Shown one piece after another: positions 1 to 46,950 of a DNA stretch of 46,950 bases (positions within the stretch are counted from its first letter, which is position 1; the number at the start of each line of letters is the position of its first letter). The stretch covers positions 1 through 46,950 of the IMG/VR virus record IMGVR_UViG_3300032274_000010. The stretch is one strand, 5' to 3'. Made by a program: the position numbers and the translations under genes. The notes below the pieces were generated by a model. The model was not told the origin of the DNA, did no database searches, and saw only the letters and a program-made list of their open reading frames with translations. This stretch comes from a virus (taxonomy: Duplodnaviria; Caudoviricetes).

Positions 1-127
1 CTTGAAACCCCGTCGCCCGTGGACGTGCGGTCCTCAAACAAGATTTCCGCAAAATCGCCATTTGACGGGCTCGCAATTACGTTCCTTATATTCACACTCG
101 GCCAGCCCTCGCTAAGGGCCTGATCCG
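1..127. repeat. Terminal direct repeat, copy 1 (circular overlap)
   Basis: 1-127 is identical to 46824-46950, and a reading frame runs through the junction. Confidence 0.97.
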
Positions 128-902
128 ACTTTGTCAGGGTATAGGACCCGATATTATAAGCTTCCCAAGCATCGGGCAGATAGGACCAAGTTACGTCCGT
201 CCCCTCGCAACGTGGATTTTTAATCCGGTTTGTGACGGCGTCCTCCAACAAAAGTCCGTAGTCAGTCTCCCGCGCAATTCCGGAGGCAAACTCCGTTAAT
301 GTCCCGACCGCTGTCCCGTTTTGTGATCCCCAATTGTCATTCCACCCCTTCGACGCGCGGGCAATCGAAACCCCGGCAAGGGATGCAAGGGCCGTAACGT
401 CAACGCCCGCCGATCTGTAAAGTTGATTCACAAAATCCAGATAAAGGGAGGCCTCAACCGCCTTAAAGGTATCAAGGCCGCTTGCAAAAATGACAGGCCC
501 CGTCGACTCGGCTGTCAACGCCTTTGTTGCGCCCTGTCCGGCGTCGCCCCCCATTTCGGAAGTCGTGATTTTGAAATTTCCGGTGAATGTGCCGACGCCG
601 AGGATTGTCAGGCAAAGGGCTTGAACGCGCGCCGTCCCGGCGGCGGCCATTTGATTCGCGACAATTGCGTCGAATTGCGTGTCGTCGTTCAAAATGCCCC
701 GGCCTTGGATCGCGACAGATCGCGGCGGTTCGCCGTCGTCCAACAGTTCGCGCCAACCCCCGGACTCTTTGCTCGTCTGATCAATGACCGAGTCGTTAAT
801 GCGAACAGACGCGCCGATCAGTCCCGTAATCGTGTTATAAGTCCCCGCATAGGTCGAGTCTTCGCGACCGATTAGGACAAAGCTTCCGCCGGTTCCTGCC
901 AT
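1..902 (-). CDS. Tail-tube paralog fused to fibre/spike-like domain, 5' part (continues at 46823 to 45995; about 576 aa in total)
   Basis: Hand translation from ATG 902 gives MAGTGGSFVLIGREDSTYAGTYNTITGLIGASVRINDSVIDQTSKESGGWRELLDDGEPPRSVAIQGRGILN...GGDAGQGATKALTAESTGPVIFAS, which aligns with the 44857-45291 protein. The frame stays open through SLYLDFVNQLY...GLLLEDAVTNRIKNP into ORF 45995-46918. Missing from the ORF track. Confidence 0.9.
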   Translation of the reverse strand, partial: MAGTGGSFVLIGREDSTYAGTYNTITGLIGASVRINDSVIDQTSKESGGWRELLDDGEPPRSVAIQGRGILNDDTQFDAIVANQMAAAGTARVQALCLTILGVGTFTGNFKITTSEMGGDAGQGATKALTAESTGPVIFASGLDTFKAVEASLYLDFVNQLYRSAGVDVTALASLAGVSIARASKGWNDNWGSQNGTAVGTLTEFASGIARETDYGLLLEDAVTNRIKNPRCEGTDVTWSYLPDAWEAYNIGSYTLTKSDQALSEGWPSVNIRNVIASPSNGDFAEILFEDRTSTGDGVS

Positions 903-904
903 GA

Positions 905-1354
905 TTAGTTATCCTTCTCGAACTTTGCCGTGACCGTGACGAGTCGCCCGTCAAGGGTTGAGTCGGTCGGCGTGATAATAGGCCCGGACGCCGTAACATT
1001 GAAGGACCGCCATGTCTCGCCGTTGACCGTGATCTCAAACGGCGTCCGATGCAAGACATAACGGACACGCTCGGCAACGTCCTCAATCGTCGAGGTCCGC
1101 TTATTATAGGCCCGGCAATAGCCAACAACTTGGATTTCTGCCGATACGCCCCGCGCGAAAAAATACTCCCCGTCCGGGTCCGCCGCGCTGTTGCCTTCCA
1201 GCGCAATAAAGACGCCCGGCGCGACCTTGTGATCGAATCCGGACGGGACGGGCAGGCGGGGGAAAATCGCCGGGTTGCCGCCGTGTGTCGATAGCAGGGC
1301 CGTTAGCGTTGCGTCGGCCCGCAACACGGCCTCAATTGCTTTCGCGAAATTCAT
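905..1354 (-). CDS. Tail completion/terminator protein (DUF3168-like)
   Basis: Lies between neck and tail-tube genes; AVLRADATLTALL N-terminus; ATGA overlap with the upstream gene. Confidence 0.7.
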   Translation of the reverse strand: MNFAKAIEAVLRADATLTALLSTHGGNPAIFPRLPVPSGFDHKVAPGVFIALEGNSAADPDGEYFFARGVSAEIQVVGYCRAYNKRTSTIEDVAERVRYVLHRTPFEITVNGETWRSFNVTASGPIITPTDSTLDGRLVTVTAKFEKDN

Positions 1355-1770
1355 TTGCCGCCCCGCTTCCATGCGTTACGGATCAAAATCCGATATTGCT
1401 CCCGACGCCGCCGGACGCCGGGGCGAAGGAACGGTCGGGGGGCCTGCCGTATTGTCCGGCCTGCCGCGTCTGTTCCGTAAAATCCCAACTCCAACCGGCG
1501 CGCATATTTCACATTCGTTCCGATCTTAACAATCCGGCGACCGGGCAGGCGTTCAAGTTTGTGCGTTATTGATTGGAAAAGTCGGGCGGATACCTTTTTC
1601 GGCGGTTCGCCGGGGGCCGAGGGATTCTTTCCGTCCGCGTTGCCGCGATTGATCAGATTCTTGACTGATCCGACAGCCAACAGGCCCGCGCGGTTCATGC
1701 CGCGATCTAGCGCGGCGACTTGGCGGCGGAAGATTGCGCGCCCGCCTGCTCCTGATCTTATGACTCGCAT
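1351..1770 (-). CDS. HK97 gp10-like neck protein
   Basis: PSAPGEPP...L.QSI...IGTNVKYARRLELG...APRPFLRP motifs; start taken at MRVIRS. Confidence 0.8.
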   Translation of the reverse strand: MRVIRSGAGGRAIFRRQVAALDRGMNRAGLLAVGSVKNLINRGNADGKNPSAPGEPPKKVSARLFQSITHKLERLPGRRIVKIGTNVKYARRLELGFYGTDAAGRTIRQAPRPFLRPGVRRRREQYRILIRNAWKRGGK

Positions 1771-1780
1771 AACGCCGCCC

Positions 1781-2131
1781 CTATATCGCAAGACCCGGCG
1801 ACGCCGTGCCGGTTTGCAAGTGATCCGCAAGACATTCTTTCCGGCGTCCCGACGACGTTTTCCGGACCGCGACGATCCGGACTTCCTGATCGTTGCCCGT
1901 GACAATGTCCCCGATCCGTATATCTGCCCCGCTGTCGCATGAAAAGCGATGTGTCACCCGTCCAAGGGTCAACGCGGCCTCCGACGCCTGTCGGGCGGAT
2001 ACGGGGGACAGGCGGCCCCATATCGACGCGGGGGCGGGGTCGGCGTCCGACTCGAAGAACCTGTCGTCGGAATCGTATCCGTCCGCCTCCTCGCGTGTGA
2101 CGCTGAACAGTATGTTGAAAAGCCCGGCCAT
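1781..2131 (-). CDS. Head closure/stopper protein
   Basis: Size, synteny, THRF...DIRIGDIV motif; TAATG coupling to the adaptor gene. Confidence 0.7.
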   Translation of the reverse strand: MAGLFNILFSVTREEADGYDSDDRFFESDADPAPASIWGRLSPVSARQASEAALTLGRVTHRFSCDSGADIRIGDIVTGNDQEVRIVAVRKTSSGRRKECLADHLQTGTASPGLAI

Positions 2132-2721
2132 TAGATCGGGCAATCGAAGCGGTGTTTGTCGAGGATCGCGGCGGTCCCCGGCGGCAGGCCGGACACGTCG
2201 AACGCGCCCGTGTCCACTCGATAGCTATAGTCTCCGTCTTTCTCGCCCGCGATCCCCGGATCAGGACGATTGAATCGCCCGGCGGCCATTTGCAGGGCGG
2301 CGAGCGTTACGTCTGCCGGGGCGGTCGCTGTCCCGCCCGTATATTGGACACGATAGCGGCGGCGGCCCTTGCCCCATTCTAACCGGCCTTCGTTGTTTGT
2401 GAATCCTAGAGTCGTGACAGGGGCGGACAAGTAGATCATGCCCGTTGCGGGCCGATAGTCATAGTCCGCCGCCGGGATCAACGCGCTACTGTTTTCCTCG
2501 TCTGTAATCGACGCAATCGCCGTGACGGGCGCAAACGACACGGGCAAAAACTCCCCGCCGCCGTCGATATATTCGTCGCGGGCCGCCGATTCAAACTCCC
2601 GCCCGGTATATGACTCAATGAAGGAGTCAACGCCCGCAATGATCAAGGCGATCTTGTCGTCGTAATCAGTCCCGACGATTCCGAGATAGTTTTTCAACTG
2701 TGTGTCTGTCAAAATCGCCAT
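2131..2721 (-). CDS. Head-tail adaptor (gp6/gp15-like)
   Basis: LKNYLGI...DD.I..II...IESYTGR.F; YTGG...PADV.LA; E.DGDYSY. Confidence 0.85.
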   Translation of the reverse strand: MAILTDTQLKNYLGIVGTDYDDKIALIIAGVDSFIESYTGREFESAARDEYIDGGGEFLPVSFAPVTAIASITDEENSSALIPAADYDYRPATGMIYLSAPVTTLGFTNNEGRLEWGKGRRRYRVQYTGGTATAPADVTLAALQMAAGRFNRPDPGIAGEKDGDYSYRVDTGAFDVSGLPPGTAAILDKHRFDCPI

Positions 2722-2731
2722 AGACGGCCTC

Positions 2732-2875
2732 CTAGCGCCGTTTCGGTTTCCCGGTCCTGATCATGCGATCCGGGCCGTCTTCGCCGCTGTCGCCCGTCTG
2801 TCGCGACGGGGCGGGCCGTTTGCGGGCGACGCGGTCGGGAAAAGGTCGGCTCCCTGATTTAATCGCCCGCGCCAT
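2732..2875 (-). CDS. Small basic protein, 47 aa (below the ORF-track cut-off)
   Basis: MARAIKSGSRPFPDRVARKRPAPSRQTGDSGEDGPDRMIRTGKPKRR; TAATG coupling upstream; fills the gap before the adaptor RBS. Confidence 0.6.
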   Translation of the reverse strand: MARAIKSGSRPFPDRVARKRPAPSRQTGDSGEDGPDRMIRTGKPKRR

Positions 2876-3399
2876 TACGAGTCCGACTTTTTGGCGGCCT
2901 CGGCGGCGGCTTTTTCTGCCTCGGCGGCTTTTTCTGCCTCGGCGGCGGCGACAATCGCGTCCGCAAGGTCGGCCTCGCTGATCCCGGCGGCGGCGGCAAC
3001 GTCGGCGAGGATCGTCGCCGTCTTGCTGTTGCCCTGATACCGGACGCCCGACTCTTTCGCTAGAGCCATGAGATCCGCGCGGGACAGGCCGACAAGGGCG
3101 GCAACGTCAAGATCAGACAAGGGCGACTTGGCGGCGGTTGCGGTGTCGTCGGGGAAGATCACGTCGCGCGGGATCGTTTTGCCGTCCACGTCGAGCAAGT
3201 TGAAATATCCGTCTTTGACGTATCCCAACGCCTTGGACTTTTCAAACCCGCAAACCTCGCCGGGGTTGTTTTTGCCTAATACGACGTTAGGGATTCCGGC
3301 CAATGTCACAATTTTGTGCGGGCCGTTGATCGTCACGCGGCCTTGCGCGATCTGATTGCCAAACTTGACCCCCGCGCCTTTGATATTTTTGTCTTTCAT
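2875..3399 (-). CDS. Head-associated protein with Rho-N/HeH-like C-terminal motif and AEAEKA repeats
   Basis: LSRADLMALAKESGV...K..IL; GGAG RBS; 18-bp tandem repeat near 2908-2943. Confidence 0.6.
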   Translation of the reverse strand: MKDKNIKGAGVKFGNQIAQGRVTINGPHKIVTLAGIPNVVLGKNNPGEVCGFEKSKALGYVKDGYFNLLDVDGKTIPRDVIFPDDTATAAKSPLSDLDVAALVGLSRADLMALAKESGVRYQGNSKTATILADVAAAAGISEADLADAIVAAAEAEKAAEAEKAAAEAAKKSDS

Positions 3400-3445
3400 C
3401 TAAGCGACTCCTGTTAATGATCGGGGGAGGATATACGCGGACGGG

Positions 3446-3484
3446 GAAAAGAAAAAGCCCCGGACGGTTTTGTCGTCCGGGGCG
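3446..3484 (-). terminator. Intrinsic terminator
   Basis: GCCCCGGACGAC-AAAA-CCGTCCGGGGC followed by TTTTTCTTTT on the minus strand. Confidence 0.75.
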
Positions 3485-3554
3485 GGGCTGTGTCGGGTCG
3501 GAGGGGGATCAGACCCGCCGCGATCATAGCACGGGCAAAAAGCCCGCGCGAGTA

Positions 3555-3917
3555 TTAGGCCGCCCCCTCCGTTTGATAGCAGACTAACTCCCATTCTGAT
3601 CGAAATTCCTGCACGGCTTCAACGCGCGCCCGGTCCCCGTAATAGCGGGGCGAGTCATAGGCGGCGAGGATCATTGAGCGAGTCACGGCCCGCAACTCCG
3701 CGTTTTCGTCCCCCGACGGCATAATCGCCATTAGTTCCGACATACGCGCCCCGATCTGTCGGGTCTCCATGATTAAGCCCGCAAGTTCGCCAATTGACGG
3801 GCAAAGCGACTCCGCCTGATTCTGTGATTGATTGAAGTCCCCCGCCGGGGGCGTGATCGCTGCCGCCGATCCTGCCAAGGCAAGGGCGGCTAGGGCTGTT
3901 GTCAAAATAGTTTTCAT
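3555..3917 (-). CDS. Exported protein with signal peptide
   Basis: MKTILTTALAALALAGSAAA signal peptide with AAGGA RBS; the longer 4208 ORF overlaps the upstream gene. Confidence 0.75.
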   Translation of the reverse strand: MKTILTTALAALALAGSAAAITPPAGDFNQSQNQAESLCPSIGELAGLIMETRQIGARMSELMAIMPSGDENAELRAVTRSMILAAYDSPRYYGDRARVEAVQEFRSEWELVCYQTEGAA

Positions 3918-3957
3918 TTCTGATTCCTTTTCATGTTTTCGGTTGCTGTCGGTTGTC

Positions 3958-4356
3958 TCAATCCTGATCGTCGTCGTCCTCCTCCGGTCCGTAACTGTCC
4001 AAAAATTCTTGTTCGTTTTCATAGACGGGCGCGTCGTAATCCATGCGGCCCGCGATCTTGTCTTGCTCGTCCTCTGGCAAATGCTCAAACGGGACGTTGC
4101 CCGATCCATGCCGCAAGTATAGCAACAAGGCCCCGGCGCAATGTTGAGTCGTCCCGTCACCATCAAAGCCATAACCCCCGACGCCGTCCGGGGCCTCGTC
4201 CTCGTCAATATGTTCCGCCGACAGGTGACAGGGGAATCCGTTGCGATATGCCGACAACTCGATTTCCTCCGCCCTTGCCCGGTTATAAAATCGGATCGCG
4301 GTCGCGTCGGATCGGAACGGGCAATTCTTGCAAGGCGTCTTTAGATCGAACTTCAT
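3958..4356 (-). CDS. Cys/His-rich protein (DUF6283-like)
   Basis: PCKNCPFR...FPCH...HCAGA pattern; ATGA coupling. Confidence 0.6.
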   Translation of the reverse strand: MKFDLKTPCKNCPFRSDATAIRFYNRARAEEIELSAYRNGFPCHLSAEHIDEDEAPDGVGGYGFDGDGTTQHCAGALLLYLRHGSGNVPFEHLPEDEQDKIAGRMDYDAPVYENEQEFLDSYGPEEDDDDQD

Positions 4357-4610
4357 AACCCTGCCGCCCGTAACTTGGCGGCGGCCTTGTCCTGATATGC
4401 GCGCAACCCGGCAACAATCCCGGCGATTGTCGTCGCGACGCCTTCGCCCGCGCGAGTCCGGTATAGGATCGGCCCGCTTGTCGATCCATATCGGACGACC
4501 GCGCCGTCGGACATTGTGCGGACAAAATGCCCGGCGGCGTCCGGGGTCTTGGCCGAGCCGATATAGTCCCCGGCGGGGGTGATCAGTTTGAACTTGGGTG
4601 AAATTGCCAT
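4353..4610 (-). CDS. Hypothetical protein
   Basis: Strong GGAAAGGAAA RBS. Confidence 0.7.
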   Translation of the reverse strand: MAISPKFKLITPAGDYIGSAKTPDAAGHFVRTMSDGAVVRYGSTSGPILYRTRAGEGVATTIAGIVAGLRAYQDKAAAKLRAAGL

Positions 4611-4665
4611 TGCGTTTCCTTTCCTGTCAGCATGGCGGCGGGGGCATTTGCGCCCCCTTGGGCCT

Positions 4666-5277
4666 CTAGTCGCGATATGTCACGCGGTATCCTTGCGAGT
4701 ATCCGTCGCGACGTTGGCGCACGTCGCGCTTTCCGGCGGCCTTCAACTCCTCACAACGGGCAAACGCGGCCCGGTATCCCTTGACGTATTCACGGCGCAA
4801 CGGGGCCTCCGTTTCGCGGGCTTGCAGCGGTTGGCCGTGGACCGTCTCGCGGAGGCCGTCTAATACGTCCGCGTCACTCCGGGCTTGAGCAGCGATGCTC
4901 TGCAATCCCCGCTTAAACATTACGACGCCCCGATCCCAATCGCGGTAAACGTCGCCCGCTTCATATTGCTCGCGGTCCAAAAAGACCGTTTCGACAATCG
5001 TCGGATCAGGATAGTTGCGAGTCCGTTTTTGGACCGGGAGCGCCTTGGGATCGACAAGGGCCTCGGCGTCTTTTTTGTCTGCAAATTCGCGGAGGCGTTG
5101 GACATGCGTCCGGTTAAGGTCGTCCGCCAGTTCTAACGGGGCGTTGTCCGATCCGGGGCAAATGCCCTCAAAGAATCCATAACGAGTCGTATATCCGTGT
5201 TTTGCAATCCCGTTGCCGCTGTATGCGTGAGTCGCCCCGCAACATTGGCACGTTCCGTTTTCGGTTGCCTTTTTCAT
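4666..5277 (-). CDS. Hypothetical protein with N-terminal zinc-binding motif
   Basis: GTCQCCG...HGY...CPGS; start MKKATE follows the conserved leader. Confidence 0.75.
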   Translation of the reverse strand: MKKATENGTCQCCGATHAYSGNGIAKHGYTTRYGFFEGICPGSDNAPLELADDLNRTHVQRLREFADKKDAEALVDPKALPVQKRTRNYPDPTIVETVFLDREQYEAGDVYRDWDRGVVMFKRGLQSIAAQARSDADVLDGLRETVHGQPLQARETEAPLRREYVKGYRAAFARCEELKAAGKRDVRQRRDGYSQGYRVTYRD

Positions 5278-5336
5278 GATCAGTTCCTTTCCGTTGATCC
5301 GATTGGCAGACCATAGACCCGGATCAGGGGGGACAG

Positions 5337-5367
5337 TAGCGGGACTATGATCGCCCGCGTCCCCCTC
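5337..5367 (-). promoter_or_regulatory. Gapped palindrome copy A
   Basis: GAGGGGGAC-gcgggcgatcata-GTCCCGCTA, 60 nt upstream of ATG 5277. Confidence 0.85.
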
Positions 5368-5453
5368 TAAAATGGCAACGCCCGCCGACGGGACGAGCAT
5401 CGGCGGGCGTCTATTGGCGGGCCGGACGGGTCAAGACCTGCCCGCCTGTCCTA

Positions 5454-5735
5454 TCAGTCCCCGCCGTCGGGCGGTTGCAAGGCTTCGTATTTTGCCAACA
5501 GGTCAGAAGCCCTTTCATGCCGCGCCGACGCGCGGTCCGCGACGGCCTGTTGCTCTCTTAGAAGCCAATCTCGGGCGTCCTGCCATGTGTCGAAATAGCA
5601 TGTCGATTTCCCGACCTTTTTGTCGCGGGTCTTAAACCCGGCCCGGCGAACTAAAGTCGCTGTCTCCTCGGCAATCTCAACCCGCTCAATCGGGTCGCGC
5701 GTCAATCCGGGCGTTGTCCGGTATTTGTGCGCCAT
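5454..5735 (-). CDS. Hypothetical protein
   Basis: TAATG coupling to the upstream gene; GGAG RBS. Confidence 0.7.
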   Translation of the reverse strand: MAHKYRTTPGLTRDPIERVEIAEETATLVRRAGFKTRDKKVGKSTCYFDTWQDARDWLLREQQAVADRASARHERASDLLAKYEALQPPDGGD

Positions 5736-6241
5736 TAGTCCGGCTCCTCCGGAATGCCATCGGTCGGCTCATTGCCCGCCGTCGCGTCTGGCAGGATCGC
5801 AAAGGGCGCGCCCGCCGCCATGTCGTTCGCCTGATCCACGGCCTGCCCCCCCAAGGCGTCAAGTTCGGCCTGATCGAACCCCTCGCCCCGCAACGCCGAC
5901 TCGGTCGGCATGTCGCCAAGACGGAAGGCAAGACGGATTATTGCTTCCGCTAGGTCGCCGATCCGGGTTTTCTGATAGTCGGCCTCCGCCGCCTCCGCTT
6001 GCGCGAGCGCGCTATCCAACGCCGCCCCAAACGTCGCCCCGAGTCCTTCAACTTTTGACGTTGCCCCGCCTGTAATCCCGCGCGGCCAATAAGTCACCTC
6101 GCAGATCAAACCGTCGGCGACCCGCTTTTTCTTTTCGTCTGTATATGCCTTGTTCAGATCGAGCGACGCCGAAATCCATGCGTCCGGATTGTCCGTCCGG
6201 ATTGCGATCACACGCTCGCGGAATTGCATTATACCTTCCAT
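5735..6241 (-). CDS. Hypothetical protein
   Basis: Start MEGIMQ after GGAAAGGAA; the TTG at 6304 is a -35 box rather than a start. Confidence 0.7.
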   Translation of the reverse strand: MEGIMQFRERVIAIRTDNPDAWISASLDLNKAYTDEKKKRVADGLICEVTYWPRGITGGATSKVEGLGATFGAALDSALAQAEAAEADYQKTRIGDLAEAIIRLAFRLGDMPTESALRGEGFDQAELDALGGQAVDQANDMAAGAPFAILPDATAGNEPTDGIPEEPD

Positions 6242-6275
6242 CCCGATTCCTTTCCTGTTGGGATTAACGCGGCGG

Positions 6276-6310
6276 ACCGTAGGACCGGGGGGCCGCGCCG
6301 TCAAGTCCGG
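6276..6310 (-). promoter_or_regulatory. Sigma70-like promoter, GC-spacer class
   Basis: TTGACGGCGCGGCCCCCCGGTCCTACGGT; 26 bp match 26460-26485 with 1 mismatch. Confidence 0.7.
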
Positions 6311-6315
6311 ACAGC

Positions 6316-6343
6316 AAAAAGCCCCCGGCGCTAACCGGGGGCC
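6316..6343 (-). terminator. Intrinsic terminator
   Basis: GCCCCCGG-ttagcg-CCGGGGGC-TTTTT just after the 6350 stop. Confidence 0.8.
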
Positions 6344-6349
6344 GTCTGC

Positions 6350-6925
6350 TCAATGTAGTATGTGGACCGCTTGGACCTTTGCCCGCCGTCCGGGGGCGTC
6401 TTGGATATGACACGGGCCGCCGGACTTTGTGTCCACAAACTGCCCGCCCCTAACGGCGATCCAATGCCCCGTAACTTCGACGATCAGGGTTTCCTTGCGG
6501 AGCCTATCGGTCCGCATGTCGAGGAACTTGGCGAGGGTCCATTTGCCAGCCCCCGGCCATTTGACCTTGAGGCCGTATCCTGCCGGATCACGCAACGACG
6601 TGACAAACGGCGTCGCCCGATCTGCCGGGCGGTCGTGGATCAATAGGGGGTTCATATAAATGCCCCAACAGACAAACGCCCGCCGGACTTCATGAGTCCC
6701 TGTCCCCCGGATTTGATAGCGCCGACGGTGGCCCGTTGCGGCGGTATATTGGGACCGGACAGATCGGCCCGCCATGCGGCGGCCCTTCCTGATCGCTTCC
6801 TCAACCTTGCTGATCGCCGCCCCTGTGATCGACGCGATCACGGCGGGGCCGCAATAATAACCCCGGCCCGTATTGTTGCGGATCGGCTTCAAGGTCAATT
6901 CGGCAGGCTTGCTATAGATTGACAT
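6350..6925 (-). CDS. Moron protein, possible papain/C39-like cysteine peptidase fold
   Basis: YYCGPAVIA...GHWIAV...FVDT gives Cys-His-Asp order; AGGAG RBS; own AT-rich upstream region and terminator. Confidence 0.55.
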   Translation of the reverse strand: MSIYSKPAELTLKPIRNNTGRGYYCGPAVIASITGAAISKVEEAIRKGRRMAGRSVRSQYTAATGHRRRYQIRGTGTHEVRRAFVCWGIYMNPLLIHDRPADRATPFVTSLRDPAGYGLKVKWPGAGKWTLAKFLDMRTDRLRKETLIVEVTGHWIAVRGGQFVDTKSGGPCHIQDAPGRRAKVQAVHILH

Positions 6926-7167
6926 AACAATCTCCTTTCATAGAGTGTTATTCACGATTTCAAACAATCGTCACGGTTCCCCGCGACTTCAACAGTATAA
7001 CACAAGTCAACGCATAATGACAGAAGTTTAATACTTGATCGAATACGCTTTTTTACTTGTGACGGGTCAATAATCGGCGTTTTCTATATTGCAAAGCGGG
7101 GCCGCGATAGGGGCCGGGCGGATCTCGGAATCAAGTCGCCCCGGCGCGCCCGCCAATACCCGGCAAA

Positions 7168-7196
7168 CAAAAAGGGCGACCCGTTGGGGCCGCCCT
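7168..7196 (-). terminator. Terminator after capsid/decoration genes
   Basis: AGGGCGGCCCC-aac-GGGTCGCCCT-TTTTG. Confidence 0.7.
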
Positions 7197-7220
7197 GATC
7201 TTTGCGCTATCTGCCGCCGA

Positions 7221-7697
7221 CTAGGACGGTTGATAGGTTTCCACGATTGGCAGATCACGCGCGCCCGCAAACAAAGCAAGGGCGGCGAATGTGCAGGTAT
7301 CCGTTAAGCCTGCCGACATTGTGACAGTTATCTCGATTCGGACGTATTGCCGGGCGGTTGTCAGATCAACGCCGATCTGTCCGGCCCCGTTTTCGCCGTT
7401 CGTTGCATCTGTGACGGTCGCAATCGTTTCAGACGCGACAAGGTCGGCCCAAGAACTGCCGTCGGCAGAGTCTTCGATCTTGGCCGTAACAATCGCCGTT
7501 TCAGACGACGCGAGGGCGGCGTCCAAGGCGACAGCAAAGGCCAACGACTGAAAATCGTTTGCCAGTGAAGCGCGGTTAATAGTGAGGCCAGTTTGCGCGA
7601 CGGCGTCGGCCCCGCCCCCGGCAGTTACGACCGTGATCGCCGCCGCCGAAAGGGCATAAAGTGAGCCTTCGAGATCGCGTCCCAAGGAATGAGTCAT
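7221..7697 (-). CDS. Capsid decoration/cement protein (Bbp16-like)
   Basis: Directly follows the MCP; IEDSADGSSWADL...RQYVRI motif. Confidence 0.65.
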   Translation of the reverse strand: MTHSLGRDLEGSLYALSAAAITVVTAGGGADAVAQTGLTINRASLANDFQSLAFAVALDAALASSETAIVTAKIEDSADGSSWADLVASETIATVTDATNGENGAGQIGVDLTTARQYVRIEITVTMSAGLTDTCTFAALALFAGARDLPIVETYQPS

Positions 7698-7755
7698 TGC
7701 ATTTTTCCTTATGCTGCCGGGGCCTCCGCCCCGGCGTTAATTATTTGCGCGACCG

Positions 7756-9105
7756 CTAGGCGGACCACTTGGCGGCGGTTAGGACCGAGAACGCCCGGTC
7801 GTAACGGAGCGCGCAATCGTTGCGCGCAATGCCACGGAGGACGGTTTCGTCTTTGGAGAACGCCGACACGACGGACGAGCCGTCGTGATATGCCGCGTCT
7901 TCCGAAGCCGAAATTTCGAGGCCCGGCTCGTCGCCGATCACAAAGTCCGCAAAATTGCCGAAATAGACTTCCGACTCGTCTGTCCCGCCGCCGAGGTTTG
8001 TCGGAACCGACGTTGTGACGTGGATCGGCGCGCCTTTCAGCGTGTTCGAGTCTTCAATCGACGGATAGACCTTGTTTCCGCCGGACGACTCGCGGAGATC
8101 GGCAAGATATTCGCGGACCGCCGGAGCCATGATCCAACCCGGATTCGTGAGTCGAATGTCGGCGTTTTGCACGGCGTTGACTGCCGAACGAATGTCAACT
8201 TGCACGTTGGCCGCGTTGACTGTCCCGTTAGCGGCGATCAGGTTTGTTGCCGCTGCCACGCTATAGCGGAGGCCTTTCGGTCCCGCGCCCGTTCCAGCGC
8301 CCCGGATGAAGTTTTCGTCTTCCGCTTCGCTGATCGCGTTGACGATTTCGTCCCGGATATACTCGTCGGCGGCAACCGTGACGGCCCGGAGCAGGTCGTT
8401 GCTGATCGGGGTGATCAGAGCCAACTTGCGCGGGGTTAGGCGAACTTGTCCGAAGGTCGGAGTTGACTTCGAGATGTTGTTGCCTTCGCCGACATAGGTC
8501 GCGGACGGGCCGGAGCGATGTGCGGGCAAGACCATTGCGCCATTCATCGGCAGAACGCGCGCCCCGGCGCGACGCATGACAGCGGCAGACCGGAGGAGCG
8601 GGATGATTTCCGCGATCATGGTTTCGGACAACAGGAATCCGCCGGACGCGCCGTCGCCTGCTAGGACCGATTTCGCGATCTGGCCGCCGATTGCAACGCC
8701 GTAAGTTTTGACGGCGAAATCCGCCATGCGGACCGGATCGCCTTTCGCCTGCATATAGCAACGGGCAAGGCGGGCGAGGTCCATGCCCTTGGCGACCGCG
8801 TTGTCGTCCATGACATACAATTTCAGACGGTCGTTATCGGTTTCGCTCGCTTCAATGCGGGCGGCCTTTAGACGGTCGGCCTTGTCGATATGGATCGCCG
8901 TTCCGCGCGTCTTGCCGTGTTTGGACAAGATCGCGTCAAAGGGAGACGCCTTGTCGCGGTTGTCGGCGTCCGATTGCATTTTCGCCGCGACGGCGTCGGC
9001 AACCTTGCCGACAAGATCGGAGAAAGATACGGAGTCGCCGCCGTTAGGGGCGGTTTTGGACGGGGCGTCGTTTGCGCCGTCTTTGATAATTTCTTTCGGG
9101 TCCAT
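7756..9105 (-). CDS. Major capsid protein, HK97 fold
   Basis: ASGGFLLSE...II.LLR; A.YVGEG; L.PRKL...ISNDLL; L.G.P...T..P; FGNF.DF.IG. Confidence 0.95.
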   Translation of the reverse strand: MDPKEIIKDGANDAPSKTAPNGGDSVSFSDLVGKVADAVAAKMQSDADNRDKASPFDAILSKHGKTRGTAIHIDKADRLKAARIEASETDNDRLKLYVMDDNAVAKGMDLARLARCYMQAKGDPVRMADFAVKTYGVAIGGQIAKSVLAGDGASGGFLLSETMIAEIIPLLRSAAVMRRAGARVLPMNGAMVLPAHRSGPSATYVGEGNNISKSTPTFGQVRLTPRKLALITPISNDLLRAVTVAADEYIRDEIVNAISEAEDENFIRGAGTGAGPKGLRYSVAAATNLIAANGTVNAANVQVDIRSAVNAVQNADIRLTNPGWIMAPAVREYLADLRESSGGNKVYPSIEDSNTLKGAPIHVTTSVPTNLGGGTDESEVYFGNFADFVIGDEPGLEISASEDAAYHDGSSVVSAFSKDETVLRGIARNDCALRYDRAFSVLTAAKWSA

Positions 9106-9117
9106 TGTAGGATTTCC

Positions 9118-10722
9118 CTATTCTTTGCCAACGCCTCCGCGCTTGGCGATGATTGCTTCCGCAACCTTTGCAGCAAACCCGTTCGAGTCCGCTTGGCTTA
9201 AAATCTCCGCCGCCTCGGCATTTGTCAACGACCGGGGCAGATCGGGGCTGTCGTCAACGATCTTGATCGTCCGCCCCGCCTCGTCGCGCATAATGCCCAA
9301 CAGGCGCTCCTTGATCGCCGGGGGGACGACAGGGGCCGGATCAGGGGTCGCGGCGACTGTTGCCCCATTGGGGGCCGCTTTGTCGTCGGTTTGATCCATG
9401 CCCGCCCCGTCTTCCTCTACGTTCGGGGCCGCGTCGCCGGGGGCGGCGGTGTGATCGTGATCGTCGGCGGGTTCAATCGTCGGGACGCCGTCGCCGTCGT
9501 ATGTGATCGCGTGGACGTGTTCCGGATCGCCTGCCGCGTCCGTCACGGTCGCATTCTGCGCGTATTCGTGCGCATGACCTTCCGACGTGCCGGTCGTAAA
9601 GATTTCGCCGTCCTCGTCGTCCGTATCGTCGCCGGGGGCCTTGGCCTGATCCGGGGCGTCGGGCTTGTCGTCGGCGGTCTTTGCTGCCGGGGCCGCGTCG
9701 TTGTCGACAGGGTCGCCCGTCTGATCGACGATTTCCCAATCCGTAACGTCTGACAGGGCCGAATCCTTGGGGATTGGGACTCCCGACTTGTCCAAGATCA
9801 GGCAATCCGCCGCCGTGCTATCCGGGACGGTCGCCGCAATCTCAACAATCCCGTTGATCGGGTTGTCCGCTGTCGTTTTGTGCGCGATCCAATTTGTCCC
9901 GCCTGCCGGGGTCTTTGTCGCGACGTAAACGACCCCCGGAGTCCGGGCAGACACGCCGAACGACGGACAGGCCGCGTCTGGCATGGCTTTTTCTAGATCA
10001 ACGCGGGCGGCGTTGCGCGCCCCGACGTTGGCCGACAGATCGGGAACGCTGTAAGTCGTCGCCCCCTTTCCGTCCCGGACCGTGATCCGATAAACATTTT
10101 CCAACGTCTTGCGATCAATCCCGGCGCGATCCGCTGCCGATTTTTCGTCCATGAGCCGACCGGCCCAATCGCCAAGGGGGGCGACGTTGACTCCCTTGGA
10201 TCGGGCTTGGACAAGGGCCTCCGGATTTGAAGGGACGCCGACGGCAGAAAACTCGATCAGGTCTTGCTCAACAAAGTCGATCCCGTAATCCCGTTCGCTT
10301 GGAATCGACCATTTGCGCGGGATAAACCCGACAGAGGTCGCGGACATAAAGCCCCCGGCGAACAGACGGAAAACCGTGTCCGCCAAGGCGTGAGTCTCTC
10401 GATCTGCAAATTGTGCAAGGGCGACAAGTTTATCGCCTTCCAGCGCAATCGACAGGGCCTTCCCAATTGGCGGGATCGAATGATCGTGACCAAACAACAC
10501 AACCGGGTTCTTGATATAGTCCGACAACTGCCAGCCCGACGGGGCAATCGTGTCGCCGTCCCGGTCCTGTCCTGCCGTGCTGATCGTGAACTTGATTGTG
10601 CGATCAGACTCGTTGATCCCCGGCGCTTTTGTCGCAAAGCCCTTGCGGACCGCCAAGGCGTCGAGCGCCTGATCCTTGTCTGCCGCCTTGCGAAACCGTT
10701 GGCCGCTAACGAGTGTTTTCAT
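9118..10722 (-). CDS. HK97-family prohead protease with long acidic C-terminal extension
   Basis: ST...DRDGD.I...GW.L..Y.KNPVVLFGHD; SVGFIP; L.EFS.V.VPSNPEAL. Confidence 0.9.
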   Translation of the reverse strand: MKTLVSGQRFRKAADKDQALDALAVRKGFATKAPGINESDRTIKFTISTAGQDRDGDTIAPSGWQLSDYIKNPVVLFGHDHSIPPIGKALSIALEGDKLVALAQFADRETHALADTVFRLFAGGFMSATSVGFIPRKWSIPSERDYGIDFVEQDLIEFSAVGVPSNPEALVQARSKGVNVAPLGDWAGRLMDEKSAADRAGIDRKTLENVYRITVRDGKGATTYSVPDLSANVGARNAARVDLEKAMPDAACPSFGVSARTPGVVYVATKTPAGGTNWIAHKTTADNPINGIVEIAATVPDSTAADCLILDKSGVPIPKDSALSDVTDWEIVDQTGDPVDNDAAPAAKTADDKPDAPDQAKAPGDDTDDEDGEIFTTGTSEGHAHEYAQNATVTDAAGDPEHVHAITYDGDGVPTIEPADDHDHTAAPGDAAPNVEEDGAGMDQTDDKAAPNGATVAATPDPAPVVPPAIKERLLGIMRDEAGRTIKIVDDSPDLPRSLTNAEAAEILSQADSNGFAAKVAEAIIAKRGGVGKE

Positions 10723-10733
10723 AATCTTGTCTC

Positions 10734-12857
10734 CTATGCGGTCCCGGTCGGGAACCTATTCAATTCGGCCAAGACCGCTTGCTCTTGCGAGTCGAATGCC
10801 GCGACTATAGCCTCAATAGCCTGATCCTCGAAAGTAGCGCGGCGGCGGTCGTAAACTTCAAACAATTCCACCCGCTTTTCCTCCGTGTCCGCGACTGATC
10901 GGACGGACGACACGTCCTCCCCTTCCAGTTCAGGGAATACGGGCAAGATCGAACAACGACAATTTATGTCCTCCGACCCGACACCAAACTCGCCGGGATA
11001 CGGGGCAGAATAACCATTGTCTGAAAAGAATAGGCCGTCTTCCGCGACGATTGTCCCGTCCAAATTGCGATGCGAGTCGCGGGCCTTGCCGTCGCGGGTT
11101 GTGAGCCATTCTTTTTGCTCGACGCCCGCTTGATGGAATGCCTCCGACGTTGCGAAGTTGGACGCGCGGACGATCTCTGTCCGGGCAATTGTCGGGGCGT
11201 TGTCCCGGCGTCCGCCAAACACGGCCCGAATCCGGTCGGCCAAACGATCAGACGACTCCCCGGCGGCGATCCCTTCCGACAGTGTCGCGCGCAAGGCGTT
11301 TTGGCTTGTCGCGTTTGTCAGGTCGCGAATCCGGTCGCCGCTGAATGTTTGGACAAAGTCGGCGACGCGGGGGTCGGCCAAGTCGAAACTGATCAGGAAA
11401 CCATATTCCGCAACCGCTGCCGATCCGAACGCGGCAATTGTTTCGATCAGGATCGGCCCGATTGAGTCCGCAATAGCTTCCGCAACCGCCGCCCCGACGA
11501 GTCGCTCTATGTCGTCCTCGTCCCATGCCTTGCCGACAACGTCGCCGCTGATCGCCTTGGACGCCGCCGGGCCGCTGATCGCTGCCGACTTGCCCGATCC
11601 CTGCTCCGCGTCCAAGACGGCAACCTCGCGGACGTTGATCGGCATTATACGCCGCGCGCCTTGATCGTCTGGCAACGGGGGCAAACCGAAAATCATGTCG
11701 CGGCGCTCGTTGATTGTCAGGATTTCGCGATTGTCCGTCGCGGCCTTGATCTTGCGATCCTCGTCCTCCCGGACCGGGTCTTCAAACCCAACACGCAAGC
11801 CCGCCCCAAATTGCGGGGCTAACTGCCCGTTAATCGCTTCCGTGATCAGGACAGACCGGGGCCGGACAATGTTCGCGGCGAGGATATAATCGGCGTTTTC
11901 GATTGTTGAGCGATTGCTGTTTTCAACAACCCCCATGATCTCCGGGGACATGCCATAGACCATGAGGATCAGGTCGCGCTCAAACTTGCGGACGGTGTCG
12001 ATTCCGAGATCCCCGAATCCCTGCCCGACTTCCGTCACTTCCAAACGCCGGGCGCTAAACAGGGGCTTCCCCTTTTTGCCGACGCCCCGGAATTTGTCAT
12101 ACCATTTTTCCTCCAACCGGACAGCTTCGTCCCGGTTGAGCGGTTCGTCTTTGCCTTGGATAATCAGATCGGGCCGGGCGTGATTGGCAAAGAACGCGGC
12201 GGCATGTTTTGCCGCGTATTCGTCCACGTTGATTTCGTCCTCAAGCGATTGCGCGATCCCTGATCCGCGTCCGTAAGGGTCTTCGAGGTCCGGGTCTTTG
12301 ATCCAAACAATATCCGCCTCCGGTATATCGACGGCAGACGCGGACGCATTTGTCGGGCGGACACTAAACAACGGGCGCTCCGGCGTCGGCGTTGCGTGAA
12401 TCCAATGCGGCGGCAGGGCATAAAGACGATTCGGGATTCCCCGGTTGTCCCGCCCGATCCCGATAAACGCCTCGCCGAGAATTTCGATATAGGCGGCGCT
12501 GATCTTGCGCAACGCAAACCCGGACAGGCCGGGACCGCCGCGCTCCCATAGGCGCACGATTGGGTGATGGGGGAGGTATTGCCAGCCCGACCCGACGTTC
12601 GCTTCAACATATAGCGGGACAGACGCGACGCGGTCGGCGATCTTGGACACGACAGCCCGCAACAACGGGGCCTCGCGATATGCGCGCAAGAACGACACGG
12701 CCCCCCGGCGGGGCAAACTTGTCGCAATGCCGGGCCGATATGTGAGCGAGTCTAAGGCCGCCGACTTGCTGCCAACCCCCGCTAAAAGATTGACCGCGCG
12801 CGGCGTCCGACGGATCGCGTCAAGGGTCCGCTCTAAAATGTTTTTAGAAGAAGTCAT
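10734..12857 (-). CDS. Portal protein fused to Mu gpF/SPP1 gp7-like minor head domain
   Basis: HK97-like portal motifs (GEAFI, LPPHWI, FFAN.ARP, LTINERR) followed by IARTE...KEW.T.RD...R.SH..LDG...INCRC. Start taken at MTSSKN. Confidence 0.9.
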   Translation of the reverse strand: MTSSKNILERTLDAIRRTPRAVNLLAGVGSKSAALDSLTYRPGIATSLPRRGAVSFLRAYREAPLLRAVVSKIADRVASVPLYVEANVGSGWQYLPHHPIVRLWERGGPGLSGFALRKISAAYIEILGEAFIGIGRDNRGIPNRLYALPPHWIHATPTPERPLFSVRPTNASASAVDIPEADIVWIKDPDLEDPYGRGSGIAQSLEDEINVDEYAAKHAAAFFANHARPDLIIQGKDEPLNRDEAVRLEEKWYDKFRGVGKKGKPLFSARRLEVTEVGQGFGDLGIDTVRKFERDLILMVYGMSPEIMGVVENSNRSTIENADYILAANIVRPRSVLITEAINGQLAPQFGAGLRVGFEDPVREDEDRKIKAATDNREILTINERRDMIFGLPPLPDDQGARRIMPINVREVAVLDAEQGSGKSAAISGPAASKAISGDVVGKAWDEDDIERLVGAAVAEAIADSIGPILIETIAAFGSAAVAEYGFLISFDLADPRVADFVQTFSGDRIRDLTNATSQNALRATLSEGIAAGESSDRLADRIRAVFGGRRDNAPTIARTEIVRASNFATSEAFHQAGVEQKEWLTTRDGKARDSHRNLDGTIVAEDGLFFSDNGYSAPYPGEFGVGSEDINCRCSILPVFPELEGEDVSSVRSVADTEEKRVELFEVYDRRRATFEDQAIEAIVAAFDSQEQAVLAELNRFPTGTA

Positions 12858-14442
12858 GCCGCCCGCTTTCGTTTTCCTTAGCAATTTCCAACGCCGCGTT
12901 ATATGCGTCGGCGGTTGCGTCGATTCTGTCGTCATGCGCGCCCCGTGGGAATGCTGCCATTTCGTCGAGGTAATCTTGATTCCACGGCGCGCGGACTAGG
13001 TGAACCCTACCGATTTCCGCTTGCGCCGACAATGGACGCGCGCGGGCGACCTTTGATCCGGTCGGGGCCTTGGCCTGTATGTCGAACCCGGCGAGTTTGC
13101 CAATGATTGCCGTTGAGGCGTATTTGCCGCCGCTGCCGGGGTCTTGCGGAATCCGGACAGGGATTTCCGGCCCGTCAAGTTCTGCCGTCGATTTAATCCG
13201 GTCGTCAACTTGGGCCGGGGACAGACGGCCCCGCTCCTCGTGTTCTAGATAAACGTCATAAGTCACAAGATCGGGGGCGGACGAATCAGACGACGGCTGT
13301 CGGGCGACCTCAACAAGCGAAAGCAACATGCCGACCGTATAGTCGGGATCGCCTGTCGTCGCCTCGTCCGACGCGGCAAAGTCCCAAGCCCGGACGCGGG
13401 CGGCAACATTGCGCGGGGCGCGATCAACGACCTTGAAGTCGGCCTTTTTGAACATGCCCCCGGCGCGCTCTGTCGGCGTCTGTCCATACTGCCCGGAATA
13501 AGCAAACGACCCTAAGCGATCCCGGATCGCCGACAGCACGTCCGACCCAATCCGCTCCGGCCATAGCGGCTCGCCCGGTGTCGTCCGCCAATCCCCCTCG
13601 AATCCGAACGGGTGATCTGGATCGTATTCCGCCGCAAGGCAAACATGTCGCCAAGTGTCGCCCTCGCTGTCGATCAGGTATCCGGACAGGTCGCGTTCAT
13701 GGAGCCTTTGCATGATCACGATAATTGCGTCTTTCGACGGGTCGTTCATGCGGTTTGCAATCGTCTCCCGATAGGTCCGCTTCGCGTCGTCCAATGCGTT
13801 GGGGCTGTCGGCGTCTTTCGCTTTGTGCGGGTCGTCAATCACAATGATATTCCCGCCCTCCCCTGTTGCGCCCCCGTCAAACCCGACCGCGATCCGGTGT
13901 CCCCCGGACGTGTTGTCGTATCGCGTTTTCTGATTTTGATCGCCTGAAAAGACGACGCGGGGGATCAGGCCGTCGATCCGACTATCGACGCCCCAACGCG
14001 CGGAATACCAAGGGGACAGCATGAGTCGCCGCGCCTTCAAGGCGTCGCGGGTTGCCAGTTGTTGCGCATAGCTAACGGACAAGAATTGAACGCCTGCCCC
14101 GGCCAAGGGACCGGCGGTCGGGGGCAAGGCCCAAACCAAAGCGGGGAACGACACGGAAACCATGAGGGACTTGGAATGTCGGGGGGCGATATTGATCAGG
14201 AGAAAACGGGTCTTGCCCGTGATCACGTCCTCCAATTCGCGCGCAATGGTTTCCAAGTGTCGCCCGTGGACGTAGGGGGCCGGGTCCATTATTGCCCAAG
14301 CCCGGCGGTGGAATCCCATGAGTCCGCAATCGGGGTGATCCGTTGACAGGTCTTCCACGTTTGCCCGATCCAACGCCCGGCGCAATTTTTCGCGATCCCG
14401 TGGATTGGACAGGGCGGCCTTGATCTGATCGGCGTCGATCAA
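12844..14442 (-). CDS. terL: Terminase large subunit
   Basis: INIAPRHSKS Walker A, IIVIDDPHK Walker B, MQRLHE.DL, RAWDFA, HDD.IDA. Confidence 0.95.
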   Translation of the reverse strand: MIDADQIKAALSNPRDREKLRRALDRANVEDLSTDHPDCGLMGFHRRAWAIMDPAPYVHGRHLETIARELEDVITGKTRFLLINIAPRHSKSLMVSVSFPALVWALPPTAGPLAGAGVQFLSVSYAQQLATRDALKARRLMLSPWYSARWGVDSRIDGLIPRVVFSGDQNQKTRYDNTSGGHRIAVGFDGGATGEGGNIIVIDDPHKAKDADSPNALDDAKRTYRETIANRMNDPSKDAIIVIMQRLHERDLSGYLIDSEGDTWRHVCLAAEYDPDHPFGFEGDWRTTPGEPLWPERIGSDVLSAIRDRLGSFAYSGQYGQTPTERAGGMFKKADFKVVDRAPRNVAARVRAWDFAASDEATTGDPDYTVGMLLSLVEVARQPSSDSSAPDLVTYDVYLEHEERGRLSPAQVDDRIKSTAELDGPEIPVRIPQDPGSGGKYASTAIIGKLAGFDIQAKAPTGSKVARARPLSAQAEIGRVHLVRAPWNQDYLDEMAAFPRGAHDDRIDATADAYNAALEIAKENESGRHDFF

Positions 14443-14852
14443 GAGTCGTTGCCTGCCGCTGCCTCTGCCGCCTCAAGGGCCGCCTGCAAACTGTCGCGGG
14501 CGGTTTTGGGCAGAGTCGCAATATCTGCCGCCCCGGACAATGCCTGTCCGTCGGCCCCTGTGACTTCCGTCCGGGTCGTATATCCCCGGCCCTTGCCTTG
14601 TGTTGTCAGGAAAAAAATGATCGCCCGGAGATTGCCGCCCCTGATCTTGTTCGCAAGATTCGCCTCCGCAATGTCCAACAGGGTTTCGCGTTGCGTGTCC
14701 CGAACGTCGATCAGGGCAGGCGACCGGCGGACTCGTTCGTCCAACGCCTTGCGACTGATCCCGAGCATCTTGGACGCGACAGCGATCACGCCCCCGGCCT
14801 TTGCCAGTGCGCTCGAAATTTCGTCGTCGTTATGACTCGGAGGCTTTGCCAT
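14439..14852 (-). CDS. terS: Terminase small subunit
   Basis: N-terminal HTH; A.IFFL.TQGK.RGY..R.E.TG.DG; overlaps the terL start. Confidence 0.85.
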   Translation of the reverse strand: MAKPPSHNDDEISSALAKAGGVIAVASKMLGISRKALDERVRRSPALIDVRDTQRETLLDIAEANLANKIRGGNLRAIIFFLTTQGKGRGYTTRTEVTGADGQALSGAADIATLPKTARDSLQAALEAAEAAAGNDS

Positions 14853-14872
14853 GATCCCCCGACTATAGCGTC

Positions 14873-15112
14873 TTATTCAACATTTCCATAGCGCGAACGC
14901 AACGCGGCAACCCCGGCGGCCCGCAAGGCGTCCGGGTCTTTGCGCAATTGCCGATAGAACACGGGATTCTTGATCGCCTTATCCGCGCGCATGATCGCCG
15001 GGCCGTCGTCCCCCAAGCGGGGGAACTTGGCGGCGAAAGCGATTGCCCGATCCCAATCCCCGGCGGCCATAAGCTGCCGGAGTTGGGACAATTTTGTCGG
15101 CGGGGTTGTCAT
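14873..15112 (-). CDS. Hypothetical protein
   Basis: Compact ORF filling the gap upstream of terS. Confidence 0.7.
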   Translation of the reverse strand: MTTPPTKLSQLRQLMAAGDWDRAIAFAAKFPRLGDDGPAIMRADKAIKNPVFYRQLRKDPDALRAAGVAALRSRYGNVE

Positions 15113-15124
15113 ATCCCGGCCCCC

Positions 15125-15490
15125 TTAAAACCAAAAATGAAGGTCGGCGACTTGCGACTCTGTCAGCATTCGGCCCGCGTGGTGATAATCGTATTTCCCA
15201 AACTTGTTTTTCCGGGCCGTCAAAACGCCTTGCGTTGTCGAGGCGCTGCCGCGCGTTTGCAGTTGGGCAAGATCGGCGGCGGTCTTGGATTCCAACTCGT
15301 CAAGGGTTTCGGCAAGAGCGGACAGGGCGTCCGCCTCGGCCCGCAATGCGTCAACGCGCGCCCGTATTTCTTGCGACTCGGCAAAGTCGTCGGCCAATGT
15401 TGCCACCCGTCGCGCGGCGTTGCTATGTCCGGCGGCGGACAGCGCGGCGGCGGTTTCGTCAAATGCCTGTGATTGTTCCAGTTCCAACAT
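15125..15490 (-). CDS. Coiled-coil hypothetical protein
   Basis: Conserved leader GATCACAGGAAAGGAACTGATC-ATG. Confidence 0.75.
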   Translation of the reverse strand: MLELEQSQAFDETAAALSAAGHSNAARRVATLADDFAESQEIRARVDALRAEADALSALAETLDELESKTAADLAQLQTRGSASTTQGVLTARKNKFGKYDYHHAGRMLTESQVADLHFWF

Positions 15491-15548
15491 GATCAGTTCC
15501 TTTCCTGTGATCTGATCCGCGTATCCTATCGACGCGGCGGGGGGGGTA

Positions 15549-15580
15549 TAGCGGGACTATGCGTCCGCCTGTCCCCCCTC
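15549..15580 (-). promoter_or_regulatory. Gapped palindrome copy B
   Basis: GAGGGGGGAC-aggcggacgcata-GTCCCGCTA, 59 nt upstream of ATG 15490. Confidence 0.85.
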
Positions 15581-15742
15581 GTCCCGGTCGGCCGAAAATT
15601 GATAAGCAACAACCCGGCCCGTCGAAAACTCGATTTTGCAGTCTTCACCCCGTCGCCTATGCGCGGCCCTATGCGACATGATTCCCAAATGGTGAATCTC
15701 CCGTTCGCATGTGTAGCAGTAGCAATCTGGCTCGTGTGGCAT
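15557..15742 (-). CDS. Small C2H2-like zinc-finger protein
   Basis: CYTC-x11-HRAAH; own TTGAC promoter near 15772-15798; AAGGGG RBS. Confidence 0.65.
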   Translation of the reverse strand: MPHEPDCYCYTCEREIHHLGIMSHRAAHRRRGEDCKIEFSTGRVVAYQFSADRDEGGQADA

Positions 15743-15787
15743 TGTGTCCCCTTTCAAATAGACCGGGCGACGATAGGGCCGCCGGAC

Positions 15788-16192
15788 CTATGCGTCAACG
15801 TCGCCGGGGGCAGGCTGGCAGATTGCGGAAAATTCTTTTTGAAACATTCCCAAGGGTTGCCGGGGGCCTTCATATCGCTTGTTTGCGTCTGTCCGGCGTT
15901 GGAATTGAAAGTCAATCGGCAACCCCCCGGACATGGCGGAAAAATGGCGGGACATTGCGGCATTCATAATTGAAAGGCGGGCGCTCAATACGTCGTTTGC
16001 CCCGGCCCCGAATAAAAGGTCGAAGTCCGAGTCGTCCAAGATCGCGCGAATATCAATATCACGAAAATCGGGCCGGGTCGTTGCCGATCCGACAAGATAC
16101 GGAATCACGCCGAAAGACATTTTGATCAAATGCCCAATCTGCAATAATGTCGCATGATCAGGCTGTCCAATGTAGCAGGATTTTTCTGTCAT
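15788..16192 (-). CDS. Minimal nucleotidyltransferase (Pol-beta superfamily)
   Basis: YLVGS...RDIDIR...PIDFQF; ATGA overlap with the MTase stop. Confidence 0.75.
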   Translation of the reverse strand: MTEKSCYIGQPDHATLLQIGHLIKMSFGVIPYLVGSATTRPDFRDIDIRAILDDSDFDLLFGAGANDVLSARLSIMNAAMSRHFSAMSGGLPIDFQFQRRTDANKRYEGPRQPLGMFQKEFSAICQPAPGDVDA

Positions 16193-18354
16193 GTTGCGGA
16201 TTCCTCCGGGGCCGTGATCGCGTCCTCGTCAAAATAGACCGGCCCGCAACGCCCGGCGGCCCGCTTGGGATCGCCCTTCACGAATACAAGAATATTTTGA
16301 TGCGTCTTCCCGATCTTGCGGGTTGCCGTCATAGATTTGCCCGCCCGGATCGCCAACGACCCGACGGGGGAGACAAGGATCGCCTCGTTGTAATAGTCGA
16401 GTCCAGCGTCACGCATGGCGGCGACCGTATCCCCGACGAAATTCCGATAAATGCCCTTCCGGTCCCGTATCTCCCCGACGACAATCGCGGCGAAGCTGTC
16501 GGGCTTCAACCGGGCCGCCGCTGCCGACAAGATCGTCCGATATACGGCGACGAAATCCGCATAAGGCATATTCGACAGATCGCGGGGGTCGTCGCTATAG
16601 ACCTCAAGATCGGCATAGGGCGGGCAGGTGAACAGGAAGTCGGCGTCTGGATCGCCCGGCAAGTCCGGGATCACGACGGCGGAGTCCCCGGCAATCCACG
16701 ACGGCCCGGCCTGATCGTCGGCGACCGGCAGGGGCAACGCGGTCGCCCGGATTCCAACGATCCAAAACAGATCGCCCGGCGCGATATGGGGGACGCATTT
16801 GCCCTCATAGTGCGGATCAAGGGGCAGGCCCGCGAACGTCGTGTCCGGGGCCGGGTCGTGATAGTCCGTCCCGCTGTCGATCAGGTCGACTCGGTCGCGC
16901 CAATTTGCGGGGGCGTATTTGTCCAACCGTTTGGCCGGATCGGCCCCGACCTTGACGCCGACGACCGGCAGATCGCCCCGGCCCGCGTCGTCTAATCCAT
17001 GCAACAGGCCAGCAAGCGACATGCCAGAACCGACAGGGATCACGATCCGGGCAACGTCCGCCGGTATGTCTTGGACCTGTCGGCGGGTTTGCGTGATCGC
17101 CTCCTCGCATTCCATGCCGAACGGGATCTCCACAAACTTGCGGGCCTTAGCGTCCTCCCGCGCGCGGGCAATGATAACGCTATTGTGTCCGGGCTTGTGT
17201 TGTTCGATCACGGCCCCGGCGTCACGGGCCGCAATAACCTCCGGCGACAGTTTCCCCTTGGGGGTGTGGCAACGGGCTTTCAGGCCCAAATGTGCGGCAA
17301 CACGGGCAACAATGTTGACTTGCGGACTAGATCGCGACCCGGCGGTCGTGATCCCTGCCGCCCCGGAATCCTTGGCGCGTTGCGCTAGGGCGAGGCACGT
17401 CCGGACCTTGCCGCCCGGCGCGCCGTTGATCTCGAACAGGTCGTCGCGTTTGATCCAGTTGTCCCCGTGTTTTTCGATAGGCGTCGCCGCGTCTGGATCG
17501 GACACGACCGGGCGGGCCGGGGTCTTGCCCTGCCGGGCGGCGATCTTGTCCCATTGCGCGCCGTTGGCCGCGACCTGTTCCGCGCGCAAGTCGACTCCCA
17601 AATAACGACGGCCTAGCAGGGCCGCGACAACGCCCCGGACTGATCCCCCGGCAAACGGGTCGAGGATCAGGCCGCCGGGCGGACTGAACCACGTATAGGC
17701 CAACTCGCAGACGACAGGATCAAAGATCGAAACGCCCGTATCAAACGCCGGGAGATAGTCGTATTTTTTCGAGTCGGTCGTATAGGATACGGCGTCGCGC
17801 CCTAACTCGCTTTCGATCCCTTGCGTGATCCATGCGGCCTTGCGGGCCTGCCATGTCCCCTCGCGGGCGTTCAACACGCTGAAAGGCGGGACGCCGAAAC
17901 GCTCCGCAAGCGATCCGGCCCCGCCTGATCCGTCGCCTGATCCGCTGCCGCCGTCGTCTGTGTCGATCAGGTCGGCCAGCCCCAAGGATTCCAAGTCGAT
18001 CTCGTCGTCCTCAATAATCCGATCAAGTTCGGCCTGCAATGCCGCCTCGTTCCAATCTGACTTGAGCGCGATTGCATTGTCCGCGATCCGATAGGCTCGC
18101 GCCTGTGCGGGCGTCAAATGCCCGAGGACGAAGGTCGGGACTTCTGCCAGCCCCAACAGATTGGCGGCCAAGACTCGCCCGTGTCCGGCGACAATCGTCC
18201 GCCCGTCCGCTTCTAACAGGACCGGCACGTTGAAACCGAACTCGTCAATTGACGCGGCAATCTGTCGGACCTGCTCGTCGCTGTGATCGCGGCTATTCAG
18301 GGCATAGGGGAGCAAGTCCCCGATCTGTTTAAGTTCCGTTTTCATGTCCGCCAT
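16189..18354 (-). CDS. ParB-N / amino-MTase fusion with inserted PLP-dependent (fold type II) domain
   Basis: ParB: N.R.H...SI.EFGF..P...GHGR..AA. MTase: LDPFAGGS, GVDL, GDS, FTCPPY. Insert: TPIE...KRDD...GGKVR...PVGSGMS.AG...LDPHYEGK. Start uncertain (18345, 18354 or 18381). Confidence 0.9.
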   Translation of the reverse strand: MADMKTELKQIGDLLPYALNSRDHSDEQVRQIAASIDEFGFNVPVLLEADGRTIVAGHGRVLAANLLGLAEVPTFVLGHLTPAQARAYRIADNAIALKSDWNEAALQAELDRIIEDDEIDLESLGLADLIDTDDGGSGSGDGSGGAGSLAERFGVPPFSVLNAREGTWQARKAAWITQGIESELGRDAVSYTTDSKKYDYLPAFDTGVSIFDPVVCELAYTWFSPPGGLILDPFAGGSVRGVVAALLGRRYLGVDLRAEQVAANGAQWDKIAARQGKTPARPVVSDPDAATPIEKHGDNWIKRDDLFEINGAPGGKVRTCLALAQRAKDSGAAGITTAGSRSSPQVNIVARVAAHLGLKARCHTPKGKLSPEVIAARDAGAVIEQHKPGHNSVIIARAREDAKARKFVEIPFGMECEEAITQTRRQVQDIPADVARIVIPVGSGMSLAGLLHGLDDAGRGDLPVVGVKVGADPAKRLDKYAPANWRDRVDLIDSGTDYHDPAPDTTFAGLPLDPHYEGKCVPHIAPGDLFWIVGIRATALPLPVADDQAGPSWIAGDSAVVIPDLPGDPDADFLFTCPPYADLEVYSDDPRDLSNMPYADFVAVYRTILSAAAARLKPDSFAAIVVGEIRDRKGIYRNFVGDTVAAMRDAGLDYYNEAILVSPVGSLAIRAGKSMTATRKIGKTHQNILVFVKGDPKRAAGRCGPVYFDEDAITAPEESAT

Positions 18355-18529
18355 AAAGCCCGGAACGGATCGTGTGATCAAGTCGGGGCTGTCGTTGCGT
18401 CCCTGATCCTGATCCTGATCCTGTCGATCCCGGCCCCCCGGTCCCTGTGTCCCAAGTCGTCGCCGATCCCCCGGCGTTGCCGATTCAAACCCGACCGGCT
18501 TCGCCGGTTATAGGAGTCGGGCCGCGCGC

Positions 18530-18558
18530 AAAAAAAAGACCCCGGACGATGCCGGGGC
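18530..18558 (-). terminator. Intrinsic terminator
   Basis: GCCCCGG-catcgt-CCGGGGT-C-TTTTTTTT. Confidence 0.8.
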
Positions 18559-18583
18559 CGAGTTGGGGACTGTTGTCGGGTTG

Positions 18584-18913
18584 CTAGTCGATATTGAGGA
18601 GCATTAACTGCGCCGTGTTTGCGTCCGCTGCCGGGGTTTGCTCGTCCCCGTAATCGTCAACGATAAGCCCGGCGGCCTGTGCTGCAAAGATCGCGGCGCT
18701 GAAACGGTCGCGGGCCTTTTCCCATGCGTCCAAGGATTCCTCGTATTCCTTGCGGCCTTCAAAATAACTGTCGTCCGACATTGTGCCGTCAAGATACAGG
18801 CGGCGGACGGTTTGAAACCCGTCGTGGATTTCGCGGAAGTCGCTGTCCGTCTTGCGATAGGCGATCCGGGCGTCGTGGAGGTCGTTGCGGGCGTCGGTTT
18901 GCGGGGTGTTCAT
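18584..18913 (-). CDS. Hypothetical helical protein
   Basis: Leader GGATCAAGGAAAGGAACCGCC-ATG. Confidence 0.75.
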   Translation of the reverse strand: MNTPQTDARNDLHDARIAYRKTDSDFREIHDGFQTVRRLYLDGTMSDDSYFEGRKEYEESLDAWEKARDRFSAAIFAAQAAGLIVDDYGDEQTPAADANTAQLMLLNID

Positions 18914-18970
18914 GGCGGTTCCTTTCCTTGATCCGATGAACTGAAATTACGCAATCGGGGCGGCGGGGTA

Positions 18971-19001
18971 GAGGGGGACAATGATCGTCGTCGTCCCCCC
19001 T
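18971..19001 (-). promoter_or_regulatory. Gapped palindrome copy C
   Basis: AGGGGGGAC-gacgacgatcatt-GTCCCCCTC, 58 nt upstream of ATG 18913. Confidence 0.85.
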
Positions 19002-19005
19002 GTTT

Positions 19006-19221
19006 TTAATGCAACGCGGGCAACCCGTATTCCGTCGGGGCGTCCATGATCATGGCGAGCGTCGCCAAGGCGTCGGCGTGATATTGATCGTCAAGGTATT
19101 TGATCCCGACCCGGTCCCCTGTGATCATGTCGTTCGCGTTTTCCTTTGCCATATCGACGGCCTCCGAATGTGATGCCGGGACGGCGGCGGCGGCGGCGTT
19201 GAATTTCTGTTCGTTTGTCAT
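19006..19221 (-). CDS. Hypothetical protein
   Basis: Leader GATCAAAGGAACCGCC-ATG. Confidence 0.75.
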   Translation of the reverse strand: MTNEQKFNAAAAAVPASHSEAVDMAKENANDMITGDRVGIKYLDDQYHADALATLAMIMDAPTEYGLPALH

Positions 19222-19270
19222 GGCGGTTCCTTTGATCTGCCTCGACTATAGTCCCGCGCCCGGCAGGCTA

Positions 19271-19302
19271 TAGCGGGATCAGTTGTCCGCCTGTCCCCCC
19301 TC
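19271..19302 (-). promoter_or_regulatory. Gapped palindrome copy D
   Basis: GAGGGGGGAC-aggcggacaactg-ATCCCGCTA, 50 nt upstream of ATG 19221. Confidence 0.85.
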
Positions 19303-19665
19303 CGGATCGGGTCGGGTTTCCTGCTCCCATTCGATCAGGGCGACGCAAAGGTCCGGCCATGATATGCGACGGCGGGGCGACGCCTTGACGACCGCGACGA
19401 TCTGCCGGGGCAACATACCTTCTTCAATCAACTGCCGGACAATCGCGAAATCAGCGTATCCGATATTCCCGGCGAAATTGATCCGATTTATTGCAGCGAC
19501 GGGATCAGGCCGGACGCGGGCGATCAGGGCGACCGTTGCGTCGTATGTCTGCCGGGTCGCCTTGCCGTGCAAATGTGCAAGCCCCCATAAAACGCGCGAC
19601 GAGTCGGGGAAAGCCTGCCGGATAAGTCCGACGTTTGCGATCTGATCTATGTTCGATTCCGTCAT
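19279..19665 (-). CDS. Hypothetical protein
   Basis: ATGA-coupled member of a gene chain. Confidence 0.7.
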   Translation of the reverse strand: MTESNIDQIANVGLIRQAFPDSSRVLWGLAHLHGKATRQTYDATVALIARVRPDPVAAINRINFAGNIGYADFAIVRQLIEEGMLPRQIVAVVKASPRRRISWPDLCVALIEWEQETRPDPEGGQADN

Positions 19666-19886
19666 AGGGATACCAATCGCCGCGCGTTGATTGGATAAAT
19701 ATCACTCGCGCGGATATTCGGTTCCGTGCTGGCCTCTTGTAATGCCTGCCGGGTCGTTACGTCTTGCCCGGCCTGCAATCTGCCCTCCGCATTCATTCCA
19801 GCGTCAAAGGCCATTGCGACGGCGTCCCGTTGGCGGGGCGTCATGCGGGCAAGTTCGTCTGTCCATTCGTCCAAGGTCAATTGCAT
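19662..19886 (-). CDS. Hypothetical protein
   Basis: Start MQLTLD; overlaps both neighbours. Confidence 0.6.
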   Translation of the reverse strand: MQLTLDEWTDELARMTPRQRDAVAMAFDAGMNAEGRLQAGQDVTTRQALQEASTEPNIRASDIYPINARRLVSL

Positions 19887-20104
19887 TGCGTCCCCCATTG
19901 TGCGGCGTCTTGTGATTCTGCCTCGTCCGCCAATTTGCGCGCGACAGGGGCCGGGATCGGATCGCCTGCAATCTCCGCCCGTCCAATGGTGAAGGAATGC
20001 CGGTAGCAATGCGACCGATTATCGCCGGGGACCGGGCTGTCAGGGTTGCGCCCGTCCCGGTATCCGTCGAAAAAGTCGGAGTCGGGGGCCGGTTTGTTTG
20101 TCAT
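19877..20104 (-). CDS. Hypothetical protein
   Basis: ATGA coupling; GGGGAG RBS; FDGYRDG motif. Confidence 0.65.
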   Translation of the reverse strand: MTNKPAPDSDFFDGYRDGRNPDSPVPGDNRSHCYRHSFTIGRAEIAGDPIPAPVARKLADEAESQDAAQWGTQCN

Positions 20105-20418
20105 GTCGACTCCCCGTCGTTTGCAGGCCGAACCTCAACGCTAAAATCTGCCCCCCGCAACACGTCGGCAACGTCTGCCGACAACTGGATCGGATCAAGG
20201 TCCGGGCCGTGTCCGTCGAAATTGATCTGTGCGGACAATTGGGGAGTCGTAAACAACGACGCCGGGCAAACGATTCGGACTTTGCAGGCCCGTTCAGACG
20301 GCGCAAGTGTTGGCTGTCCCTTTGTCAGCTTCATTGCGCCCTCGCGTAACGTCCCGCGTCGGGGCGGAGTCAATGTAAGCCAACCACTGAAAATAATATC
20401 TCTATTGTCTGTGCTCAT
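20101..20418 (-). CDS. Hypothetical protein
   Basis: ATGA coupling at both ends. Confidence 0.65.
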   Translation of the reverse strand: MSTDNRDIIFSGWLTLTPPRRGTLREGAMKLTKGQPTLAPSERACKVRIVCPASLFTTPQLSAQINFDGHGPDLDPIQLSADVADVLRGADFSVEVRPANDGEST

Positions 20419-20684
20419 TTGTCAGGGCCTTCCCCTATGTTTTCCCATGCGATCAGATCGGACACGGCGCGCAACTCCGCTGATCCATATTGCTCAACGA
20501 TCAGCGACGACGCGGCCCGGACAATTGCCCGCAACGATTCGATCCGGCGGCCCGGCGGTTTGTCGTGGAATTGACGGTCTAACTTGGCGCGATATTGGAG
20601 CGCCCGTTTTGTTTCGTCGTCGATCATTTGAATCGGCGGACGCGGGTCGGCCCGGTTGCCAGACGCGGGGAATCCTCGGGGCAT
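20415..20684 (-). CDS. Hypothetical protein
   Basis: TAATG and ATGA coupling. Confidence 0.6.
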   Translation of the reverse strand: MPRGFPASGNRADPRPPIQMIDDETKRALQYRAKLDRQFHDKPPGRRIESLRAIVRAASSLIVEQYGSAELRAVSDLIAWENIGEGPDK

Positions 20685-21034
20685 TACGAGTCCCCCTTGT
20701 CGTTTACTTTGCCGCCGTCGTGGATCGTCAATCGCCCGGCATTTGCGCGGGCGGTCGCCTGATCCGGCGGATCAATTAGGGGGCGATTGGCGGCGATAAC
20801 CGCCCGGACGTGACCCAAGCCCTTGGACAAGACCCCCTCGGCCTTGGACATGCTGTCCGCTGCCTCCTGCAATGCCTTCCGGAACTGATCGTCCGCGTGA
20901 TCGGCTTGCATTGCGCCGATCCATAACGCGGCCTCCAAAGACCCGGCGGCAGACACGGCCCGCGATATAGCGGCCCGGTTTGCGTCGCGGATCGCTTCCA
21001 ATAACCGGCGTTCGCTTTGTGTTAGGTCGTCCAT
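20684..21034 (-). CDS. Hypothetical protein
   Basis: Member of a coupled chain; C-terminal LTIHDGGK. Confidence 0.65.
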   Translation of the reverse strand: MDDLTQSERRLLEAIRDANRAAISRAVSAAGSLEAALWIGAMQADHADDQFRKALQEAADSMSKAEGVLSKGLGHVRAVIAANRPLIDPPDQATARANAGRLTIHDGGKVNDKGDS

Positions 21035-21035
21035 T

Positions 21036-21152
21036 TCAGGCCCCCAATGCTATCAGGACGCCCGACAAGATGCCGGAGCCAATAATCCCGGCAATTAGGC
21101 CGAGGATCGCGCCGTCGCGGATTGTGCGGGCAATGCGCGCGGCCCGGATCAT
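21036..21152 (-). CDS. 38-aa single-pass membrane peptide (below the ORF-track cut-off)
   Basis: MIRAARIARTIRDGAILGLIAGIIGSGILSGVLIALGA; ATGA overlap; fills the gap exactly. Confidence 0.6.
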   Translation of the reverse strand: MIRAARIARTIRDGAILGLIAGIIGSGILSGVLIALGA

Positions 21153-21337
21153 TTGCGGCCCCCGGTCAAGTCCCGGTGATTGAGCGCCCGCATGTCGTCG
21201 GCGATCAGGTCAAGACGGTTTGCAATAGACCGCTCCCCCAATCGTCGGCAGGCCGCCGACTCGGCGCTGATCCGCCGCAATATCGACTCGGCCCTTGCCC
21301 GGCGTTCGCCCGGCGTGTGATTCCGCTCATTTGACAT
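21149..21337 (-). CDS. Hypothetical protein
   Basis: GGGGGAG RBS before MSNERN. Confidence 0.6.
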   Translation of the reverse strand: MSNERNHTPGERRARAESILRRISAESAACRRLGERSIANRLDLIADDMRALNHRDLTGGRK

Positions 21338-21590
21338 TATCGACTCCCCCTTCTTGATCCACGACAGCACAAATGGCGGACGATTCTTCCCAACAACCGC
21401 CGTTCGAGTTGATTATGTCGATCAGCGTCTCTTTCGTGATTGCGGCGACAACAGACCGGCGGACCGTGATCCCGTCCGGATACAAGTCCGGATCGTCGGC
21501 GATTGCTATCCGGGCCGCGTCAATCGCGGCGGACTTTGTCGGGTAATAAGACGGGACCGACCCGTCGTCGTATATGCTGAAAATAATCAT
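21327..21590 (-). CDS. Hypothetical protein
   Basis: GGAAGGAA RBS; promoter directly upstream. Confidence 0.7.
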   Translation of the reverse strand: MIIFSIYDDGSVPSYYPTKSAAIDAARIAIADDPDLYPDGITVRRSVVAAITKETLIDIINSNGGCWEESSAICAVVDQEGGVDNVK

Positions 21591-21620
21591 GCTAGATTCC
21601 TTCCAAAATCTGTTGCGGGG

Positions 21621-21651
21621 TGACAATAGGGCCGGGGGGCCGGGGCGTCAA
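21621..21651 (-). promoter_or_regulatory. Sigma70-like promoter, GC-spacer class
   Basis: TTGACGCCCCGGCCCCCCGGCCCTATTGT; 21 bp identical to 29704-29724 in inverted orientation. Confidence 0.75.
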
Positions 21652-21669
21652 TCCCGGCCCGCGCGGGTC

Positions 21670-21876
21670 TTAAACCGTGCCGCCTGCCCGGACCTTTCGC
21701 CTTGCCCAACCCGTCCACTTCTTTGCGCGATAGGTTGCGCGCGACCTGTTGGCGACCGTGCCGCCTGCAAGGACTCGCAATGTGCCGCGCGGGTCGTGAC
21801 TTTCAAACGCCGTAACCTGCCAATTGAAAAGGCCGTCCGGGCGTTTCGTCGTGTCGTATCCGATGCAAGTATTCAT
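21670..21876 (-). CDS. Small basic hypothetical protein
   Basis: Start MNTCIG after CGGATCAACGGAAAGGAAC. Confidence 0.7.
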   Translation of the reverse strand: MNTCIGYDTTKRPDGLFNWQVTAFESHDPRGTLRVLAGGTVANRSRATYRAKKWTGWARRKVRAGGTV

Positions 21877-21933
21877 TTCGGGTTCCTTTCCGTTGATCCG
21901 AGGCCCCTTTGTAAACGCCCGGCGGGAAGGCAA

Positions 21934-21965
21934 TAGGGGGACTATGATCGCGCCCGTCCCCCCTC
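21934..21965 (-). promoter_or_regulatory. Gapped palindrome copy E
   Basis: GAGGGGGGAC-gggcgcgatcata-GTCCCCCTA, 58 nt upstream of ATG 21876. Confidence 0.85.
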
Positions 21966-22241
21966 TGTGTCTTGATCCTTGGCCTCCCAAAACTTGCAGG
22001 CGGGCGACCGGACGAGAATGTCGGTCGCGGCCCCGTTTGTCCATTTTGTGAGGTTGCATTTTGGGAAGCGCGATTGAACGCGGATAATGTGTCGACACGA
22101 TCCGCAAGTCTCGCCCGACGGCCCCGTCCCCGGCGGCCAAGCATAACCGCGCTTCTTTGGCGACTTGGATCGGCGGTTCGCCGACATATCGACAGGCTCG
22201 CCGAATAAGTTGACGTAATCAGTCCCGGTTAATTTTGCCAT
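21942..22241 (-). CDS. Cys-rich hypothetical protein
   Basis: PPGTGP.GETCGSC.H...KC.L...PAC..W. Confidence 0.75.
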   Translation of the reverse strand: MAKLTGTDYVNLFGEPVDMSANRRSKSPKKRGYAWPPGTGPSGETCGSCRHIIRVQSRFPKCNLTKWTNGAATDILVRSPACKFWEAKDQDTEGGRARS

Positions 22242-22334
22242 GATCGGCCCCTATGTCGCCGGACAGGGCCGACAGCGCGGGGAACGCTGCCGCCCGGCCC
22301 AACACGTCGGCGCGAGTCAGATCGCCGCCCTGTG

Positions 22335-22607
22335 TCACCCCTCAACGGCCCCAAGGTAAAGCTCGGTTAGGGCGTCCGTCTCCTGTCGCTCGTTGCGGTC
22401 AATCTTGCGCAAGGCGACGACCCGGCGGAGGATTTTGGAATCGTATCCCATAGCCTTGGACTCCGCATAGATTTCCTTCCGTCCGTCTTGCGCGGACGCA
22501 ATTTCCTCCTCCATCCGTTCGATCCGGGCGACAAAGGCCCGCAACTGATCGCGGGCGGCCTGCCCGATTCCCTGTTCTGCTGTCGTGTCTGTGTTTGTGT
22601 CTGTCAT
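22335..22607 (-). CDS. gapR: GapR/DUF2312 nucleoid-associated protein
   Basis: QLRAFVARIERMEEE...KEIYAESKAMGYDSKILRRVVALRK.D..ERQE.DA..ELY. Confidence 0.92.
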   Translation of the reverse strand: MTDTNTDTTAEQGIGQAARDQLRAFVARIERMEEEIASAQDGRKEIYAESKAMGYDSKILRRVVALRKIDRNERQETDALTELYLGAVEG

Positions 22608-22757
22608 GTTTCACCTGCTATTGATTGGGGGATAATTTTGCGGCATAACCGCCCGGCGTATCCCGTTCTCCGGATCGGGCCTTTCCCCGCCTCCCTTGCG
22701 GTTCGCAGTTAGGGCATAGCCCCCGGCCCCGTTTATCGGATCGCCGGGGGTTTTATT

Positions 22758-23420
22758 TTATCGGCCTGCAATGATCGCCCGGCGTTGATCGACTAGGGCG
22801 GCGATCAGGTTGTCGATCTTTTCGATCTTTGTGTCCAATAGGGCCGCCCCTTCAAGTTTGGCAAAGGCCCGGCGGACGCCTTGCGCCGTTGCCGCGCGTT
22901 CTGTTGTCGCTTGCAATTCCCAAAACTTGCAAACCGCCGGGCCGTCTTTCCCAATCGTTTTGAAAGCATTGGCGACCGTTTGACCGGCAGACGATTCGCC
23001 CGCCGTCGCGGCAAGGGGGTCCGGATTCAGGATCTCCGCGCCCGTGTCCGGATCGGCCGAAATTGCGGTCGGCTCGCTATTGGACAGGGCGAGCAAGTTG
23101 TAAAAGATCGGGGCGAGGGCCGGGTCGCCGTTGGACAGCCCCAAGGCCTCGCAGATCGACAACGCGGCGACCTGCCGCCGGGCGGCGTCGAGATTCTTTG
23201 CCCAAACTGCCCCCGGCGATTCAATCTTGCCCGTGACGATCCAACCGGCCCGGATATGCGACCGCGTCGGCCCGTCCCAATATCCGGAGTCGGGGAAGTC
23301 GTGTTTCGCAACAAGATTGAAGTTGCCCATTATGATCCGGCCTTTGTTTTCCCAAAATCGGAGTTCGTCGTCGCTCATATAGGCGGACGCGCGGGCGGGC
23401 TGTTTTGTTTTCGTTGTCAT
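22758..23420 (-). CDS. Hypothetical protein
   Basis: GGAAAGGAAA RBS; hairpin downstream. Confidence 0.75.
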   Translation of the reverse strand: MTTKTKQPARASAYMSDDELRFWENKGRIIMGNFNLVAKHDFPDSGYWDGPTRSHIRAGWIVTGKIESPGAVWAKNLDAARRQVAALSICEALGLSNGDPALAPIFYNLLALSNSEPTAISADPDTGAEILNPDPLAATAGESSAGQTVANAFKTIGKDGPAVCKFWELQATTERAATAQGVRRAFAKLEGAALLDTKIEKIDNLIAALVDQRRAIIAGR

Positions 23421-23509
23421 GGTCTTTCCTTTCCAATTTGACAGGCCGAACCCCGGCGACGCGATAAGCGATCCGGGGTCCGGCGGGTTGTCCGCTATGT
23501 GAGGGGACG

Positions 23510-23722
23510 CTAGTCGTCCGGGAGGTCTTCGTCGACAAGGTTCCCGTTCTTGTCCCTGATACCGTCTTCAATCTCGCGGGCGACTTGCTCCTCGGCCCGT
23601 TGCATCTTTAGAAGGCGGCGGGCTTCGTTCGCCGGGTCGGCGTCCCTCCGATCCGCCGCCTTGCCTTGAAGTTCGGCGGCGTGATCGAAGATCGCGTCGA
23701 GGCTTTCGCGGTCGGCAATCAT
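23510..23722 (-). CDS. Hypothetical protein
   Basis: ATGA coupling at MIADRE. Confidence 0.6.
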   Translation of the reverse strand: MIADRESLDAIFDHAAELQGKAADRRDADPANEARRLLKMQRAEEQVAREIEDGIRDKNGNLVDEDLPDD

Positions 23723-24021
23723 GCGTTTTCCCGGCGCGTTTTCCATCCCTTGCGGGCGGCCTTGGATCGGCGGCGGTGTTGTTTCATGTCGGCGGCAAAG
23801 GTCGCGCGGAAGTGCAAGGATCGGCGGGCAGACCAAAACGCGGACAGGGCGTGTTCCTGATACGGCGCGCCCCCATAACTAACCTGCATCCGGGACAGGC
23901 CGTCCGCCGGGGCGAAGCGGTCGTCTGTTAGCGACGACCTGCCGTCGTTGGCGCAATCCATTTGCCAGCGGCGGGCGGTCCTGTATGCGGCGGCGAGGGC
24001 TTTATCAACGGCCATGATCAA
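23719..24021 (-). CDS. Hypothetical protein with basic C-terminus
   Basis: RRRSKAARKGWKTRR; coupled to neighbours. Confidence 0.65.
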   Translation of the reverse strand: MIMAVDKALAAAYRTARRWQMDCANDGRSSLTDDRFAPADGLSRMQVSYGGAPYQEHALSAFWSARRSLHFRATFAADMKQHRRRSKAARKGWKTRRENA

Positions 24022-24308
24022 ACCCCCCGCGCTTCAAGATCAGTGACAAGACGGAGCATTTCGATTTCGAGCGCCGTTGCACGGGCAACCGATTTCGCCG
24101 CCGTGGCAACGATCCCATGCCCGACTCGCGGCGTTTGTCCGGCCCGCATTGCCTGCAATGCCTCCTGTGAGTCGGCAATCAATTGCTCCAATTCGCCTTG
24201 GAGGCCGTTATATGCGTTTTGCGCGGCGATGCGGGTTGTGACGAGGTCGCGGTTGCCGTCTCTTTCAGCGGCCAGCGAGCGGGCGAAGTGGTCTTGATAA
24301 GTTTGCAT
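24018..24308 (-). CDS. Coiled-coil hypothetical protein
   Basis: Start MQTYQD after CGGATCAACGGAAAGGAAC. Confidence 0.75.
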   Translation of the reverse strand: MQTYQDHFARSLAAERDGNRDLVTTRIAAQNAYNGLQGELEQLIADSQEALQAMRAGQTPRVGHGIVATAAKSVARATALEIEMLRLVTDLEARGV

Positions 24309-24345
24309 TGTCGGGGTTCCTTTCCGTTGATCCGATCCCGCCAAT

Positions 24346-24807
24346 TTATCCCGGCGCGCGGGCCGTCATAGGGGGACTGTCAGGGACGGAATCCCCCCAA
24401 TTGTCCCGGATCAGTTTGCGGGTTGATTCCGGCAGGGCATAACCCCGGCCCCATATCGTCTTGATCTTGATTCCAAAGGGTTGAACCTTTTTCCTGATCT
24501 TGCAGACATAAACGTCGATTATCTTGAGCCCCGCCCCGCCGTCGGCCCCGGAATCCCAATAAAGCGCCAAGTGCAAGGCGTCTTTTGTTGCCTCGCGGTT
24601 TGCCCACAAACACGCGAAAAGGGCTTCCTCTGACGTTGTCAGGCCCCATTCATCCGGAGACAAAAACCCGGCCCGGCCAATTTTGGCCGTCTCCAATAAA
24701 GCGACCTTTTCGCGCAATTCGGCGTTTTCAGATTCCAGCGCGGCGGCCTTTGCCTCCGCAAGTCGGAGTCGGTCGTCCCGGTCGCCGGTCCCGCTGATCT
24801 GTCTCAT
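24346..24807 (-). CDS. Coiled coil plus OmpR/CtrA-type winged-helix protein, no receiver domain
   Basis: LT.SE...TK..L...LY...LKIIDVYVCKIRKK...I.TIWGRGY.L, close to CtrA KIIDVFICKLRKK...IETVWGRGY. Confidence 0.88.
   Translation of the reverse strand: MRQISGTGDRDDRLRLAEAKAAALESENAELREKVALLETAKIGRAGFLSPDEWGLTTSEEALFACLWANREATKDALHLALYWDSGADGGAGLKIIDVYVCKIRKKVQPFGIKIKTIWGRGYALPESTRKLIRDNWGDSVPDSPPMTARAPG
24369..24398 (-). promoter_or_regulatory. Gapped palindrome copy F (inside the 3' end of the CtrA-like gene)
   Basis: GGGGGGAT-tccgtccctgaca-GTCCCCCTA, 61 nt upstream of ATG 24308. Confidence 0.75.
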
Positions 24808-25628
24808 TGCTGCAATGACCCTTGATAAATTGCGTCCGCGAGAATCCTCATTGTTGGCTTGCCCGATTCCTTTGCCCGGTTCCGCGCGATCAGTTCAAGA
24901 CTCGCCTGATCAACGGACAACAGGAAAGACGAAATCGCAAGATCGGACGGGCGGGGGTTGTGATAGGTGCGAGTCCACAACAGGCGGGCAAGGGCGCTGA
25001 TCAGGACGGCCCCGACAGGCGCGCGGCGGGCGTCAATTGCAATCCTGAAAATCCGCCGGACTCCCGCTTTGCCCTTGGCCTTGGCGACCTTGCGGATTGC
25101 CAAGGGGGAAACAGTGTCGCCGATAACATACCGCCCGGCGGGGGGCGGGGCGCGCAAAACCCGACCGCCTGCCAGCGTGACTCCATCCTGTGCCGCGTTG
25201 GCAACGTCGTCGCCTGCCAGCAAGTCGGCGTAAAATATCTGCAAGGAAGTCATGGCAACGCGGTCGCGGTTGAGTCCGACAAAGGCCGCCGCCCGCTGTT
25301 GCGCCGTTTCCGTCGTCACAATGAAACAGGGAATCGCGGGAATGCTGCCATGTGTCGCGGCGGCGGTCGCCAAGTGCTGCCCGTCCAATATCTCGAAATT
25401 CCCGTCGCCGGTCGGCGTCACGGTCGCCGGTCGGACGTGTGTCCAATCAAAGCCCCGGACAAGTGCGCGAATCAGTGTTATTGATCGTTTACCAATCTGC
25501 CGTTGATATTGATCATTCACGCGGAGTCGATCTAGCGGAATCCAATCAAAATCCGGGCGGGGGCCGACGACGGCCCGGTCCTCAATCGCCCCTTGCAGGC
25601 GTGTAATCTTGCGCATTGTGTCCGCCAT
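24804..25628 (-). CDS. ParB/Srx-like protein (DUF6551-like)
   Basis: L.V...YQR...FDW...ILDGQH...A..FV.LN..R..M..LQIF.A. Confidence 0.8.
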   Translation of the reverse strand: MADTMRKITRLQGAIEDRAVVGPRPDFDWIPLDRLRVNDQYQRQIGKRSITLIRALVRGFDWTHVRPATVTPTGDGNFEILDGQHLATAAATHGSIPAIPCFIVTTETAQQRAAAFVGLNRDRVAMTSLQIFYADLLAGDDVANAAQDGVTLAGGRVLRAPPPAGRYVIGDTVSPLAIRKVAKAKGKAGVRRIFRIAIDARRAPVGAVLISALARLLWTRTYHNPRPSDLAISSFLLSVDQASLELIARNRAKESGKPTMRILADAIYQGSLQQ

Positions 25629-25891
25629 TATGAGTCCCTCCGGGTTGGATCGACGCCGTCTCGGCAAAACCGGACGGCGCGCGATATGCTGTTCTTCATT
25701 GTGCTGGCCTTGGGGGCCTTGCCGCCGCGCGACATGGGGATCGTTATCGACCGGCCCGACGGTCGGGCGACAATCAATCGCAAGTGCCGACTCCCCGACG
25801 CGCCAATCGTCACGGTCGCGCCGTAATCTTGGACGGCGGCGGACAGGCGGGCGATATAATCCCGAATCGCCTTTGTCATACGTTCAGACAT
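25628..25891 (-). CDS. Small basic protein, possibly HicA-like
   Basis: G...GSRH..L...G..ITIP...T.KN pattern. Confidence 0.45.
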   Translation of the reverse strand: MSERMTKAIRDYIARLSAAVQDYGATVTIGASGSRHLRLIVARPSGRSITIPMSRGGKAPKASTMKNSISRAVRFCRDGVDPTRRDS

Positions 25892-26078
25892 TGGCCGCCC
25901 GCCCTATTGCCCGGACCTTGTAATCGCGCGGGGCGTTGCCCCCGGCCCTGTCGGCGTCCTGCAAACGACGGATCGCCCCGGCAACAGACGACGCGACAAC
26001 CCGGCGGCCTTTCAATAGCGTTGCGCGCCCGCTGCCGGTATGCCGGACGAAAACCGCGTATGTCCGCGCGCCCGTCAC
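25884..26078 (-). CDS. Hypothetical protein
   Basis: GTGA coupling; GGGGAG RBS. Confidence 0.6.
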   Translation of the reverse strand: MTGARTYAVFVRHTGSGRATLLKGRRVVASSVAGAIRRLQDADRAGGNAPRDYKVRAIGRAANV

Positions 26079-26422
26079 TTCTCCCCCCCAAAGGTCGCGC
26101 CGTTTATCGTGATCCGGCGGCCCTGTCGGAGCGTGTTTTCCATAAGTTCAATTAAGGCATGTTGGGGCGGGGGCATATCGGCGGCCCTGATCGCCCGGCG
26201 GGCTTCCGCGCGGCAACAGGCGGCCCGGTCTAACCATATCGCGGCGAGTTTGTGATCGCCCGGCCTGTCCCTGATCCATGTCCGGGCCGTCAAAACGGCA
26301 GACCATGCCGCCTTAAAATACCACTCCCGCGAATATCGACGGATTGACGGTCGCGGGCGCTGTTGTGCCGGGGGGTGCAATCCGTAACGGTCCCGGATCG
26401 CGGACTCTTGTTCCTGTGTCAT
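26075..26422 (-). CDS. Hypothetical protein
   Basis: Start MTQEQE after GGAAAGGG; the TTG at 26479 is a -35 box. Confidence 0.65.
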   Translation of the reverse strand: MTQEQESAIRDRYGLHPPAQQRPRPSIRRYSREWYFKAAWSAVLTARTWIRDRPGDHKLAAIWLDRAACCRAEARRAIRAADMPPPQHALIELMENTLRQGRRITINGATFGGEK

Positions 26423-26450
26423 TGCCTGCCCTTTCCATTTGCAGGCCGAC

Positions 26451-26485
26451 AGGCTAGGGCCGGGGGGCCGTGCCGTCAAGTCCGG
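26451..26485 (-). promoter_or_regulatory. Sigma70-like promoter, GC-spacer class
   Basis: TTGACGGCACGGCCCCCCGGCCCTAGCCT. Confidence 0.7.
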
Positions 26486-26745
26486 CGGCGGGCTTTACGT
26501 CCACGGAGGGCGCGCCATTTATCGGAGTCGATTGACGGGTCCAAAGACGCCGGACGATGCCCCAAGATATAAAGTTCCAGAAGGAACCGTCGCGGCGGCG
26601 TCAAGGGGCGGTCGTTGGCCTTGACCTTGCGGACAGATCGGGCCGGGTCTTTTTGAAACCCGAGGGCGGTCCCAAGTTGCCCGAATGTCAAACCTAGCGT
26701 TTCGGCGGCGGTGTTTAACAGGTCGGCGTTAGATTTGTGAGTCAT
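26476..26745 (-). CDS. XRE/Cro-like HTH protein
   Basis: LGLTFGQLGTALG...RSVRK...L.LY. Confidence 0.6.
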   Translation of the reverse strand: MTHKSNADLLNTAAETLGLTFGQLGTALGFQKDPARSVRKVKANDRPLTPPRRFLLELYILGHRPASLDPSIDSDKWRALRGRKARRRT

Positions 26746-26747
26746 GA

Positions 26748-27296
26748 TCAGGCCCCCGGATTCAAGACGACATGCCGATCCGACCGGCGCGCAAGGCGTA
26801 GATGAATCAGACCGGACGCCGCGTCCCGGCGGGCGGGGTCTTGCTGCAATGATTTAACTGAAAGCCGCTGATCCTCGGCGGCCCGCAACAGAATCAAAAC
26901 CGCGCGCTCGACGTTCGTTAAATACGGCTCCGACTGGATCACGGTCCAATGATCGACAAAATGCGTCCGCCCGCTGAAAGTGCCGTCGTCTATATTGCGA
27001 CGCATGACTCGCAACTTGGGGCGGACAGCGGGATCGAAACCCCCGTCCGGATTGGGGCCGAACCCGACAACGCGGGCCTCCCCCGGTTCAACTAGATTCT
27101 TCGCCCCGATCTTGATCAGGGAGCCAATCTGGACTCCATAGGCGGCGGCGGTGTGTCGCATTTGCAGGCGCGCCAATGCCAACCCGGCCCGGCGTATGTC
27201 GTCGCCCGACTTGTCGATCTGTTTTTCAAGCGTCTTGGCTTCTGCCGCATACGCGGCGCAAAGGTCGGACAGATTTTCGGACTGTGTCTTTTCCAT
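26748..27296 (-). CDS. Hypothetical protein
   Basis: Start MEKTQS immediately after a TTGAC promoter (27305-27331), so possibly near-leaderless. Confidence 0.6.
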   Translation of the reverse strand: MEKTQSENLSDLCAAYAAEAKTLEKQIDKSGDDIRRAGLALARLQMRHTAAAYGVQIGSLIKIGAKNLVEPGEARVVGFGPNPDGGFDPAVRPKLRVMRRNIDDGTFSGRTHFVDHWTVIQSEPYLTNVERAVLILLRAAEDQRLSVKSLQQDPARRDAASGLIHLRLARRSDRHVVLNPGA

Positions 27297-27327
27297 CCCC
27301 AACGCATAGGCCCGGCGGGCCGGGCGG

Positions 27328-27567
27328 TCAAGCCTTGGGGGCTTTGCGCCCGTCTGTGATCGGGGATAACTCCGCCGCGAAAATTGCAATTGCAAGGGCG
27401 GCAACAGGCCAACAGACGACGGCGAGTCCGGTCTTGATATAAACGACCGCGACTTCGATCCGCGTTCCCTGCCCCCATAGGCGGGGCGTATGCGATGCCA
27501 TGCCGACTCGCAACGTCGCGGCGGCCCCGATCAAATACAGGACGACGGCGGCGATTGTGCCGATCAT
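27328..27567 (-). CDS. Two-TM membrane protein
   Basis: Two hydrophobic stretches; ATGA coupling. Confidence 0.65.
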   Translation of the reverse strand: MIGTIAAVVLYLIGAAATLRVGMASHTPRLWGQGTRIEVAVVYIKTGLAVVCWPVAALAIAIFAAELSPITDGRKAPKA

Positions 27568-27890
27568 CGCCCGACCGCCGGGTCGGGCGGCATGTTGTCA
27601 GGGTATCCGGTCGGGCGGGTCTGATCGTATGGATCAGGGCAAACAAAACCGGGATTCGCGATCATAACGCGACTACACCAAACCGACATATCTATCCGCT
27701 TCCAGTTTTCCGGGCTGTTTTGGATTTCTGCAATCCGGGCGTCGATTGCGTAGAGCAAAAACAACGTGTGAACAGCAAAAAGACTCACGGCCCCGACCGC
27801 CCCGATCAGGGCAGACAATCGCCAAGCGGGCGGGTCTTGAAGCCTCAAGACTGGAATATCAAAATGATCGGAGTCCTGTTTTTTATCCAT
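27564..27890 (-). CDS. Single-pass membrane protein with C-terminal two-Cys domain
   Basis: TM LSALIGAVGAVSLFAVHTLFLLYAI, then WC...CPDP; overlaps the PAS gene. Confidence 0.7.
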   Translation of the reverse strand: MDKKQDSDHFDIPVLRLQDPPAWRLSALIGAVGAVSLFAVHTLFLLYAIDARIAEIQNSPENWKRIDMSVWCSRVMIANPGFVCPDPYDQTRPTGYPDNMPPDPAVGR

Positions 27891-28401
27891 TAGGCGCGCC
27901 CCGTCCAATCTGTCGGATCACTTCTGCAACAATCAAACCGATTGCCGTCGTCCCGGAGGCCACAATCGGCCAATTGTCGCGGAGCCAACGCAAAGGGTTT
28001 GCCCCGGTGTGTTTAATCTTTGTTTCCCGTCGAGGCAAATGGACTCGCATGACGGGCCGACATTGCACGGCGTAATGACTAAATAAACCGCCCTTAAAAA
28101 CGCCTTCGACATAAATCTCGGCCCAAAGCAATTCCTCTGTTTTCGTCCAATATCGCTTTGTCATTGGATAAGCGGAGATCTCACCCTCCCGGACCTGCCG
28201 GGCCTGCTCCACGTCGACTTGCACGTCTGCCGGGTGTGTTATGTCTTGGAAAGACAATCGGCCTTCAATCTCGAACCGCGAATAACCGAGCATTTCCGCA
28301 TATCGTTCGTTCAAGGAAATGAAAACGCCGTCGGCCCCTATTTCCGCGATTCCTATATAGCACTTCCCGAACGCGACCGCCTGCAATGTTTCGTGTCTCA
28401 T
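27883..28401 (-). CDS. PAS-domain protein with C-terminal TM helix
   Basis: GIA....DG.F...N.RY.EMLGYS..E..G...FQDITHP.D...Y...KRY..K....W; TM WPIVASGTTAIGLIVAEVI. Confidence 0.88.
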   Translation of the reverse strand: MRHETLQAVAFGKCYIGIAEIGADGVFISLNERYAEMLGYSRFEIEGRLSFQDITHPADVQVDVEQARQVREGEISAYPMTKRYWTKTEELLWAEIYVEGVFKGGLFSHYAVQCRPVMRVHLPRRETKIKHTGANPLRWLRDNWPIVASGTTAIGLIVAEVIRQIGRGAPNG

Positions 28402-28407
28402 GTCGGG

Positions 28408-28510
28408 TTATCCACGTTATCCACGTTATCCACTCTTACAACTTAAAAAGGATTTTATGATTGTTGTAAATTGTTGGGCCTGTGAGTTGCGTTGATAACA
28501 GGGATAACTT
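28408..28510. promoter_or_regulatory. Candidate replication origin: DnaA-box arrays flanking an AT-rich core
   Basis: Plus strand: TTATCCACG, TTATCCACG, TTATCCACT in tandem (28408-28434). AT-rich core 28435-28475. Minus strand: TTATCCCTG and TTATCAACG in tandem (about 28490-28508). Confidence 0.65.
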
Positions 28511-28515
28511 GAAAA

Positions 28516-29325
28516 TCAGATCAGCGGAAGAGTCGGCCTGTCGTTTGCAAACAATGGACCGGCGGACAAAGCGTCGTCAATCCGTCGGCAGGCCGCCCCA
28601 AAATGTCGCGGATCAATCTCCGACCCGATAAACCGGCGGCCTATACGCAACGCCCCAAGGGCCGCCGCCCCGGTCCCCGTAAACGGATCAAAGATCAGTT
28701 CGCCGGGCGTCGTTATGTCGCCGATCCATTGGGCAAACAATCCGACGGGCTTTTCGGTCGGGTGATCTGTCGCGGACTTGAATCCGTGAATCGAGGTGAT
28801 TTGATCGGCCCCCGGTTTGTTTATAACCGGGCGACTTTTCCCCGCGTATCCATAGAGCGCAAACTCTGCCCCCGCCATGATCCAACGATTAGGCGTTTTC
28901 GATTGTCTTGCCCAAACTAGCAGGCGGTGAAATCGGACGGCATTTTCGGCCGCCGCGTTTAACAGGTCGCGGAGATTGCGGTCGTTGGACATGATCACAA
29001 GATCAGAGTCGGGCTGTAATGCGGGCAGGGCGGCCCTGATCCATGTCGTGAACGCGAGGTCCGTCCCGGCGACGATCTTGCCGTCGTTGGCATACCTTTC
29101 GGCGCTGAACTTGCCCCCCATAGACTTGGGATCGGCAGATCGCCCGCCGGTCGTCAACGGATAGGGCGGATCACTAAAAAGTGACCGGGGCCGATCTGCC
29201 GGGTCGCAATCTGCCAGCATGTCGAACAGGTCAAAGCATGAGCCAAGATAAAGACGGGCGACGACTTGTCCGCCGACGGTCCACGTCTGGAATCCCGCCG
29301 AGTCTAGTTTACGACGCGCCAACAT
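28516..29325 (-). CDS. Beta-class N6A/N4C DNA methyltransferase
   Basis: DPPY...HPTEKP...IFDPFTGTG...R.FIGSEID, in beta-class motif order. Confidence 0.92.
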   Translation of the reverse strand: MLARRKLDSAGFQTWTVGGQVVARLYLGSCFDLFDMLADCDPADRPRSLFSDPPYPLTTGGRSADPKSMGGKFSAERYANDGKIVAGTDLAFTTWIRAALPALQPDSDLVIMSNDRNLRDLLNAAAENAVRFHRLLVWARQSKTPNRWIMAGAEFALYGYAGKSRPVINKPGADQITSIHGFKSATDHPTEKPVGLFAQWIGDITTPGELIFDPFTGTGAAALGALRIGRRFIGSEIDPRHFGAACRRIDDALSAGPLFANDRPTLPLI

Positions 29326-29663
29326 ATAGACCCCCGCGCTAATCCAAGTTCCGACTCGCCCCGGCGACCTGTGTCCTCAATTAACCCATTTCGCGCAAGT
29401 TCTGTGACGCGGGGCCGGATTTGCAAAATGTTCAATTTCCGGCGCGTCATAATCGACGCCTTGCCCCGTATCTCCTCCGGCGTTAAACCCCCCGGCCCTG
29501 CCGCGCGCAAGACCTGCAAAACGATTTCCCGCATTGGCGGGGCCTTGGCCTTGACTGATTCCGCCGCCCGCTTGGACGTGTCCCGCCGTCTGTGTCCCGG
29601 CGTGTCTGGATATTGCGGCGGCGGGGTCGCGCCGAATAAGTCCCGCTGATCTGTGTCCGTCAT
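29304..29663 (-). CDS. Winged-helix DNA-binding protein
   Basis: DTS..AA.SV...GLT.EE...IRPRVTEL...G.I.DTG.R; GGAAAGGG RBS. Confidence 0.75.
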   Translation of the reverse strand: MTDTDQRDLFGATPPPQYPDTPGHRRRDTSKRAAESVKAKAPPMREIVLQVLRAAGPGGLTPEEIRGKASIMTRRKLNILQIRPRVTELARNGLIEDTGRRGESELGLARGSICWRVVN

Positions 29664-29691
29664 TGCATTCCCTTTCCGTGTTGCGTTGACG

Positions 29692-29727
29692 TGTTGACCT
29701 AGCGGCCCCCCGGCCCTATTGTCAAGA
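29692..29727. promoter_or_regulatory. Overlapping divergent sigma70-like promoters
   Basis: Plus: TTGACC-N17-TATTGT. Minus: TTGACA-N17-TAGGTC. They sit at the strand switch. Confidence 0.75.
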
Positions 29728-29762
29728 CTTCCAGTGAATGCCGACAGGAAAGGAAACCGGCA

Positions 29763-30326
29763 ATGACAGACCAAACCAAAACAGACGCGCGGCGGCAATC
29801 TGCCGAGGCGCAAACGGCGGAACGCGAGATTGCGGCGGTCCGCGATCTTTTAGAATCCCTTGGGGCCTTGGCCGCCGACGACGACGAACTCCGGATCGAC
29901 GTTATTGAGGGCGAGACGGGCCTGTTAGAGATTTTCGGCAAACTGATCGAATCCAGTGATGAAGATCAAATGCTGATCGACGGGATCAAGGCCCGACAGG
30001 GCGACCTTGCGGCCCGGTCAAAACGCCTTGCGGGCCGGGTGGAAATGCGGCGGGCGCTGATTGAAAAAGGGCTGTCGATCGCCAACCTCAAAACCGTGAC
30101 TCTCCCAACTGCAACGATTACGTTGTCCCGCCGCCCGGCGTCCCTTGTGATAAACGAGGAGGCGGAAATCCCGTCCCAATACTTCAAGCCCGGCAAGCCA
30201 ACGCTCGACAAAAAAGCGTTGCTCGACGATCTGAAAGCCAAGGCCGACGACGACGATCAGGGCGACCCGATCCCCGGCGCGTGTCTGTCCAATGGCGGGC
30301 AGTCCGTCACAATCCGCCGCAAATAG
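29763..30326 (+). CDS. Siphovirus Gp157-like protein
   Basis: D.IEGET.L.E; coiled coil; I..E..IP..YF....P.LDKK.L...LK...IPGA.LSNG..S.TIR.K. Confidence 0.85.
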   Translation: MTDQTKTDARRQSAEAQTAEREIAAVRDLLESLGALAADDDELRIDVIEGETGLLEIFGKLIESSDEDQMLIDGIKARQGDLAARSKRLAGRVEMRRALIEKGLSIANLKTVTLPTATITLSRRPASLVINEEAEIPSQYFKPGKPTLDKKALLDDLKAKADDDDQGDPIPGACLSNGGQSVTIRRK

Positions 30327-30337
30327 GGGGCCGCGAT

Positions 30338-31309
30338 ATGTCTTCCAAGGCCGTAACATTTAACGCCGTTGCCGCGTCCGGCATGTCCGACCGGCAACTG
30401 CGCCTGATCCGCAACACGGTTGCGACAGATTGCAACAATGACGAGTTCGAGTTGTTCATTGAAATTGCCCGATCCAAGGGCCTCGATCCGTTTAGTCGGC
30501 AGATATTGCCGCTCGTGTTTGGCAAAGACAAACCAAAGAAGCGACGAATGTCGATAGTGTTCGGGATCGACGGACTCCGCACGTTGGCGGCCCGGTCGGG
30601 GGACTATCGCCCCGATCCGGACGAACCCGCGTTTGAGTATGATCAGGCGCAAAAAGACCCGATTCTTAATCCCCTTGGAATCGTTAAGGCAACGGTCCGC
30701 GTTTACAAACAAGACTCGCGCGGCGATTGGTATCCCGTCACGGGCGTTGCGTATTGGGACGAGTTTGCCCCGCTAAAAGACGAGTGGGCCTATAGCGAAC
30801 AACACGGCAAAGACCGCCCGACCGGCAAAAAGACCTTGGACACGTCCGGGCAATGGGGAAAAATGCCCCGCGTTATGCTGTCAAAATGTGCCGAGGCCCA
30901 AGCATTGCGGCGGGCATGGCCGGAGACGGTCGGGGGGCTTTATGAGCCAAGCGAACTTGATCAGGCCCGCGCGGTTGAATCTGCCGACGTGTCGCCCGTG
31001 ACGGCAATCGAAAAACTCAATGCGTCGGATCGGGCGAAGGTCGTCGGGGGGCGGGCGATTAGTTTTGTTTTTGATCCCCAAGGCGACTTATCCGCGATTC
31101 CGTTGGGCAAGATTCACGACCGCCTTGTTGAGTATATCCGGGACTCCGGGGTCGCGGCAAAGCTGGAATGGTTTGCCAAGGCCAACCGCGACAGCCTGAA
31201 TCAGTATTGGGCCGAAGATGCGGCGGGGTGTCTTGACATTAAAACCATGATTGAAACCCGGATCGCGGAGTTGCGGATCGTGGATCAGGACGCGGAGTCG
31301 GTTGCATGA
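30338..31309 (+). CDS. bet: RecT/Red-beta single-strand annealing protein
   Basis: GLDPFSRQI...GIDGLR.LA.RSG.Y...W.KMP..ML.KCAEAQALRRAWP...GLY..E. Confidence 0.92.
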   Translation: MSSKAVTFNAVAASGMSDRQLRLIRNTVATDCNNDEFELFIEIARSKGLDPFSRQILPLVFGKDKPKKRRMSIVFGIDGLRTLAARSGDYRPDPDEPAFEYDQAQKDPILNPLGIVKATVRVYKQDSRGDWYPVTGVAYWDEFAPLKDEWAYSEQHGKDRPTGKKTLDTSGQWGKMPRVMLSKCAEAQALRRAWPETVGGLYEPSELDQARAVESADVSPVTAIEKLNASDRAKVVGGRAISFVFDPQGDLSAIPLGKIHDRLVEYIRDSGVAAKLEWFAKANRDSLNQYWAEDAAGCLDIKTMIETRIAELRIVDQDAESVA

Positions 31310-31551
31310 GCGACGGATTTGCAGACTGCCCGGCGTGTGACGGGGGCGGGGCAACGGTTGAAGCCGAGCCCGTCTGTTGCGGTCGGGTTGATCGTCACGG
31401 GGCCTGTTGGGGCGATTGTGCGAACTATGTCGAGCGGCAAACGCCTTGCGTAGATTGCGGCGGGGAGGGGCGCGTCCCTGCCCCGCCTAACCCCTATCCG
31501 GACGGCATGAGCAGGCCGGACGGGACTCGGCAAGGAGATCGAAATGTCTGA
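31306..31551 (+). CDS. CxxCxGxG zinc-finger protein
   Basis: CPACDGGG and CVDCGGEG; ATGA coupling. Confidence 0.7.
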   Translation: MSDGFADCPACDGGGATVEAEPVCCGRVDRHGACWGDCANYVERQTPCVDCGGEGRVPAPPNPYPDGMSRPDGTRQGDRNV

Positions 31552-31840
31552 TTGTCAAAATATGGACAAGACCGTCGCCGCATTTGAGCGTTTGTTGTCG
31601 TTGCATAATCTGCCGGGGGAAGACCCGGTCGCGGGGTTTGATCGCCGTGCAATGGCATTCTATGCCGAAACGGGCATTTGGCCGCCGGGGAAGTCGCAAC
31701 CGCTGGAAATGGAAATGTGCGACTCGTTGACTGATCGCGAACGAATGCAACGGTTCAACAATTGGCGGGATTCAATTTTGGACGACGCGCGGCAGGCCAT
31801 AGCGCGACACAAGGGGGCCGACAATGCGTCCGCTAACTGA
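31544..31840 (+). CDS. Hypothetical protein
   Basis: AGGAG RBS; overlapping chain. Confidence 0.7.
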   Translation: MSDCQNMDKTVAAFERLLSLHNLPGEDPVAGFDRRAMAFYAETGIWPPGKSQPLEMEMCDSLTDRERMQRFNNWRDSILDDARQAIARHKGADNASAN

Positions 31841-32213
31841 TCGCGATATTGAAACCCTGATTGAATTGGAAGCGTCGATCCGGGCGTCCCGCCGGTATAA
31901 TAACGGCTTCTCAAAACCGTTGGACATTGGCGGGACAAACGGCTCGCACCATAGCCAAACCTTGCGGAAATTGGCAGATCGGGGGCTTGCTGTCCGGCGC
32001 AAGCATGGCGGCCCCCGCGAGCGCGGGTCTTGTCTTTACGGGATCACGGAGGCGGGGAAGGAAGTTGTTGGACTTGTCACGATTGCCCGGCGATATAATC
32101 GCATGACAGGCGAGCCGATGATCCTGCCCCCGACCATTGCCGCCAAGATCAGGGCCGCCGGTATATGGCGGGACGATCTGTTCGTCGAAAACAAGCCCCT
32201 GCCGCTGTCGTGA
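31824..32213 (+). CDS. Possible winged-helix protein
   Basis: TLRKL.DRGL...Y.ITEAG. Confidence 0.55.
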   Translation: MRPLTDRDIETLIELEASIRASRRYNNGFSKPLDIGGTNGSHHSQTLRKLADRGLAVRRKHGGPRERGSCLYGITEAGKEVVGLVTIARRYNRMTGEPMILPPTIAAKIRAAGIWRDDLFVENKPLPLS

Positions 32214-32398
32214 CATATCGGGGGAGTCGTCCTGATCCGCCTCCTTATAGCGCGACAGACGCCGACAGGCGCGCCGATTTTATTGAAGCGACTTACAAGC
32301 CCCGACACGGGTCGCCTTATCACTTGGACGTTATCACGTTGCGAGTCTATGCCGATTTGCAACGGGCCGCCGACAAGGCCGGGCGGGCGGGCAGTTGA
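32210..32398 (+). CDS. Hypothetical protein
   Basis: GTGA and TTGA coupling at both ends. Confidence 0.5.
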   Translation: MTYRGSRPDPPPYSATDADRRADFIEATYKPRHGSPYHLDVITLRVYADLQRAADKAGRAGS

Positions 32399-32790
32399 AA
32401 AGCCCCGATCAGACGATTACGGTCCCCCGGATGCAATGCGACGTTTTCGATCATGTGACGCGGCAAACGCTCGAATCCGCCCGGATTGATCCGGCGGGGC
32501 TGTCGTTGCCCGTGATTGCCGCCGCCCTGATCCGGCCCCTGTCCAATGCGTCCGGCAATTATGTCGGACGACAGGCCGCCCGGTGTCTCTTGTCCGCCTG
32601 TTGCGTCCTGTCCTTCCCCCCCGCCCGTGTCCCGCGTTGGGATCGGACCTTTGACGCGATCCAAGGCGATCAGGCGGTCCGGCAGATCGCGGCAGGCGGT
32701 CGGCAGATCAACGAGGCGCAAGGCGATCCGGGGGCCGCTGTCGCGTATTTTGTGGACATGATTCCCCTGCCGGGGCGGGCGGCCCTGTGA
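32395..32790 (+). CDS. Hypothetical protein
   Basis: Coupled at both ends. Confidence 0.55.
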   Translation: MKSPDQTITVPRMQCDVFDHVTRQTLESARIDPAGLSLPVIAAALIRPLSNASGNYVGRQAARCLLSACCVLSFPPARVPRWDRTFDAIQGDQAVRQIAAGGRQINEAQGDPGAAVAYFVDMIPLPGRAAL

Positions 32791-33305
32791 AGCCTGATCT
32801 AACAACTATCAAGGGGCGCGATCCTGTCGTCGCAACAAAGCGCCGGGCAATGACCGCCGCGCGCAAGCGACGGATCAGCGACCGGGACTCCTATGTTTGC
32901 CGGGGCGGGGTCGCCTATCAGATCGACAGCAAAGGCCGCGCGCGGTCGTCCAACAAATGCCGAGTCGACTTCGATCACGAAATCGCGCTTGAACTTGGCG
33001 GCCCGGACGAGGACTTCAATGTCACGCCGCGTTGCAACGGTTGCGCCTGCCCCTTTGATCACAAGATCAAGACCGCCAACGACGCGCGTCTAATCGCCCG
33101 CGCAAACCGATTGCGGGACAAGGCCGAACGACAGCGCAAAAAGCGGGAGTCCCAACGCGGCCGAAAATTGCCGGGCAAGGGGCAGGGCCGCAAACTGTCC
33201 GGCGGCGGCAAATTACAGGGCGGCGGCTTCCCCAAAACAAAAAGACCCCTCGCCGGGGGCAAGGGGTCCAATTGGCCGGGGCGGCCTATCTGTCGGCGGG
33301 GTTAA
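32787..33305 (+). CDS. HNH-like endonuclease with basic tail
   Basis: FDHEIALELGG.D...N...C...C..DH..KT..D...IA. Confidence 0.75.
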   Translation: MKPDLTTIKGRDPVVATKRRAMTAARKRRISDRDSYVCRGGVAYQIDSKGRARSSNKCRVDFDHEIALELGGPDEDFNVTPRCNGCACPFDHKIKTANDARLIARANRLRDKAERQRKKRESQRGRKLPGKGQGRKLSGGGKLQGGGFPKTKRPLAGGKGSNWPGRPICRRG

Positions 33306-33520
33306 TACTCCGAGTCGTCTTCCGGGTGAGCGACCGGCGGCCCCTGATAAAATGGATTTCGCTCCCAAGTATCAAACGGGGACAATATCCAAGCCCGCTC
33401 GGTATCTTCCGCCCCGTATGCGGCGGCATGTTGCGCGACCGCTGCCCCGTTGTATTCGCCTTGAGTCATTGCGTCTTGGGCAAGGGCGTCGGCGCGTTCG
33501 CTGTCGTGATCTTGAAACAT
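33302..33520 (-). CDS. Small acidic hypothetical protein
   Basis: Conserved leader; WILSPFDTWERNPFY.GPP..HPE. Confidence 0.75.
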   Translation of the reverse strand: MFQDHDSERADALAQDAMTQGEYNGAAVAQHAAAYGAEDTERAWILSPFDTWERNPFYQGPPVAHPEDDSEY

Positions 33521-33578
33521 TGCATTTCCTTTCCTGTGATTTGTCCGGACAACCTATCTTCCGCCCCGTATGCGGCGG
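33403..33578. repeat. 24-bp exact direct repeat (33403-33426 and 33555-33578)
   Basis: TATCTTCCGCCCCGTATGCGGCGG occurs twice. Confidence 0.9.
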
Positions 33579-33835
33579 AGTCGTTTTGGCACGGCGATTC
33601 CAAAGTCGCCGATCAGATCGTCGGTTGACCATTTTTCGCCGATCTTCATTTCGACGTTAATTTCGTGATCGTGCAAATTAGCGAGACGATATGCGAGGCC
33701 CTGTATGCAATCGACCTGATCTTCGTAAACAACGGCAACAATTTTCGATCCGTTTTCAAAGCTGTTTTTCGTGAAGCGATAAAGTGTTTTCGACATGGCG
33801 AGTCCCTTTCCTGTGATCTGTCCGGACAACCTATC
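33528..33835. repeat. 31-bp direct repeat of the leader (33528-33558 and 33805-33835)
   Basis: CCTTTCCTGTGATYTGTCCGGACAACCTATC, 1 mismatch. Confidence 0.9.
33554..33796 (-). CDS. Hypothetical protein (lower GC)
   Basis: Start MSKTLY after the leader; the stop codon lies in the downstream leader copy. Confidence 0.7.
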   Translation of the reverse strand: MSKTLYRFTKNSFENGSKIVAVVYEDQVDCIQGLAYRLANLHDHEINVEMKIGEKWSTDDLIGDFGIAVPKRLRRIRGGR

Positions 33836-33854
33836 GCCCGCCCCTTGGGGACAA

Positions 33855-33886
33855 TAGCGGGATCAGTAGCGGCGGCGTCCCCCCTC
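33855..33886 (-). promoter_or_regulatory. Gapped palindrome copy G
   Basis: GAGGGGGGAC-gccgccgctactg-ATCCCGCTA, 59 nt upstream of ATG 33796. Confidence 0.85.
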
Positions 33887-33923
33887 TGATATTCTGCCCG
33901 GATCAGGCGCAAAGGGGTTGCCA

Positions 33924-34214
33924 ATGGAATGGATTACAACACGGGCGAAAATGCTCGGCGCGATTGCGTCGGCAGTTATCGGAGTCCCGACCGCCGCGCT
34001 CTTTGTTTGGAATGCCGGGGGCGACGCATTGGACGCCCGGATCGACGCCCGGATCGTTTCGCACCATGAGTCCGAATCCTTGCCCGCGCAAATATCCGGA
34101 CTCTGTTCGATTCTGTTAGACATGGCCGCCGACGATCCCCGGCGTGACGCCTTAGAGGTCAACCTTGCGACGTTGCGGGGCAAGTTTGAAGGAGGCCCGC
34201 CGCCGGACTGTTAG
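33924..34214 (+). CDS. Single-pass membrane protein convergent on the lysis cassette
   Basis: AAGGGG RBS; TM MLGAIASAVIGVPTAALFVW; two Cys; stop overlaps the o-spanin stop. Confidence 0.65.
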   Translation: MEWITTRAKMLGAIASAVIGVPTAALFVWNAGGDALDARIDARIVSHHESESLPAQISGLCSILLDMAADDPRRDALEVNLATLRGKFEGGPPPDC

Positions 34215-34594
34215 TCGTCCGGGGCTTTGTCCTGATCCCCGCCCGGCGGGTTTAAGTTTTCAATAATCCAATCAATCAACGCATTGTGACGCCGATCCTC
34301 GTCCTCGTCCGCCCGGCGGTTGCCGACGATATACGGAGTCGCGTCCCGCAACGTCGGACAGGACGGCGACGCGCTGCCGTCTGGCAAGACGACGCAATCG
34401 TCCGGGACAGGGACAGGGGTCCAAGGATCGGGGCGGATCAGGAGGCCCGGATCAATCCGGACCGTCGTCGGGATCGGGATCGGCTTCTCCGTCTCCGCCT
34501 GCCCCCATAGACGGACCGTTCCACACGCCGACAAGATCGGGGCGGATAGGACTATCAAGGCAAGCGCCGTGAATGTCTGCAAGGATCGTGACAA
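34211..34594 (-). CDS. o-spanin (Rz1-like lipoprotein)
   Basis: Hydrophobic leader with LSAC lipobox; Pro-rich; overlaps the i-spanin out of frame. Confidence 0.75.
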   Translation of the reverse strand: MSRSLQTFTALALIVLSAPILSACGTVRLWGQAETEKPIPIPTTVRIDPGLLIRPDPWTPVPVPDDCVVLPDGSASPSCPTLRDATPYIVGNRRADEDEDRRHNALIDWIIENLNPPGGDQDKAPDD

Positions 34595-34907
34595 TTTCCG
34601 AGTCCTCCGTAATGCGGGACCGCCGGAGACCGGCGAAACCCTGATTTAATGCGGCAAGGATCGCGGCCCCGGAATCGTTGGCGCTGTCCTGCCGATCTTG
34701 GACGGCGGCAAGGCTGTCGGCCTCAAATTGCGCCCGTTCGCGCGCAAGGGATTCGCGCTCGGCCTTGACCGTTGCGGCGGCGGCGTCGGCAACGTCTGCC
34801 CGTCCCCGGACATACGCCCCGGCGATCAAACCCGCGACAACGGCGACAAGGACGCCAGACAACCACGGCGACGACAAAACGCCCCCAAGTAAGCCCCGGC
34901 CTATCAT
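34452..34907 (-). CDS. i-spanin (Rz-like)
   Basis: N-terminal TM, Y.RG, coiled coil, C-terminal Cys and W. Confidence 0.75.
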   Translation of the reverse strand: MIGRGLLGGVLSSPWLSGVLVAVVAGLIAGAYVRGRADVADAAAATVKAERESLARERAQFEADSLAAVQDRQDSANDSGAAILAALNQGFAGLRRSRITEDSEIVTILADIHGACLDSPIRPDLVGVWNGPSMGAGGDGEADPDPDDGPD

Positions 34908-35281
34908 TGCGCGCCCTGCCCCGGTCCTGTCGGCGATATGGGGGCATTCCCCCGCGCGACAGCGACGGCCCGGCCAAGCGACTCAAGATGCAAGGCCGCC
35001 CGGTCGAACAGGTCGGCGCGTTCGCCCCGCGCGCCCCGGACATACAAGTCGAGCGGATATAAGATCAGAAAGACCGGGACAAGGCCGACGACGGCGACCG
35101 GGTATCCAATGGCGACGCCGGTCGCGACGGCCCAAGCGACGCCGACGGCCCAAGCGATGAAACCGATCATGCCGACGGCAATCGTTGCCGTGATCCGGGG
35201 GCGGCGGTTGTCCCAACCTTGCGCCTCCGGGCGCGTTGCCCGCGCTGCCGCTGCAATTGTTTCCTCAAGTCCGCCGCTCAT
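34904..35281 (-). CDS. Putative holin (2 TM)
   Basis: Two TM segments; lies between endolysin and spanins; ATGA coupling. Confidence 0.65.
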   Translation of the reverse strand: MSGGLEETIAAAARATRPEAQGWDNRRPRITATIAVGMIGFIAWAVGVAWAVATGVAIGYPVAVVGLVPVFLILYPLDLYVRGARGERADLFDRAALHLESLGRAVAVARGNAPISPTGPGQGAQ

Positions 35282-35733
35282 AGCTTGAATCCCGACGGCA
35301 TGATCCGGGCGAGTCCGCCATAGTTGCCAGACACGCGCGACCATGTTGCCGGAATGCCGACAACCCGATCCTCCCGCACGTCAAGGTGAATCATGGGGCC
35401 GGGCTTTGTGTCTGTGTAAATGCCGATTCCGGTCGCCCCTGCCCGTTTGGCGCAATGATACGCGCGCTCAAAATCGCGGCCCGTTTCCATCCCGGCGGGG
35501 AAGCTGTCGGCGGCCCGCACGTCCGGCCATTTGTCCAAATTGTGTTGCGACAAGTCGGCCCGCCCCAAGTAGCGCCCCAACGCGCCGGGGGCGGGACTGA
35601 TCCCGACAGGCGCGCCCCAATAGGTCCGGAACAAGTCATATACGGCGAGCAGGCGTTGAGACATGCGGTCGGCGTAAGGGTTAAACTCGCGCCGTTTGAA
35701 GTGATTGAGCGCGGTATAATCAGGGGCAGACAT
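35278..35733 (-). CDS. Endolysin, M15-type zinc peptidase
   Basis: HF...EF...SQH......AAD...GIGIY......HLDVR; AAGGAG RBS at MSAPDY. Confidence 0.85.
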   Translation of the reverse strand: MSAPDYTALNHFKRREFNPYADRMSQRLLAVYDLFRTYWGAPVGISPAPGALGRYLGRADLSQHNLDKWPDVRAADSFPAGMETGRDFERAYHCAKRAGATGIGIYTDTKPGPMIHLDVREDRVVGIPATWSRVSGNYGGLARIMPSGFKL

Positions 35734-35751
35734 TGCGGACTCCTTTGTTTG

Positions 35752-35781
35752 ACCATACTCGCCGCCGGGCGGGCCTGTCAA
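35752..35781 (-). promoter_or_regulatory. Sigma70-like promoter of the lysis cassette
   Basis: TTGACA-N18-TATGGT upstream of the endolysin RBS. Confidence 0.55.
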
Positions 35782-35792
35782 AACCGGGCGGG

Positions 35793-38156
35793 CTATCTGT
35801 CGCGAACTTCCAAAATGTCGAGCGATCTGTAAAGTTCTTGGACTTCCAGATCGGACGCCTCGTCCGTTGTTGTCCCGCTCCGGTAAAATGTCACGACTAG
35901 CTTGTAATCATGCGCGCCCGCCGTGTGACCTGTTGACTCAACGGTCCGATAAAATCCGACAGCATTCTCAAAATCCTCATATTCAACTGTCGTTCCAAGC
36001 GGCAGGGCGCTAATTTTTTCCGCATAAATTTCGGTAGTTCCCCGCAACAAACGGAGCCAAACGTCAACCGTCCACGACGCCTGATCGCGAGTCGCGCGGA
36101 AATTAGGGGCGGCGGAACTATCCAAAACGCCCCGCGCAAACCCGAACCGGATAATGACAGACGACCCCGCAACGACCGTGAATCCAGTTATTGAAACGAG
36201 GGTTTGATCTTGACCGTTGACGCCGACGCCCGCCGTCCCAATAGCTGCCGTCGAGATTGCGGATTCGGCATTTGTCACGGCGTTTTGACTGATTTCAGAA
36301 GTTCCGATTGTGTTGCCTGCAATCATTGCTCCCGTGATCGGCGCGCTCGCTGCCGTGATTGAGGTCCAACTCGTCCAAGACGTTTCCGCCGTTTGCGCAT
36401 AAGGCCGGACGCGGACCTCGTATGTCGTCCCGGAAAAAATGCCGTCCCGAAATCGCACGTCGGTTTCGTCGGGTCCGTAAAGTTTTGAAACGATAGTTCC
36501 AGAAGACCCGATTCGATATTGTAATTCATGCCCAATAACGCGGGAATCCGTTGACGGCGTAAACTGTGCGCGGATCTCCGCAACTTGCGCGCTGCCAGAC
36601 GTGACAACGGACGAGGTGACAGTCAAAGACGCGACCGCAATCGTAATTGAGGCCGGGTTTGAAATCGTGTTTGAGGTCGCTGCCGGTTGTTCGTCTGTCG
36701 CCGGAGTCCAAGCATAAACCGACGACGCGATCTCTTGCGCTGCAATTCCAACAGTCAAATTCTTGAGATTCAGGGACGTTGAAAGAACCTCAAATGTTTT
36801 GACTGATCCGCCCGTCCAACCGTAACGCTCAAGGTCCATTTCAAACCAATCGCCCGCCTCTAACTGGATCGCCCGCGCCCGCGCTGTAAAGTTGACAACC
36901 CGCTGAAAACGGGATCGGCGCAAGTATATTTGAGCCAACCGTTGCGCCTGTGTCTCCGATTGGACAAGGGGCAGATCAAGGAGATCAGTCTTTCTTTCCC
37001 CGCCGTCTTCCGTGACGGCGGTCGCGTCAATACGCGGCAGGATTTCTCCTTCCTGATATTGCGCTCCGGAATCAACGAACCGCGACTTAATCGCGTTCAC
37101 AACCTCGTCTCGGGATCGACGGGGCTCGCGATCAAACGGGGTTGAGGCGATTATATCCCCGTCGTCCAAGGTCAACGCCGACGATTGGGACGACCCGGAC
37201 AGACAAGCATAAACGCCGCCCCTGTCGATCAGGTCGCCGCCAAATGACGACAGCAAGGCCCGGACCGTCGACTCGTGTGAGTCGGACGTGCTGATCACTC
37301 CATGAGTTTCGTATTTTGTCTCCGTCCCCCCGGCGTCAAGACTAACAGACGAGTCGGCGTCATTTGCTGCCGCGTTAAAAGTCGAGTCGGACAGGCCGTC
37401 CGCGTCGATCCCCGGCCCTGCAATTTTGACTCCGCCGTCCGTCCGGAAGCCCCGCAAAAAATGCCGCAAAATGTCGGGGCCGTTGGCGCTGTAACTGTGA
37501 GTCGATTTCGTTGCGTAGGTATCGCCCGCGCGGTCGCTGAAAATCGGCGCGCCTTGGATCACGAAAGCCATATCCGGGACGCCGCGCTCATACGTGACGG
37601 GATCAAAAACGAGTTCGGCCTTAATATAGGAAACGCCGACTCCTTTATGGTTAGAAGTCCAAGGACCATTTGCCGCAAGCCCCGCGTCTGCCGTTTGCGC
37701 CTCCCGCCCGTCGAAATATGTAATTGTCATTCCGGTTGAGGCGTCCGGATGATTAAAATCAGGGACCGCCCCGCTCCCCAAATGCGCAAGCGGTTCCCCG
37801 GCAACGCCGACCGTTTTGCCATTTGCGAGCATCGTATTTAAGGCGGTCGTTTGATAATCTGAAACCGCTATAACTAATTCTAGATTTTCGTTCGCCGATC
37901 CATAAACATTCCAATAAACAAGCGACCCGCCGACGGCGGTCGTCCCGACAACAATCTCGCGGGTCGCTGTCGGATTAAGTTTCAATTGAAGGCGTTGCCC
38001 TTGATCAACTGATCCGATTTTCGGCTTCTTGCGGAGCGCCAAGTTTAGACCCGTCATAAAAAGAGTCGTGACAATCCAACGGAACAAGGCCCGTTTCGCC
38101 ATGTTGAAAACAAACCATTTGAACGCCGCCGCCAAGAATGGTGCTGCCGGTCCCAT
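35793..38156 (-). CDS. Tail tip / central fibre protein (J-like) with Fn3-like domain
   Basis: Synteny; D.PLV.S..QAQRLA...L.R.R; GTTYEVRVRP.....SW.SW. Confidence 0.85.
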   Translation of the reverse strand: MGPAAPFLAAAFKWFVFNMAKRALFRWIVTTLFMTGLNLALRKKPKIGSVDQGQRLQLKLNPTATREIVVGTTAVGGSLVYWNVYGSANENLELVIAVSDYQTTALNTMLANGKTVGVAGEPLAHLGSGAVPDFNHPDASTGMTITYFDGREAQTADAGLAANGPWTSNHKGVGVSYIKAELVFDPVTYERGVPDMAFVIQGAPIFSDRAGDTYATKSTHSYSANGPDILRHFLRGFRTDGGVKIAGPGIDADGLSDSTFNAAANDADSSVSLDAGGTETKYETHGVISTSDSHESTVRALLSSFGGDLIDRGGVYACLSGSSQSSALTLDDGDIIASTPFDREPRRSRDEVVNAIKSRFVDSGAQYQEGEILPRIDATAVTEDGGERKTDLLDLPLVQSETQAQRLAQIYLRRSRFQRVVNFTARARAIQLEAGDWFEMDLERYGWTGGSVKTFEVLSTSLNLKNLTVGIAAQEIASSVYAWTPATDEQPAATSNTISNPASITIAVASLTVTSSVVTSGSAQVAEIRAQFTPSTDSRVIGHELQYRIGSSGTIVSKLYGPDETDVRFRDGIFSGTTYEVRVRPYAQTAETSWTSWTSITAASAPITGAMIAGNTIGTSEISQNAVTNAESAISTAAIGTAGVGVNGQDQTLVSITGFTVVAGSSVIIRFGFARGVLDSSAAPNFRATRDQASWTVDVWLRLLRGTTEIYAEKISALPLGTTVEYEDFENAVGFYRTVESTGHTAGAHDYKLVVTFYRSGTTTDEASDLEVQELYRSLDILEVRDR

Positions 38157-38578
38157 TATGTCCCCCCGATTCGATAGGCCGCGACCGCGTCGGCGGCGGG
38201 CAGGCGATCAAGGCGAGTCACCCCTGCCGCATACGCGATATTCGATTCAACAATAGCAAGCGACCCGATCCCGCCCGCGCCTGTCGGGTAGAATAACAGA
38301 TCGCCGCGTCGAGCAAATGCAACAGGGACCGCCGGGGCGTTGGCCGCTGCAAAGTCTGCTAGGGTATCAAACCCGGCCCGGCGGATCGCCCGGACGGCCC
38401 CGAGAGCGGTCGTATAACGGCCCCGGAAGGGCGCAAAGAAATCCTCGCCCGTCATTGCCTGAATAACGTCGGACGCAAATGTCGCGCAATCGTGGACGCC
38501 CCAATCAAGGGGCAGATCACGACGCGCGCGGATCGCGGCTTCCATCCGTTGCGGCCAATCGTCAAAACGGGGTTTCAT
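38156..38578 (-). CDS. Tail-associated NlpC/P60-like protein (DUF6950-like)
   Basis: WG.HDC..FA.D...AMTG.D....RG.Y.T..GA...ARRGD. Confidence 0.8.
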   Translation of the reverse strand: MKPRFDDWPQRMEAAIRARRDLPLDWGVHDCATFASDVIQAMTGEDFFAPFRGRYTTALGAVRAIRRAGFDTLADFAAANAPAVPVAFARRGDLLFYPTGAGGIGSLAIVESNIAYAAGVTRLDRLPAADAVAAYRIGGT

Positions 38579-39264
38579 TCGTTGTATCTCGTCACTTCTG
38601 GATTATTGGATCGCCCGCCGCCGCCAAGGCCGCCGCCGCTCCCGATTCCTTGCTGCCGCGACCCCCAATTCGGCGACTGCAAAACCGATTGAGTCACAAA
38701 GGAAAAGAAGGTGTCTGTAACGCCGGGAAATAACAAAGTCTGATCGGCTTGGGTTCTAAACAAAGGCTCAACGCGCGCCAATTCCTTCGCCGACGATTCC
38801 GCTTGGACGCGGATTTCAGACCCGTTCCCTTGGGGGTCGTCGCTTAGGAAAACTTGATCAATGAAGCCCCGGTAAACTTGGAAGGCCCCGATCACGGTGA
38901 ATCCATAATCGGACAGGTCCAACAGGAGCAAACGGTGAATCACTTCGCGCCCGTGGAATGTTTCGTCGTCCAAAGCTGACAGCAAGTCGCCCGCTGTCGA
39001 TCCTGCCGTCTGATCAAGGCCGGACATGGCGAACGTGACGCCTTGCGCCGTGAGGCTTTTTGTTTGCGTGACCTGATCAATCTCGCCAAGGAAACCCGTC
39101 CCGAGATAGTCGCGCGACCCGTCGCCCGGATCAAATGCCAGAGTCCCGAAATCGTCCCAATAATAGGCGTTCCCGCTGTCGATATAAAACTCGACAAGAT
39201 TCCGCGCGCCGACGGCGTCGGATTCCAAGGCGTCTTGCATTGCGGCGGATAGAGCGAGGACCAT
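38575..39264 (-). CDS. Tail hub / minor tail protein
   Basis: Y.GTG.LG.I...SGL...RG.ID...ES...RT.ADQ...FPG..D.FF..V...WG. Confidence 0.8.
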   Translation of the reverse strand: MVLALSAAMQDALESDAVGARNLVEFYIDSGNAYYWDDFGTLAFDPGDGSRDYLGTGFLGEIDQVTQTKSLTAQGVTFAMSGLDQTAGSTAGDLLSALDDETFHGREVIHRLLLLDLSDYGFTVIGAFQVYRGFIDQVFLSDDPQGNGSEIRVQAESSAKELARVEPLFRTQADQTLLFPGVTDTFFSFVTQSVLQSPNWGSRQQGIGSGGGLGGGGRSNNPEVTRYNE

Positions 39265-39265
39265 A

Positions 39266-39919
39266 TTAAACCCTAATCACTTGGACGGCTTCAAAGCCAA
39301 CGCGCCCGAATCCGTTTTCGTCTGTTGCGGTTTTGATAGTGTCCGCCAAAATGCGCATTTCAGCGGCGGGCCGGGTGAAAACGCAAGACTCGCCCCCGGC
39401 AAGCCCCGACAGGATTCGCGGTTGGACGGTTAAGGCCGTGAACACGCCCGACCCGTTGACCGTCTGATCCTCAACAATCCGATGCAATGCGCGATGTGTT
39501 TCGCCCCCGGCGGCAGGATAATCAAAGGCAACATAATCCCCGGCCTTGATCTGGAAACCGACCGTCGCGCTATACGCGCCAACCGTCGAGTCGGCGACGC
39601 TCCAAGAGCCAATGATCGGAGTCCCGATTGTCGCCGGTCCTGCCGGGCTGTCAGACGCGGGGAAGGGGAAGGCGGGGTCGTGTCCGTAAAATGTCTTCAT
39701 TCCCCCTTGCAGGCTATCCAGCCACGACAGACACGCGCGCAACGCAACACGCGACAGAAGAGTCGTTTCATAGCTTGCATACCAAACCGCCGGGCCTAGT
39801 TCTGAAACTTGATTGCGCCCGCCCCAAGTTGGACTCGTTGACTGTCGCCGGATCAGTTTGAAATCTGTCCGTCCGTGCTTCCATTCGGTCGGGAATGTGC
39901 GGGGAAACGTAATAGCCAT
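39266..39919 (-). CDS. Distal tail protein
   Basis: First gene after the TMP; W...L.GG..TF..HDP...P. Confidence 0.75.
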   Translation of the reverse strand: MAITFPRTFPTEWKHGRTDFKLIRRQSTSPTWGGRNQVSELGPAVWYASYETTLLSRVALRACLSWLDSLQGGMKTFYGHDPAFPFPASDSPAGPATIGTPIIGSWSVADSTVGAYSATVGFQIKAGDYVAFDYPAAGGETHRALHRIVEDQTVNGSGVFTALTVQPRILSGLAGGESCVFTRPAAEMRILADTIKTATDENGFGRVGFEAVQVIRV

Positions 39920-39928
39920 TTTCGAGTC

Positions 39929-42646
39929 CTATGGGATAAGGCGGCGGCGTTGCCCGTCGCGGACTGTTGGGACGATCAGGCCCCGGAATCGGTCCTCAAG
40001 TTGCCGGTCCCGCTGATCTAGTTCGCGGCGTAACATATCGCGCTCGGTATCGCTGCCCCCGCTGATTTTAATTTCCGACGACATGACAACGACGGTTTGC
40101 TGTGACGCCGACGACTGAATCGCCGCGCTGCCCGCGACCGCGTCGCCGATAGCATTGCCGCCGCCCCCGGTTATCGCGCTGATCCCGGTCGAGATAAAAT
40201 CAGACAAGGGGTTCGTGACAAACTCCCGGAACAAAATCCGGGTTATATCTTGCGCCAAAGATTGCAAAATATCGCCGAGCGACTCGGCTTGTAAAATCGC
40301 GTCCTCAAACGCCCCGCCGATTGATTTGCCAATTGCCTCCCCCAATTCGGACGCCGCGTCGGTCGCGTCCTCGATTCCGCTGCCAACACGTTGGACAACC
40401 GCTGAAAGATCGTCCGCAAAACCCTCCGGCAACAAGCCTTCAAAGTCCATATTTTCCAACGCGGCCAAAAATTCGGCGGGCGTGTCAAACGAATCCGCGA
40501 GATCTTCAAGCGCCGCCGTAACGGCCCGGATCACGGCGACTTCCCGGACAATTTCGCCCTCGTCGAAAAGTCCGTTTTGTGCGCCCTGCCGAATCATTTC
40601 CAGTTGGGCCGCAAAATCCTCTGTCGGGTTCCGCAACCGTTCCAGATTATCGCCGAACGCTTGGCTAAACGCCGATTCAAAAGCCTCCTCGGCCTCCTGT
40701 GCTTCTTCCTTGGCGCGCTCAACCGCGTCCGTCATGCCCTGCAAGGCTGTCGCGCGGCGGTTCATTTCCTCGGCAAGTGCTGATTTTCCAGAATCGCCGG
40801 ACGATCCGCCGGACGATCCGCTTTCCGACCCGCCGTTCAACAGTCTGAATTGCTCGTTGTTTGCAGCTTCTAACGCCCCTTCATACGCCGCGACATATGT
40901 CGTCAATCTGTTGATCGTTGTTTCCAGTTCTGCCGCCCGCGCGGTTTCCGCTTCCGTGAAATTGCCCCCGGCCCGGCGCGCAAGTTCCCGCTGTCGGCGT
41001 CGCATAAACGCCCGTTGATCAGGCCCTAGCCCGACCTGATTCGGGTCAAGGATTGGCTGTTCTGCCGTTGCCGCCGCCCCCTCCGGGGTTAGGTTAGAAT
41101 GTTCCCCTTGCGCGGCCATTAGTTGCGCCCGCATGATTGCAAGATTCTCGGTGTAGCGTGTGACTCGGTCGTTCATGTCGTCCAAGCGATCCAGACGCAT
41201 AACCTCGTTGAAAGCCTCTTGTGCTTCCGTTGTCAGATTAAGTTCAGTGCGGAGACTTTCGGCCTCCGACGTTATGTCCTCCATGCGACGGCGCGCCCGG
41301 TCGGCGTTGTTTGCCAACGCTAACATGCCGATGGAGGCCGCCGTAATCGCGAGTCCAATCGGACCGCCAAAGAAAGCCAACGCGCCCGACGCCGCCCGAC
41401 CGGCGACCGCAAGGGCGCGCGAGGCAAGGGTCGCCCGCTGTTGCGCTGCCGCCAATCGAATCGCCGCGCGTTCTGCCGCGACTGTTGCAACGGCAACGCG
41501 GCCCTGTGCAACGGACAAGATCGTCGCCGACTCGCCTTGCGCGACCATTGCTTGCGCGGCGGTTAACGCCGCCTGTCGGCTTGCAAGGGTCGCCGCCGTC
41601 GTCCGTGCCGTCGCGGTCCGCGTCTGAATTAGGCGGGTGTTTAGCTGCCGCGCGCTTTGCTCCTTGGCGATCAGGGACCGGGTTGCCTGCCCTGTCGCCG
41701 CCGCTAGTCCCCCCATGCCCCGCGACGCAAGAATCGCAAGGCCGCCGCCGCCTAGCAAAATCGCCGCGCCCGCAACAGATTCAAAATTGTTGGCAAGCCC
41801 CGTTAATGCCTCCGCGAGTCGGCCTGTTGCGTTGAGCGAAGAATCGGACTCGCCGATATAAACGAGCAAGGCGTTTTGGATTTGTTGGACCGCCTGCCCG
41901 ACCGTCGTCGGCAGTTGATCAAATTCGCCTTGAAGCGTTCCCCCGGCGGCCTGCAATGCTGCAAAGATTCGCTCGGTTGTTAACTCCCCCTCGGCCCCAA
42001 GTTCGCGCAATCGCCCGACAGTGACTTCCCCGACTCCTGCCGTCGCTGTCAGACCTTCCGCAAGGGCGCGACTAAATCGGACATTGCCTTCCAAAACGGA
42101 TCGCAATTCGTCCCCACGTAATGCCCCGGATGCAAGGCCCTGTGAAAGCTGAATTGTCGAGTTGGCGGCCTCCGCCGCTGTCGCCCCGGAGATAACAAAC
42201 GTCTGATTCAATCGTTCAACAAACTGGATGATTTCCTCGTCTGCAACGTCGCGCAACCCGCCCCGCAATCGACTAAAAAGGGCGGTGTTCGCCGCGACAG
42301 GCGCGCGAGTCCGTTGGGCAACGTCCAACAGGGATTGGAAAACGCCTGTCGCCCGATCCGCGTCGCCTGTGACGGCCCGCAACTGGCCTTGGAGCAAGTT
42401 ATAACTGTCGGCGTATTCGATCACGGCACGGGCAGACACGCCCGCCGCTAACGCCCCAAGGGCGGGGAGCAAGATTGTCCGGATTGATCCGGCAAACCCT
42501 TGGACCGCCCGTTCTGATCTGTTCATATCGCGGGTCGTGGAATCGGCGAACCTATCGAAGCGCCGATCCATGCGATTCACGGCATTTTCTGCCTCGCCGA
42601 AACGCGCTTCCAAAATATAGACGAGTCGTTCGGCTTCTGTCGCCAT
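39929..42646 (-). CDS. Tape measure protein
   Basis: QLSQGLASG.LRGDELRSVLE...G.LREL..EG.LT; Ala-rich helical; start MATEAE. Confidence 0.95.
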   Translation of the reverse strand: MATEAERLVYILEARFGEAENAVNRMDRRFDRFADSTTRDMNRSERAVQGFAGSIRTILLPALGALAAGVSARAVIEYADSYNLLQGQLRAVTGDADRATGVFQSLLDVAQRTRAPVAANTALFSRLRGGLRDVADEEIIQFVERLNQTFVISGATAAEAANSTIQLSQGLASGALRGDELRSVLEGNVRFSRALAEGLTATAGVGEVTVGRLRELGAEGELTTERIFAALQAAGGTLQGEFDQLPTTVGQAVQQIQNALLVYIGESDSSLNATGRLAEALTGLANNFESVAGAAILLGGGGLAILASRGMGGLAAATGQATRSLIAKEQSARQLNTRLIQTRTATARTTAATLASRQAALTAAQAMVAQGESATILSVAQGRVAVATVAAERAAIRLAAAQQRATLASRALAVAGRAASGALAFFGGPIGLAITAASIGMLALANNADRARRRMEDITSEAESLRTELNLTTEAQEAFNEVMRLDRLDDMNDRVTRYTENLAIMRAQLMAAQGEHSNLTPEGAAATAEQPILDPNQVGLGPDQRAFMRRRQRELARRAGGNFTEAETARAAELETTINRLTTYVAAYEGALEAANNEQFRLLNGGSESGSSGGSSGDSGKSALAEEMNRRATALQGMTDAVERAKEEAQEAEEAFESAFSQAFGDNLERLRNPTEDFAAQLEMIRQGAQNGLFDEGEIVREVAVIRAVTAALEDLADSFDTPAEFLAALENMDFEGLLPEGFADDLSAVVQRVGSGIEDATDAASELGEAIGKSIGGAFEDAILQAESLGDILQSLAQDITRILFREFVTNPLSDFISTGISAITGGGGNAIGDAVAGSAAIQSSASQQTVVVMSSEIKISGGSDTERDMLRRELDQRDRQLEDRFRGLIVPTVRDGQRRRLIP

Positions 42647-42699
42647 AGGTCGCGGCCCTTGCAAATGATCGGGGCAACATACGCCGACTCACGGGGGAC

Positions 42700-42726
42700 G
42701 GAAAGCCCCGGCGATTGCCGGGGCCG
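42700..42726 (-). terminator. Terminator-like hairpin after the moron
   Basis: GCCCCGG-caatcg-CCGGGGC-TTTCC. Confidence 0.6.
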
Positions 42727-42737
42727 TCCTGTATGGA

Positions 42738-44027
42738 TCAGGCGGCGACCGCCGGGCGGTTTATAACCGTCTGAATCTCGCCCTCATAGGTGTCATGCGA
42801 CTTGATCGTCGCCTTGACTGTCAGGCCGACGGCGTCCGGGTTGCAATCGGCAAGGGCCGCCGTGAAGGCATTGCGTCCGCCCTTAAACACGACAACCCGG
42901 CCCGCGTCGTCAATCATTTTGAGGATAATAAAGGGGCCGTAATTGCCGTCCATTTCGATCCGCTTAATGATCCGGGCGATCTGCAAGTCCCGGCGCTCGC
43001 CGGGCTGGCCTATATGCGCATTCGTTGCGGCAATGTCGACAACGGCTTGTTTTTCGGCTTCGCGCTTTTCGTTAAACGTCTGATCCTTGGCATATCCGGG
43101 GATCATGCCACACGCGAAACCGGCGGTCCGATATGTCACCTCGTTTGCTTCCGCGATCCGGCGCACCATTTCGGCAAACGTGTTTTCGCCCTTGATCGCG
43201 CGGCCCCAATCCAACACGGCGGCGGCCTGATCGGCATAAGCCCCGGTTTCGACCGCGTCCGCAATTGGTTTGATTTCGCGCGCATAACGCTCCTTAATCG
43301 CCGCGCGCGTATCCCGACAGCGGACGCCTTGCAATAATGATGCAAGGCCCTGTAAGGCGTCGATCACGCGGGATTTCGTCGAGTCCTTGCCGCTGTCGCA
43401 ATTGGCGGGGATATAACGTCCATCAAGATCGACGGCGGCCAAGGCGTGTTGCAAAAAGTGCCGGGCCGTAAACTCAACAGACCCGCCCCGGCAAAACCCG
43501 CCGGACAGCATATCCAAGGGATCGGCAGAGGCGAAGCTGTCGGGGTCAAATGCGCAAGCGGCAAACGCGGCCTCCGGATTGCCAGATCGCAAAAAGTCCC
43601 GGACGCAAGACGACCCGACAACGACGACGGCGTCGGTTGAGTCGTTGCGCAAAACGTATGCAATGTTCCGCGCCCGCGTCGTGTGGCAATGGTCGCAACG
43701 ATCAGGCGTCGCGGCCTTGATCTGCTCGACATACTCAACGGCAAAACGGTCGCGCGTCGTTTCGATCAGCAAAACCGACCCCTCACGTTCAACGGTTGCG
43801 ATCAGCGTATGACCGGCAACGCGCGGCAGGGGATTGTTAAACTCCAAGACATGCCCGGCGGCCTTGCGGATTGGCCTTCCATTGTGATTCACGTCAAAGA
43901 CCGTGACGGCCCGAAACTCGTGATCTAACAGGTCTTGCCCAAACTTGGCGGCCTTGCGGTTGAAGGTCGCGACCCGATCCGTTGCTTTCGCATAATTGGC
44001 GGCGGCGATAAAAACTTGTTTAGACAT
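42738..44027 (-). CDS. Non-structural protein (Zn-binding motif plus possible C-terminal OB fold) inserted in the tail operon
   Basis: CDHC.T.R.R...VGSSC..DF; HIG..GER...VKATIK.H..YEG..QT...RP; start MSKQVF after the leader. Confidence 0.75.
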   Translation of the reverse strand: MSKQVFIAAANYAKATDRVATFNRKAAKFGQDLLDHEFRAVTVFDVNHNGRPIRKAAGHVLEFNNPLPRVAGHTLIATVEREGSVLLIETTRDRFAVEYVEQIKAATPDRCDHCHTTRARNIAYVLRNDSTDAVVVVGSSCVRDFLRSGNPEAAFAACAFDPDSFASADPLDMLSGGFCRGGSVEFTARHFLQHALAAVDLDGRYIPANCDSGKDSTKSRVIDALQGLASLLQGVRCRDTRAAIKERYAREIKPIADAVETGAYADQAAAVLDWGRAIKGENTFAEMVRRIAEANEVTYRTAGFACGMIPGYAKDQTFNEKREAEKQAVVDIAATNAHIGQPGERRDLQIARIIKRIEMDGNYGPFIILKMIDDAGRVVVFKGGRNAFTAALADCNPDAVGLTVKATIKSHDTYEGEIQTVINRPAVAA

Positions 44028-44086
44028 TTGCGGCTCCCTTTCGCTGATCCGATAGGGGGAAAATGCCATTTTGCAGGGGGGGACAA

Positions 44087-44117
44087 TAGGGGGACAGTTA
44101 CCCGATCAGTCCCCCTC
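44087..44117 (-). promoter_or_regulatory. Gapped palindrome copy H
   Basis: GAGGGGGAC-tgatcgggtaact-GTCCCCCTA, 60 nt upstream of ATG 44027. Confidence 0.85.
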
Positions 44118-44378
44118 CGATGATCCCGGAACGCCCGACGCGCGGGCGATCATTTCGTCTTGCATGGCCTCAAACTCGTCTAGCATGGCCTCTTGCTGTT
44201 TCGGCGAGACGGGGCCGTCTGTCCGGTCCTGATCGCGTTCGCGGTTGCGTCGCGCCCGGTCGGATAAGATCGCATAAAATTCGGCCGGACTTATGCCGCG
44301 CCAAAATGCCTCGCCATGAAGTCCCATATCCGACGCAAGGTATAGGACGGCCCGCCAACGGGCCGCGCGGCTAAAGGG
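44106..44378 (-). CDS. Tail assembly chaperone, -1 frame extension (gpT-like)
   Basis: Frame open from the slippery site: PFSRAARWRAVLYLASDMGLHGEAFWRGISPAEF. Confidence 0.75.
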   Translation of the reverse strand, partial: PFSRAARWRAVLYLASDMGLHGEAFWRGISPAEFYAILSDRARRNRERDQDRTDGPVSPKQQEAMLDEFEAMQDEMIARASGVPGSSEGD

Positions 44379-44836
44379 GCTTTATCCCTACCCTCCCCGT
44401 CCTCGTCGCCGTCCTCGCCCGCCTCGGGGGCAAACTGATCCCAATCGACAAGACCTTCCGGCCCCATGTGCAACAGGGCGACCGCTTGGAGCAGGAAGGG
44501 GGACGATCCCCGGATCGGGTTCAAAGGGCCTTCCGCGATAATCGCGTCGAGCAGGGCGTCGGGATCGGCGCGCAACGTGTCCGGCAGTTCCGGCGATTCT
44601 TGCAATATGATCGCCGTCGCTTGCGCGATCATAGTCCCCGGCGCGTCCAATAGTTTGCGCGCGGCCCCGGCAAGCGATCCCGTTTCAGGGTCGCCTAGCA
44701 GGTCTTCGATTCTGGCAAGCATTTGAAAATTGGGTCGGACGGTTAATCGGATTGGACCGTCGTCAAGATTGAGGCTGTAAAACAGTTCGGAGCGGAGATC
44801 GTTGCCAATCGCCGCCCCGTGTTTTTTCTGTCGCAT
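44291..44836 (-). CDS. Tail assembly chaperone (gpG-like)
   Basis: Follows the tail tube; RP.F..LA.IE..LG; acidic tail before the slippery site. Confidence 0.8.
   Translation of the reverse strand: MRQKKHGAAIGNDLRSELFYSLNLDDGPIRLTVRPNFQMLARIEDLLGDPETGSLAGAARKLLDAPGTMIAQATAIILQESPELPDTLRADPDALLDAIIAEGPLNPIRGSSPFLLQAVALLHMGPEGLVDWDQFAPEAGEDGDEDGEGRDKAPLAARPVGGPSYTLRRIWDFMARHFGAA
44348..44378 (-). other. Programmed -1 frameshift signal
   Basis: In-frame C CCT TTA heptamer (44378-44372), 6-nt spacer, hairpin CGGCCCG-TTGG-CGGGCCG. Confidence 0.75.
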
Positions 44837-44856
44837 ACTGACTCCGCTAGGCTGGC

Positions 44857-45291
44857 CTAGCTTGCGGCATACGTGATAGCGCCGTCCGATTCAAGTTGGA
44901 TTCCCTTTGTCGCGCCCTGCCCGGCGTCGCCGCCAAGTTCGATTGACGACGTAGCGAACGCCCCTGTGAATGTCCCGATATTGGGGACCGTCACTTGAAA
45001 GTTCATAATCCGATCCGTCCCGGCGGCGGCAAACTTGTCGGCCAAGATTTCCTTGAGCCGCGTGTTTGTGCTGTTCAAAATGCCCCGGCCTTGGACAGAC
45101 AAAGACCGGATAGGCTCGCCCCCGTCCAACAGTTGACGCCAAAGACCCGTTGAGTCCTTGGAAGTCTGATCAACTGTCGAGTCGTTGATCCGGACCGAGT
45201 CCGCTTGCATGGCCTCAATGGTGTTATATGTCCCCGACGCGGGGGACGATTCAATCGCGATCAGGACGCCGCTTCCGCCTACTCCGGCCAT
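44857..45291 (-). CDS. Major tail tube protein (GTA/TP901-like)
   Basis: IN..TVD.TSKDS.G.WR.LL..G..RS.SV.G.G...G.F.G.F.......G......LES.G. Confidence 0.9.
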   Translation of the reverse strand: MAGVGGSGVLIAIESSPASGTYNTIEAMQADSVRINDSTVDQTSKDSTGLWRQLLDGGEPIRSLSVQGRGILNSTNTRLKEILADKFAAAGTDRIMNFQVTVPNIGTFTGAFATSSIELGGDAGQGATKGIQLESDGAITYAAS

Positions 45292-45303
45292 AATGTGACT
45301 CCG

Positions 45304-45702
45304 TTATTTGCTCGGCGCTTTGCGGGTTGTCCGCTTGCGCTTTGCGGGTTTCGATTTCTGCCCGGCGTCCGCCGGTTCCGATTCCTGTTCTACCGCTTTT
45401 TTCGTCGGCTTGTAAGGATAGGGCGGCAACTCGCCGACAATCACTTCGCCGCGACCGGACGCGATAGCCTGCCGGGCGGCGAATAAAGTCGTTACGCGCC
45501 CGGCGGCCTTGTTCCCGATCCCCTCTTGATCAGATCGCGGCAGATCGGGGAACGGCTCGTCGTGCAAATGGACTTCGTAATCAGGCCCGAGGCGCTGCCC
45601 GTCGTCCAACAGTTGCGCCCGTTGCGTCGTGAAGTCGCGGCCAATCGCCGGAATCACGATCACATTCACGGGCTCGTTAATCCGGATTTTGATCGTTTTC
45701 AT
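45304..45702 (-). CDS. Hypothetical tail-region protein with basic C-terminus
   Basis: AAAGGA RBS; synteny. Confidence 0.7.
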   Translation of the reverse strand: MKTIKIRINEPVNVIVIPAIGRDFTTQRAQLLDDGQRLGPDYEVHLHDEPFPDLPRSDQEGIGNKAAGRVTTLFAARQAIASGRGEVIVGELPPYPYKPTKKAVEQESEPADAGQKSKPAKRKRTTRKAPSK

Positions 45703-45713
45703 GCGTTTCCTTT

Positions 45714-45998
45714 CTATGCGATAGCCTGATCGTCAACGTCCAACAAATTGGCTCCCGCCCCTTCTATTGCATCATTCGCATAAAACACAAACGGGGCAGA
45801 CCGGACGCCGGGCGTGACGGGAGTCGGGGACAGGGGGTCGCTATAATCAAAAACCGGGGGCGTAATCCAGACCCCCCGCTCCCCGCGCATTGTCCCGCCG
45901 ACGAGGATCGCGTCGTCGCCTTGACCTTCAAAAATGGCCGGGGCCGCTGCCATAGCGGCGGCCTTGCTGTCGAACGCATAAAGTAATTTTTGAGTCAT
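45714..45998 (-). CDS. Small protein coupled to the fibre fusion (possible chaperone)
   Basis: ATGA overlap at MTQKLL. Confidence 0.65.
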   Translation of the reverse strand: MTQKLLYAFDSKAAAMAAAPAIFEGQGDDAILVGGTMRGERGVWITPPVFDYSDPLSPTPVTPGVRSAPFVFYANDAIEGAGANLLDVDDQAIA

Positions 45999-46950
45999 AG
46001 CTTCGCCATTTGTTGCAAGGTGTCTTCTGTTTTTGACGCGGGATAAAATGCGAACTTGCGCAAATATCCTTTCAGGTGAGATCCAGACGACGGCGTTGTC
46101 CCAAGGTGCAACGTCGTCGCCGGGTCGGTCGGCAAAGGCCAAGACGCATTCGTCACAACTGCCGCGCCCGGTGTTTTGACACACCCGGCGAAATCGCTTG
46201 CTGCCGACCGGAAGGCCAGTTGATTGATTTCCCCGATTGTATTACGAGCGCCCGCCGCAACATTGAGCGCAATGACCCCGGCCTCGGCTGAAAACACGTT
46301 GACGTTAGCCGAGTCCATATATGACGAAATATAATCGTCTGGCGAGCCGTTGCTATACGAAAACAAGTAATCGAGTCCCGTATAAACGCGGGGCATGAAT
46401 TGCGCGAAAATCGTATATGGCTCGTCAACGCCCCACGCGGAGTCGGTAATCGTTATAATGTCTGCCGCGCGAGTCGTTTGCGCCGGGACGCCCGTCGCGT
46501 TTAAGACGGGCGACGACGCGCCGACCGCGAGTTCCATTTGTGGCGCGCCGAGGCGTAATGTCAGATCAATTGCCCCGCCGCCGTCTGCCGTGACGGCAAT
46601 CCCACAACCGATATAAACGCCCCCGGCGGCGCAAAGATGCGACACACAAAACCGCTTTTTAATTGATCCGCTCAAAAGGCTCGTTATGTCGATCTCTGAC
46701 GCGCCAACGCTTGTCCCCCCGGCGTTGAACTCGCGGATTCGCAATTTTACGCTGCCGACATTTGCAAGCGATCCCCCGGCAATTTCAACGCAAACTGCCG
46801 CCGTATATGTCAGACCGTCGAGGCTTGAAACCCCGTCGCCCGTGGACGTGCGGTCCTCAAACAAGATTTCCGCAAAATCGCCATTTGACGGGCTCGCAAT
46901 TACGTTCCTTATATTCACACTCGGCCAGCCCTCGCTAAGGGCCTGATCCG
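45995..46950 (-). CDS. Tail-tube/fibre fusion, 3' part (beta-rich, LamG/ConA-like C-terminus)
   Basis: Same frame as 1-902; PQMEL...SSP......TTRAAD...L.LG......L.GYLRKF.FYP. Confidence 0.85.
   Translation of the reverse strand, partial: DQALSEGWPSVNIRNVIASPSNGDFAEILFEDRTSTGDGVSSLDGLTYTAAVCVEIAGGSLANVGSVKLRIREFNAGGTSVGASEIDITSLLSGSIKKRFCVSHLCAAGGVYIGCGIAVTADGGGAIDLTLRLGAPQMELAVGASSPVLNATGVPAQTTRAADIITITDSAWGVDEPYTIFAQFMPRVYTGLDYLFSYSNGSPDDYISSYMDSANVNVFSAEAGVIALNVAAGARNTIGEINQLAFRSAASDFAGCVKTPGAAVVTNASWPLPTDPATTLHLGTTPSSGSHLKGYLRKFAFYPASKTEDTLQQMAKL
46824..46950. repeat. Terminal direct repeat, copy 2
   Basis: Identical to 1-127. Confidence 0.97.

Follow-up and report, generated by a model that had tools for sequence, protein, structure and literature searches.

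A phage ParB–methyltransferase fusion enclosing a PLP-dependent enzyme: a candidate writer of aminopropyl bases in DNA

Which group would a DNA-methyltransferase-like phage protein attach, and to what, if a complete PLP-dependent enzyme is nested within it? The question is raised by an ORF of 721 aa (16189..18354) on the minus strand of a 46,950-nucleotide phage sequence, the whole of which was analysed and is referred to here as the window; all features given below lie on the same strand. The ORF, for which the second ATG at 18345 is an alternative possible start, encodes in order a ParB-like domain, the N-terminal half of a methyltransferase (MTase), a complete PLP enzyme and the C-terminal half of the MTase. 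This architecture, proposed earlier from the letters of the DNA (the sequence-only reading), is confirmed, and every motif quoted there was found. The N-terminal domain (aa 5-125; 17980..18342) matches ParB-like PHROG families with E-values of 1e-43 to 1e-28 (best 1.7e-43), the A1 profile matches Spo0J/Noc/ParB chains, and the Pfam ParB_N score of 17.1 bits is under the cut-off. In the AlphaFold model of the protein (mean pLDDT 89, pTM 0.63), a flexible Gly/Ser/Asp-rich linker (aa 132-145; 17920..17961; pLDDT < 50) follows the ParB-like domain.

A chimeric assembly as the origin of the nested order can be rejected, since the 3-kb stretch is present without differences in one 46,853-bp contig of each of the runs X1 and X2 (either being possibly the source of this DNA), and since 108 of the 120 best homologues, the 721-aa protein itself counted, show the same nesting. 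The nested layout is also found in the cultured phage Pam4. A search with just the PLP domain matches 381 clusters (50% identity) at E <= 1e-30; of the best 150 representatives, 112 have this MTase in the same chain, in nested, N-terminal or C-terminal position. The insertion slot in the MTase takes other domains too, further fusions involve GNAT, 2OG-Fe, QueC-like and DNA polymerase A domains, the last of which occurs joined to the PLP clade itself. A literature search returned neither a description of a ParB-MTase-PLP fusion nor one of DNA bases carrying 3-amino-3-carboxypropyl (ACP) or aminopropyl groups. Iyer et al. 2013 reportedly treats ParB-terminase loci and may already note the association.

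The N-half of the MTase (aa 149-274; 17533..17910) carries the SAM-binding motifs I and II, with DPFAGGS at aa 232-238 and GVDL at aa 253-256, while the C-half (aa 552-700; 16255..16701) carries motif III, GDS (aa 556-558), and the catalytic motif IV, TCPPY (aa 576-580; 16615..16629). Pfam N6_N4_Mtase (PF01555) scores 44.1 bits on the ORF against a cut-off of 26.7 and covers aa 223-261 of the N-half. In the model both halves form one Rossmann domain, so that the split MTase reassembles: aa 149..693 superpose as a single domain on Trm11 (5e72; Z 18.1, rmsd 2.7, 183 residues). The sequence matches of this part are DNA N4/N6 methylases, whereas its top fold matches are the RNA methyltransferases Trm11, TrmN and Trm14; DNA methylases are not among the top fold matches listed, and Foldseek with an uninterrupted MTase model gave generic class I matches with Trm11 first.

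N6-A/N4-C DNA amino-methyltransferases share the consensus FxGxG in motif I and (N/D/S)PP(Y/F/W) in motif IV. In the 721-aa protein the third glycine of motif I is replaced by Ser238, giving FAGGS (the comparison structure 2zie has FAGTG), and this glycine is missing throughout the family of this protein. In motif IV, PPY is retained and the first residue is Cys rather than N/D/S; 269 of 273 relatives share this Cys and the other 4 have Ser. Like the orphan phage ParB-fused N6-A/N4-C methyltransferases (PF01555, phrog_498), the protein combines a ParB fusion, a PPY motif, proximity to terminase and a Pfam score over the cut-off; it differs from the PF01555 phage enzymes in FAGGS and CPPY, in having motif I ahead of motif IV, in the whole enzyme placed between motifs II and III and in pocket residues that change with the decarboxylase partner. 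A DLE.YS loop after TCPPY is invariant across the family, and D582, L583, E584, Y586, S587, D592 and S594 are at least 90% conserved in each of the five partner groups, as would be expected if these groups shared a single transfer chemistry.

The insert (aa 285-540; 16735..17502) is a fold-type II PLP enzyme, as indicated by Pfam PALP (43.3 bits, cut-off 35), by matches to phrog_3650 and phrog_7093 and by superposition on 1j0a (Z 25.7, rmsd 2.5, 252 residues). It contains TPIE (aa 291-294), KRDD (aa 302-305), GGKVR (aa 314-318), the predicted PLP phosphate-binding loop PVGSGMSLAG (aa 440-449; 17008..17037; G442, S443 and G449 invariant), which aligns to ASGSAGT of D-cysteine desulfhydrase, and LDPHYEGK (aa 512-519; 16798..16821). 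The earlier choice of the lysine in GGKVR as Schiff-base residue is supported, as Lys316 (17407..17409) is present in all 85 aligned sequences and aligns with the likewise predicted PLP lysines K36 of M6 gp52 and K92 of ViI gp226. The assignment to the ACC deaminase/D-cysteine desulfhydrase kind holds for the fold, these enzymes being the closest solved folds (Z 24-26), but not for family membership: NCBIfam TIGR01274, TIGR01275 and PRK03910 have cut-offs of 289-610 bits, of which the insert reaches 22-41, and in the tree the cellular enzymes fall into a clade of their own (97/97), while the insert groups, with moderate support, with the phage DNA decarboxylases. In the C-terminal motif, four cellular proteins show FIHTGG, FLHTGG or YAHLGG where the insert has FWIVG, so that their H[TL]GG is replaced by WIVG, the same as in gp226. 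The insert being a metabolic ACC deaminase or D-cysteine desulfhydrase was accordingly rejected.

As described for thymidine hypermodification in PMC8989533, gp226 of Salmonella phage ViI and gp52 of Pseudomonas phage M6 are PLP decarboxylases of amino acids attached to DNA, and need a free alpha-amine on the base adduct. By sequence, the insert is related to both of these demonstrated DNA-acting decarboxylases, which would favour a comparable role: BLASTP aligns it with gp52 over the whole length (E 7e-12), its profile reaches 50 bits with gp226 and 36 bits with gp52, the lysine and the C-terminal FW[IN][VI]G motif being aligned, and 1j0a is the best template for all of them. The two proteins are its nearest characterised relatives in the tree, where the insert clade is sister to Vincenzo gp2, MONT_41 and gp226 at 91/88 (not starred) on long branches, a grouping of moderate support that counts among the weaker points of the argument; Vincenzo gp2 sits with gp226 in a 100/98 clade. 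gp226 and gp52 stand alone, whereas the insert shares its chain with a SAM enzyme, and their substrate is serine or glycine that a kinase and ADDT have placed on 5-hmU; no genes for these steps were found here. ADDT (PF18724) is absent from this genome, R6L, Vincenzo, Pam4 and JY30 (0/5; the control M6 was positive), six M6 and Montesquieu pathway proteins used as queries had no match in the window, and Pfam scans of 80 window ORFs revealed no such genes either, so that participation in a 5-hmU pathway was rejected.

The reading that we favour, at slightly better than even confidence, is that ACP is moved from SAM to a DNA base and then decarboxylated. The MTase fold would transfer the ACP arm of SAM instead of methyl, with release of MTA, to a candidate acceptor at N4-C, N6-A or N2-G, and the nested PLP domain would subsequently remove CO2 from the base adduct, leaving a positively charged 3-aminopropyl base. 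We infer both the transfer with MTA release and the decarboxylation on DNA. DNA as the substrate is suggested by ParB, the PPY motif, the likeness to N4/N6 DNA methylases and the proximity of terminase. An ACP adduct has a free alpha-amine, so decarboxylation of the gp52/gp226 type would fit it, and the searches for ADDT and for M6/Montesquieu pathway proteins revealed nothing else that could supply an amino-acid adduct. A precedent by analogy is microcin C, where an MTase-fold ACP transferase, MccD, is followed by the PLP decarboxylase MccE to give an aminopropyl group (described in PMC10491745); their substrate is a peptide-adenylate, not DNA, and the likeness is one of logic alone. ACP transfer with PLP trimming had been raised in the sequence-only reading and gains support from the fold, the gp52/gp226 homology, the tree and the pocket co-variation described below, with the chemistry itself still conditional.

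Gly237 and Arg240 in motif I (DPFAGGSVR, aa 232-240; 17635..17661) occupy the two positions whose residues change with the type of partner gene. We counted 273 non-redundant relatives with 5-10 kb of sequence per locus. All 52 relatives with a D..F pocket have SAM decarboxylase as partner, the MTase gene lying directly upstream of the decarboxylase gene, and inspection added two more (the misparsed L441 and the second gene of L466). Enzymes of the G..R type, to which the 721-aa protein belongs (Asp occurs there only in D-type relatives), have a PLP enzyme as partner in 70 of 206 cases and were never seen with an adjacent SAM decarboxylase of their own; conversely, all 70 PLP-linked MTases are G..R, and 109 PLP-linked chains from the PLP-domain search comprise 102 G..R, 7 unparsed and no D..F. 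The two partners are mutually exclusive among the relatives. Of the cultured phages, Pam4, R6L, Mae-JY30 and Vincenzo are of the PLP type and P2559S is of the SAM decarboxylase type. The Gly/Arg MTase is linked to three PLP lineages (the clade of this protein, the R6L/JY30 clade and Vincenzo gp2), which together with the frequent same-chain fusions argues for the ACP route, and the GNAT, 2OG-Fe, QueC-like and DNA polymerase A fusions would fit tailoring of an amine.

In spermidine synthase, D103 and V106 at the same i, i+3 positions set the use of dcSAM or SAM, as given in PMC3725402; the positional match rests on the motif I convention, and profile alignment to SpeE is not significant (hhalign probability 0.4-0.5, E 0.13, one SpeE sequence). 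By this analogy the co-variation would favour the ACP route. The D..F relatives resemble the spermidine synthase/SAM decarboxylase pair in the Asp at the D103 position and the adjoining decarboxylase gene, whereas the 721-aa protein differs from spermidine synthase in Gly/Arg, PPY and ParB. Against the route count that the D..F/SAM decarboxylase link amounts to 3-4 changes on the tree rather than 52 independent events, and that AdoMetDC homologues may be ornithine or arginine decarboxylases (PMC10407285).

An unlikely alternative is a plain DNA methylase (m4C or m6A) whose PLP enzyme acts on another substrate, the fusion merely co-delivering two activities. N6_N4_Mtase lies over its cut-off, PPY is intact and the insertion slot accepts other domains; a PLP gene is lacking within the 5-10 kb examined for 135 of the 206 G..R enzymes (and from 47 of 57 G-type loci in a partner-blind sample), which weighs against the favoured reading as well, since these enzymes would have to stop at ACP unless they are plain methylases. 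No residue was found that separates PLP-linked from PLP-less G..R enzymes. As the D103I + V106T spermidine synthase is a methyltransferase (reported in PMC3725402), a pocket lacking the Asp may indicate methyl transfer, again a point against the favoured reading. Yet a methyl group gives the PLP enzyme no substrate, three PLP lineages are linked to one MTase family with 112 of the best 150 PLP matches fused, no other adduct-forming enzyme was found, and the third glycine of motif I is missing family-wide.

That ACP is transferred, but the PLP domain deaminates it, racemises it or erases the mark by gamma-elimination, is very unlikely. Among solved structures, a deaminase homologue, a desulfhydrase and dehydratases come nearest to it in fold, and YEGK matches the Glu of ACC deaminase; however, the demonstrated decarboxylase gp226 has YEGK too and shares WIVG in place of H[TL]GG, and the alternative partner in the D..F branch is a SAM decarboxylase. 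It is highly improbable, too, that the same chemistry serves a non-DNA acceptor (a polyamine for DNA condensation, tRNA or a virion protein), for which the MTase fold with SAM decarboxylase as in the spermidine pathway, the RNA methyltransferase folds, a point also held against the favoured reading, and the persisting restriction-site avoidance could speak: 225 of 273 loci have ParB in the same chain or close by, PPY is kept, the sequence matches are DNA methylases with SpeE similarity not significant, and DNA polymerase A is among the fusion partners of the PLP clade. The reverse order, in which the PLP domain makes dcSAM for the transferase and the same aminopropyl base results, would suit the mutual exclusivity of the partners and is also possible for MccD/MccE in the account of PMC10491745, but is scarcely probable, as PLP-linked enzymes keep Gly/Arg and never Asp/Phe, and gp52 and gp226 act on DNA.

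Downstream of the gene lie an HTH protein, likely the small terminase, and the large terminase (12844..14852; Pfam HTH_8 and Terminase_6C), and upstream a terminator-like hairpin with a T8 tail (18538..18559; a consensus match, with 6 such hairpins found in the region and 5.7 expected), so that the gene likely heads a transcription unit running into the packaging genes. The suggested link to packaging has as its basis this position and the terminase-like ORF in 111 of 256 related loci. Palindromic hexamers are absent from the genome in 37 of 64 cases and non-palindromes in 12 of 3006; because the genome still strongly avoids restriction sites, a general anti-restriction shield is unlikely, and a genome-wide one is further unsupported by the palindrome O/E in loci with a fused PLP enzyme (0.62, n=16) and without a partner (0.68, n=110). 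More probably, such a mark would be sparse or coupled to late replication and packaging. A shared avoided 4-mer as target site was rejected, the GATG depletion seen here not being common to related loci.

Whether the widespread phage "ParB-DNA methylase" family as a whole consists of DNA amino(carboxy)propyl transferases is, in our estimate, evenly balanced. Its members would make ACP-bases alone or aminopropyl-bases by two routes, namely transfer followed by PLP decarboxylation, or prior action of SAM decarboxylase combined with a rebuilt pocket, and GNAT, 2OG-Fe, Cys-cluster and PP-loop partners would tailor the products. Alkylation by the long arm of SAM is known from tRNA, rRNA and small molecules; on DNA it would be a new modification chemistry and a SAM-based branch of hypermodification with single-chain writers, offering a one-polypeptide tool that adds a primary amine to DNA from natural SAM. 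A common family would then be re-annotated, the CPPY pattern occurring in about 2,800 IMG/VR stretches beside the 381 PLP-domain clusters. Cultured phages representing the family are Pam4, R6L (vB_EliS-R6L), Mae-JY30, Vincenzo and P2559S.

The gene at 16189..18354 (minus strand) is a genuine open reading frame of 721 amino acids, and its translation contains every motif quoted in the sequence-only reading, which had described a ParB-methyltransferase (MTase) split by an inserted pyridoxal phosphate (PLP)-dependent enzyme; that observation is confirmed. Both the N6_N4_Mtase and the PALP domain exceed their Pfam cut-offs. In an AlphaFold model calculated from an 85-sequence alignment (pLDDT 89, pTM 0.63), residues 285-540 form a complete fold-type II PLP enzyme (match to 1j0a with Z 25.7, rmsd 2.5 over 252), while the flanking MTase halves reassemble into one Rossmann domain that superimposes on Trm11 (Z 18.1, rmsd 2.7 over 183). 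The PLP insert sits between MTase motifs II and III, the slot that in alpha-class DNA methylases holds the target-recognition domain. RNA-acting enzymes are the nearest solved folds of the MTase domain, and in sequence profile searches its matches are DNA N4/N6 methylases. The stretch is present in a single contig in two runs with zero differences, either of which may be the source of the window.

The insert had also been assigned to the ACC deaminase/D-cysteine desulfhydrase kind. The fold type stands, but membership in these families is ruled out by scores far under their cut-offs and by a missing H[TL]GG motif. The PLP decarboxylases of phage thymidine hypermodification, M6 gp52 (25% identity, E 7e-12) and ViI gp226, both align with the insert end to end, and Lys316, its predicted Schiff-base lysine, falls on K36 of gp52 and K92 of gp226, the aldimine residues predicted by Lee et al. 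(PMC8989533). The same work demonstrated that gp52 and gp226 remove the carboxyl group from amino acids linked to thymidine in DNA, and that they require a free alpha-amine (PMC8989533). An IQ-TREE phylogeny of 43 rows places the cellular desulfhydrases and deaminases in a separate clade (97/97). The clade of the insert is sister to Vincenzo gp2, MONT_41 and gp226 (91/88), and the R6L/JY30 clade groups with gp52 (87/83), both joins being made uncertain by long branches. The amino-acid:DNA transferase ADDT, the usual supplier of the substrate, was absent from this genome and from four cultured carriers in a search that gave a match in the control M6, and six proteins of the hypermodification pathway used as queries had no match in the window.

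A search with the full-length protein returned 2923 matches among 8000 candidates scored. Among the 120 matches listed, the PLP domain is nested in 108 and C-terminal in 12, and the lysine motif pattern occurs in 118. With the PLP domain alone as query, 928 clusters were retrieved (381 at E ≤ 1e-30); the best 150 of these comprise 112 with half of this MTase in the same chain, 20 stand-alone proteins and 18 with other extensions. Cultured phages between them display every arrangement: Pam4 gp70 has a nested PLP domain of the same clade, R6L gp1 one of a different clade in the same nested position, the PLP enzyme of JY30 and Vincenzo is encoded by the next gene, and the next gene is a small PLP-like one in FA88 and a SAM decarboxylase in P2559S. 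At three loci (L101, L102, L111) the PLP partner directly follows the MTase on the opposite strand. Scanning 33 longer or unusual proteins revealed PLP-domain fusions to GNAT, 2OG-Fe dioxygenase, QueC-like and DNA polymerase A domains; such fusions of the PLP clade are seen in P0134, P0183, P0192, P0185, P0205, P0227 and P0237, a set in which two MTases carry inteins. In L023, L024, P0013, P0020 and P0118 the same MTase has a Cys-rich domain (weak DUF3109), either nested or fused, and L024 lacks any PLP domain. In Staphylococcus phage Alsa_1 (L305:867-3627), a distant SPPY MTase and a stand-alone member of the PLP clade are about 1 kb apart, with a Cys-pair protein in between.

We examined 502 loci from six viral scans, one genome scan and six annotated records (C-terminal MTase half in 499). 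A motif I that could be read, with 1 kb or more of downstream sequence, was available in 390, which reduced to 273 at 90% identity; several queries were used, so the fractions are not prevalences. The residues at motif I positions 237 and 240 sort the 273 loci by partner gene. A SAM decarboxylase accompanies all 52 D..F loci, no partner was detected in the ten D..K loci, and all four E..K loci have a third, small PLP-like gene. The G..R type, to which our protein (Gly237/Arg240) belongs, accounts for 206 loci: 70 with a PLP enzyme (one a weak match 4.9 kb off), 135 with no PLP partner and one scored with a SAM decarboxylase. In this exception (L466) the decarboxylase belongs to a second, D..F gene, about 1.6 kb from the G..R gene on a single phage contig; L441, a row that was misparsed, likewise combines D..F with a decarboxylase. 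One scan selected its D loci by motif, without regard to the partner. The ESH self-cleavage motif is kept in all 65 decarboxylase sequences, and the loop following CPPY is conserved in all five partner groups.

In spermidine synthase, D103 and V106 decide between decarboxylated SAM (dcSAM) and SAM (PMC3725402). They occupy the same i and i+3 positions as 237 and 240 when matched by motif I convention; an alignment with SpeE, itself not significant, placed FAGD on GGGD. By this analogy, dcSAM, known for its use in aminopropyl transfer, is most likely the substrate of the D..F branch. Among the D..K relatives, which lack a SAM decarboxylase, a PP-loop (weakly QueC-like) gene follows in 4/10 (L184, L427, L437, L443) and a SAM synthetase gene precedes in 2/10 (L429, L443); this may be a further way of tailoring the arm derived from SAM. 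The E..K/SPPY relatives (L006:5848-6384, L291, L292, L294) always have a 180-aa gene with PLP-like motifs by eye and no Pfam or NCBIfam match, a candidate PLP-type SAM decarboxylase.

On the simplest reading, the whole MTase family would move the long arm of SAM. The pocket of G..R members would accept the SAM carboxylate and they would hence transfer SAM's 3-amino-3-carboxypropyl (ACP) arm, from which the PLP decarboxylase would give the same aminopropyl end product as the dcSAM route, in the manner proposed for MccD and MccE (PMC10491745). The earlier suggestion of a SAM-derived group trimmed by PLP chemistry is thus kept in this form: ACP transfer followed by PLP decarboxylation on DNA is the mechanism we narrowly favour, and an aminopropyl base, reached in this or the reverse order, appears reasonably probable.

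G..R members could instead be plain methylases, since spermidine synthase became a methyltransferase when the Asp was removed (PMC3725402). A PLP partner is missing from most G..R members (47/57 in a partner-blind sample), and no residue separates PLP-linked from partnerless ones. Counted on a 274-row FastTree phylogeny, there are just 4 changes in motif type and 3 in the presence of SAM decarboxylase, so few events underlie their link. The presence of PLP switches 49 times, against a mean of 63 and a minimum of 54 on shuffling, and fused PLP1 switches 17 times, against 17.5; this means either frequent gain and loss or poor tree resolution. AdoMetDC homologues, moreover, are able to change substrate (PMC10407285).

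ACP transfer with decarboxylation would represent a novel form of phage DNA hypermodification that is made of known parts, widespread and directly testable. The literature searched contained no description of a nested MTase-PLP fusion or of an aminopropyl or ACP DNA base. R6L ORF 1 is named a CcrM-like methylase, its PLP domain unmentioned in the available text (PMC5463345), the Vincenzo announcement does not discuss genes 1-2 (PMC4472886), and the accessible parts of PMC7824862, PMC13444090 and PMC13458397 hold nothing on the fusion or such a base.

The small and large terminase genes follow on the same strand, 1.3 kb downstream of the gene, and a terminator-like hairpin precedes the gene. 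Of 256 loci with sufficient flank, 111 include a terminase-like ORF, and in 225/273 a ParB domain is either fused or close by. The window lacks 37 of the 64 palindromic hexamers (CCCGGG 0 against 69 expected) as well as CCWGG and CTSAG (CTCAG/CTGAG), and GATG reaches 0.16 of its expected number, whereas GATC, with 580 sites, is abundant. Such extreme avoidance of restriction sites suggests a host that has many restriction systems. As it persists, and as palindromes are depleted no less in loci with fused PLP than in partnerless loci, a dense anti-restriction coat is unlikely; the modification may be sparse, may be directed against a specific defence, or may have a charge-reducing or signalling function in packaging.

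The 46,950-bp phage record, with a GC content of 59.8%, carries a terminal repeat of 127 bp, and Pfam identifies terminase, portal, protease, capsid, tail and RecT genes. A 134-aa ORF (15788-16192, minus strand) that overlaps the stop of the gene has no match in Pfam, PHROG or NCBIfam and no homologue among about 500 related loci; it carries a GS...DIDI motif that resembles the one of Pol-beta-type nucleotidyltransferases. Pfam/PHROG comparison further assigns, all on the minus strand, a portal-MuF domain fusion (10734-12935), another ParB-like protein (24804-25667) and a PAS-domain protein (27883-28401). A second, conventional beta-type N6/N4 methylase, with DPPY ahead of FTGTG, is encoded at 28516-29325 (minus strand), and a GapR-like DNA-binding protein at 22335-22607 (minus strand) suggests an alphaproteobacterial host.
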